A stretch of DNA of 41,284 nt from Nitrospinota bacterium (lineage in GTDB: Bacteria > UBA8248). The notes beneath the pieces were generated by a model. That model saw only the letters and a list, made by a program, of their open reading frames with translations, was not told where the DNA came from and ran no database searches. The number at the start of each line of letters is the position of its first letter. Within the stretch, counting starts at the first letter, position 1. Location: positions 1 to 41,284 of the forward strand of contig JAYGFR010000057.1 of assembly GCA_046581755.1 (NCBI GenBank), written 5' to 3'. Below, in pieces: positions 1 to 41,284 of the stretch. A program made the position numbers and the translations under genes.

Positions 1-423
1 GGCGAGGGGCGAGAGTTTCTCGCGGGCCTCGATGGCCACGGTCCATTTTGCAAGGACGTCTTTTGTCGTGCCGGGAAGGAGGGTGTAGGTGCGGCCCTCG
101 TAGACGCCCCCGTTGCTGCCGAGCCGGGGCTCGGGACGGAAAGGAGGCGTGGTCACGATCTTGGTGGTCTGACTCACGAGAAGCTCCCCGATGGGGGGCG
201 GCCACCAGTCGAAGGTCGACGACTTGGCGCGGGTCTCCTCGCGGTGGCCGGCGTTATCGTACTCCCATATATGCATGACCCGGTTCAGATCGCCGATCTC
301 GGTGTTGAAGATACCGATCATCCGCGAGAGCTTCTGGCGCTCGTCGAAGGCTTCGTGGAATTTTTCGTAGTACTCCTGAACCGTGCCCACCTTGATCGTA
401 TAAGTCCGTATTTCGTAAATCAT
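1..423 (-). CDS. NIPSNAP family protein (two NIPSNAP-like repeats), 3' end runs off the window
   Basis: Not in the ORF track. Manual translation from ATG at 423: MIYEIRTYTIKVGTVQEYYEKF...IGIFNTEIGDLNRVMHIWEYDNAGHREETR...GGVYEGRTYTLLPG. It has the YEIRTY and N..HIW.Y NIPSNAP pattern and the start of a second repeat. AGGAGAG RBS upstream. Confidence 0.9.
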   Translation of the reverse strand, partial: MIYEIRTYTIKVGTVQEYYEKFHEAFDERQKLSRMIGIFNTEIGDLNRVMHIWEYDNAGHREETRAKSSTFDWWPPPIGELLVSQTTKIVTTPPFRPEPRLGSNGGVYEGRTYTLLPGTTKDVLAKWTVAIEAREKLSPLA

Positions 424-439
424 CCTTCTCTCCTCTCGG

Positions 440-470
440 TTGAAAATCCTCCGGATTGAAAATCCTCCGG
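440..470. repeat. 15-bp direct repeat TTGAAAATCCTCCGG x2 (16-bp period)
   Basis: Exact copies at 440-454 and 456-470, upstream of the NIPSNAP start. Confidence 0.8.
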
Positions 471-526
471 GTTAAAAAAAGCGGGAATCCAATATTCGCG
501 ATTTTCCCTTATTCACCCAGCCGTCT

Positions 527-1223
<697 letters not shown>

Positions 1224-1231
<8 letters not shown>

Positions 1232-1991
1232 GGGAGACTCCGAGATAGGCTTCGAGGACCTTGGGATCCCGGCGGACCTCGGCGGGAGTTCCCTCCGCGA
1301 TTTTAACGCCGTGGTCGATGACGATGACCCGGTCCGAGATGCCCATGACGACTTTCATGTCGTGCTCGATGAGCAGGACGGTCACGCCGCGCTCCCGGAT
1401 GGCGAGAATGAGATCGTTCAGGTCGCTTTTTTCCCGGGGGTTCATCCCCGCGGCGGGCTCGTCCAGGAGAATGACCCGCGGTTCGGTCGCCAGGGCGCGC
1501 GCGATCTCCAGCCGGCGCTGATCCCCGTAGGAGAGCGTGTCCGCCCGCGCTCCGGCGTGTGGTTCGATGCCGGCGAAGCGCATCAGCGCCATCGAAAATT
1601 CGGCGGCCGCCCGCTCCTCATTCATCACCCCGGGCGTCCGCAGGACGGCGCCGACTGGCCCGGCCCGCAGTTTTCCGTGCCGCCCCACCATCACGTTCTC
1701 CAGGACGGTCATGCCCCGGAAAATGCGGATATTCTGAAACGTCCGCGCGATGCCCAGACGCGTGACGGCGTCCGGTTTGAGGCCGACGATGCTCCCCTCA
1801 CTGAATCGCACATCGCCCGCCGCCGGTTGCATCATCCCGGTGATCACGTTGAAGGCGGTCGTCTTGCCCGCGCCATTCGGGCCGATCAGGCTCAAAATTT
1901 CACCGGGCCGCACCTCGAAACTCAGCGCATCGAGCGCCATCACGCCGCCGAAGCGCCGGGTGAGCTCCCGGCATTCGAGAAGGCCGCTCAC
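1224..1991 (-). CDS. livG: Branched-chain amino acid ABC transporter ATP-binding protein
   Basis: GPNGAGKTT, GIARTFQNIR, LSYGDQRRLEIARAL, LLDEPAAGMN. Confidence 0.95.
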
Positions 1992-3190
1992 GCTTCACCC
2001 CCGGGCCGCGGTTTTTCCCCGGCCCCCTCCATCCCGCGAGGCGGGATCACCGAGGGCGGAAGGCGCTGGCCACGCATCTTGAGAAACCCCTGTGGGCGGA
2101 GAATCATCATCAGCACCATCGACCCACCCAGGAGCATCGGGCGGTAAAGGGTCAGATCCCGCAGGGCCTCGGGCAACACGGTGAGCACCAGCGCCCCGAG
2201 GATGACGCCGGGTATGCTGCCCATGCCGCCGAGAACCACCATGCACAGGATGATCACGGATTCGAAAAAGTTAAAACTTTCGGGCGAGATGAACGTCTGC
2301 TTGGCCGCGAAAATCACCCCGCCGATTCCGGCCCAGGTGGCCCCGAAGGCGAAGGCGGTGAGCTTGGTATAGGTGATGTTGATGCCCATGCACTCGGCGG
2401 CGGTTTCGTCCTCGCGCAGCGCCGCCCAGGCGCGCCCGAGGCGGCTTCGGTCGAGGCGTCCGACGACGAACATCGTCAAAAAGCAAAGGAGGACGACGAG
2501 ATAGAAGAAATGAATCGGCTGGTAGAGCTTCATCCCTCCGATGACGGGGCGGCCGATGCCCAGAATGCCGTTCGGGCCGTTGGTCAGATCGTCCCAGTTA
2601 TTGAGAACGAGGCGGATGATCTCGCCGAAGCCCAGCGTGACGATGGCCAAGTAATCTCCCCGGAGGCGGAGAACCGGGATGCCCAGAAGCACCCCGAACA
2701 CCATCGACAGCGCGCCGCCGGCGAGGAGCGCCGGCCAGAAGGAAAGGCCTATCCAGGAGTTGAGCAAGGCGTAGGTATAGGCGCCCACGGCGTAGAAGGC
2801 GACGTAGCCCAGATCCAGCAGCCCGGCGAACCCCACCACAACGTTGAGGCCCAGGGCGAGCATGACGTAGATGCCGGTGACGACGAGAATATCCGTCGCG
2901 TAGGGATTCAGCACCCAGGGAAGCGAAAATAGAAGGAGAATGAAAACCGGCGCTATCCTTCGATCGCACGCCAGGCCGGCCGCCCGGCCCCACATCCGGC
3001 CCGACGCCCCCCCCAGGCGGCCCATCATCTCCGCCGCCGGGCCCGCCGCAAGGGCCGCCCGGAAAAGTTTTGCCGCCAGATACAGGAGCGCGCAGGCGGC
3101 TCCGATCCAGGCGGCGCCCCGGGGCCCCGAAATGGGGAACGCCAGAAAGGCAAACCAAAGGCCCACCAGCGGCACGTTCCAATAGCCCAC
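1988..3190 (-). CDS. livM: Branched-chain amino acid ABC transporter permease
   Basis: GLNVVVGFAGLLDLGYVAFY, LRLRGDYLAIVTLGFGEI. Start reset to the GTG at 3190, just after the livH stop. Confidence 0.9.
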   Translation of the reverse strand: MGYWNVPLVGLWFAFLAFPISGPRGAAWIGAACALLYLAAKLFRAALAAGPAAEMMGRLGGASGRMWGRAAGLACDRRIAPVFILLLFSLPWVLNPYATDILVVTGIYVMLALGLNVVVGFAGLLDLGYVAFYAVGAYTYALLNSWIGLSFWPALLAGGALSMVFGVLLGIPVLRLRGDYLAIVTLGFGEIIRLVLNNWDDLTNGPNGILGIGRPVIGGMKLYQPIHFFYLVVLLCFLTMFVVGRLDRSRLGRAWAALREDETAAECMGINITYTKLTAFAFGATWAGIGGVIFAAKQTFISPESFNFFESVIILCMVVLGGMGSIPGVILGALVLTVLPEALRDLTLYRPMLLGGSMVLMMILRPQGFLKMRGQRLPPSVIPPRGMEGAGEKPRPGGEA

Positions 3191-3195
3191 GGACC

Positions 3196-4101
3196 CTATC
3201 CCCTGTCCGAGCTGTCCGAGCCGCCGAGGATGCCCTGGGGCCGGAAGATGAGGAGCACCACCAAAATGGCGAAGGCGAATACATCCTTGTAGACCGCCGA
3301 AACGTAGCCCGCCCAAAAGCTTTCGAGCATGGCCAGCAGAAACCCGCCGAGCAAGGCACCCGCCACGTTTCCGATGCCCCCGAGGACGGCCGCCGTGAAC
3401 GCTTTGATCCCGGCGAGAAAGCCGATGTAGTGGTTCACGAGGCCGTAGTACATGCCCACCATCACGCCCGCGATGGCCGCGAGGGCCGAGCCGATGGCGA
3501 AGGTGGCGGCGATGACGCGGTTGACGTCCACGCCCACCAGGGAGGCCATGGTCCGGTCCTGGGCGGTGGCCCGCATGGCCTTGCCCATTCGGGTCTTCTT
3601 GATAAACAGCTGAAGGGCGGCCATGACCCCGACGGCGGTGGCGAGAATGAAAATTTGGATGCCGGAGATGTAGGCCCCCATGAAGTCGAATCCCCCGAGA
3701 TCCAGCAGGTTGGGAAAGGCCTTGTCCCTGGCCCCCTGGCCGACCTGGACATAGTTTTGAAGGAAAATGCTCATCCCGATGGCGCTGATGAGGGGCGAGA
3801 GGCGGGGAGCGCCCCGAAGGGGCCGGTAGGCGATGCGCTCCAGGGTGATTCCGTAGGCGGCGCAATAGATGATGGGAATGAGAAATACGAGAACGATGGT
3901 GAGGACGATGCTCGTCTGCGTGATGCCCATCGTCCCCAGAACCCCCAGGGTGGCGATGCCGACGTAGGCGCCGATCATGTAGATTTCGCCGTGGGCGAAA
4001 TTGATGAGCTTGAGGATGCCGTAGACCAGCGTATAGCCGAGCGCGATGAGGGCGTAGACCGAGCCGACAACGATTCCGTTGACGAGCTGCTGGGTGAACA
4101 T
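3196..4101 (-). CDS. livH: Branched-chain amino acid ABC transporter permease
   Basis: QQLVNGIVVGSVYALIALGYTLVYG, INFAHGEIYM, KAFTAAVLGGIG. Start taken as ATG 4101 with a GAAGGGA RBS. Confidence 0.93.
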   Translation of the reverse strand: MFTQQLVNGIVVGSVYALIALGYTLVYGILKLINFAHGEIYMIGAYVGIATLGVLGTMGITQTSIVLTIVLVFLIPIIYCAAYGITLERIAYRPLRGAPRLSPLISAIGMSIFLQNYVQVGQGARDKAFPNLLDLGGFDFMGAYISGIQIFILATAVGVMAALQLFIKKTRMGKAMRATAQDRTMASLVGVDVNRVIAATFAIGSALAAIAGVMVGMYYGLVNHYIGFLAGIKAFTAAVLGGIGNVAGALLGGFLLAMLESFWAGYVSAVYKDVFAFAILVVLLIFRPQGILGGSDSSDRG

Positions 4102-4126
4102 GAACGTCCCTTCGGCAGTCATTGGG

Positions 4127-4158
4127 AAAAAGGGGGAAGACCTTTCAGCCTCCCCCCC
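4127..4158 (-). terminator. Intrinsic terminator/stabilising hairpin between livK and livH
   Basis: Minus strand GGGGGGAGGC-TGAAAG-GTCTTCCCCC followed by TTTTT. Confidence 0.65.
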
Positions 4159-4185
4159 GGATTACCGAATCAAGAACCACAGCGG

Positions 4186-5316
4186 TTAATTGAGCTGGAC
4201 AAATTTGCCCCCCTTGACCTGCCAGAAAACATAGGGACTCTCCAGCACATCGCCCTTTTTGTTGAACTGGATTTTCCCCAATGCGGTCGCCCAGGTTTTG
4301 CTCCGCAAGTGGGCCGCAATTTTTTTCCCCTTGGTGGAGCCCGTCTCTGCGATCGAGGCCAGGATCATGTTCGCCGCAACATAGCTGTAGATCGTGTAGG
4401 CGCCCACCTCTTTTCCGAACCGTTTGCGGTGCATCTGGATCACATTTTTGGCCTCGGGAATTTTGTTCTGATCCGGAGAAAATGACAGATAGGTGCCCTC
4501 GGCGGATTTGCCGGCGATTTTATAGAATTCATCCACAAAAACGCCGTCGCCGGACATGAAGTCGGCCTTGATGCCCAGCCGCTCGCGCATCTGCTTGACC
4601 AGCAAGATAGCCTCCGGATGGATTCCGCCGAAATACACGACTTCGGGCTTTTTCTGCTTCATCGCCGTGAGAACGGGCGAGAAATCCTTGTCCCCCTGGA
4701 TGATGCCGCTGTAGAAAACCGGCTTGACCCCCTTGAGCGCGAGAAAACGCTTGGTTTCGTTGGCGAGGCCCTGGCCGTAGGTGGTTTTATCGTGAAGGAT
4801 CGCCACCCGCTTTTTGCCCAGCTTATCGACGATGAAATCGGCGGCCACCTGGCCCTGCTGATCGTCTCGTCCACAGACGCGGAATACGGTGGAGAACCCT
4901 TGTTCGGTCAGCTTCGGGTTGGTCGAGGCGGGCGTGATCTGAACGACGCCGGCCTCGGCGTAGACGGTCGAAGCCGGAATGGAAACCGAGCTGTTGAAAT
5001 GGCCCACGACGCCGACGACCCCGGAATTCACGAATTTATGCGCGATGGAGACACCCTCGCGGGGGTCGTGCCTGTCGTCGCCCCAGATGATTTCCACCTT
5101 CATTTTCTTGCCGCCGACGGTGACGCCGCCCCGGTTGTTCCACTCCGATACGGCGAGGAGCACGCCGTTTTTGAGCATATCACCGAAGGCCGCCTGATCC
5201 CCCGTCAACGGGCCGGCGACGCCGATTTTTATCGCCGCCGCTCTCGCCCCCGAAGGAGCGGCAAGGAGTGCCATGAAAACCACAAGACCGGCTGCGCGCA
5301 ACGCCATTCGGAACAT
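4186..5316 (-). CDS. livK: Branched-chain amino acid ABC transporter substrate-binding protein
   Basis: Signal peptide, IKIGVAGPLTG, VVGHFNSSVS, ITPASTNP, HDKTTYGQGLA. Confidence 0.93.
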   Translation of the reverse strand: MFRMALRAAGLVVFMALLAAPSGARAAAIKIGVAGPLTGDQAAFGDMLKNGVLLAVSEWNNRGGVTVGGKKMKVEIIWGDDRHDPREGVSIAHKFVNSGVVGVVGHFNSSVSIPASTVYAEAGVVQITPASTNPKLTEQGFSTVFRVCGRDDQQGQVAADFIVDKLGKKRVAILHDKTTYGQGLANETKRFLALKGVKPVFYSGIIQGDKDFSPVLTAMKQKKPEVVYFGGIHPEAILLVKQMRERLGIKADFMSGDGVFVDEFYKIAGKSAEGTYLSFSPDQNKIPEAKNVIQMHRKRFGKEVGAYTIYSYVAANMILASIAETGSTKGKKIAAHLRSKTWATALGKIQFNKKGDVLESPYVFWQVKGGKFVQLN

Positions 5317-5448
5317 TTTTCACCTCCGCCTATTCCGTCCACTGGATGAACTGAAATTCAATTCGGTTCCGCCGGATGCGCCGGACCATCGCCGAAAACG
5401 GCGCACCCATTTGTATTTCGGGCGGAAACACCACAAGGAATTGAGAAA

Positions 5449-5476
5449 ATCATATCATGCGGCATGAAGAAGGCAA
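5449..5476 (-). promoter_or_regulatory. Putative sigma70 promoter of the liv operon with a palindrome in the spacer
   Basis: Minus strand TTGCCT-16 nt-TATGAT with an extended -10 TG. The spacer contains the perfect inverted repeat TCATGC-N-GCATGA (5455-5467). Confidence 0.5.
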
Positions 5477-5514
5477 GGAGGTTCTTCCCTCGAAAAAAGG
5501 AACCAAGCCCCCGC

Positions 5515-6081
5515 TCAGGGCGCTTTCACCCGCTCGATGTAGTCCCCCGTCCGGGTGTCGATTTTGAGCACATCGCCTTCGTTCAAAAACAGGGGGACGG
5601 TAACCGAGGCGCCCGTCTCGACCTCGGCCGGCTTGGTGCCGCCCGCGGCCGTGTCGCCCTTCACGCCGGGCTCGGTCTTGGTGATGGCCAGCTCCACGAA
5701 GGTGGGAAGTTCCACCGAGATGGGCGCGCCATTGTAGAACGTGATGTCGCAAATGGATTCCTCTTTCAGCCATTTGACGCTCTCGCCGATATCGTCCCGG
5801 TGCAACGATGTTTGCTCATAGTCGGAGGTATCCATGAAAACGTACATTTCCCCGTCGCGGTAGAGGTACTGCATCTCTTTTTGATCGATATCGGGGGTAC
5901 CCACCGACTCTCCCGAACGGAAGGTTTTTTCGAGGACGCGCCCCGTCTTGAGGTTTTTCAACTTCGTCCGGACAAACGCGCCGCCCTTTCCCGGCTTGAC
6001 GTGCTGAAATTCGACCATGACAAACGGTACGCCATCCAGCTCGATTTTGAGCCCGTTCCTGAAATCGCTCGTCGAGGGCAT
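5515..6081 (-). CDS. efp: Elongation factor P
   Basis: [45 protein letters not shown]. Confidence 0.98.
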
Positions 6082-6111
6082 CCGCCTTCAACCTCCTTGC
6101 CATTCAGCGCT

Positions 6112-7182
6112 TTATAAAATGACCAGTTCCTTGGAAATAGACCGGGTGAGCACTTCCCTCCCCTTTTCGGTCACGATCACCATATCCTCGATTCGCACCC
6201 CGCCCCAACCGGGAAGATATATGCCCGGCTCGATCGTCACCACCATGCCCGGCTCCAGCTTGTCCTTCACGCCCGGCGCCAGGCGCGGGCCCTCGTGAAT
6301 ATCCAGGCCGACCCCGTGGCCCGTTCCGTGGCCGAAGAATTCTCCGTAGCCCGCCTCCCGGATGATGTCCCGGGCGGCGGCGTCCACCTTTTCGCCCTCC
6401 ACGCCAGGGCGAACCGCGTTCACCGCCGCGATCTGCGCTTTGAGTACAATTTCGTATATATCGCGCCCTTTCCGGAAGGGCCTTCCGAGTGAAAAAACCC
6501 GGGTCGTGTCGGCGTGATAGCCGCCCACAACCGCGCCGTAATCGATGGTGATCAGGTCTCCCCGGCGCATTTTCCGGGACGAGGCCACCCCGTGCGGCAA
6601 TGCCCCCCGGGGACCCGAAGCCACGATGAAATCGAAAGAGGCCCCGGACGCCCCTCTCCGGCGCATGGCCATCTCCAGGGCCAGGGCCACTTCTTCCTCG
6701 CGCACGCCGGGGCGCATCATCTTTGCAATTTCGAGGAGCCCCTCGCGGTTGACCTTCGCCCCCTTGCGAAGGAGGCGGAGTTCTCGCCCATCCTTGCGCA
6801 GGCGAAGGCGCTCGATGAGGTCCGAGACCGGCTCCAAGCGAATCCCCTTGGCTTCCCCTTTGAGGCGCCGGAACAGCAAATAGGTAAGCCGCGCCTCCTC
6901 GAATCCCAGCTTTTTCACCCCCCTCTTTTTGGCCTCGGCCGCGATGCCGGGGATGGGGTGAGTGTGCTCGTGGAACCGGAACGGCTCCGCCACCTCGCAG
7001 GCGGCCTGGGATCGATACCTGAAATCCGAGACGAAAACGGCGGCGCGCGGCGTAACGAGGCATCCGCCCGCCGAACCGGTGAACCCCGTCAGATAGCGGA
7101 CGTTCCGGAGATCGGTCACGGCCAGGGCCGGAAGCCCTTCCTTGCGCATCGCGCGCCGAAGGGCGGACAGCCGCCCTCTCAC
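6112..7182 (-). CDS. pepP: Xaa-Pro aminopeptidase (M24B)
   Basis: [62 protein letters not shown] start overlaps the aroQ TGA. Confidence 0.9.
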
Positions 7183-7679
7183 CGATCGGCCCCGGGAGGA
7201 AACCCGGTCCCCCTCACATCGCGATCGATGGCCGCCCGCAGGGCCGAGAGATAGCCGTACATGCCCAGTCCGATGAACGAGCCGGCGACGACGGGACCGA
7301 TCATCGATCGGTGGCGAAAATCCTCGCGCGCCAGCACGTTGGAAATATGGACTTCGTAGACGGGGAGCTTGAGGCCCCCGATGGCGTCCCTGAGCACCAC
7401 GCTCGTGTGCGTGTATCCGCCCGGATTGAAGATGCAGGCGGCGCACTCCCCTCCCGGCGGAAGGTCCTGCTCGGGAGGTTTCACCCCGGCGGCGCGCTGA
7501 AGGGCATCCACCAACTCCCCCTCCACGTTGGATTGAAAACAATCCAGATCGACGCCCTCCGCCTGGGCGGCCGCGCGGAGGGCCTCCTCCAGTTCGGCCA
7601 GCGTCGTTCCGCCGTACACCTCGGGTTCCCGCAACCCGAGGAGATTTAAATTCGCGCCGTTGAGCAATAAAATTCGCAC
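7179..7679 (-). CDS. aroQ: Type II 3-dehydroquinate dehydratase
   Basis: LLNGANLNLLGLREPEVYG, FQSNVEGEL, NPGGYTHTS, EVHISN, REDFRH. GTG start at 7679 with RBS. Confidence 0.93.
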   Translation of the reverse strand: MRILLLNGANLNLLGLREPEVYGGTTLAELEEALRAAAQAEGVDLDCFQSNVEGELVDALQRAAGVKPPEQDLPPGGECAACIFNPGGYTHTSVVLRDAIGGLKLPVYEVHISNVLAREDFRHRSMIGPVVAGSFIGLGMYGYLSALRAAIDRDVRGTGFPPGADR

Positions 7680-7775
7680 CCGATTCCCTTTCCAATAACC
7701 CATTTCAAACGAAGAGCGATCGTAGGCCAGCCGCCGCCGAAGCGTCAACGATCTGCGTGCGGGAGAGAGCGAAAG

Positions 7776-8873
7776 CTACCGGGCGGGAGGGCCTCCGGCC
7801 AACGCGGCCCGCCACCCCGCCGGGGGCACATCCTGGCCCGTTTGCACCTGGCCGATTTTTTCCATGAGGACGAATTTCGGAAGCCCCCCTCGGGTCTTCT
7901 TGTCGCGGGCCAGCGCGGCCTTCAGTGCGCGGCCGCTCGGGGGGGTCCGCATCGAGGTGGGGAGGCCGAACCGCCCCAACAGAGCGGCCAGACGGGACGC
8001 GTCGCCATCGCTGCATTTCCCCGCCGAGGCGGAGAGCCGCGCCGCCGCCGCCATGCCGATCGCCACCGCTTCTCCGTGCAGCATCCGGTTCGAGTAACCC
8101 GCCATCCACTCCACGGCATGGCCCAGCGTGTGGCCGAAGTTGAGGGTCTGGCGAAGGCCCGCTTCAAGTTCATCGGCTTCGACGACACGCGCCTTGATTC
8201 TGCAATTCACGGCAACGACGTGCTCCATGGTCGGCACCTCCCGCCGGAGCACTTTGGCGGCGTTTTTTTCGAGGTACGCGAAAAAACGCCGGTCCGCGAT
8301 GGCGGCATGCTTGACCACTTCGGCGAGGCCCGCGCGGAATTGACGCTCCGGAAGCGTGGCCAGGGCGCCCAGCTCGGCGATGACCGCCGAGGGCTGATAA
8401 AAGGCGCCGATCAGGTTTTTTCCCGATGGATGATCGACGGCCGTCTTTCCCCCGACACCGCTGTCCACCTGGGCCAGCAAGGTGGTGGGCACCTGGATAT
8501 ACGGCATCCCCCGCAGGTAGGTGGCCGCCGCGAAACCGGCGAGATCGCCGACCACCCCGCCGCCCAGGGCGACAATGCCGCATCCGCGCTCCATCCGGAG
8601 GGCGGCGAGCTTGTCGAATATTTTCGATAGCTGGGAGATCGATTTGCTCCGCTCCCCGGCCGGCACGGCGAAAAGCGAGGCTTCGCACCCGGCCCGGGCG
8701 AGCGCCTTCAGGACCCCCGGCCCCTGGAGCGGGGAGACATTCCGGTCGGTGACAACGAGCGCCCTTCCGCCAGGGAAAAACCGGCCCGCCTCCTCGCCGA
8801 TGATTTTGAGAATGCCCTTGCCGATCGAGATCGAATAGCTCCTGTCCCCGAAATGGACACGAACCTTTTTCAT
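7776..8873 (-). CDS. aroB: 3-dehydroquinate synthase
   Basis: ALGGGVVGDLAGFAAATYLRG, VPTTLLAQVDSGVGGKTAV, KNLIGAFYQP, LNFGHTLGHA. Confidence 0.97.
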   Translation of the reverse strand: MKKVRVHFGDRSYSISIGKGILKIIGEEAGRFFPGGRALVVTDRNVSPLQGPGVLKALARAGCEASLFAVPAGERSKSISQLSKIFDKLAALRMERGCGIVALGGGVVGDLAGFAAATYLRGMPYIQVPTTLLAQVDSGVGGKTAVDHPSGKNLIGAFYQPSAVIAELGALATLPERQFRAGLAEVVKHAAIADRRFFAYLEKNAAKVLRREVPTMEHVVAVNCRIKARVVEADELEAGLRQTLNFGHTLGHAVEWMAGYSNRMLHGEAVAIGMAAAARLSASAGKCSDGDASRLAALLGRFGLPTSMRTPPSGRALKAALARDKKTRGGLPKFVLMEKIGQVQTGQDVPPAGWRAALAGGPPAR

Positions 8874-9925
8874 GCCGACGCCAATGCGCGGTAGGCAAGC
8901 CCGGCCCCGGTCGCGGCGATGGGCCCGAGGCTCTCGATGAAATCCGGATCGAAGGCGCCGTCCGGGATCTCCACCTTCCGGAACGGCTGGGCGAACTCCA
9001 CCGGGATATCCAGCGAGGCGGCCAGAAAGGAGGGAAGCCCGTCTAGGTGGACTCCGCCGCCGCTCAACACCATCCGGAGGATTTGATCCATGGGATGAAT
9101 CTGGGAGTGCATCTGACAGGTCCGGCCCACCTCGCGCGCGAGGCGCTCAACCTCTTTGCGGATGGCCTCGGACACCGCCCGGGGGCTGGGCGAGGGCCGG
9201 GTCCCCAGTTTGATGCCCTCGGCTTCGAGGCGCGATACGCTCAGGCTCTCGCCGATGGTCTGGGTAATCTGTTCCCCGCCAAAGGGGATCAGGCGCGTCA
9301 TCAGGGTCCGGCTTCCCTGGATGATATGAACCAGGGTCTCCGAGGCGCCGATGTCCACCAGCGCGGTCGGATCACCGTCCTGGTCCACGCCCGAAAGAGT
9401 ATAGGCGCTTTCAATCGCCAGGAGATTGAGGTCCACCAGCATCGGCTCGAATTTCAGATGCTTGAACAGATCGACGGCATCGCGAACCGCCTTTTTCTTG
9501 ACGGCGATGATTAGGTATTCATCCATCATTTCGCCGTCGATTTCGACTTGCCTGAGCCGCTGACGGCGGAGGCGGGTCTCATCGATGGGAAAGGGCAGCA
9601 TTTGTGCGACCTCGGCCTCCACGGCCTCGGCGAGCGCGGGACCTTCGGCCGGAGGGATATGAATAGTATTTACGATGGCCGAACCGCCCGATAGGCCGAC
9701 CGCCACCCTCTTTTCCTTGATCTTTTCGGCCGTCACCAGTTCCTCGACCGCGCGCATCACCTCTTCATGCTCTCGCACTTCGCCATCGGCGACCGCGCCA
9801 TAGGCGAGAGAGGCCATCCCCAGCCGGGCAAGGACAAGCCCTTTTTTGCCCTGGACCAACTGGACCAACTTGACGGCGTGGCTGCCGATATCGATGGCGA
9901 GAGGAAAACTTTTTTTACGAAACAC
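8870..9925 (-). CDS. pilM: Type IV pilus assembly protein PilM (actin-like)
   Basis: LAIDIGSHAVKLV, ALVDIGA, IPFGGEQIT, LSGGG, GLA near the C-terminus. Confidence 0.85.
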   Translation of the reverse strand: MFRKKSFPLAIDIGSHAVKLVQLVQGKKGLVLARLGMASLAYGAVADGEVREHEEVMRAVEELVTAEKIKEKRVAVGLSGGSAIVNTIHIPPAEGPALAEAVEAEVAQMLPFPIDETRLRRQRLRQVEIDGEMMDEYLIIAVKKKAVRDAVDLFKHLKFEPMLVDLNLLAIESAYTLSGVDQDGDPTALVDIGASETLVHIIQGSRTLMTRLIPFGGEQITQTIGESLSVSRLEAEGIKLGTRPSPSPRAVSEAIRKEVERLAREVGRTCQMHSQIHPMDQILRMVLSGGGVHLDGLPSFLAASLDIPVEFAQPFRKVEIPDGAFDPDFIESLGPIAATGAGLAYRALASA

Positions 9926-9949
9926 GGTCTCGGGTCCGGACGGGAAGGG

Positions 9950-10945
9950 TTACCATGGAATATAGATGGGCACCCATGTAAAAGTCAGCAACATCAATAC
10001 CATACACGAGCATCCCAGTAAAATCCGCCCTCGACCCAGCGATTCATCCGGCTCCCAGAGCGGGTAGCGCCGCCGGCGGCCCATGAACAGAGCCACGGTC
10101 GCCCAGAGGAGCCAGCCCGGCCACCAGTAGGACAATCCGAGCAGAATCACCCCCGCCGCGATCGAAATGGTCCGGTGCCACCGGGTCAAAAGAGTATAGA
10201 CGATATGCCCCCCGTCGAGCTGGCCCGCGGGAATCAGATTCAGCGAGGTCACGAGAAATCCGCACCACCCCGCGAAGGCCACCGGGTGAAGGCCTATGCT
10301 CTCTCCAATGCCTTGGGAACCCAGAACGGTCCATCCCGCCGCTTGAAACAGGAGAGAGGAGCCAAGGCCCAATCCATGGCCCCCGCCCAAGCCTCCCACC
10401 CGGACAATTTCCGACATCGAGAGTCCGATCAAGGTGGCCGGCAGGGCGACCGCCATTCCCGCCAAAGGACCCGCCACCGCCACGTCCAGCAAGGCCTTTC
10501 GGCTCAAAATTAGACTCTTGATCCGAATTACGGCCCCGAAGGTGCCGAACAGAGTGGCGGGCGCCGGAATAAAATAGGGCAGCGTGGCCTGGATTCCCCA
10601 GGCCCGGGTGGCGAAATAATGACCCAGTTCATGAGCGCCCAGTATGAGAAGCAACGTCCCCGAAAAGGGAAGCCCATGGACGAGCAAGGCCGGATTCGCC
10701 CAAACGGCGGAGAGTGAAATATTCAGCTGCATGGCCCCGGCCGCAAGCGTCGTCAGGCAGGTCAGGAGGAATAGAAGGACCGGGAGCCAGATTCTTAAAT
10801 GAAGAGAAGGAAACCGAAGGCGGGTCTTTTCCCGAACGGGGGGAGCGGAATAGCGCCCGCCCCTGAAGCCGTTTTGATCCCGCACGGGAGCGGGCCATCT
10901 CAAAGGGTCCGGCGGCGTCCCCGCGGGATTCGACTCCATAGGCAA
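9950..10945 (-). CDS. Site-2 intramembrane metalloprotease (M50)
   Basis: HELGH, TLPYFIP, GTFGAVI, AGPLAG, NLIPAGQLDGGH and multiple transmembrane segments. Confidence 0.9.
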   Translation of the reverse strand: MPMESNPAGTPPDPLRWPAPVRDQNGFRGGRYSAPPVREKTRLRFPSLHLRIWLPVLLFLLTCLTTLAAGAMQLNISLSAVWANPALLVHGLPFSGTLLLILGAHELGHYFATRAWGIQATLPYFIPAPATLFGTFGAVIRIKSLILSRKALLDVAVAGPLAGMAVALPATLIGLSMSEIVRVGGLGGGHGLGLGSSLLFQAAGWTVLGSQGIGESIGLHPVAFAGWCGFLVTSLNLIPAGQLDGGHIVYTLLTRWHRTISIAAGVILLGLSYWWPGWLLWATVALFMGRRRRYPLWEPDESLGRGRILLGCSCMVLMLLTFTWVPIYIPW

Positions 10946-11105
10946 ATTCCCTCCTTAAATTAACGGTTTGAGACTACCGCGCACCCCGTTCATGCGCAAA
11001 CGCATGCGGTTCATGATTAAATTCCTCCGCGAAATCCGAAATGGCCAGGAGCCGCGCTTGACGGTCCGGATGGGCAGATGGATTTTTTCTTCGTATGATA
11101 GGGCC

Positions 11106-13175
11106 ATGAACCGATGCCACCTTCGAATCGCAGCCCCTCTCGTTGGGGTCATGCTGGCCGCCGGCGGATGCGCCGAGGTTTCCGCGCCGATCCGCCGCGC
11201 GCCCGCCAAGGTAACGCGGGCAAAAACACCCGCCCGGTCTTTGGGACCATCCGTATCTCCGAGCCTCCCCAAACCGGTCCGGCCCGGAAGATGGGTGGCA
11301 TCCCCCCCGCCCCTACCGGAGCGCTCCCGCCGGGAACTCCGGGCGCTTCTCCGAGCCGCCCCTAAGGGGTCCCAGTCCGACGGTATTTTATATGACCTCG
11401 CCGTCCAGGATTTTACCCAGCGGCGGTTCGATACCTCCATCGGGTATCTGAAAAACCTCCATAAGCGATTCCCTCTCTCCTCCCGATACGAGGACAGCGA
11501 ATATCTCCTCGGCCTTGCCCTTCAGGCCAGCGGGAGATACCAGGCCGCCTTTCTCCCCCTCCGGGGGAGCCTGAGCCGGGAGAAAAATCCGCTGCGGCGC
11601 GGCCTGTTGCACGCGGCCCTGGGTGAGGTGTACGAGGCGCGGAAAGACCCTTACGCGGCGGTGCTCTCCTATGCCCAAGCCCTGAAGCATCACCCCGCCC
11701 TGCCCAAGGCCACCCTGCTTCGGGCCCGCGTCCTTTCCCTGGCCAAAACGGGCCTGGCTTCCCATCAGATTCAGGCCGCCGCCAAACGCTTCCGCAAGGG
11801 ACCCGCCGGGCCCATCCTGCGGCTCGAGTTCGCTCGACGCGCGGCGGCCGAAAACCGCCCCGAGACCGCCTTGGCCGCCGCGAGAATTTTTCTCAAGGAT
11901 TACCCCGGCCACCGGGATCGGCCCGAGGCGGCCAAACTGGAAAAAAATCTCCGGGATATTCTCGCCGTAAAGCAGGGCCGGGTCGGCGTCCTCCTCCCCC
12001 TTTCGGGCACCGCGGCCGCGGCCGGGGAGCGGGTTTATCAGGGGATTCAACTCGCCCTCCGGCATACCCTCGAGCGGAACCCCGAGCTGCGGCTCCAGCT
12101 GGCCGTCCGGGATACGCGAAGCACGCCCCAGACCGCCGGGAAGGCTGCGGAAAAGGCGGCCGAACTCATCGACAAGGAAAAAGTGATCGCTCTCATCGGC
12201 CCCTTTTTCACCGCCGCCACCGAAGCCGCCGCCGCCGTCGCCCACAAAAAGGGAACCCCGCTCCTGACCCCCTTCGCCATTCATTTAAACATGGAGACCA
12301 GCAGCCCGATGGTATTCCGCAATTCCTTAACCAACCGGCTCCAGAGCATCGGAATCGCCGTTTACGCGGTTCAAATTCTGGGCCTGCGGCGCTTCGCCGT
12401 CCTGTTTCCCGAGAATCGGGACGGAAGGGAGCTCGCCGAGCAGTTCTCCGACAATGTGCGAAGGCTTGGGGGACGGGTGGTGAAAATGGTTTCCTTTCCC
12501 CCCGAGACCAATGATTTCGGCGCCCAGATGCGGGCGCTGGGCGGGCTGTCGGACGCCCAGGTGAGGCGGCGCAAGAGGGCCCTGGGCCTCGGGAAAAATG
12601 CCCCTTATCACTTCAATCTCGAGTTCGAGGCGCTCTTCGTTCCCGCCTACCACGAGAAGGCCGTTCTCATCGCGCCCCAGGTCCCCTTCTACAATATGCG
12701 CGGGATCCGCCTCCTCGGCGGGCGTGGATGGAACAACCGCGATCTCATCCGGTACGGAGAAAAATACGTGGATCAGGCCATATTCGTGGATGGCTTTTTC
12801 TCGGATTCGACCGAGCCCCGGGTGGTTCGCTTCGTCAACGAGTTCAACCGGCTGTTCGGCCGGAAACCCGACATATTCTCCGCGCTCGGCTATGACGCCG
12901 CGATGATCATCTTCTCGGGCCTGACCCAGGGCGGAACGACGCGGAATGCAATGCGCTCCTACCTCGGCCGCCTGAAAAGTTTCGAAGGAATCATGGGCCT
13001 GACCGACATGGGGCCCGACGGGGACACGAAACGCCAGCTTTTCGTCCTGACGGTCAAGAAGCGGCGCATCGAACATCTTCAGATGGTGACCCCCCACCGC
13101 ATCGTCAACCCGGTGGACGGCGCTCCCCTCATCGTCGATAAAGATCCGCTCCAGTCCGCCCCCCGGCGCCCCTAG
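11106..13175 (+). CDS. LpoA-like lipoprotein (TPR plus periplasmic-binding-protein fold; penicillin-binding protein activator family)
   Basis: Lipobox-like MLAAGGC, TPR-like helices, VGVLLPLSG, IGP, FEALFVP, IAPQ, ALGYDA. Start reset to ATG 11106. Confidence 0.75.
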   Translation: MNRCHLRIAAPLVGVMLAAGGCAEVSAPIRRAPAKVTRAKTPARSLGPSVSPSLPKPVRPGRWVASPPPLPERSRRELRALLRAAPKGSQSDGILYDLAVQDFTQRRFDTSIGYLKNLHKRFPLSSRYEDSEYLLGLALQASGRYQAAFLPLRGSLSREKNPLRRGLLHAALGEVYEARKDPYAAVLSYAQALKHHPALPKATLLRARVLSLAKTGLASHQIQAAAKRFRKGPAGPILRLEFARRAAAENRPETALAAARIFLKDYPGHRDRPEAAKLEKNLRDILAVKQGRVGVLLPLSGTAAAAGERVYQGIQLALRHTLERNPELRLQLAVRDTRSTPQTAGKAAEKAAELIDKEKVIALIGPFFTAATEAAAAVAHKKGTPLLTPFAIHLNMETSSPMVFRNSLTNRLQSIGIAVYAVQILGLRRFAVLFPENRDGRELAEQFSDNVRRLGGRVVKMVSFPPETNDFGAQMRALGGLSDAQVRRRKRALGLGKNAPYHFNLEFEALFVPAYHEKAVLIAPQVPFYNMRGIRLLGGRGWNNRDLIRYGEKYVDQAIFVDGFFSDSTEPRVVRFVNEFNRLFGRKPDIFSALGYDAAMIIFSGLTQGGTTRNAMRSYLGRLKSFEGIMGLTDMGPDGDTKRQLFVLTVKKRRIEHLQMVTPHRIVNPVDGAPLIVDKDPLQSAPRRP

Positions 13176-13410
13176 ATGTGGAACCCGCCCCTAGCTTGGA
13201 ATCGCAGATTGGTCCCCCTATTCTCGCCGGTGCCAACCGGCTGGAGGTGAAAAAAATCTCCTCCAACTCCCGAAACTTCCCTCTCGGCGCACATTTCCTC
13301 CTTTGCCGGCGGACCTTCCCGCCAGCGCGTGAAACATATCGCCTCTTGCCCAATTGACCACTACAAGAAATTCGCGGAGGCGCCGGGAAATGCTACCGGC
13401 GGCGGCTCTA

Positions 13411-16116
13411 TTAACCGCCCCCCCCGCCCGAGCGAAAGGGATCGAACGTGGGCGCGGCGCGGCGCCCCGGGCGGGGTTTTTGCCGGGAGGGAATCGTGGT
13501 GATTATATCTCCGATCACGCGCGATGGCTTGGAGGCACCCTTCGGGGGGGCGGCATCTTCCCTGAAATATCTCGAAACGCTCTTCTTTTTTCTTCTCGAA
13601 CCCGGCGATACGCTCGACGGCTCCGAACCCCTGACGAACACCTGGCGCACAGACCCCTCGGTCCCGCGCGGCACCCGAATCCCGGTATAGGGGTTGATCG
13701 TAATAAACTCCACCTTGCCCGGCCGCCGGAAACGCCGTCTGGGAAGCCCCTCGTGCACCGCCTCGGTAATGTCCATCCATATCGGAAGCGCCGCGCGCGA
13801 GCCGGTTTCCAGCCTTCCCAGCGACGATTTATCGTCCATGCCGACCCATACCCCCGTGGAATACTGGGGGGAGACGCCGACGAACCACGCATCCTGATAG
13901 TCGTTCGTCGTCCCCGTCTTCCCCGCCAGGGGCCGACCCAGCCGCTTGGCCTTTATCGCCGTTCCCGATTGAATCACGTTCCGGAGAAGACTGAGCATCA
14001 CGTACGCTTCTTCGGGGGGGATGGATTGGATCTCGGCCGGCTTCGCGTTCCAGATCGATTTGCCTTCCGAGTTTTCCACCCAACGAATGATATGGGGCTC
14101 CACGCGGCGACCCTGGTTCGCCAACGTCGCATAGAGGGAGGTGAGTTCGAGGAGGGTGATGCCGCTCGACCCCAGGGCAATGGAGAGGTTCGCCTGAAGC
14201 GGAGAGCGGATGCCGAAATCCCGGGCCCGTTTGATTACTTTCGCTACGCCAACGGCGTTCGCGAGCTTCACGGTAACCACGTTTCTCGACCGGGTCAAAG
14301 CCTCCCGGAGGGTTGTGGGACCGTAAAATATTCCCTCGAAATTGGTGGGTTTCCAATAACCCCGGGTGCCGTTTTGAGGAAAAATAATCGGCGTGTCCAT
14401 GATGATATCCGAAGGCGTCCAGCCGTCGCTGAGCGCGGCCGAGTAAACCACGGGCTTGAATGCCGACCCCGGAGGGCGGACGGCCTGATAGGCGCGGTTG
14501 AACTGGCTCCGCTCGAAATCGTACCCGCCCACCATCGCCCGGATGGCGCCCGACTCCGGTTTTGTCACCAGGGCCGCCCCTTGCACCTTGGGTTCCTGGA
14601 CCAGGGCCACGGGGACAGGCTTGCCCCGGGCGCCATCGTCCATCTTCTCCCTCTCCAATCGCTCGACGAGAACCACATCCCCGCGCCGGAGGATGTCCCT
14701 GAAATCCTCGAGTTTGGTCCCGGTCCAGTTCTTCCGGGGATCGAACGGCCGCGCCCATTCCGAATCGTCGAGGCGAAGGACCGCGGGCCCCCTCTTCAGC
14801 CGGAGCTTGGCCTCATCTTCGTTTAAATCGGCCACGACCGCCGGCATCCAACGGCCCGTCCGGAACTCCCGCCGGTGGTCGCGGCCTCCCATCAACTTGG
14901 CGACCATCCGCCATATCCGCTCCCGGGGCCACCTCAAATCGACCGATCCGATAGGCCCCCGGTACCCCCGGCGCCGATCCAGGGAAAGGATTCCTTTTCT
15001 GACCGAGGCGTTCACATCCTGTTGGATGCCCCTTTGAATGGTGGTGTACACCTTCAGCCCGCCCCGGTAGAGCATGGCGCCGCCGAACAGGCGCTCCAAT
15101 CTCCGGCGGACGAATTCCACCGCGTAATCGGTCACTCCCCGTCCGGGCAATTTTTTCACCAGGCGAATGGGCGACACCTCGGCCCGCGCCCAATCCCGTG
15201 GGGTGATGAAATTCTCGTCTATCATCCGGCGGAGCACATGCGCCCGGCGGCGAAGCGCGCGCCGGTAGGATTTGAACGGGGAGTAAAACGAGGGCGCCCG
15301 GGGAAGCCCCGCCAGGAGAGCCGCCTCCGCCAACGTGAGCGATTCCGCGTTTTTCCCGAAATACACCCGTGCGGCCGCCTCGATGCCGTAGGCTCCCTCG
15401 CCGAAGTAAATTTGATTCAGATAAAGGGTCAGAATTTCACGTTTACTGAAAGTCCGCTCGATGCGGACGGCGAGGATGGCCTCCCGAATCTTTCGGTCGA
15501 TGGACCGGACGGGACTGAGGAACATCGATTTGGCCAGCTGCTGGGTAATCGTGCTCCCGCCCTCGACCATTCTCCAGCCGATAATGTTTTTCACCGCCGC
15601 GCGGACAATGCCGATCACGTCAACGCCGGGGTGATCCTCGAAGCGGGCGTCCTCGGTCGCCAGAATGGCCTTGATCACCACATCGGGAATCTGGTCCAGC
15701 GTAACGAGAAACCGCCGCTCGACATAAAACTCCCGGAGGAGGCTTCCGCTCCGATCGAAGACCCGGGTCACCAGGCTCGGCTTATGCTTCCTGAGGACGC
15801 TGACGTCGGGAAGGTCGGAGGCCACGTTTTGGTAATAATAAATTCCCACCCCGGTCGCGGCGACTCCGCCCAGAACCGCGACCAGCAAAACAAAGGAGAG
15901 CGAAAAACGCACAAACCGGCGGAACACACGGAAAACTCTCCGCGATCCCAGTGAAAATGCTCTCCGCCTCTGGCCCGGCGGCCGGCGGCCGGCCCGGGGG
16001 GGCCTCGCCTGGGCGGGAAGCTTCCGGCCCTTGGATGCGGAGGCGCCGACCGACCGAAGCCTCCGGTGGGTCTGCGATGGTTGGGTGCGGGCCCTGGCCC
16101 GGCGCCGTTTGGGCAT
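13411..16116 (-). CDS. mrcA: Penicillin-binding protein 1A (bifunctional transglycosylase/transpeptidase)
   Basis: EDARFEDHPG, GGSTITQQLAK, RKIRE, YLNQIYFG, GSAFKP (SxxK), SRN, GKTGT. The exact start is uncertain. Confidence 0.93.
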   Translation of the reverse strand: MPKRRRARARTQPSQTHRRLRSVGASASKGRKLPAQARPPRAGRRPPGQRRRAFSLGSRRVFRVFRRFVRFSLSFVLLVAVLGGVAATGVGIYYYQNVASDLPDVSVLRKHKPSLVTRVFDRSGSLLREFYVERRFLVTLDQIPDVVIKAILATEDARFEDHPGVDVIGIVRAAVKNIIGWRMVEGGSTITQQLAKSMFLSPVRSIDRKIREAILAVRIERTFSKREILTLYLNQIYFGEGAYGIEAAARVYFGKNAESLTLAEAALLAGLPRAPSFYSPFKSYRRALRRRAHVLRRMIDENFITPRDWARAEVSPIRLVKKLPGRGVTDYAVEFVRRRLERLFGGAMLYRGGLKVYTTIQRGIQQDVNASVRKGILSLDRRRGYRGPIGSVDLRWPRERIWRMVAKLMGGRDHRREFRTGRWMPAVVADLNEDEAKLRLKRGPAVLRLDDSEWARPFDPRKNWTGTKLEDFRDILRRGDVVLVERLEREKMDDGARGKPVPVALVQEPKVQGAALVTKPESGAIRAMVGGYDFERSQFNRAYQAVRPPGSAFKPVVYSAALSDGWTPSDIIMDTPIIFPQNGTRGYWKPTNFEGIFYGPTTLREALTRSRNVVTVKLANAVGVAKVIKRARDFGIRSPLQANLSIALGSSGITLLELTSLYATLANQGRRVEPHIIRWVENSEGKSIWNAKPAEIQSIPPEEAYVMLSLLRNVIQSGTAIKAKRLGRPLAGKTGTTNDYQDAWFVGVSPQYSTGVWVGMDDKSSLGRLETGSRAALPIWMDITEAVHEGLPRRRFRRPGKVEFITINPYTGIRVPRGTEGSVRQVFVRGSEPSSVSPGSRRKKKSVSRYFREDAAPPKGASKPSRVIGDIITTIPSRQKPRPGRRAAPTFDPFRSGGGGG

Positions 16117-16171
16117 TGCCTTCGTATACCCCCGCCAACGGGAAAGAGGCGATCAAGACGCCACTGAATAA

Positions 16172-16957
16172 TTAAATCTGCACCGATCCGCATGAAATGG
16201 TAAACGCCTGGCCGGTGATTCCCCCGGCCGCGCCGCTGGCCAGATACACCGCCATGGCCGCGATTTCGGAGGGATCGAGAAACCGCTTCATCGGGATACT
16301 TTCCCGGAACATGTTCATGGTTTCCTCCTCGCTGCGCCCGTCTCCGGAGATCCGAGCGAAATCGCTTTTGGCATCGGATATCATCCGCGTATCGACGAAA
16401 CCCGGACAAATCGCATTTACGGTCACTCCGCTGCCGGCCACCTCGAGCGCCACCGAGCGCACGAAGCCGATCACCCCGTGCTTGGCCGCGTGATAGGCGC
16501 TCCGGTAGGCCCCGCCAACCTTTCCCGAAACCGAGCTCATGGCGATGACCCGGCCCCAGCCCCGCTCGGCCATCGGGCCGATGGCGGCGCGAGTCGCCCA
16601 GAAAACACCGCTCAGGTTGACCCGGAGGGTCTCCTCCCACATCTCGTCGGTCGTTTCGCCCACCGCCGCGTGGCGCATCATGCCCGCATTGGCGACCAGA
16701 ACATCGATCCCCCCCCCGAGGCGGGCGGCGGCTTCATCCACAGCGGCGGCGACATCATCCGAGCGGCCCGCGTCGCACCTCAAGGCGGCACCCCGGGTCC
16801 CGAAGGCCTCGATTTCGGCAGCCACCGAATCGATTTCCGCCCCGGTGCGGGCCAACACGGCGACATCGGCCCCCTCTTCCGCAAAGGCCAGGGCGATGGC
16901 GCGGCCGATGCCGCGGCCTCCCCCCGTCACGAGTGCCCGCCTTCCCTTAAGCCGCAT
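16172..16957 (-). CDS. Short-chain dehydrogenase/reductase
   Basis: TGGGRGIG, NAG, YHAAK, VNAICPG. Confidence 0.9.
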   Translation of the reverse strand: MRLKGRRALVTGGGRGIGRAIALAFAEEGADVAVLARTGAEIDSVAAEIEAFGTRGAALRCDAGRSDDVAAAVDEAAARLGGGIDVLVANAGMMRHAAVGETTDEMWEETLRVNLSGVFWATRAAIGPMAERGWGRVIAMSSVSGKVGGAYRSAYHAAKHGVIGFVRSVALEVAGSGVTVNAICPGFVDTRMISDAKSDFARISGDGRSEEETMNMFRESIPMKRFLDPSEIAAMAVYLASGAAGGITGQAFTISCGSVQI

Positions 16958-18077
16958 GAAGGCTCTCCGGCTCCGCCCGATTCGCCGCCGCGCCGGAGCG
17001 GCCAGGGGTTTTCAGGCCTCGCTCCTCCATGGCGCTCTCAAAAAACCGAGCCGTCGCCGACATGACGGCCTCGATGGCCTCGAGGCGGTTGACCGCCTCC
17101 CGGAAAGCGGCGCTTCCGGAGATTCCCTTGGTATAGGCCGCCAGATGCTTTCGGCCGTTGAGCACGGCCTGCCGCTCGCCCAGAAGCTCGACCAAGCCGC
17201 GCAAATGGCGCAGCGTCATTTCCAATCGCTCGCGCATGGACGGGGGCGGCGGGAGCTCGCCCGTTCTTACCCATTGGGTGAGCCTGGAAAATATCCAGGG
17301 ATTGCCGATGGCTCCGCGCCCGATCATGAGGCCGTCCACGCCCGTTGCCTCGATCATGCGGATGGCGTCACCGGGCGTGAGGATGCTCCCGTTTCCCAGC
17401 ACCGGAACCGAGACCGCGCGCTTGACGAGGGCAATCGTCTCCATATCCACCCCGCCCGAGAAGAAGGCCTGGCGAGTCCGGCCATGAACCGTGATGGCGG
17501 CGGCGCCGGCGTCCTCGACCGTGCGCGCGAAGCGCTCGGCATCATTTTTCCCGACGGTGTCCCAGCCCGTGCGCATCTTGACGGTCACCGGCTTGCGGAC
17601 CGAGCGGACCATCGAGGCGACCACCTCGCCCGCGCGATCGGGGTTGCAGAGCAAGGCAGAGCCGGCCTGATTTTTCGTGATTTTCTTGACCGGACACCCG
17701 CAGTTGAGATCGACGATATCCGCCCCGGCCTCCTCGACCATCGCCGCCGCCTCGCCCATTTGGACGGGATCGGCCCCGAACAACTGGATCGAGACCGGCT
17801 TCTCGGCGGCTTCGCTCTTCATGATGGCATATGTTTTTTCATGCCGCCGGACGAGGGCCTGGCTGCTCACCATCTCGGTGCAAACCATGGCCGCCCCTTG
17901 GCCCGATACCAGGCGGCGGAAGGGCAGATTGGTGTAGCCGGCCATGGGCGCCATCACGAGGCGACCGCTCAAGCGCACCCCCCCGATTTCGAGCGGCGAA
18001 TCGTATCCGCGCGGCGCGGGGGGAACGTCCTCCAACACCATTTCAGCTTCGGGCGGTCCGGCCTCATCAGGACGCAT
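16947..18077 (-). CDS. dusB: tRNA-dihydrouridine synthase B
   Basis: MAPMAG, TEMV, QLFG, DLNCGCP, GSALL, VTVKMR.GWD, TVHGRTR, MIGRGA.GNPWIF. The true start may be a little downstream. Confidence 0.92.
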   Translation of the reverse strand: MRPDEAGPPEAEMVLEDVPPAPRGYDSPLEIGGVRLSGRLVMAPMAGYTNLPFRRLVSGQGAAMVCTEMVSSQALVRRHEKTYAIMKSEAAEKPVSIQLFGADPVQMGEAAAMVEEAGADIVDLNCGCPVKKITKNQAGSALLCNPDRAGEVVASMVRSVRKPVTVKMRTGWDTVGKNDAERFARTVEDAGAAAITVHGRTRQAFFSGGVDMETIALVKRAVSVPVLGNGSILTPGDAIRMIEATGVDGLMIGRGAIGNPWIFSRLTQWVRTGELPPPPSMRERLEMTLRHLRGLVELLGERQAVLNGRKHLAAYTKGISGSAAFREAVNRLEAIEAVMSATARFFESAMEERGLKTPGRSGAAANRAEPESLHAA

Positions 18078-18125
18078 CGGAAAATCCTTTAATATTCATG
18101 TGGCAATACATTGCAATAAATTGTT

Positions 18126-19262
18126 TTAAAGCTCCCACGCCGGGTCAGCGTCCATCTCCAGGAAATCCCGAAAGGCGCCGGCCCCATTCCGGAGGAGCGA
18201 ATAGCCTCCCGCGCAGGCGATCATCGCGGCGTTATCGGTGCAATACCGCCTCGCGGGCAGGTGCAGCGACCAGCCGGATTCGGTCGCGCGCTCCTTCAGG
18301 CGGTCCCTCAGCAGGCTGTTGCTCGCCACCCCGCCGCTCAACGATACCGCCCCCAGCCCCTCGGCGCGGGCGGCGCTGTCTACCTTTTCCACCAGGACCT
18401 CCACCGCCGCCTCCTGGAACCCGGCTGCCACCGATTTCACCACCTCGGGCGGGATTTCCTGAGGGCGCGCCCAGGGGGGAAGCTCAGGGTCGCTCCGGTA
18501 ATACCCATTATCCTTCAAATAGTATAACACAGCCGTTTTCAATCCACTGAAGCTAAATTGATAAGGTCGATCCTCAAGAAACGGCCTCGGCAATTTCAGC
18601 GGTTCCGCCTCGCTTCCCATCTCTTCGCGGAACTCCCGGTGCAGGCGGTCAATGGTGGCCCCTCCCGGATAGCCCAGGCCCATCGTAGCCGCCACCTTGT
18701 CGAAGGCCTCTCCGACAGCATCGTCCAGCGTCCCGCCCAGATGCCGGACGCTTCCGCCGCCCTCGGCGCGAAACAGATCCGTATGCCCGCCCGAGGCGAC
18801 AAACGCCAGATAGGGAGCCGGGGGAGGTCCGCCCATGGCCCCGGACGCGGCTTCTCCCCCCTGCCCGGGAGGAGGGTTGTCCAGCCAGAGGGAATGAATA
18901 TGGCCATCCAGATGGTGGACCCCGACCAAGGGGAGCCCCCTGCCCCATGAGAGGGCCTTTGCCGCCGATAGCCCGACCAGAAGCGCCACCACCAAGCCGG
19001 GCCCCCGCGTGACCGCCACACCATCGATGTCGGCGAGCCCCACTCCGCCATCCTCCAACGCGGCGCGGATCACCGGATCGATCATCTCCAGATGCCTCCT
19101 GGAAGCCAGTTCGGGCACTACCCCTCCGAAGCGGCTGTGAATATCCTCCTGGGAGGCGACGACGTTGGAGAGAACGCGGGGCGGCGCGTCATTCCCGCCC
19201 GGAAAAAAGAGGACGGCGGCGGCCGTCTCATCGCAACTCGACTCGATTCCTAAAACGTGCAA
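18126..19262 (-). CDS. tsaD: tRNA N6-adenosine threonylcarbamoyltransferase
   Basis: VLGIESSCDETAAA, GGVVPELASRRH, GPGL, HHLDGH, SGGHT, DDAVGEAFDK, FSFSGLKT, CTDNAAMI. TTG start. Confidence 0.96.
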   Translation of the reverse strand: MHVLGIESSCDETAAAVLFFPGGNDAPPRVLSNVVASQEDIHSRFGGVVPELASRRHLEMIDPVIRAALEDGGVGLADIDGVAVTRGPGLVVALLVGLSAAKALSWGRGLPLVGVHHLDGHIHSLWLDNPPPGQGGEAASGAMGGPPPAPYLAFVASGGHTDLFRAEGGGSVRHLGGTLDDAVGEAFDKVAATMGLGYPGGATIDRLHREFREEMGSEAEPLKLPRPFLEDRPYQFSFSGLKTAVLYYLKDNGYYRSDPELPPWARPQEIPPEVVKSVAAGFQEAAVEVLVEKVDSAARAEGLGAVSLSGGVASNSLLRDRLKERATESGWSLHLPARRYCTDNAAMIACAGGYSLLRNGAGAFRDFLEMDADPAWEL

Positions 19263-19293
19263 CTCCGCCGCCTCCCGCTCAGCCTTCGGCCTT

Positions 19294-19349
19294 CCTTCAC
19301 CCTACATTTGGCCTTCACCATACGTCTGGCCTTCATCACATGTTCAGCC
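19294..19349. repeat. Imperfect 18-bp tandem repeat x3
   Basis: CCTTCACCCTACATTTGG / CCTTCACCATACGTCTGG / CCTTCATCACATGTTCAG. Confidence 0.7.
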
Positions 19350-19485
19350 AATAAATTTAGCCGCCTGAATTTCGCGGCCATCCCGAATATGCACGGAAAT
19401 TTTGGCCACCGTCCTCCGGGCGGCAATCCTGCCCCGGATTTTACCGGCCAATCCTGGTTCCAGGGCCCCACAGGGGAGAGTCCGC

Positions 19486-19519
19486 GCCCTGCCTCCAGTG
19501 AGGCCCTACCTCCAGTGAG
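19486..19519. repeat. 17-bp tandem duplication GCCCT(G/A)CCTCCAGTGAG
   Basis: Copies at 19486-19502 and 19503-19519 with one mismatch. Confidence 0.8.
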
Positions 19520-19691
19520 GAGGATACGGGCAACGGGCAAGAGGTGGGCACTGATAGAGGAGCCGGGGCTCCTTCGATGGGCCAATCCCATGGGCTGAAA
19601 CGGGCCGCACGGCGGGCAGGGCCGGGAAACCGGGTAATATCGCCCGGCTCATCCCCCCCCGGCGCCGGGGCCCGAATGCGATCCCGGACTT

Positions 19692-21023
19692 TTATGCGCC
19701 CGATTCTTGGCTCTTCCCGGCCCGGTTCCCCTTGAGTAGATATTCGATCGCCCGCTCCAGTTGGACATCCTTCACATTCTTTCGGCTCGCGCGCGGCCCG
19801 GCAAGGATGCCCGGGGCCTTCAACGATGGCTTTCCGGACTTGATTCCCTTTCTCTCGTCCTCGCTCGGCAGATGACGGGGAAGGTCCTTCTCCCGGATGA
19901 TGCGGCGCTGGCGGGAGAGCGCACGGGGGGTGGCCACGACGACATCGGGATCGATTCCCTTTCCCTGAATCAGCCGGCCCCTGGGCGTGTAGTAGAGGGC
20001 CGTCGTCAAGCGCAGGCCCGAGCCGTCCGTCAGGGGGACGATGGTCTGGACGGACCCTTTTCCGAAAGTCTTCTCACCCATGATGGTGCCCCGTTTCAGG
20101 TCCTGAAGTGCACCGGCCACGATCTCCGAGGCGCTGGCGCTTCCGGGGTTAACGAGAACGACGAGGGGCATATTGTAATGTGCATCTTGCTCGGTTGAGG
20201 TGTAGCGGTTCTGCTGAACCGGAATCCGGCCCTTGGTATAGACGATGAGCTGGCCCGGCTTGAGAAAAAGGTTGGAGACCGAAACCGCCTGGGAGAGCAG
20301 CCCGCCCGGATTGTTCCGCAAATCCAGAACGAGGCCGTTGACATCCTCCTCATGGAATTTCCTGACGGCCTTCTTCACCTCGGCGCCCGTCGAGGACTGG
20401 AAGCTCCGGATGCGGACATAGCCGATGCCGCCGCGGAGCTTTCGCGTCCGAACGCTCTTGATGCGGACAACCTCGCGCGTGATGGTGAATTTGAGGGGCT
20501 TCGGGGCTCCTTTTCGAAAGACAGTGATCGTCACCTTGGTGTTCGGCCTCCCGCGAAGCAGGCGAACGGCGCCTTGCAGGTTCATCTCCTTGGTGCTTTT
20601 CCCCTCGATTTCGATGATTTGGTCGCCCGCTTTGATGCCCACCCGGAAGGCGGGGGTGTCCTCGATGGGCGTGACCACCGTCAGGATGCCGCCCCGAATG
20701 GTGATCTCGATGCCAAGGCCCACGAAGCGGCCCGATGTCTCGACCCGCATCTCTTTGTAGAATTCGGGAGACATGTAGCTCGTATGCGGATCGAGGGTGC
20801 GGAGCAATCCCCGGATGGCTCCCCGGATGAGCTTCTTGCCCTCCACCTTGTTGACGTAGTTGGACTCGACCAGATGAAGAATTTCGGTGAACGTCCGCAA
20901 CTCCGGATAGGTAGTGTTCTCCCGCGCGGCCAAATTTCCCAAGGGTCCAACGGCCATTCCGACGGCCAGCCCTCCCGCCGCCAACCAGAGCAGCCAACCA
21001 CCCAACCGACGCTTATTTGTCAT
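19692..21023 (-). CDS. ctpA: Carboxyl-terminal processing protease (S41A)
   Basis: LDPHTSY, PDZ GLGIEI, LDLRNNPGGLL, GSASASEIVAGALQD, TFGKGSVQ. Start reset to ATG 21023 with RBS. Confidence 0.93.
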   Translation of the reverse strand: MTNKRRLGGWLLWLAAGGLAVGMAVGPLGNLAARENTTYPELRTFTEILHLVESNYVNKVEGKKLIRGAIRGLLRTLDPHTSYMSPEFYKEMRVETSGRFVGLGIEITIRGGILTVVTPIEDTPAFRVGIKAGDQIIEIEGKSTKEMNLQGAVRLLRGRPNTKVTITVFRKGAPKPLKFTITREVVRIKSVRTRKLRGGIGYVRIRSFQSSTGAEVKKAVRKFHEEDVNGLVLDLRNNPGGLLSQAVSVSNLFLKPGQLIVYTKGRIPVQQNRYTSTEQDAHYNMPLVVLVNPGSASASEIVAGALQDLKRGTIMGEKTFGKGSVQTIVPLTDGSGLRLTTALYYTPRGRLIQGKGIDPDVVVATPRALSRQRRIIREKDLPRHLPSEDERKGIKSGKPSLKAPGILAGPRASRKNVKDVQLERAIEYLLKGNRAGKSQESGA

Positions 21024-21066
21024 TATCCTTACTCCCAAAAATGCGGCCCGCAGCCAACCTGTGGTT

Positions 21067-22314
21067 TCAAGGACGTGGCGAAAGCCACCGCATTGGCTCC
21101 AAAGGTATCGATCCTCGCCGAATTTCGAAATAAAGGGCCGGGTCGCCCAGGACACCCGTTGTCCCGACGCGCGCAATGGCCTGCCCCGGACCCACCTTTT
21201 CCCCTCGCCGGACAAGCACCTTGCCGGCGCCGCCGTAGACGGTATAAATCCCTTCGCCGTGGCGAAGAATCACCATCCGACCATACCCCCGGACCCAGTC
21301 CGAGTAAACGACCTCGCCCGGGGCCACCGATTTTACCAGGCTTCCCAATGAGGCACGGATCCGGATTCCACGGCTCCCCCTCGTTCGCCCCGCGAGGAGG
21401 ACCCGGCCCGTCACCGGCCAGGGGAGGCGGCCCTGCATTTTATCAAACAATGCGGCGTCCCGGTCTATTCGCGAATTTCTGGTCTTCATCAAGGAGACGA
21501 TTGCATCGCGCATGTCGTCCCGGTCGTTTTCGAGCTCCCGCATGAGCCGCCGGCGGCGGGCCTTGTTCTTTTCCAGGCGCCTCAACCGCCGATACCGGCG
21601 CGCATAGAACCGCGCCACCCGCCTTTTTGTCAGGGCCTGTTTGTTTTTGATTCTCTTTCGGCGGTTCACTTCCGCCGCCGCCCGGGTCTCCAGCCGCCGG
21701 AGGACCTCCTCCGCCTCGCGGTACCGGCGAATCAGCTTTTTATCGTGCCGGACCAGCCGGGCCACCAGCGACCACCGGTCGATCAGGTCCCACAACGAGC
21801 GCGACATCACGATGAGGCGAACGTTTCCGGCGCTTCCGCCCATGTAGAGAGAGCGGAGCCTGACGCGGAGATTTTGCCTCCTCCCCTCCTGCTCCCGGCG
21901 GAGTTTCCTGAATTTTCCAAGGGTCATTCGATGGCGTATTTTCGAGCGGACGAGTTTTCGATCGAGGAGCCTCAGGCGCTGATCCTCGACCGCCAGCCGG
22001 GCCGAATACCGGTCCAACTGGGAGAGGAGGGATTCGGTCCGAAGGCGGCCCTTGGCCTCGCGGTCGCGCTCGAGAGCCAGCCGGGCCTCGATTCGGCCTA
22101 GCCGCTCTTCATCCCCTTGAATTTCGTGATTCAGCACTGCGAGATCGCGCGATTCGGCCGGTGCGCCGGACTTTTTTCCGGCCGCCCCTTCGGCATTCGC
22201 CGGTCCTAAAAATCCTCCCCCGGTGGCGGACCAAACGACGAGTGCGAGGCCGGCGAAAAGGGCCGGCCCGCGGCGCGGCGCTCCGACGAGAGTTTCAGGG
22301 CTCTCCCCGATCAT
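21067..22314 (-). CDS. envC: Murein hydrolase activator EnvC (coiled coil plus degenerate M23/LytM domain)
   Basis: Signal/transmembrane segment, long coiled coil, GRLPWPV, GYGRMVIL.H, LYFEIR. The zinc-ligand His motifs are missing. Lies downstream of ftsEX. Confidence 0.85.
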   Translation of the reverse strand: MIGESPETLVGAPRRGPALFAGLALVVWSATGGGFLGPANAEGAAGKKSGAPAESRDLAVLNHEIQGDEERLGRIEARLALERDREAKGRLRTESLLSQLDRYSARLAVEDQRLRLLDRKLVRSKIRHRMTLGKFRKLRREQEGRRQNLRVRLRSLYMGGSAGNVRLIVMSRSLWDLIDRWSLVARLVRHDKKLIRRYREAEEVLRRLETRAAAEVNRRKRIKNKQALTKRRVARFYARRYRRLRRLEKNKARRRRLMRELENDRDDMRDAIVSLMKTRNSRIDRDAALFDKMQGRLPWPVTGRVLLAGRTRGSRGIRIRASLGSLVKSVAPGEVVYSDWVRGYGRMVILRHGEGIYTVYGGAGKVLVRRGEKVGPGQAIARVGTTGVLGDPALYFEIRRGSIPLEPMRWLSPRP

Positions 22315-22315
22315 T

Positions 22316-23224
22316 CTATTCCCTTTGCCTGCGAAGATAATGACTGACCGTTATCGCGCTTCCCGCCAAACCCAGCCCCGCTCCCGTCCCCACGAGCAAC
22401 AGGCTCAGCGGCCAACCCACGGGCTGAATCAGGAGGCTTCCATCCGTGTAGGTCGACAGCATCGGCAAGAAGAAGGCGTGATACACCAAGAGCAGCGCCA
22501 GATAGGCGAATACGCCCCCGAACAAGCCGCAGAGCACCCCTTCCGTCATGAAAGGGGTCCTGATGAAGCCATCGGTCGCCCCTACGATATGCATGACGGC
22601 GATGTCGTCCCTCCGCGCATAAAGGGTCATCCGGATGGTATTGGCGATGATGAAAAGAACGCCCAGCCCGAGGAGGACCGAAACCGTCCACACGGCGAGG
22701 CGAAGCAGATGAATCACGCCATCGAGCCTCCTCAGCCAGACGATGTCGTTCCGCAGGCGCTCCACGCCGGCCATTACGCGAACCTGGGCCGTGAGCGATT
22801 CGATATTCGCCACGGTCCGCCATCCGGAGCGGAGAATCACGCGGTACGAAAACGGGAGGATCGACAGGCCTAGGCCATTCAGAACGTCGGCGTCCGGCCT
22901 CAGCTGGTTCCGGAAACTCTCCAGCGCCTGAACGGCGGATCGCTCGGCGATGCGCTCAACCGCCTTGGAGCGGAGAATCATCTTCCGGACCGCTTCTTTT
23001 TGAGCGGAGGTGGCGCTGTCCTTGAAATAGACCTCTATCTGGAACCGCTCGCGCCAATTTTCGGTGAGATGAGCGACGTTGACATGGACGATCCACAGGG
23101 CACCCAAAAAAATGAGGCCGATGGTCGTCGTCAGGACAGTGAGGGCCGCTACGGCCCGGCTCTCCCGCATGTGGAGAAGGGCTTCCTTGAAAAAATAGGG
23201 AAACGACTGGGACCAGCGTCTCAC
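22316..23224 (-). CDS. ftsX: Cell division permease FtsX
   Basis: [34 protein letters not shown] and four transmembrane segments. Confidence 0.92.
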
Positions 23225-23227
23225 GGA

Positions 23228-23884
23228 TCAGCCTCGAACGACCTGGCCGAATTCGAGGCGAATGGTCCGGGAGGCGATATACTCGATGACCGAACGGTCG
23301 TGCGTGGCCACCACCACCGTCGTTGCCATCCGGTTGACGGAGGCGAAGATATCCATGACTTCCCGCGCCATCTCCGGGTCCAGATTGCCCGTCGGCTCGT
23401 CGGCGATGAGGAGGGGGGGGCGGTTCACCAAGGCCCGCGCGATGGCGACCCGCTGCTGCTCGCCGCCCGAGAGAAAACGCGGCAGAAGGTCGCGCTTTTC
23501 GGCCAGCTTCACCAGCTTGAGAACGGCGTACACCCGGCGGCTCGCCTCGCGCGCCGGTACGCCGATGGCCCGCTGGCAAAAGGCGATATTCTCGAAAACC
23601 GTCCGCCGGGGGAGGAGCTTGAAATCCTGGAACACGACACCGATCCCCCGGCGGAGATGGGAAAGCTCCTTCCGGCGGAGACGGGTAATGTTGCGGCCCG
23701 CAATGAAGACCTGGCCGCGGTCCGAGACCTCGGCGCCATAGAGAAGGGAAAGCAGCGTGGTTTTTCCGGCGCCGCTCGGACCTGTGATAAAGACGAATTC
23801 GCCCCGTTGGACGTGGAGATCGATTTTCTGGAGGACGAAGCGGCCGTCGTCGTAGCGCTTGCAGACACCGGCCAAGCGGACCAT
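23228..23884 (-). CDS. ftsE: Cell division ATP-binding protein FtsE
   Basis: [49 protein letters not shown]. Start could extend to 23968. Confidence 0.93.
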
Positions 23885-24188
23885 GTCCGGATGGGCTTCC
23901 GGAGCCGCGCCGGATTTCCGGGCAGCCGGGGCCGGTGTCTTCGAGGTTGCATGCGTTTGCAATTCCAACGGCTCCTGGAAGGGCGGGCCATCTCGGCGGA
24001 GGAAACCCGGCGGAGGGAACCCGGCGCCGGCCGCCGAACCCCGCGGCCAAATCCAGTATACCCTAACTATTTGCTTTTAATGAGAATAAGGCAAGAGGCC
24101 CTGAACCCTATCTGGGGCGGATTCCAGCGGCCCGGCCATTCGATGATGGGCCATCCGCCGCGGCCGGGCCGGATGAAGCCGCGCGCGC

Positions 24189-26288
24189 TTATATTCCGGC
24201 CAATTTTTTTGCGCGGGCGGCGATGTTCTCGGCCGTGAAGCCAAACTTCTCGAAATTGACTTCGGCGGGAGCGCTCGCGCCGAATCCGGTCATCGCAAGG
24301 ATATCGCCCGTCTCTCCCACCCACTCGAGCCATCCCTGGGCCGCGCCGGCCTCCACGGCCAGGCGGGCCTTCGAGCCGGGCGGCAACACCTCATCGCGGT
24401 AGCTTTGGGACTGCGCCCTGAATAGGTCCCAGCTCGGCATGCTGACCACCCGGGCATCCACCCCATCGGCCGCGAGCGCCTCTTTCGCCTCCAGGCACAA
24501 CGACACTTCCGATCCGGTCCCGATCAGAATGACATCCGGGGCCGCTCCCCCCTCTTTCGAAAGAACATAGGCGCCTTTCCGTACGCCTTCGGCGCCGCCC
24601 AATTTATCCTGGTCGAAGACCGGAAGCCCCTGCCGCGTCAGGACGAGCATGGTCGGGCCGTCCCGGCGCTCGATGGCCGCCCGCCAGGCAAACGCCACCT
24701 CGTTTGCATCTCCTGGGCGAATGAGCGAGAGGTTGGGCATCACGCGCAGGGCCGCCAGGTGTTCGATGGGCTGGTGGGTCGGGCCGTCCTGGCCCAGGCC
24801 GATGGAATCGTGGGTCATCAAATAGATGACCGGGAGCCCCATCAAAGCGGCCAGCCGGATGGCGGGCCGGGCATAGTCGGTGAACACGAAAAACGTTGCC
24901 ACATACGGGCGCACCCCGCCGTGGAGGGCCATCCCCGAGGAGGAGGCGCACATCGCATGTTCCCGGATGCCCCAGTGCATGTTCCGGCCCTCGAAATGCC
25001 CCTTTTTGAAATCGCTGGAATCGCCGATCAGGGAGTTGTTCGATCCCGCCAGGTCGGCGCTGCCGCCCTGAAGCCAGGGGATGCGGCCCGCGATACTATT
25101 GAGCACTTTTCCCGAGGCCGCCCGCGACGCCAGCGCGCCGCCCCCGGGAGCGAATACCGGAATATCCACATCCCATCCGAGGGGCGGTTCTCCATCCAGG
25201 GCGGCGTCAAACTGCCGTGCCAGGTCCGGATGGGCGGCCCGGTGGGCCGCGATCCGATCGTTCCAGGCCGCCTCGGCTTTCATCCCGCGATCCACCGCCT
25301 GGCCCATGTGGGCGGAAACTTCCTCGGGGACCAGAAATTTTTCGTTCTCGGGCCAGCCGTAACTTTTTTTCGCTCGCGCAATCTCCTCCTCGCCCAGCGG
25401 AGCGCCGTGGGCGAAGGCCGTGTCCTGAAATTTCGGGGATCCGAACCCGATATGGGAGCGAACGATGACGAGGGAGGGGCGTCCACCCTCCTCGCGGGCC
25501 TGAATGAAGGAGGACTCCAGGGCGTCCAGATCGTTCGCCCGGTCGCCGATGTCCTGGACATGCCATCCGTAGCTTTCAAACCTTTTCGCTACATCGTCCG
25601 AGCAGGCCAAATCCGTCGAACCCTCGATGGTGATGTGGTTGTCGTCGAACAGGACGATGAGCTTCCCGAGGCCGAGGTGGCCGGCAAGCGAGGCGGCCTC
25701 GTGGGAAGCGCCCTCCATGAGGTCGCCGTCGCTGGCGAAAACATAGGTGTGGTGATCCACCACTTCGTGACCCTCGCGGTTAAAGACGGCGGCGAGGTGG
25801 GCCTCGGCGATGGCCATTCCCACCGCGTTCATCAGGCCCTGTCCCAGGGGACCGGTCGTTGTCTCCACCCCGGGCGTCAGGCCGTACTCGGGGTGGCCGG
25901 GCGTCTTGCTCCCCCACTGGCGAAATTGAACGAGGTCATCGAGAGAAAGGCCGTAGCCGCTCAAATGGAGCGCCGCGTAGAGAAGCATGGAGGCATGGCC
26001 GCACGAAAGCACGAAGCGGTCCCGGTCGAACCAGTCGGGGTTGCGGGGGTTGAAGCGCATGACCCTGGAGAAAAGGACATAGGCCGCGGGCGCCAGCGCC
26101 ATCGGGGCGCCCGGATGTCCGGAATTCGCCTTCTGGACCGCATCCATCGAAAGCGTGCGGATGGTGTTGACGCAAAGCTCGTCCAGGGCCGATCCGTTCA
26201 AAATGCCGGATGGCCCCGCACTTTCCACATCCGATTTCAAACCTGGGGACATACCGATTGCACTTTCTGCAGGAGATAATTTTGTCAA
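24189..26288 (-). CDS. tkt: Transketolase
   Basis: [56 protein letters not shown]. The exact start is uncertain. Confidence 0.97.
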
Positions 26289-26369
26289 TGAATAAAAGCG
26301 CTAGCTGCCGAGAACAGATCCGTCCGGCCGGGCGCAGGCCAATAAAACAAGGACGGGTTGAGCCACCGA

Positions 26370-29207
26370 TCAAACCGACTCGTCCGGGGCCTCCCCCTGC
26401 GGAAACGCGGACAGACGGGCCTTCCGCCGCTCAATCGTCTTGAGCCATCCCTCCAGGGATTTCACGACCTCGCTGGAATGCATCGGAGAGGATGACACCG
26501 CTTCTTCCATAACTCCATCGGAGGGCTGGAGCAAGTCTCCTTCCCCGCTTTCGGAGATTCGGGCTTCGAGCTCCTGGATTTGCAAACCCAGCCAGACCGA
26601 ATCCGGGTCCGCCACCTCCGCCTTCTGGCATACGTCCAGCGCCCGGGCAAAATTTTCTTCCAGAACATATATTTCGATAATACCCCGCAACATCTCCTCG
26701 GCGGGATTCGCCGTCCGAGCATCCGGCGCCCCGTTTTGGGCATCTCCGGCCGCTTCAGAGACACCCGCCGCAGCCGGTGGTCCGGACGTCTCCACAGGCT
26801 CTTGTCCAGGCTCTTCTCCCGCCGCCCCCTCGGGCAAGGACGGGGAAACCTCCGCCGGGCCGTCTTCCTCTTCCTCGAAAACGACTGATTCGAGAAATAA
26901 ATCCACCCCGGAGGTGACCGCTTCCGCTTCTTCAGCCGGCTCCGCCCCGACTTCCGCCAAAGAAGCATCCGCTTCTGGAGCTTCCGCCGCCGGGGGGGAC
27001 ACTCCCAACTCCTCTTCAAACAAGGCGTCCAGGTCGCCGCCATCCCCGCCCATTGCGTCTACCGCGTCCACCGCCGGCAAATCAACCCCGGCATCTTCCT
27101 CATCCGCCACAGGAGCTTCCACTTCTGGAGCTTCCGCCACCGGGGGGGGCACTCCCAACTCCTCTTCAAACATGGCGTCCAGGTCGCCGTCATCCCTGCC
27201 CGATGCGTCTACCGCATCCACCGCATCCGCCGCCGGCAAATCAACTCCGGCATCTTCCTCATCCGCCACAGAGGCATCCGCCTCTGGAGCTTCCGCCGCC
27301 GGGGGGGGCACTCCCAACTCCTCTTCAAACATGGCGTCCAGGTCGCCGCCATCCCCGCCCAATGCGTCCGCCGCGTCCGCCCCCGGCAAATCAACCCCGG
27401 CATCTTCCTCGTCCGCCACAGAGGCATCCGCCTCTGGAGCTTCCGCCGCCGGGGGGGACTCCCCCAACTCCTCTTCAAACAAGGCGTCCAGGTCGCCGCC
27501 ATCCCCGCCCAATGCGTCTACCGCCTCCACCGCGTCCGCCGCCGGCAAATCAACCCCGGCATCTTCCCCATCCACCACAGAGGCATCCGCCTCTGGAGCT
27601 TCCGCCGCCGGGGGGGATTCTCCCAACTCCTCAGCAAACATGGCGTCCAGGCCATCCGGGTCCGGAACCGCTGCGGTATCCACGGTATCCACGGTATCTT
27701 CGGCAACGGGTGCTTCCGCCGCCGGGGTTTCCACCGCGGAGGCCGGGCTTTCGGAGAGATCCTCAAAAAGGGAATCCAGATCTTCGAAGGCCCCGCCCTC
27801 ACCGGCGGGCGCTTCCTCTAGGCCCTCTTCGGAAACCGCTTCCGCCGCCCCGGGCTCGCCTTCCGCATCAACCACCGCAGGAGCTTCCGCCGCCGGGGGG
27901 GGCTCTCCCATGGCTTGGGCAAGCATGGCGTCCAGCTCATCCCCATCCCCGGCCGGTTCGGCCACTTCATCCGAGGGCGGAGTTTCCTCCTCGGCATCCG
28001 CTGTTGAAATTCCCGCCTCAGGGGCAACGGTCTTTTCCGGCTCGTCCGCGAAAAGTGCGTCGAGATCGTCCATATCTCCGCCGCCCGAATCGGCGGCCTG
28101 ATCCGCAGCCGGGGTTTCTGCCGCCGGGGCCGTAGCGGGGGGAGACGCCGGCTCGTCCGCGAAAAGTGCGTCAAGATCGTCCAAATCTCCGCCGCCCGAA
28201 TCGGCGGCCTGATCCGCAGCCGGGGCTTTTGCCGCAGGGGCCACAGCGGGGGGAGACGCCGGCTCGTCCGCGAAAAGTGCGTCCAGGTCATCGACTTCTC
28301 CGCCGCCCGAATCGGCGGCCTGATCCGCAGCCGGGGCTTCTGCCGCGGGGGCCGCAGCGGGAGCCGTCTCCTCCGGCTCGTCCCCGAAAAGTGCGTCCAG
28401 GTCATCGACTTCTCCGCCCGCCTCCGGTTCCGCCGCGCTGGCCGGTTCGGCCGCTTCTGGAGCGAGAGCTTCGGCCCCGGTATCTCCGCCTGCCTCATCC
28501 AGGATCGAATCGAAATCCTCGATTTCGGACGCATCGCCGGATTCCACGGCCCCGGCGGGCGCTTCCCCGACTTGGCCAATCTGTTCCCGAAGGTCGGTGA
28601 TTTTTTCGAGGTAATCCATGTTCGCCGGATCTTCCTCGGCGAGGCTTTGGTAGACTTCGAGCGCCTTATCCGGGTGTCCCTGCGATATATAGAGTTCGGC
28701 GAGGGAGGGAGTGGGCACGGCATCGCCCGTCTCCTCCAGCGGGGCCTCATCCGCAAGAGCCGCCCCGGAAGCGGCGGAGGCCGCCCCAGGCGCTCCAAAG
28801 GTCCCTTCGAGAGCGGCGGCGGCCGCCTCGTCCTGGATATCGAACATTCCGATGGCCACCTGGGCCCGGCGAGCTCCCGCCTCATCGCCCAACTTTCGGC
28901 AACAATCCAAGAGAAGCCGCTGGGCGGCGAGGTTCCACGGTACGCGGGCAATGGCTTTTTCCAACTCACCGGCCGCATCGCTCACCTGCTCTTTCGCCAG
29001 ATAGATTTCGCCGAGAAGAACGCGGGGAGCCGCATAGGCCGAGTGATGCTGAAGCCCACCCGTGAGCAGGCCGATGGCCTTGTCGGCCTCTCCCTTTTCC
29101 CAGATCAGGCTGGCGAGCGGAAAAAACGCGGGAGAAACAGGGTCGTCCTCGAGAACGGCCTCGAGGACCTGAATTCTGGATTCTGGATCTCTGGGTCGAG
29201 AAGCCAT
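26370..29207 (-). CDS. TPR-containing protein with a long acidic Ala/Pro-rich repeat region
   Basis: N-terminal TPR-like helices (AFFPLASL...RVLLGEIYL; PSLAELYISQG), about 550 aa of D/E/A/P-rich sequence with recurring DLDALF, and C-terminal helices (LEGWLKTIERRK). No signal peptide or transmembrane segment seen. Confidence 0.85.
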   Translation of the reverse strand: MASRPRDPESRIQVLEAVLEDDPVSPAFFPLASLIWEKGEADKAIGLLTGGLQHHSAYAAPRVLLGEIYLAKEQVSDAAGELEKAIARVPWNLAAQRLLLDCCRKLGDEAGARRAQVAIGMFDIQDEAAAAALEGTFGAPGAASAASGAALADEAPLEETGDAVPTPSLAELYISQGHPDKALEVYQSLAEEDPANMDYLEKITDLREQIGQVGEAPAGAVESGDASEIEDFDSILDEAGGDTGAEALAPEAAEPASAAEPEAGGEVDDLDALFGDEPEETAPAAAPAAEAPAADQAADSGGGEVDDLDALFADEPASPPAVAPAAKAPAADQAADSGGGDLDDLDALFADEPASPPATAPAAETPAADQAADSGGGDMDDLDALFADEPEKTVAPEAGISTADAEEETPPSDEVAEPAGDGDELDAMLAQAMGEPPPAAEAPAVVDAEGEPGAAEAVSEEGLEEAPAGEGGAFEDLDSLFEDLSESPASAVETPAAEAPVAEDTVDTVDTAAVPDPDGLDAMFAEELGESPPAAEAPEADASVVDGEDAGVDLPAADAVEAVDALGGDGGDLDALFEEELGESPPAAEAPEADASVADEEDAGVDLPGADAADALGGDGGDLDAMFEEELGVPPPAAEAPEADASVADEEDAGVDLPAADAVDAVDASGRDDGDLDAMFEEELGVPPPVAEAPEVEAPVADEEDAGVDLPAVDAVDAMGGDGGDLDALFEEELGVSPPAAEAPEADASLAEVGAEPAEEAEAVTSGVDLFLESVVFEEEEDGPAEVSPSLPEGAAGEEPGQEPVETSGPPAAAGVSEAAGDAQNGAPDARTANPAEEMLRGIIEIYVLEENFARALDVCQKAEVADPDSVWLGLQIQELEARISESGEGDLLQPSDGVMEEAVSSSPMHSSEVVKSLEGWLKTIERRKARLSAFPQGEAPDESV
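26960..27660. repeat. Intragenic tandem repeat family 1 (5 units, alternating 150/159 bp)
   Basis: The anchor CTCCCAACTCCTC (or a one-base variant) recurs at 27002, 27152, 27311, 27461 and 27620. Confidence 0.9.
28039..28420. repeat. Intragenic tandem repeat family 2 (about 3.5 units of 111-114 bp)
   Basis: The anchor GGCTCGTCC(G/C)CGAAAAGTGCGTC recurs at 28039, 28150, 28261 and 28375. Confidence 0.9.
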
Positions 29208-29294
29208 GGGACTCCGCCGGATCGAAGCGGAACTTCACCGAAAAGGGCAGACCGACGAACTCACTTTGCCCCGGCAGGACTTAAATATCAACCC

Positions 29295-29324
29295 TTTACC
29301 CCTTTGAACCCGCGACCGTATACT
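29295..29324 (+). promoter_or_regulatory. Putative sigma70 promoter of hyuAB
   Basis: TTTACC-18 nt-TATACT in the AT-rich divergent intergenic region. Confidence 0.4.
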
Positions 29325-29369
29325 CCCCGGAATCATTTCACCGGAACCTCTCGGGAGAAACGCTCACAC

Positions 29370-31499
29370 ATGTTTCAGATTGGCATCGACGCCGGAGGCA
29401 CCTTCACGGATTTTTGGGTGACCGGGGCGGACCCCGGCAGCGGCTCTTCCATCGAGGGGTTGATGCACAAAATCCCTTCCACACCGGGGGACCCGGCCCG
29501 GGCCGTCATTCAGGGCATCGGGGAAATCGCCTCCTCCCGGGGGCTTTCCGCCGGAGATTTCCTGAAGGAGACCGGGCTCATCGTTCACGGAACCACCGTG
29601 GCGACCAACGCCGTGCTCACCGGAAACGGAGCCAAGGCCGGCCTCATCACCACGCAGGGCTTCCGAGACATTCTCCAGATGCGGCGGGGATGGAGGGAGG
29701 AGTTTTTCAACAACAAGAGGCCACTCCCGGCGCCCCTCATCCGCCGGGCCCTGCGGCGAACGGTGGCGGGCCGGCTGGACGAAACCGGCGCCGAACTCGA
29801 ACCCCTCGACGAGGCGGGCGTCCGCGAGGAGGCCCTTCGCCTCAAGGCCGAGGGCGTGGAGTCGGTCGTCCTCTGCTTTATTCACGCCTGGGCCAATTCC
29901 GATCACGAAAGACGGGCGGCGGAGATTGTCCACGAGGTTTTCCCCGAGGCGTTCCTGACCGTCTCCTCCGAACTCCTTCCGCAAATCAGGCTCTACGAAC
30001 GCGTGAGCACCTGTGCCTTCAACGCCTACGTCGGGCCCATCATTCAAAAATATCTAGAAAAGCTGGACACCTCGCTCCGGGAGGCCGGTTTCGCGGGCGC
30101 CCTGCTCATCATGGGATCGCACGGCGGGGTGATGACGGCCCCGGTGGCCGCGCGCCGGGCGGCTTCATCCCTCCTCTCGGGCCCCGCCGCCGCCCCGGTC
30201 GCGGCATCCCGGGCGGCCGCCCCCTACGGAATCACGGACTACATCGTCACTGACATGGGCGGGACGAGCTACGATGTGGCGCTCATCCAGGGCGGCGAGC
30301 CCCTGGTCACCCAGGAAAACTGGCTCGGCGGCAGGCGCATCGCTCTCCCCTCGCTCGACATCCACACGCTGGGCGCGGGGGGAGGGAGCATCGCCTGGTG
30401 CGACCAGGGGGGGATCCTCCACGTCGGCCCCCGGAGCGCGGGGGCGAATCCCGGCCCCGCCTGCTACGGCCAGGGGGGGGAAGAGCCCACTGCCACGGAC
30501 GCCTGCCTGGTGCTCGGCTACCTGGACCCGGACTATTTCCTGGGAGGAAAACTCCGCCTCCGCCGCCGGGAAGCCGAAGAGGCGATTCGGCGCGCCGTGG
30601 CCGAGCCGATGGGCCTGTCGGTGGAAGAAGCGGCTCTTGGCATCTACGAGGTCATCTGCACTCAGATGGCGGCCGGAATCCGGGAGGTCACCGTCCGCAG
30701 GGGGCTCGATCCGCGCGATTTTCTCATGCTCGCCGCGGGCGGGGCGGGGCCGCTTCACGCCGGAACCATCGCGCGCGATCTGGATATTCCCCTGGTCATG
30801 GTCCCGGGAGATTCCGCCGTATTTTGCGCCGCCGGAATGCTGATCTCCGATCTCAAGCACGACCTCGCCGTGAGCTGGCGCGCGGGGGCCTCGGACCTCG
30901 ACCCGCGCGAACTCTCGGCGCGCTTTCGGACGCTTCGAGAGGAGTGCCGCGCGATTTTGGCCGAGCAGCGCGTCCCCGGGGATCGGATGGCCTTCGAGCC
31001 GGCGGTGGATATGCGCTACATCGGCCAGCATCACGAAGTCACCGTTCCCCTTCCGTCCGGGTCCATCGATGCCCCCGACATCGGGGATATTCTCGGACGG
31101 TTTCATGCGTGCCACGACGCCCTCTACGGGTACGCCACCGAAGAGATGCCCGCCGAATGCATCACCCTCCGGATGAGCGGACGGGGGCGAACGGAACGGA
31201 CGGCCGTCTCCCCTCCGCCCATCGGCGTCGCGCTCCCCCCGTCACCGCCCCGTGCGAAGCGGCGGATATGGTTGCCCGGCACGCCGGAACCCGTTCAAGC
31301 GGATATATACCGGGGAGAGGCGCTGGTGCCGGGCATGACGATCGCAGGACCCGCCCTCGTCGAGCGGCCGAACACGACCATCCTTGTGCCGGGAGATCAT
31401 GAACTCGCCCGTGGCGCATTCGGCCACAGCTTCATCTGGCCGGCAGCCCGGGCGGATGAAATGCGCGCCAGATTCATGCCGACCGGGGAGGCCACCTGA
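29370..31499 (+). CDS. hyuA: Hydantoinase A / 5-oxoprolinase family, ATP-binding subunit
   Basis: IGIDAGGTFTD, HGTTVATNA, GLITTQGFRD, SGPAA, DMGGTSYD, GAGGGSIA, VGPRSAGANPGPACYG, DMRY.GQ. Start reset to ATG 29370. Confidence 0.92.
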   Translation: MFQIGIDAGGTFTDFWVTGADPGSGSSIEGLMHKIPSTPGDPARAVIQGIGEIASSRGLSAGDFLKETGLIVHGTTVATNAVLTGNGAKAGLITTQGFRDILQMRRGWREEFFNNKRPLPAPLIRRALRRTVAGRLDETGAELEPLDEAGVREEALRLKAEGVESVVLCFIHAWANSDHERRAAEIVHEVFPEAFLTVSSELLPQIRLYERVSTCAFNAYVGPIIQKYLEKLDTSLREAGFAGALLIMGSHGGVMTAPVAARRAASSLLSGPAAAPVAASRAAAPYGITDYIVTDMGGTSYDVALIQGGEPLVTQENWLGGRRIALPSLDIHTLGAGGGSIAWCDQGGILHVGPRSAGANPGPACYGQGGEEPTATDACLVLGYLDPDYFLGGKLRLRRREAEEAIRRAVAEPMGLSVEEAALGIYEVICTQMAAGIREVTVRRGLDPRDFLMLAAGGAGPLHAGTIARDLDIPLVMVPGDSAVFCAAGMLISDLKHDLAVSWRAGASDLDPRELSARFRTLREECRAILAEQRVPGDRMAFEPAVDMRYIGQHHEVTVPLPSGSIDAPDIGDILGRFHACHDALYGYATEEMPAECITLRMSGRGRTERTAVSPPPIGVALPPSPPRAKRRIWLPGTPEPVQADIYRGEALVPGMTIAGPALVERPNTTILVPGDHELARGAFGHSFIWPAARADEMRARFMPTGEAT

Positions 31500-31501
31500 A
31501 T

Positions 31502-33256
31502 ATGAGTGCCATCCCCCGCCCCCCGGGCATCGATCCCATCCTCGCCTCCGTTCTCCAGCGGCGCCTCCGCTCCATCACCGAGGAGATGGCGCTCACCCTG
31601 CTCCACACCACCCGATCGCCCATTCTTTCCGAGGGCAGGGACTTCGCCACCGGGGTTTACTGGGCCAACGGCGACATGCTCGAGCAGACCGAATACACCG
31701 CTCTCCTGGGGTTCGCCCTCCAACCATCGCTCAAGGCGTGCATCGAATATTTCAAGGACGATATCCGGCCCGGAGACGTGATTTTTCACAACGACGTTTA
31801 CCTCGGCGGCAACCAGATCAACGACCTGGGCGTGTTCAAGCCCATCTTCTTCGAGGATGAACTTGTCGCCTGGGCCGCCTGTAAGGCCCACCAGGCGGAC
31901 CTGGGCGGGGGCGCCCCGGGTGGATACAACCCCGAGGCAACCGAAATCTGGCACGAGGGGCTGCGCGTCCCGCCGCTCAAAATGTGGGAGGCCGGGAAGC
32001 TGCGGCGCGACGTGTGGGACATGATTTTCGCCAACACCCGCCTCGACATCGTGGCCGAGGACGCCAAGGCCTGCGCGGGCTCCTGCAACGTGGGCGAGCG
32101 GCGGGTTCTCGAAGTGCTTGGCCGCTACGGGCGCGAGGCGTTCGACCGTCACATGGCCTACATCATGGACGGGGCCGAGCGGATCATGCGCGGCGAGATC
32201 GCCGCCATGCCGGACGGCGTCTACCGGGGCGAGTCGTTCCTGGCCAACGACGGATTTCAGGAGGGCGTCCGCCACAAGGTGGTGTGCACCCTCACCGTCG
32301 ATGGCGATGCGATCGCGTTCGACTACACCGGCTCGGCGGGCCCCACGCCGGGCTACGCGAACGCCCCCCTCCACGCCTCGACGAGCGGCCTGATGATCGC
32401 CATCTTGATGAACGTCGATCCCGAGATTCCGCACAACGCCGGCATGCTCCGGCCCATCGAAATGATCTTTCCCGAAAACTCGATGCTCAACGCCGAGTTT
32501 CCCCACGCCACCAGCTACGGCAACCACCTCACCCACCAGATTTGGGAGGCCGCCGTGAAGGCGCTCGCCCAGGCCATTCCCCACCGGGTGACGGCGGGAT
32601 GGAACAAGGTCTACTGGGGCATGTCCAGCGGCTACGACAGACGCAGCGGCCGCCGCTTCGTGGATTTTTGCCTCTTCGCGATGAAGGGGGGCTCGGGCGC
32701 GACCGAGGGCCTCGACGGGCTGGATCACATCGGCACCGTCATGACCGGAGGGGCGATGACGGCCCAGGACCCCGAGATGCACGAAATCCAGACCCCTCAC
32801 CGGATCCGCCATTTCGAATACGAGATCGACTCGGCCGGGCCGGGGCGCTGGCGCGGCGGGCTCGGGATTCGCTCGGAATGGCAGCTCCTCGGCCGCGATG
32901 CGAAGATCATCATGTTCGGCCAGCAGACCGAGCCCGGCGAGGAGCCTTTCGGTCTGTTCGGGGGACGGGCCGCCGGTCTCAACACCGCTAAACTCACCTA
33001 CCCCGGCGGGCGCGAGTACATCTCAAAGGGTCACGAAATTATCCCGGACGCCGAGGGCGTCGTCATCGAGCAGGTGGCCTCGGGCGGCGGCGGGTACGGC
33101 GACCCGAGGCTCCGGCCCGCCGAGATCGTGCGAGAGGAGGTGCGCGATGAGATCGTCTCCGCCGAATCGGCGCGGCGCGACTATGGGGTGGCGCTCGATC
33201 CGGAAACCCTCGAGATCGACGAGGCCGAAACCGCCCGCCTGCGGAAGGGAGTTTGA
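31502..33256 (+). CDS. hyuB: Hydantoinase B / oxoprolinase family subunit
   Basis: EEM...L..T.RS, GDVIFHNDVYLGG, HQADLGG..PG, EGLRVPP, DSAGPGRWRGG, SGGGGYGDP. Confidence 0.92.
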   Translation: MSAIPRPPGIDPILASVLQRRLRSITEEMALTLLHTTRSPILSEGRDFATGVYWANGDMLEQTEYTALLGFALQPSLKACIEYFKDDIRPGDVIFHNDVYLGGNQINDLGVFKPIFFEDELVAWAACKAHQADLGGGAPGGYNPEATEIWHEGLRVPPLKMWEAGKLRRDVWDMIFANTRLDIVAEDAKACAGSCNVGERRVLEVLGRYGREAFDRHMAYIMDGAERIMRGEIAAMPDGVYRGESFLANDGFQEGVRHKVVCTLTVDGDAIAFDYTGSAGPTPGYANAPLHASTSGLMIAILMNVDPEIPHNAGMLRPIEMIFPENSMLNAEFPHATSYGNHLTHQIWEAAVKALAQAIPHRVTAGWNKVYWGMSSGYDRRSGRRFVDFCLFAMKGGSGATEGLDGLDHIGTVMTGGAMTAQDPEMHEIQTPHRIRHFEYEIDSAGPGRWRGGLGIRSEWQLLGRDAKIIMFGQQTEPGEEPFGLFGGRAAGLNTAKLTYPGGREYISKGHEIIPDAEGVVIEQVASGGGGYGDPRLRPAEIVREEVRDEIVSAESARRDYGVALDPETLEIDEAETARLRKGV

Positions 33257-33301
33257 TGCCGTCCGGTGATTTTTTCGATTCCGGGTGGAATCAAGATGGA
33301 T

Positions 33302-33736
33302 TCAGGAAAAATCGGAAGGTCCGCCGTACAGGCGGTGCTCGACCATGATTCAGAGGTCCATGACGACCGCGAGACCGACCTCCCGCGCCCGGCGAGCGGC
33401 GGCCTCGTCGATGACCCCTTTTTGAAGCCATACCGCCCGCGCCCCCGCGGCGAGGGCCTCATCCACCACCCCGCCGACACGGTCCGAACGCCGGAATACG
33501 TTCACCACCTCGGGAGGCTCCGGCAGGGCGGCGAGACGCGGATAACACGTTTCGCCCAAGAGCGATTCATGGCCGGGGTTGACGGGAACGATCTCGTAGC
33601 CCGCCTTCTTCATGTAGGCGCTCACATAGTGGCTGGGCCGATGCTCCTTGGGGGATAGGCCGACCACCGCAATCCGGCGGAAATCCCGGAGCATCGCGCG
33701 GATCGTCTCCGGGTCCTTGAAGGAGGAATCATTCAC
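33302..33736 (-). CDS. CoA-binding protein (YccU-like), predicted selenoprotein (U129)
   Basis: IAVVGLS.KEHRPS, Y.IVPVNP, VVNVFRRS, AVWLQ.G. In-frame TGA at 33352-33350 reads GLAVVMDL-U-IMVEHRLYGG, matching the family C-terminus 'VVMDRC..EH'. GTG start overlaps the upstream TGA and the next stop is at 33302. Confidence 0.85.
33318..33344 (-). promoter_or_regulatory. Putative bacterial SECIS element for the TGA at 33352-33350
   Basis: mRNA UGA AUCAU GGU CGAGCA CCGCC UGUAC GGCGG ACC. It has a 5-bp GC upper stem, a loop starting 20 nt after UGA with G-U at loop positions 2-3, and a lower GGU/ACC pairing. Confidence 0.65.
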
Positions 33737-34557
33737 CGCTTCACCGCCGCCGGCCGGTCCCGCTCTTCCCACTCCTTCAGATGTCCCCGGAGCGATTCCG
33801 GATCGCCGGCGCCCTCGAGAAAGCGGGACAGGGCGTCTTCGTCGGTATCGTAAAGGGGGAAACACGAGGCCGGAGCCGCCCCTCCGGGCGCGTGAACCAC
33901 CGCACGCACCAGGAAGGCCGGAATGTTCGTCCGCTCGGGTTTTTCCTCGAAAAAATCCGTCTCCACGATGCGCTCGGCGGTGAGGATGACGCCCTCGGCG
34001 GCGCGCGACATGAGAACGTCCTCGAACGTGCCGCCGTCGATTCGCGCGTTGCCCCCGGCGTCGGCGTGCTGCACGTGGAGGAGGGCCCAGTCCGGCCGGA
34101 TGCGCGGGATCATGTAAACCTTCTTTCCGGTATACGGGTCCTCCGCCTTCCGGAACCCCGTCAGCGCGGGCGTGTCGCTTCCCTCCATCCCGGCCACCGG
34201 CTGGCTTGGCAAGCCGTAGGCCGAGGCGCGAAGACCCGCGATCACGGTGTAGCAGACATGCTCGACGGCCCGGACGGTTCCGCCCTCGACGCCCCGGCGG
34301 TAGGAGGGCGCCATGCCGAACAGGTTCTCGTAGCCGACGTAGCCCGATCGGACCTCGGCCGCCGCCCCCGCCGCGCAGAGCAGATCGATGTCATAGGCCC
34401 CCGCCGTCTTGACGAGGCAAAGGCCGCGCCTCCCCTGCCGCGCAAGCTCCCGCACGAGGGCGGACGGGGTGCGGCTCAGCGAGTTGCCGCCAAGCGCGAT
34501 CAGCTGGCCATCCTCGATCAGGGCGGCCGCCTCTTGAAGGGAATGAAGTTTACTCAC
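33733..34557 (-). CDS. Family I CoA-transferase-like alpha subunit (GctA/IpdA-like), Cys102 form
   Basis: KLHSLQEAAALIEDG, R.P.AL.REL, DLLCAAG, EHVC, GLRA.AYG.P, DPYTG, PDWA.LHV..AD..GN, HAPGGA.P.SC. 274 aa from GTG 34557, which overlaps the beta stop. Confidence 0.88.
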   Translation of the reverse strand: MSKLHSLQEAAALIEDGQLIALGGNSLSRTPSALVRELARQGRRGLCLVKTAGAYDIDLLCAAGAAAEVRSGYVGYENLFGMAPSYRRGVEGGTVRAVEHVCYTVIAGLRASAYGLPSQPVAGMEGSDTPALTGFRKAEDPYTGKKVYMIPRIRPDWALLHVQHADAGGNARIDGGTFEDVLMSRAAEGVILTAERIVETDFFEEKPERTNIPAFLVRAVVHAPGGAAPASCFPLYDTDEDALSRFLEGAGDPESLRGHLKEWEERDRPAAVKR

Positions 34558-35336
34558 GAAATCTCCTGCCGCTTCACCCGGCGAAGCTCGGGGAATTCGG
34601 AATAGCGGACGCCCTCGGGGTCCACCTCGGCGAGAGCGGCCAGCTCTTCCCCGGTGGGAGGAGGCGTCTCGGGAACACCCCCCGCCCAATCGAGCGGAAA
34701 CCCTGTCCGCCCGGCCACCTCCTCCGCCGTGGCGCCGGGGTGGACGCTCTCCAGTTCGAGGCCGCCCGCGCCCATGGCGAGAACCGCCAGCGGGGTGATC
34801 ACCCGCGTCAGGTTTCCCGTCTGGGTCACGAAATCCACCTTCGGGACGAACGTCCGCCGGTCGTACACCGTGCGCCAGATCACGGTGCGCCGCGCCTGCT
34901 CCATGACGACCGAACCCCCGCCCCCGCCGGGGAGCCGCACCTTGGGGGAGGAAGGTTCTCCGATGTAGCTCATGTTCACGCGTCCCGCCCGGTCGATCTG
35001 GGCGCAGCCCAGAAACATGAGATCCATTCCGCCCCGCGCGAAGAGATCGTAGGCGTCCGCGTTCGAGAATATCGCCGCCGCCCCCTGGCAGAGCACCGGG
35101 TCGTTCGTGCTAAAGGGCAGGCGCTCCGGCTTGGGGTCCACCGAGCCCGCGACCTCGATGAGGACCGCGCGCGGGGCATGGAGTTTTTTCGCCAGGAAAA
35201 TGGCCACCATCGGGAGCGGCGAATTCACGCCGTGAAAAACCCGCTCGCCGTCGCGCACCTCGCGGGCCAGGCAAACGGCCATCTGGTCCGCTGCCGCGCG
35301 GGCGGCATCGGCATCGAATGTTGTTTCTTGCCCCAA
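34554..35336 (-). CDS. Family I CoA-transferase-like beta subunit (GctB-like)
   Basis: AREVRDGE.VF.G, P.VA..LAK..HAP, DLMFLGCAQID..G.VN, VRLPGGGG, FVPKVDFVT, VITPLAV, SVHPG, TGF. Confidence 0.88.
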   Translation of the reverse strand: MGQETTFDADAARAAADQMAVCLAREVRDGERVFHGVNSPLPMVAIFLAKKLHAPRAVLIEVAGSVDPKPERLPFSTNDPVLCQGAAAIFSNADAYDLFARGGMDLMFLGCAQIDRAGRVNMSYIGEPSSPKVRLPGGGGGSVVMEQARRTVIWRTVYDRRTFVPKVDFVTQTGNLTRVITPLAVLAMGAGGLELESVHPGATAEEVAGRTGFPLDWAGGVPETPPPTGEELAALAEVDPEGVRYSEFPELRRVKRQEIS

Positions 35337-35341
35337 TTTCC

Positions 35342-36166
35342 CTAGCTCCCCGCCGCATCCGGGGCGGAAGCCCGGTCCGCCGAATCGAGATACTCGGCAA
35401 GGCCCTCGGCGGTCCGGGACAGTTCCATGTAGCGGCGAATCCCGGCCTCGTCCACCCCATAGGCGGGGTGGCAGCTACAGGGTCCCGCCCCGCCCGGCGC
35501 GTGGGCGACGGCGGCCACCATGAACCCCGGCACCGCCGTCAGCTCCGGCTCCTCGGCCATGCGCCCTGGAGGGACGATCTCCTCGGCGGTGACGATGACC
35601 CCCTTCGCCGCCCGCGTCATCTCCACGTCGAAATAGCGCGGACCGTAAATCCTCGCGTTCCCCTCGGCGTCGGCTTCATGGACGTGGAGGATCGCCCAGT
35701 CGGGCCGGAGGGCGGGGATGGCGTGCAACCTCTCGCCGGTGTAGGGATCGTCGATGGTCAGGATGCCGCTTCGCTCCGGTATGTCGCTTCCCTTAAAACC
35801 CCGGATGGGCTGAAAGGGAACGCCGTAGGCTGCGGCCCGCAGCCCCGCGAGGATGCTCGCTCAGGCGTGTTCGGTCAGCCCGGCGAGCCCATTTTCGATG
35901 GATTTCCTGTAGTTGGGCGCGAGGCCGTAGCTGGCCTCGAAGGTGACGATGCCGCTCAGAACGCGGCCCAGCGCGCCCGCCGCGCAAAGCAGGTCCGCAT
36001 CGTAGCCCGGCGACGGCTTGATGAGGGTGAGCCCCTTCCTTCCGGCCCGGACGAGCTCGCGCAAAAGAGCCGATGGCGCCCGGTGGAGCAGGCTCCCGCT
36101 CGTGCTGATCGAATCGCCGTCCTTTACCAGCGCCGCGGCCTCGGCCAGCGTGCAAAGTTTGGTCAT
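35342..36166 (-). CDS. Family I CoA-transferase-like alpha subunit, predicted selenoprotein (U102)
   Basis: ORF-track pieces 35861..36166 and 35342..35728 are one frame, broken only by TGA at 35863-35861. Read-through gives 274 aa (…TEHA-U-ASILAGLRAAAYGVPFQPIRGFKGSD…DPYTG…PDWAILHV), collinear without gaps with the Cys102 paralog. Confidence 0.88.
35827..35860 (-). promoter_or_regulatory. Putative bacterial SECIS element for the TGA at 35863-35861
   Basis: mRNA UGA GCGAG-CAUC-CUCGC G GGGCUGC-GGGCC-GCAGCCU. The second hairpin has a G-led loop starting 23 nt after UGA. The equivalent codons of the Cys paralog do not form it. Confidence 0.65.
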
Positions 36167-36311
36167 GATCGAACCCTCGCGGAAAATCTTCCCCGCCGCA
36201 TGGTAGGGGAATCAAAGGAAAATGTCAGGGGGACGCCCACACTACACACGCCCCCGGCGGCGGCATTATTCGAACAAGGGGCGCGGGCGGCCCGCAAACG
36301 GGGCCGGGCCG

Positions 36312-36677
36312 TTAATCCAGAAGGACATCCTCCTCGTCCATCAGCATCAGGTAGGGCTCGCCATATTGCTTCGGATCGTCCAGGCCCCACCCCTCGCCCG
36401 AATCCGCCAGCCTGAGGCGGACCCCCCAATCGCCCCCGAATATCAGGTGCACCTCGACGGCCCCCGAATCGGAGACCGGGACATACTTGGCCGGACAGGG
36501 CGACCCGCCATCCGCGCTGCTCCAGCCGGTCACCTCGTAGATGCCTTCCACCTTTCCCATCTCGGAGATTTTGACCCGCCGGATCGGCACGGGCCTCCGG
36601 CGGGCCTCGTATACCATCATCGGCATGTAGGCGCAGTTTTCGTTTTCCTCCACTTCGAGATAGATGGATTCGGTCAT
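36312..36677 (-). CDS. Hypothetical protein (121 aa, acidic, beta-rich)
   Basis: MTESIYLEVEENENCAYMPMMVYE…GWSS…DSG…GGDWGVRL…GEPYL. ATG lies 2 nt after the Rid stop and the composition is protein-like. Confidence 0.75.
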   Translation of the reverse strand: MTESIYLEVEENENCAYMPMMVYEARRRPVPIRRVKISEMGKVEGIYEVTGWSSADGGSPCPAKYVPVSDSGAVEVHLIFGGDWGVRLRLADSGEGWGLDDPKQYGEPYLMLMDEEDVLLD

Positions 36678-36679
36678 GA

Positions 36680-37105
36680 TCAATCGATCACAGCGACGGC
36701 GTTGATTTCGATCAGGCAGCGCGGGTCGGTGGCGAGCTGGACCACCTGGACGGAGGTCGTTGCCGGTTTGTTCTCCCCGAAAAATTCCGCCCAGACCCGG
36801 TTGAGATCGTCCTGGTCGGTCAGGTCGGTCTGATACCGCGAGACCGCGACCACGTCGGCGAAGGTGGCGCCGACGGCCTCGAGACCCTTTTTCAGATTCT
36901 CGAGCGCGGCGCGCGCCTGCCCCTCCATGTTCTCCGGCATGGCGTCGAACTCCTCGGGGCGGTGGGGGTGGTGATGGTAGACCGGAGCCGCCGTCACGCC
37001 CGCGAAGTAGACCGTCGTCCCGCCCGTCACCTTGATCGCCGGGGCATAGGGCATCCACAGGTCCGGGGCGTCCGGCCAGTGAACGTGTTCGATATTTTTC
37101 GTCAT
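36680..37105 (-). CDS. Rid (YjgF/YER057c/UK114) family protein
   Basis: PYAPAIKV, VYFAG, EGQARAALENL...L...GATFADVV, PATTSVQV..L, LIEINAVAV. ATG 37105 with a GGAGG RBS. Confidence 0.9.
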   Translation of the reverse strand: MTKNIEHVHWPDAPDLWMPYAPAIKVTGGTTVYFAGVTAAPVYHHHPHRPEEFDAMPENMEGQARAALENLKKGLEAVGATFADVVAVSRYQTDLTDQDDLNRVWAEFFGENKPATTSVQVVQLATDPRCLIEINAVAVID

Positions 37106-37184
37106 TTCGGGATTCCTCCGCCACTCGTTAAAAAAATTCGATGAGGTGCACTTCCATTCTACCCGAATAAGGCCCGGCCCTCCC

Positions 37185-37213
37185 GTGCCTCGGCCCGGCC
37201 GAAATGGTATGAT
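37185..37213 (+). promoter_or_regulatory. Putative sigma70 promoter of the SDR cluster
   Basis: GTGCCT-17 nt-TATGAT with an extended -10 TG, resembling the liv promoter candidate. Confidence 0.45.
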
Positions 37214-37256
37214 CCGGCATTCGCTGAATTCCGGTTCATACCAACCGAAGGGATAA

Positions 37257-38024
37257 ATGATGGCGGAAAAAACGCTTGAAGGGAAAAGGGCCGTGGTCAC
37301 GGGCGGCTCGTCGGGAATCGGCGCTGCCATCGCCGTGCGATTCGCCTCGGCGGGGGCGGACATTTGGGTGGCGGGTGGAAGCAGCCGGGAGGGGCTTCAA
37401 AAGTCAATCGACGCCTGCGCCGCGCACGGGGTCAAGGCAGGAGGGGATCTGTACGACCTCTCGACCGGGAGGAACGCCGCCGGCCTTGTGAAGGAGGGCG
37501 CGGAATTTCTCGGCGGCCTCGATATCCTCGTCAATTCGGCGGGCACACGGAACCTGAGCGCGTTCGTGGATATCGAAGACGACGCCATCGATCTCCTGTT
37601 CGAGGTGAACGCCAAGGCGGCGTTTTACGCCTCGCGCGAGGCCGCGCGCATCATGGTCCCCCAGGGGAGCGGAAATATTCTCATGATCGGCTCGGACGCC
37701 GGCGATCAGGGCACGCCCAACTTCTCCCTCTACGGGGTGACCAAGGCGGCCATGCACGCGCTGACCAAGAACCTGGCCATCGAACTGGGACCCTCGGGGC
37801 TGCGCGTCAACTGCATGGCGATGGGGCCCACCCGAAGCGGCCGGGTGAAGGAGCTTTTGGACAACGACCCGGAATTCTACAAGAGCCGGATCAACAAGGT
37901 GCCCATCCGGGATTTCGGCGATCCCGAGGACATCGCCGAGACCGCTCTCTTTATCGTTTCGCCCGCGAACAAATTCATGAGCGGAGCCATCGTCATGATC
38001 GACGGCGGTATCACCGCAGGTTGA
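37257..38024 (+). CDS. Short-chain dehydrogenase/reductase (paralog 1)
   Basis: TGGSSGIG, LVNSAG, GS, YGVTK, DGG. Confidence 0.92.
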   Translation: MMAEKTLEGKRAVVTGGSSGIGAAIAVRFASAGADIWVAGGSSREGLQKSIDACAAHGVKAGGDLYDLSTGRNAAGLVKEGAEFLGGLDILVNSAGTRNLSAFVDIEDDAIDLLFEVNAKAAFYASREAARIMVPQGSGNILMIGSDAGDQGTPNFSLYGVTKAAMHALTKNLAIELGPSGLRVNCMAMGPTRSGRVKELLDNDPEFYKSRINKVPIRDFGDPEDIAETALFIVSPANKFMSGAIVMIDGGITAG

Positions 38025-38042
38025 TTTGCGCAAAAACATCCC

Positions 38043-38807
38043 ATGACGGCTAAAATCCTGACGGGAAAACGCGCCGTCGTCACCGGCGCCTCCTCGGGCA
38101 TGGGGGCGGCCATCGCCCGCCGCTTCGCCGCCGAGGGGGCGGACATTTGGGCCGTGGGCGGAGGCGATGCCGAAGGGCTCAACAAGACCGTCGAGGGCTG
38201 CGCCAAAAGCGGCGTCCGGTCGGGCGGAGCGGGATACGACTTCTCCCGGCCCCGGACGGCGGGAGAGGCCATCCGCGAGGGGGCGGAATTCCTGGGCGGC
38301 CTGGACATCTTGGTAAACTGCGCCAGCGGGCGGAACTTCAAGGCCCTGACCGACCTTTCGGACGCCGATATCGACTTCATGTTCGATCTGAACGCGAAGT
38401 CGTATTTTTTCGCCTCCCGGGAGGCCGCCCGCATCATGGTCCCCCAGGAAAGCGGGCACATCATCATGATGGGCTCGGTCTCGGGCGAGCGGGCCCGGCC
38501 GATGCGCTCGCTATACTGCGCGACGAAGGCGGCGGTCCATTCCCTCACCCGATCCATGGCGCTCGAACTGGGCCCCCTGGGCCTGCGCGTCAACTGCGTC
38601 GCCCCCGGCCTGATCGATAGCGGCCGGGTGAAGAAGATGATGGAGGACGATCCGGACCTTTCCAGGAAGCGGATCGCGGGCATTCCGCTCAGCCGCCTGG
38701 GCGATCCTGGCCAGATCGCCGCCATGGTTCTTTTCATGGTCTCTCCCGAGAACGACTTCATGAACGGCGCCATCGTCCCCGTGGATGGGGGCTCGATGGC
38801 GGGCTAA
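38043..38807 (+). CDS. Short-chain dehydrogenase/reductase (paralog 2)
   Basis: TGASSGMG, LVNCAS, YCATK, VNCVAPG, VDGG. Confidence 0.92.
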   Translation: MTAKILTGKRAVVTGASSGMGAAIARRFAAEGADIWAVGGGDAEGLNKTVEGCAKSGVRSGGAGYDFSRPRTAGEAIREGAEFLGGLDILVNCASGRNFKALTDLSDADIDFMFDLNAKSYFFASREAARIMVPQESGHIIMMGSVSGERARPMRSLYCATKAAVHSLTRSMALELGPLGLRVNCVAPGLIDSGRVKKMMEDDPDLSRKRIAGIPLSRLGDPGQIAAMVLFMVSPENDFMNGAIVPVDGGSMAG

Positions 38808-38842
38808 TTTTCATTTATTTTCATACCGAAAGACGGGAACGC

Positions 38843-39607
38843 ATGGACATCAAAATCCTCGCAGGAAAACGCGCTGTCGTCACCGGAGCCTCATCGGGCA
38901 TGGGCGCGGCCATCGCCCGCCGGTTCGCCGCCGAGGGGGCGGACATCTGGGCCGTGGGAGGAGCGGACGCCGAGGGTCTCAACAAGACCGTCGAGGGCTG
39001 CGCCGAAAGCGGTGTCCAGTCGGGCAGAGCGGGATACGACTTCTCCCGGGCCCGGGCCGCGGAAGACGCCGTCCGGGAAGGGGCGGAATTCCTGGGTGGC
39101 CTCGACATTCTGGTCAACTGCGCCGGGGGCCGGGTGTTCAAGGGAATCTTGGATATCACCGACGATGAGATCGATTTCATGTACGAGCTCAACACGAAAT
39201 CCCTCTTTTATTCTTGCCGGGAGGCGGCGCGCATCATGACTCGCCAAAAAAGCGGGCATATCCTCAACATGGGCTCGGTGGCGGGGATTCAGGCGAGCGC
39301 CGACCGCTCTCTTTACTGCACGACGAAGGCGGCGGTCCATTTGCTCACGAAGTGCCTGGCCCTGGAGCTGGGTCCGCTGGGAATCCAGGTTAACTGCCTG
39401 GCGCCCGGGCTCGTGGACAGCGGCCGGGTGAAGGTGCGCCTGGCGGCAAACCCCGAGTATGCCGAAAAGAGAATCAGCCAGATTCCCGTCCGGCGGCTCG
39501 GCGATCCGGAGAACATCGCATCAACCACGCTCTTCATCGTCTCGCCAGAAAACAAGTTTATGAACGGCGCCATCGTCTCCATCAACGGGGGCGTGAGCGC
39601 GGGATGA
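38843..39607 (+). CDS. Short-chain dehydrogenase/reductase (paralog 3)
   Basis: TGASSGMG, LVNCAG, YCTTK, VNCLAPG. Confidence 0.92.
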   Translation: MDIKILAGKRAVVTGASSGMGAAIARRFAAEGADIWAVGGADAEGLNKTVEGCAESGVQSGRAGYDFSRARAAEDAVREGAEFLGGLDILVNCAGGRVFKGILDITDDEIDFMYELNTKSLFYSCREAARIMTRQKSGHILNMGSVAGIQASADRSLYCTTKAAVHLLTKCLALELGPLGIQVNCLAPGLVDSGRVKVRLAANPEYAEKRISQIPVRRLGDPENIASTTLFIVSPENKFMNGAIVSINGGVSAG

Positions 39608-40968
39608 CCGCGAACCGATACGGAAAGGCCTTCCGGGCGGTTTGGGTTCTTTTGCTTCTTGGCATGCTCCTTGGCGCGGGGGCCTGTATTTCCATTGCAG
39701 GGACCAATGCAGAAGCAGAGCCGGGCGATCGGACGGGGCCGCCCGAAACCCACCGCCTTGTCAGCGTCTCCGTCCCCGGCGATGCTGCCTGGCTATTTTC
39801 GATTAAACCCTTCGCCCGCATGAAAAGCGCCTCGCTCGTCACCCTGACGAAAGAGGGCCGCTTCTTTTCCCTGGAGGTAAAAGGCGGGCGCCTGCGCGCC
39901 AAGCCACTCCCCGCCCTGGCCACTCTTTCCCCGGGCGTTCCTCCGGCCACACTCGATGAAGGGATTATCGCCGGGGGAACCAGGGACGGTTCGTTCCGGG
40001 TGATCGACTTTTTCCGGGAGACCGTCTCGAGCGCCGCAGCGGGTGAAGCGCTATCGCCGCTTTCGAGGCTGGCCACCCTCACAAAATTAGCGGTCGCCAC
40101 CGTGGGGCGGGACGGCTCTCTCATGATCTTTCAAAAATTCGGCGGCAAATGGAAGGAGACCCAGCGCATCCCGGCCCAAGAGGCCAACGCCCTGCCGGAT
40201 GCGCTCCTCGCGGCGGCGGACCTGGACGGAGACGGCACGCGGGAGCTCATCGTTCCGGCCGCGCCGACGTGGCGCTATGCGCACGGGGTATTGAGCGATG
40301 CGATCGAGCCGTCAGAGATCCAGATCTTCAAAATAGCAAGCGGCCGCCTGAACCTCCTGTCCACCTACCGGGCAAAAGGCGATGGCGTTTTCGAGGCCAT
40401 CGGCGCGCTGGACGGAGACCTCGACGGCGACAGGCGGGCGGAAATTCTCGTCACGCGGAGTGACTACGGCTCCGGAGCGGGACACATGGCCCTGGCCCTC
40501 CGGAAGGGGCGCCTTATCCAGAAGGCAAAAGGGGCCACTATCGGCCTGGGAAACCGCTGGTCTCACCTCCTCGGCGCTTTCGATTTGGGCGCGGGCGGCA
40601 AAAGCATCCTCGCCATCGAGACTCCTCATCTGGCGGGCTATCTTCTCGCCCTCGAGATGAAGGGAGGCCGCCTCGCCGAGCGGGCCCGGCGGCCGGGGTT
40701 CACCACCCATTCCATCGGATCGCGGAATGTATGGGAGTTCGCGGTCATCCGACGGGCGGGCGCCGCCGACACCGTGGTTCAGGAAGTGAGCCGTGGCCGG
40801 CTCGCCGCCCTGGCCTTGCGGAAAAACCGCGGGATCATCCGCTGGACGATCCCGCTGGCGGGGCCGGTCCAATCCAACATCGTAGCGGCGGATCTGAACG
40901 GGGACGGCCTGGACGATCTCGCCTTCGCCGGCCCCGGGGGCAAGGTTCACGCGCTCCTCTCCCGGTAG
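39604..40968 (+). CDS. Secreted FG-GAP/VCBS-repeat protein
   Basis: N-terminal hydrophobic signal and three DxDGDG-type Ca-binding loops (ADLDGDGTRE, GDLDGDRRAE, ADLNGDGLDD). ATGA overlap with SDR3. Confidence 0.8.
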   Translation: MTANRYGKAFRAVWVLLLLGMLLGAGACISIAGTNAEAEPGDRTGPPETHRLVSVSVPGDAAWLFSIKPFARMKSASLVTLTKEGRFFSLEVKGGRLRAKPLPALATLSPGVPPATLDEGIIAGGTRDGSFRVIDFFRETVSSAAAGEALSPLSRLATLTKLAVATVGRDGSLMIFQKFGGKWKETQRIPAQEANALPDALLAAADLDGDGTRELIVPAAPTWRYAHGVLSDAIEPSEIQIFKIASGRLNLLSTYRAKGDGVFEAIGALDGDLDGDRRAEILVTRSDYGSGAGHMALALRKGRLIQKAKGATIGLGNRWSHLLGAFDLGAGGKSILAIETPHLAGYLLALEMKGGRLAERARRPGFTTHSIGSRNVWEFAVIRRAGAADTVVQEVSRGRLAALALRKNRGIIRWTIPLAGPVQSNIVAADLNGDGLDDLAFAGPGGKVHALLSR

Positions 40969-41202
40969 ATTCCACTCCCCCCGGGGCGGAACCGCCCTGC
41001 AATTACGGCAAGAATTCAACCTGTGGTCCCGTTTTCCGCCCTCAAGGTGGCTGGGCACTATCGGCCTGAATCCAGGAGACTTGAGCAAAAAAACGCCCTA
41101 AAAAAATAAACATGTAAAAGTGTAAAACCGAACCATCGATACGCCGATACATTCATTAACGGACAAGGAAGCCCGTTGCTCTATTTGAAAGGAGGCAATT
41201 CG

Positions 41203-41284
41203 ATGGCCCTACAATGTTGTGTATGTGAGGATATCCTGATCGAGGCCGTGGAGATGGACAAACTCCACTCTTCGAAAAGAGAAA
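41203..41284 (+). CDS. 5' part of a hypothetical protein (truncated by the window end)
   Basis: AAGGAGG RBS, then MALQCCVCEDILIEAVEMDKLHSSKRE, open to the end of the window. Confidence 0.5.
   Translation, partial: MALQCCVCEDILIEAVEMDKLHSSKRE

Follow-up and report, generated by a model that had tools for sequence, protein, structure and literature searches.

Selenocysteine predicted at the active-site position of a CoA-transferase-fold protein and in an adjoining YccU-like CoA-binding protein

Two in-frame TGA codons in a run of four minus-strand genes are almost certainly selenocysteine (Sec) codons, one in the alpha subunit of a CoA-transferase-fold enzyme and the other in a small CoA-binding protein. 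The run lies in the analyzed window (the whole 41,284-nt stretch of DNA) and comprises alpha-1 (35342-36166; 274 aa, a CoA-transferase-fold alpha subunit of the Gct/IpdA/AibA type, PF01144, with predicted Sec102), beta (34554-35336; 260 aa, TTG start, Val62 where transferases have glutamate), alpha-2 (33733-34557; an old Cys102 paralogue) and D (33302-33736; 144 aa, a YccU-like single-domain CoA-binding protein, PF13380, with predicted Sec129). A sequence-only reading had described four tightly coupled genes, two of them interrupted by exactly one TGA each, and we confirmed all four frames, the junctions (a 5-nt gap followed by two GTGA overlaps) and the positions of the TGAs, at codon 102 of alpha-1 (35861-35863) and codon 129 of D (33350-33352). 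A weak promoter-like site is located upstream of the run at 36228-36200 (two such sites found in the region versus 0.6 expected), no convincing terminator was found around the run, and an Rfam search of 30000-41284 returned no match. Each of the four genes is partly covered in RNA contigs, which come from two studies and from which strand, level and co-transcription are not readable.

We regard it as very nearly certain that alpha-1 is a selenoprotein whose Sec is decoded via a hairpin within the gene. Its TGA occupies the column of IpdA Glu105 and, as the sequence-only reading claimed, pairs with a cysteine of the paralogue in the window, the TGC codon of alpha-2 Cys102 (34252-34254). Codon 102 is TGA in all 19 full-length alpha-1 matches from 41 related genomes; of 52 loci that are more distant, 49 have TGA and the remaining three Cys. 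In Bacillota it is TGA in 11 of 29 matches (401 genomes), so that the alpha-1 TGA is found in three phyla. Cys stands at the site in 118 of the best 120 database hits of alpha-1; the other two are fragments not covering it. Downstream of the TGA, dN/dS is unchanged at 0.13-0.16, indicating purifying selection with no relaxation, and synonymous sites are frozen across the SECIS-like hairpin (35828-35845, +16 to +33 after the TGA). As a separate observation, the alpha tree, a quick tree, suggests two origins of Sec in the alpha family, with two changes and two different hairpins.

D is, with high probability, also a selenoprotein that uses an in-gene hairpin (33321-33335; 5-bp G+C stem, loop UGUAC). 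Its TGA falls at the column of the family's DRC cysteine, aligning with the Cys of DRC/NRC in PDB 2DUW and 2D59, a pairing with the family Cys that the sequence-only reading had proposed. Codon 129 is TGA in the source genome and in all four same-genus genomes, where the hairpin is likewise conserved, and codons 130-140 have zero amino-acid changes among these five rows; the synonymous freeze, assessed on five rows only, is not significant, with 18 of 56 other codons frozen too. The protein matches the whole PF13380 domain as a stand-alone domain (146 bits, above the gathering score), and a second, Cys-bearing copy is encoded on G000:C362 of the source genome. Bootstrap values for the D tree had not stabilized. 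A single-sequence fold, whose input still contained the terminal stop as if it were an amino acid, reached a mean pLDDT of only 50.6 and was set aside. Four of eight metagenome matches carry D-type TGA genes without any transferase gene (L211, L215, L216 and L218), L216 also being without a hairpin; some of these TGAs may be true stops.

A hairpin is present downstream of each TGA, in line with the original claim. A hairpin rule, formulated after the data were seen, picked out 32/32, 46/47 and 5/5 TGA rows compared to 1/28 and 3/22 Cys rows, and 3.9% of 110,119 TGA triplets in the source genome; it misses the genome's own selD because the loop of that hairpin begins one base early. The Sec machinery that the sequence-only reading had suggested searching for is complete in the source genome, which carries selA, selB, selD and a canonical, 97-nt tRNA-Sec (selC). 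It is highly improbable that the TGAs are instead nonsense mutations in pseudogenes, assembly errors, or codons decoded as Trp or Cys. Such explanations could draw on the absence of a selA match from 6 of 46 betaproteobacterial-type carrier genomes and from one of four carriers in the order sample, and on the mere 15 codons that D has beyond its TGA. Against all of these, the TGA is conserved in three phyla, the hairpins are specific to TGA forms, dN/dS does not change after the alpha-1 TGA, and selA is enriched in carriers (40/46 betaproteobacterial-type genomes versus 43/151 in an order-wide sample, and 11/11 in Bacillota). Against them, too, stand the canonical tRNA-Sec and the use of TGA to terminate ordinary genes in the source genome. 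One DNA run, which may be the source sample itself, spans both TGAs with zero differences listed, and the alpha-1 TGA is also unaltered in one RNA contig that crosses it. Of the four outcomes named in advance as fatal to the Sec interpretation, none was observed: the machinery is present, TGC or TGT was not seen at the TGA sites in read contigs, homologues with TGA are abundant in relatives and in Bacillota, and selection downstream of the alpha-1 TGA is not relaxed.

It is established, or nearly so, that alpha-1 and the adjacent beta together make up an enzyme of the CoA-transferase fold in which the transferase glutamate is missing and Sec stands at the site of IpdA Glu105, a residue that we take to be reactive. 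Both alpha and beta have the PF01144 fold. Val62 of beta is at the column of GctB Glu54 and AibB Cys56, leaving the catalytic glutamate of family I CoA-transferases missing, and the neighboring Glu61 is not conserved. The third alpha-beta pair of the source genome (on C88) keeps the beta glutamate and is of the canonical type. Across two sets of pairs, Cys, Sec or Glu was found at alpha column 102 in 0/12 and 0/9 rows with the beta glutamate versus 17/22 and 15/17 rows without it, and the column itself toggles between residues (Glu in 60 and Cys in 38 of 152 rows).

The sequence-only reading had joined all four products into an alpha(Sec)-beta-alpha(Cys)-CoA-binding complex, which our data do not support. 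Alpha-1 and alpha-2 are old paralogues with about 50% identity, and in most of the family they sit at separate loci, each with its own beta gene. The alpha tree spoke against alpha-2 having arisen recently by local duplication of alpha-1, and that origin was rejected. The alpha-2 gene was relocated into the run from an scpAB-adjacent locus, and no relatives of it were found in viral contigs. Its usual partner is beta-prime (G000:C9:7541-8278); in five of the six genomes with the four-gene layout, beta-prime is still intact and stands as an orphan at the ancestral scpAB locus. We infer that the run is a lineage-specific gathering of the genes of two related enzymes and D, with alpha-2 most likely still working with beta-prime encoded elsewhere. 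A single complex, in which alpha-1 and alpha-2 share beta and D docks, would be compatible with any of the chemistries considered below; it would fit the tight junctions and the retention of gene order in the source genome, all four same-genus genomes and G009, the failure to find beta-prime in G004 (97% complete), and the alpha-1-type residues in 18/120 diagnostic cells of the moved alpha-2 genes. We nevertheless consider it unlikely, given that beta-prime keeps 98/105 diagnostic cells in those five genomes and the moved alpha-2 keeps 97/120, that the layout is confined to one genus and one relative among the family loci seen, and that D-type TGA genes stand without a transferase gene in half of the eight metagenome matches.

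We then compared the gene neighborhoods of relatives, clustered with a composition filter against shadow ORFs that also drops some real genes. Eight of 11 Bacillota Sec loci have a disulfide reducer no more than 8 kb away (seven HdrABC-like and one CoA-disulfide-reductase-like), compared with none of 16 other loci; the eight positive loci share the motif EGS-U-TA and are related rather than independent, with the Hdr markers derived from two of them, and the remaining three Sec loci had no disulfide reducer. In the 5 kb around each of 80 family and betaproteobacterial loci, neither Hdr genes nor a CoA-disulfide reductase gene turned up, and an AhpD-like CxxC gene adjoins 24 of 28 family loci. 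At three of five reducer-positive Bacillota loci checked, the same run also holds a Glu-type transferase pair of the canonical kind, which makes activation and the Sec step look separate. Cys102 relatives occur in the coenzyme M (CoM) epoxide clusters that Nocardioides JS614, Xanthobacter Py2 and Mycolicibacterium NBB4 carry, and the JS614 and Py2 cluster reductases score best as CoA-disulfide reductases, below the cut-off. A further Cys102 relative, from Acetoanaerobium, groups with the window's alphas in a supported clade. Its gene lies in a microcompartment locus that also encodes MtnK, MtnA, a class II aldolase, an acylating aldehyde dehydrogenase, phosphotransacylase and CoA-disulfide reductase; MtnA and the aldolase were predicted once the kinase was seen, and both were found. 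Such a methylthioribose locus could alternatively process 5-deoxyribose, with no C-S cleavage. In the source genome MtnK gave no match, and nothing scored above the cut-off as a CoA-disulfide reductase; no text on methylthio compounds or on CoA-transferases was found in the microcompartment catalogue (PMC8217296). At Cys-type loci of Xanthobacter sp., Bacillus sp., Caballeronia and G237, the neighbors are an acyl-CoA ligase alone or one accompanied by CaiB and crotonase.

Because beta lacks the transferase glutamate, Sec is at the IpdA Glu105 column and disulfide reducers lie near Cys and Sec relatives, we predict from sequence and gene neighbors, with confidence that is about evenly balanced, that alpha-1/beta reductively splits the C-S bond of a thioether acyl-CoA by way of an enzyme Se-S intermediate. 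The substrate would be of the type R-S-CH2-CO-SCoA; the selenolate would attack the thioether sulfur, the thioester enolate would depart and be protonated to acetyl-CoA, and the enzyme would be left as a mixed Se-S-R species. Reset would require a thiol and a disulfide-reducing partner, potentially HdrABC, CoA-disulfide reductase or the AhpD-like CxxC protein in relatives; in the source genus the resolving step might fall to D, the weakest element of the scheme. The Se-S exchange raised in the sequence-only reading comes close to this mechanism, and its other proposal, an acyl-selenoester relay, ranks second to it. That relay would make the enzyme a CoA- or acyl-transferase still, with Sec or Cys replacing glutamate as the covalent acyl carrier, as the fold, the annotation, and the coincidence of beta glutamate loss with gain of Cys, Sec or Glu at alpha-102 might suggest. 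We think this quite unlikely: a second transferase would be redundant beside the canonical Glu-type pair in three Bacillota operons, as it would beside the acyl-CoA ligase or CaiB at other loci, and the two characterized Glu-less relatives, IpdAB and AibAB, are not transferases. Somewhat unlikely, in our estimation, is IpdAB-like chemistry free of redox, with Sec acting as a base or forming an acyl-selenoester in retro-Claisen or hydrolytic C-C cleavage. The position of Sec, the many loci where acyl-CoA ligase, CaiB and crotonase are the only genes of note, and the lack of the beta glutamate in IpdAB as well (PMC5380842) are consistent with such a reaction, which leaves unexplained why disulfide reducers accompany the Cys and Sec forms but are missing next to those with Glu, Asn or His.

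With few exceptions, the selenoproteins catalogued so far are redox proteins that are thioredoxin-like or bind metals. Neither the alpha-1 nor the D family is in a 119-family selenoprotein catalogue, and no NCBIfam selenoprotein model matched them; Sec at the active-site position of a CoA-transferase fold, in genes from three phyla that gene callers split, is thus a family new to that catalogue, as is the YccU-like Sec form. The Sec/Cys site and the recurrent disulfide-reducer neighbors point to a concrete reaction that can be tested in cultured Cys-bearing relatives. More tentatively, as a possibility we rate below that of C-S cleavage by alpha-1/beta itself, the pair may represent a widespread, misannotated branch of the fold in which glutamate chemistry was swapped for Cys or Sec attack at sulfur, a general thioether acyl-CoA C-S lyase; this grading covers the general activity jointly with the CoM, methylthioribose and Bacillota roles and the resolution of Se-S by D. 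If true, it would account for the "CoA-transferase" genes of CoM-dependent alkene and vinyl chloride degradation, a pathway with few confirmed steps (PMC11507031), by supplying the missing step that releases the two-carbon unit from CoM in ethene and vinyl chloride assimilation. It would also provide a step in a microcompartment pathway for methylthioribose and, in Bacillota, in an organosulfur fermentation coupled to Hdr, give the YccU-like family its first function, with D resolving the Se-S intermediate in the marine source genus, and reveal unrecognized organosulfur catabolism in marine and anaerobic bacteria.

Among known systems, the family I glutaconate CoA-transferase GctAB (PDB 1POI) has the same fold and alpha-beta gene order and lends these proteins their database name, but its catalytic beta Glu54 is absent here. 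The best sequence and structure match is AibA/AibB, a 3-methylglutaconyl-CoA decarboxylase (PDB 5MZW-5N03) that has the Gct fold and is not a transferase; AibB has Cys56 at the glutamate site, where our beta has Val, and AibA has Gly at column 102 rather than Sec or Cys. AibB Cys56Val reportedly remains active, making Cys56 a weak criterion. IpdAB, the ring-cleaving hydrolase of COCHEA-CoA (PDB 6CO6, 6CO9, 6COJ, 6CON), has the same fold as alpha-1 (TM 0.89-0.90), no beta glutamate, and a reactive residue, E105, in the corresponding alpha column (6COJ is titled E105A); it differs in having Glu there instead of Sec or Cys, in its roughly 30% identity, and in carrying out retro-Claisen hydrolysis rather than the proposed reductive C-S cleavage, and neighbor scans showed no steroid-catabolic genes near family loci. 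D shares the whole domain and DRC-type Cys column with PF13380 proteins (YccU; PDB 2DUW, 2D59, 1IUK), but has Sec in place of Cys and is an extra paralogue beside the source genome's Cys copy. The "CoA-transferase" pairs of CoM-dependent ethene and epoxide clusters (JS614, Py2, NBB4), credited in the literature with CoA transfer to malonate without biochemical proof, have Cys at column 102, no beta glutamate and an adjoining disulfide-reductase-like gene, but form a separate Cys clade with 41-46% identity. The folds of 2-ketopropyl-CoM oxidoreductase/carboxylase and glycine reductase are unrelated, and our proteins have no flavin domain, but the proposed step is alike: in those enzymes attack by a thiolate or selenolate opens a thioether or selenoether beside a carbonyl, yielding a mixed disulfide for a reductase.

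We confirmed the four coupled minus-strand frames that the sequence-only reading had proposed, with their 5-nt gap, two GTGA overlaps and two in-frame TGAs. A Pfam search assigned PF01144 to alpha-1 (35342-36166, Sec102 from TGA 35861-35863), beta (34554-35336) and the Cys102 paralogue alpha-2 (33733-34557), and PF13380 to D, a YccU-like CoA-binding protein (33302-33736, Sec129 from TGA 33350-33352); none of the four genes matched a specific model or a selenoprotein model in NCBIfam. The stretch upstream (36312-39607) holds a 120-aa ORF at 36312-36674, for which Pfam gave no match, and, kept in congeners, a RidA-like gene (36680-37105) followed by a tandem array of three plus-strand short-chain dehydrogenases. 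Hydantoinase/caprolactamase-like A and B genes (29361-33256) converge on the run and likewise lie downstream of it in congeners, and a 945-aa TPR protein (26370-29207) has a long, acidic, repetitive middle with repeated DDLDALF-type blocks.

Two of these genes, alpha-1 and D, almost certainly encode genuine selenoproteins. The source genome (96.5% complete) carries selA and selB on contig C136; contig C268 holds selD, which has a TGA of its own, and C264 a canonical tRNA-Sec. BSepDB places UBA8248, the putative GTDB group of this genome, among the most selenoprotein-rich bacteria. Tabulating homologues, as the sequence-only reading had proposed, showed TGA recurring at alpha-1 codon 102 and D codon 129. 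Full-length alpha-1 was found in 18 of the 24 other family genomes, and codon 102 was TGA in 19/19 full-length copies across 41 related genomes. Among 80 genome-collection loci, TGA occupied this codon in 28/28 of family type, which overlap the related genomes, and in 49/52 mostly betaproteobacterial loci, the remaining three having Cys. A search of 401 Bacillota genomes gave 29 matches, of which 11 contained a single TGA, every one at the codon-102 column. All 11 Bacillota carriers have selA. For the betaproteobacterial type, with 50 of the 52 loci entered, 40 of 46 carrier genomes have it, compared to 43 of 151 across a sample of the order that includes the unpublished genome G112. Four loci titled Streptomyces, Streptomycetaceae or Chitinophaga (L075, L081, L117, L121) group and share neighbours with the betaproteobacterial Sec genes, which suggests mislabelled titles. 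Another Sec alpha clade (L275-L277) has the motif DHT-U-PG and its own hairpin, with disulfide reductase absent nearby.

For D, TGA was present in 4/4 same-genus genomes, matches elsewhere in the family had no stop at all, and a Cys-bearing paralogue is retained on C362 of the source genome. A metagenome pattern scan for D-type TGA genes gave eight matches, four from this lineage and four stand-alone in unrelated settings. In these four (L211, L215, L216, L218), which lie on unrelated contigs, TGA occupies the conserved Cys position of a YccU-like gene; that of L218 comes after scpB and a pseudouridine synthase.

Codons 108-113 of alpha-1 use nearly one codon per position across 34 family TGA rows, as do codons 108-112 across 49 betaproteobacterial rows, a synonymous freeze that rests on alpha-1, D rows being too few to weigh. 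Elsewhere in alpha-1, only 2/93 (family) and 2/99 (betaproteobacterial) comparable codons are equally frozen, and in 25 Cys paralogues with the identical peptide codons vary freely over the hairpin region. The family and betaproteobacterial hairpins differ, though built on the same 5-prime arm. Between the source genome and four congeners, dN/dS was 0.05-0.21 before the alpha-1 TGA and 0.13-0.16 after it, showing none of the relaxed selection downstream that would have spoken against recoding; that the TGAs are pseudogene stops is hardly credible.

The four-gene order itself is shared by the five genomes of this genus and one other, G009, but most family genomes encode alpha-1 with beta at one locus and alpha-2 with its usual partner, beta-prime, at another, which adjoins scpAB and a PfkB kinase. 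Several relatives (L155-L166) continue from alpha-2/beta-prime into the PfkB kinase, amidohydrolases and nitrile hydratase-like alpha and beta-C genes. In 5/6 genomes with the four-gene order, the old locus still holds an intact beta-prime that is not preceded by any alpha gene; this orphan retains diagnostic residues in 98/105 cells, and relocated alpha-2 in 97/120. The source genome's copy (G000:C9:6786-8278, L177) sits at the scpAB locus in a stretch of lower G+C (about 0.53) whose synonymous sites are nearly saturated relative to congeners, with an unrelated 136-aa ORF replacing the relatives' alpha-2. Alpha-1 and alpha-2 are old paralogues, and the operon is a local arrangement. The proposed single four-protein complex, a question separate from chemistry, is doubtful given the intact beta-prime and usually separate pairs, although G004, with no beta-prime match, leaves room for alpha-2 pairing with the adjacent beta.

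The predicted alpha-1 model (pLDDT 96) best matched AibA, IpdA and GctA. Residue 102, which opens a helix in the model, is aligned to the IpdA glutamate (in REMDEG) that is Ala in 6COJ, titled E105A. Beta has Val at the column of AibB Cys56 and GctB Glu54, whose roles are described in PMC5380842 and PMC7756340. Across pairs, the beta glutamate and C/U/E at alpha-102 are mutually exclusive: C/U/E occurred in 0/12 and 0/9 rows with the glutamate (two data sets) and in 17/22 and 15/17 rows without it, after dropping 5 and 1 rows with no readable beta column and with two rows of the first set being the same locus. Alpha-1/beta thus lacks what defines family I CoA-transferases, and residue 102 is most likely where the chemistry has moved. 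IpdAB-like base or acyl-enzyme chemistry at this position, where IpdA has its Glu, is unlikely, and Sec-based acyl transfer, akin to the acyl-selenoester relay first envisaged, is quite improbable.

The leading reading, to which we give roughly even chances, is reductive C-S cleavage by alpha/beta, in which the selenolate would attack a thioether sulfur, acetyl-CoA would be freed via the thioester enolate and a partner would reduce the enzyme Se-S-R; we infer this reaction, its substrate class and any role of D. Among 27 of the 29 Bacillota matches, scanned with 8-kb flanks, HdrCBA-like genes lay beside seven Sec loci and a CoA-disulfide-reductase-rhodanese beside one, with HdrCBA-like or CoA-disulfide-reductase genes absent from the flanks of three Sec loci and all 16 other loci. 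MFS transporters are frequent at these Sec loci, and a canonical Glu-type transferase pair shared the run at 3/5 Bacillota loci checked. The operons L267-L274, which combine HdrCBA-like genes with a Sec alpha/beta pair and often an MFS transporter, sigma-54 regulator and canonical CoA-transferase pair, possibly represent Hdr-coupled organosulfur fermentation. In the window's family, 24/28 loci have an AhpD-like CxxC gene next to them; of the other four, three belong to this genus and one is a cut contig, and the source genome keeps the orthologue on C118. Betaproteobacterial Sec loci often include CaiB, crotonase, a cysteine-dioxygenase-like cupin and an adenylosuccinate-lyase-like gene.

Cys102 relatives also occur inside three coenzyme M epoxide clusters, where the 'CoA-transferase' pairs (L225, L226, L227) have Cys at column 102 and lack the beta glutamate; the available parts of PMC11507031 and PMC8727900 treat these genes as CoA-transferases without proof. 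Another lies in an Acetoanaerobium noterae microcompartment locus for methylthioribose (L233; NZ_CP154629.1, 763000-795000), a type not found in the available part of the microcompartment catalogue PMC8217296. That locus encodes class II aldolase, acylating aldehyde dehydrogenase, shell proteins, phosphotransacylase, CoA-disulfide reductase, Cys-type alpha/beta, a sugar ABC transporter, and methylthioribose kinase (MtnK) and isomerase (MtnA). Presumably, both pathways would arrive at R-S-CH2-CO-SCoA. Against C-S cleavage, Hdr or CoA-disulfide reductase lies within 5 kb of 0/80 family and betaproteobacterial loci, MtnK has no match in the source genome, and neighbour counts include kin that are not independent loci.

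The alpha-1 and D Sec forms are apparently uncatalogued. The 119-family selenoprotein table of PMC13188914 has neither family, the available parts of PMC12013277, PMC13326102 and PMC13745706 contain no CoA entry (BSepDB Table S2 possibly lying outside this coverage), U is absent from all 120 best database matches, and a literature search reaching few subscription journals found no publication on either form. What is new and open to test is the proposal that a Cys/Sec branch of the CoA-transferase fold cleaves C-S bonds reductively.

Follow-up and report, generated by a model that had tools for sequence, protein, structure and literature searches.

The window analysed here, a stretch of 41,284 nucleotides from a Nitrospinota genome, carries a minus-strand run of genes in the order Rid, small ORF, alpha(Sec), beta, alpha(Cys) and YccU(Sec) (Table 1). 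Alpha and beta are subunits of the CoA-transferase fold, and the bracketed residue distinguishes predicted selenocysteine forms from cysteine forms. The last three genes of the run are joined by GTGA overlaps, the GTG start of the YccU(Sec) gene overlapping the stop of its upstream neighbour. The Rid gene also lies upstream of alpha(Sec) in the two genus-mate regions long enough to show it. The ORF of about 120 codons between them (36312-36683, minus strand) has a C-terminal part of 82 residues for which no match was found in NCBIfam or in the genus-mate regions. Hydantoinase/oxoprolinase A and B genes (28572-33256, plus strand) converge on the operon, with the B gene in place in two genus-mates, and three tandem short-chain dehydrogenase genes (37257-39607, plus strand) diverge from it and are kept in the genus-mates. 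A promoter and terminator scan returned two promoter-like and three terminator-like sites, which is near chance, and the RNA runs gave short contigs on all four genes that say nothing on level, strand or a single transcript.

Table 1. Features of the YccU(Sec) locus, with positions in the window.
Feature	Position	Strand	Remarks
YccU/YneT-type CoA-binding selenoprotein gene, 144 residues	33302..33736	-	Final stop TGA 33304-33302
In-frame TGA, codon 129 of 144, predicted selenocysteine at the family's invariant Cys	33350..33352	-	Just before the last helix (130-137)
SECIS-like hairpin of YccU(Sec)	33316..33340	-	5-pair core stem; loop UGUAC starting 19 nt after UGA
CoA-transferase-fold alpha subunit, Cys form (EHV-C-YT)	33733..34557	-	Directly upstream of YccU(Sec); stop/start overlap
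CoA-transferase-fold beta subunit	34554..35336	-	Val at the position of AibB Cys56
CoA-transferase-fold alpha subunit, the operon's second selenoprotein (EHA-U-AS)	35342..36166	-	
In-frame TGA, alpha(Sec) codon 102	35861..35863	-	Aligns with Cys in the paralogue, Glu in IpdA (6con) and Gln in GctA (1poi)
SECIS-like hairpin of alpha(Sec)	35827..35845	-	7 pairs; loop GGGCC 22 nt after UGA
Rid-family (PF01042) gene heading the minus-strand run	36680..37105	-	

The minus-strand frame from 33736 to 33302 reads ...VVMDL-TGA-IMVEHRLYGGPSDFS-TGA, with a single internal TGA at which the table-11 ORF ends. The PF13380 profile scores 133 bits on the table-11 part against a cut-off of 22.8. All the invariant residues of this family are present (G26, S28, R33, S35, P51, P54, F81, R82, W103, Q105 and G121, which we take to hold CoA), as are the motifs G-x-S-x4-R-x-S, PVNP, FR and WxQxG. 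Judged from its sequence, the product is a stand-alone CoA-binding protein of the PF13380 family. When the internal TGA is read through, the alignment with solved YccU-type proteins runs to the C-terminus and pairs codon 129 with Cys in the four solved relatives compared (for example, VVMDRC in 2duw and VANRC in PH1109). Among the best 120 of 4342 homologues, position 129 is Cys in 95, the protein ends one residue earlier (at 128) in 24 and one is a chimera; there is no other end point before query residue 137. The 24 proteins that end just before the Sec position indicate that gene callers cut such proteins short. All 104 Cys-type rows have Cys at the equivalent position, and 93 of them have a His five residues further on, as do 41 of 48 Sec-type rows, five Sec-type rows ending before the His position.

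Among 61 genomes searched, the TGA form of YccU occurs in the window genome and in all four of its genus (4/4 genus-mates searched, protein identity 73-79%), with no TGA inside any further match among the matches listed. These five genomes also hold a Cys paralogue of YccU. Three of four DNA read runs cover the YccU TGA and show no difference from it, the fourth having no coverage there; given this agreement, we reject an assembly error.

A wider sample came from a stop-blind scan; its family motif closes with TRR and so matches TAA, TAG, TGA and TGG equally. When the motif was checked on the best 120 homologues, a slightly looser protein form of it matched 117 and a stricter form 115. Of the 121 distinct matches listed from GTDB genomes, 119 are TGA homologues, and the other two (TGG and TAG) are non-homologous. 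In metagenomes the corresponding figure, after nine duplicates were dropped, is 109 of 111, the others (TAG and TAA) again being non-homologous. One genome homologue scored only E 2e-5 but has the motif, and one metagenome homologue scored only E 4e-4. The scans covered 34 (genomes) and 20 (metagenomes) of 64 parts, so that the counts are of matches listed; the matches are closely interrelated, and two from the genome scan come from the window's own group and may repeat the genus-mate search. The sequence-only reading had proposed that Sec replaces the conserved C-terminal Cys, and had made this depend on truncated homologues not ending in TAA or TAG as often as in TGA and on conservation of the segment downstream. 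This proposal is borne out: in the homologous matches listed from the two scans the codon proved always to be TGA, and an 'EH'-type segment, xxx[ED/QV]H, continues in frame beyond it.

The window genome encodes SelA, SelB and SelD, all scoring above their cut-offs, as well as tRNA-Sec. Of the 50 carrier genomes examined (out of 119), 49 have a selA hit above cut-off. Leaving out genome G105 changes these tallies to 48 of 49 for selA and 118 of 120 for TGA homologues in the genome scan. The selD gene (G000:C268:4596-5561) has an in-frame TGA of its own, with a UxxK motif and a hairpin after it.

The first 29 nt 3' of the YccU UGA vary by only 0-2 letters among genus-mates. A loose hairpin filter is passed by 202 of 208 distinct downstream sequences, compared with a mean of 82 (maximum 94) after synonymous recoding. 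The same filter is also passed by 16 of 26 Cys paralogues and is therefore weak on its own, so that the weight is carried by the fixed position, the loop and a pair flip. The hairpin lies 19 or 22 bases after the UGA, loop position 2 is G in 107 of 119 distinct hairpins, and one stem pair is C-G in 64 and G-C in 31 of these. Folding z-scores for the window reach only -0.8 to -2.1, and energy alone does not single out the hairpin. The bacterial SECIS consensus has a G near the start of an apical loop that lies shortly after the UGA, and the YccU(Sec) hairpin has both features. The second selenoprotein gene behaves similarly. In a family search with alpha(Sec), a TGA lies inside 35 of the 109 matches listed, in 34 of the 42 genomes of the family, and at all 30 TGA loci examined it is at codon 102 with the same hairpin loop in the same place. 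The IpdA Glu that aligns with this codon is presumably catalytic, and we take the AibB Cys56 position to be the place of the catalytic Glu in true transferases.

The locus thus has a UGA on a conserved Cys with homology beyond it, no UAA or UAG in its place, sel genes and a hairpin, which is the arrangement described for bacterial selenoproteins with Cys homologues (UGA at the conserved Cys, a downstream hairpin and selA/selB/selD/selC; PMC13188914), although YccU(Sec) has no CxxU or UxxC motif. From the machinery and hairpin observed we consider it close to certain that the in-frame TGA is decoded as selenocysteine. It is very improbable that the TGA instead terminates translation or is decoded as Trp or Cys, leaving a protein that ends at residue 128 or lacks selenium. 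That reading would fit the ordinary stops of 26 window genes, where TGA is commonest (13 TGA, 11 TAA and 2 TAG), the mere 15 codons that follow the TGA and the one carrier genome of 50 in which selA was not found. It does not fit the complete lack of TAA, TAG or TGG at codon 129 in the 228 homologous matches listed from the two scans, the in-frame segment after the TGA, or the near-invariance of the 29 nt downstream. Reading as Trp is rejected because no homologue listed from the scans has TGG at this codon and TGG is the normal Trp codon in the window, serving 125 times in the same 26 genes.

Judged by record title, the carriers among the genome matches listed are mostly Dehalococcoidia/SAR202, followed by Binatia, 'delta proteobacterium', Syntrophobacter, Rokubacteria and Nitrospinota. 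Trees resolve three Sec groups, namely the window's group, Chloroflexota, and a divergent Binatia/Rokubacteria group, with one stray Sec row besides these in the larger tree. The Sec forms in these three marine and soil lineages may have arisen separately, but the test does not reject one Sec origin (p-AU 0.18, from a quick tree of 51 selected rows without the Sec column and tail). Four outlying TGA forms (L199, L225, L292 and L310) have different tails; one of them, L310, clusters with Cys forms in the tree and could represent an independent gain. One contig bears two Sec-type copies 1.6 kb apart with the same hairpin (L117:1055-1135 and 2695-2775), and two scan matches (L111 and L148) come from genomes among the ten most selenoprotein-rich of BSepDB (PMC13326102).

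Neither PF13380 nor a CoA-transferase subunit appears among the 119 families in Table 1 of a 2026 review, which includes families cited to Haft and Tolstoy 2025 and in which CoA-disulfide reductase, a flavoprotein, is the sole entry named for an action on CoA (PMC13188914). A term search of the text and four supplements of deep-Sep (PMC12013277) found neither family. The main text of BSepDB (PMC13326102) contains 'CoA' 0 times, and an earlier listing may stand in its family table or in Haft and Tolstoy 2025. NCBIfam has no selenoprotein model for YccU(Sec) or alpha(Sec), and our literature searches found no report of a Sec form of YccU. YccU(Sec) is a real, uncatalogued selenoprotein variant of a known family.

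The structural model of YccU(Sec) (pLDDT 94.4) is a single small Rossmann-type domain like that of PH1109 (2D5A; TM 0.88, rmsd 1.1; in a second comparison Z 23.8, rmsd 1.8 over 138 aligned residues). PF13380 relatives such as P. horikoshii PH1109 (2D59, 2D5A), T. thermophilus 1IUK/1IUL, Klebsiella 2DUW, E. coli YccU and B. subtilis YneT have family, length, fold and invariant residues in common with it, and in YneT even the local context corresponds (MDL-C-I for MDL-U-I). YccU(Sec) differs from the Cys forms in having Sec for the invariant Cys and a hairpin written into its last codons. The fold also matches succinyl-CoA synthetase (SCS) alpha (1jkj_A; Z 13.7, rmsd 2.7, 128 aligned). The CoA-binding domain of SCS alpha and ADP-forming acyl-CoA synthetases has its Cys in the same position, whereas YccU(Sec) lacks the ligase domain, is 12-26% identical and has MDL-U rather than GPN-C. 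With 144 residues and 31.6 bits against 567.15 for TIGR02717, it does not qualify as a synthetase itself.

BLAST aligns DL-U of YccU(Sec) with GPN-C of a synthetase-type (acyl-CoA-synthetase) paralogue from the same genome. In a profile search the alignment of the three synthetase-type paralogues stopped at about position 105, before reaching the Cys, so that the equivalence rests on BLAST and the overlap of the whole fold. On these grounds the earlier suggestion that residue 129 corresponds to the GPNC Cys is upheld. Its further suggestion, that this residue lies close to the CoA thiol, is supported by reported disulfides between CoA and the equivalent Cys in two proteins. A study of B. subtilis spores reports that the YneT peptide TVIMDLC126IK carries CoA as a mixed disulfide, YneT being one of four CoAlated proteins identified in dormant spores (PMC8127865), and SucD of S. 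aureus is reported to be CoAlated on GPNC (PMC5989533). Taken with the modelled fold, these adducts make it highly probable that Sec129 adjoins the CoA sulfur.

The sequence-only reading went on to suggest that YccU(Sec) is a carrier or redox partner of the neighbouring enzyme. This has fared poorly: of 156 loci drawn from the scans, a single one, a member of the window's own group, has a CoA-transferase-fold gene next to the Sec form. With this query, 49 other carrier genomes yielded no close orthologue of alpha(Sec). The four-gene order alpha(Sec)-beta-alpha(Cys)-YccU is found in the window's genus and G009. In the other genera examined, alpha(Sec) plus beta and alpha(Cys) plus beta are separate pairs without YccU, and alpha(Sec) plus beta has no adjoining YccU gene in most genera of the window's family. 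The linkage is nearly confined to this genus; a local partnership may exist there, and a general one is supported neither by neighbourhood nor by co-occurrence.

Other genes recur beside the Sec form elsewhere. A thioredoxin-reductase-like (TrxR-like) gene with a CATC motif is found at 25 of 78 genome and 12 of 78 metagenome Sec loci, mostly directly upstream on the same strand, and is absent from 53 of the 78 genome loci and from the window. The one protein tested scored 321.8 bits, below the TIGR01292 cut-off of 343.45. The genome linkage comes from one Chloroflexota subgroup and so is close to one event. Four loci (L083, L105, L127 and L144) have, no more than 6 kb from the Sec gene, a second TrxR-like gene to which a glutaredoxin-like CPDC domain is fused. 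The other common neighbours, a Fur-family gene (27 of 78 genome loci) and DUF1800/DUF1501, likewise stem largely from one Chloroflexota subgroup. In 24-27 of 78 loci (L070-L149), all Chloroflexota-labelled where checked, the Sec gene is followed by DUF1800, DUF1501 and an NHL-repeat gene.

The equivalent Cys bonds to the CoA sulfur in the Bacillus relative, which makes it likely that the YccU/YneT family carries out CoA-linked redox chemistry. Our preferred reading, to which we give a probability of about one half, is that YccU(Sec) is a CoA-specific thiol-exchange catalyst recycled by thioredoxin. SelB and tRNA-Sec would read the UGA with the help of the hairpin 19 nt downstream, and the Rossmann fold would bind CoA with Sec129 beside its sulfur. 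The selenolate would then attack a CoA-S-S-R disulfide, where R may be a protein Cys, a second CoA or a persulfide sulfur, freeing R-SH and forming Se-S-CoA, which thioredoxin and thioredoxin reductase, or a second CoA, would reduce with release of CoA. Such a scheme would follow the one-thiol logic of glutaredoxin, with CoA replacing glutathione and a different fold. A one-thiol cycle agrees with the patchy conservation of the second Cys (C64), present in just 15 of 48 Sec-type rows.

The literature offers partial parallels for such recycling. In living E. coli cells, a Cys of YccU is reported to form a cross-link with Trx1 (PMC5740110), whereas a computational prediction pairs YccU with SdaB instead (PMC10933411), and B. 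subtilis TrxA and YtpP are described as taking CoA off proteins (PMC10136147). The TrxR-like gene at a share of the Sec loci also speaks for a thioredoxin link, and its absence from the other loci and the window speaks against one. TrxA and YtpP are thioredoxin-type proteins with two catalytic Cys, whereas YccU(Sec) has a Rossmann fold, a CoA pocket and one Sec; the likeness would lie in the proposed chemistry only, namely thiol-disulfide exchange that frees CoA from mixed disulfides. The absence of CxxC or UxxC from YccU(Sec), and a fold that matches PH1109 and SCS alpha rather than thioredoxin, lower its membership in the TrxA/YtpP type and not the claim that it works in a like manner. Against an exchange role, the CoAlation of YneT and SucD may reflect only a Cys that lies beside bound CoA under oxidising conditions; CoAlated proteins are reported to number over 2000. 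C123 mutants of E. coli SCS stay active.

Three other functions have to be weighed against thiol exchange, each of them unlikely. The least improbable is that of a sulfur carrier, in which residue 129 would take sulfane sulfur or sulfide from a CoA persulfide and hand it to, for example, O-acetylhomoserine sulfhydrylase, the same chemistry at the CoA sulfur put to a biosynthetic purpose. The Cys paralogue of YccU (L006, L015-L039), which has a longer tail, adjoins the sulfhydrylase gene (TIGR01326) at 26 of 26 loci in genomes of the window's family and class, an adjacency that indicates sulfur transfer as much as repair. These 26 loci are kin, however; a sulfhydrylase of at least 50% identity accompanies the Sec form in 0 of 78 genome and 0 of 78 metagenome loci, and a literature search for such a link found nothing.

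Slightly less credible is acyl chemistry, with Sec129 taking an acyl group from acyl-CoA as a selenoester and the protein acting as an acyl carrier or acyl-CoA hydrolase, in this genus in the service of the adjacent CoA-transferase-fold enzyme. The overlap of the YccU(Sec) start with the alpha(Cys) stop, the order alpha(Sec)-beta-alpha(Cys)-YccU in G003, G004 and G009 (and implied for G002), the conserved His five residues on, which could serve as a base, and the Sec at an active-site position of the neighbouring enzyme all agree with this. The rarity of the linkage in the scan loci and the occurrence of alpha(Sec) plus beta without YccU in other genera do not, and the best alpha(Sec) matches in the 49 other carrier genomes are only 36-40% identical with no stop inside. 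The reported adducts on the equivalent Cys are, moreover, disulfides with CoA. A non-catalytic CoA store or redox sensor, whose reversible Se-S adduct would shield CoA from over-oxidation until thioredoxin is reduced, we rate a little lower still. The reported presence of YneT among the CoAlated spore proteins, the modelled lone binding domain and the Fur-family gene at many Sec loci speak for it. On the other side, Sec is usually retained where fast turnover matters, and a store would need to be abundant, of which the RNA runs give no sign either way.

Thiol exchange at CoA, if it is the function of YccU(Sec), would extend to a wider proposal that we regard as speculative and rather doubtful: that YccU/YneT is a dedicated 'CoAredoxin', a Rossmann-fold counterpart of glutaredoxin for CoA in bacteria and archaea, here co-transcribed with a CoA-transferase-fold selenoenzyme whose selenol it would keep free of CoA adducts. 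At the level of the family, the bacterial selenoproteome gains a member that gene callers truncate, and the working residue is singled out for a widespread family with solved structures that includes E. coli YccU and B. subtilis YneT. Both CoAredoxins and a CoA S-transferase are foreseen as enzymes of CoA redox biology in a 2024 review (PMC10950700). The Sec form is a concrete candidate for these anticipated enzymes, testable through the Cys forms found in laboratory strains.
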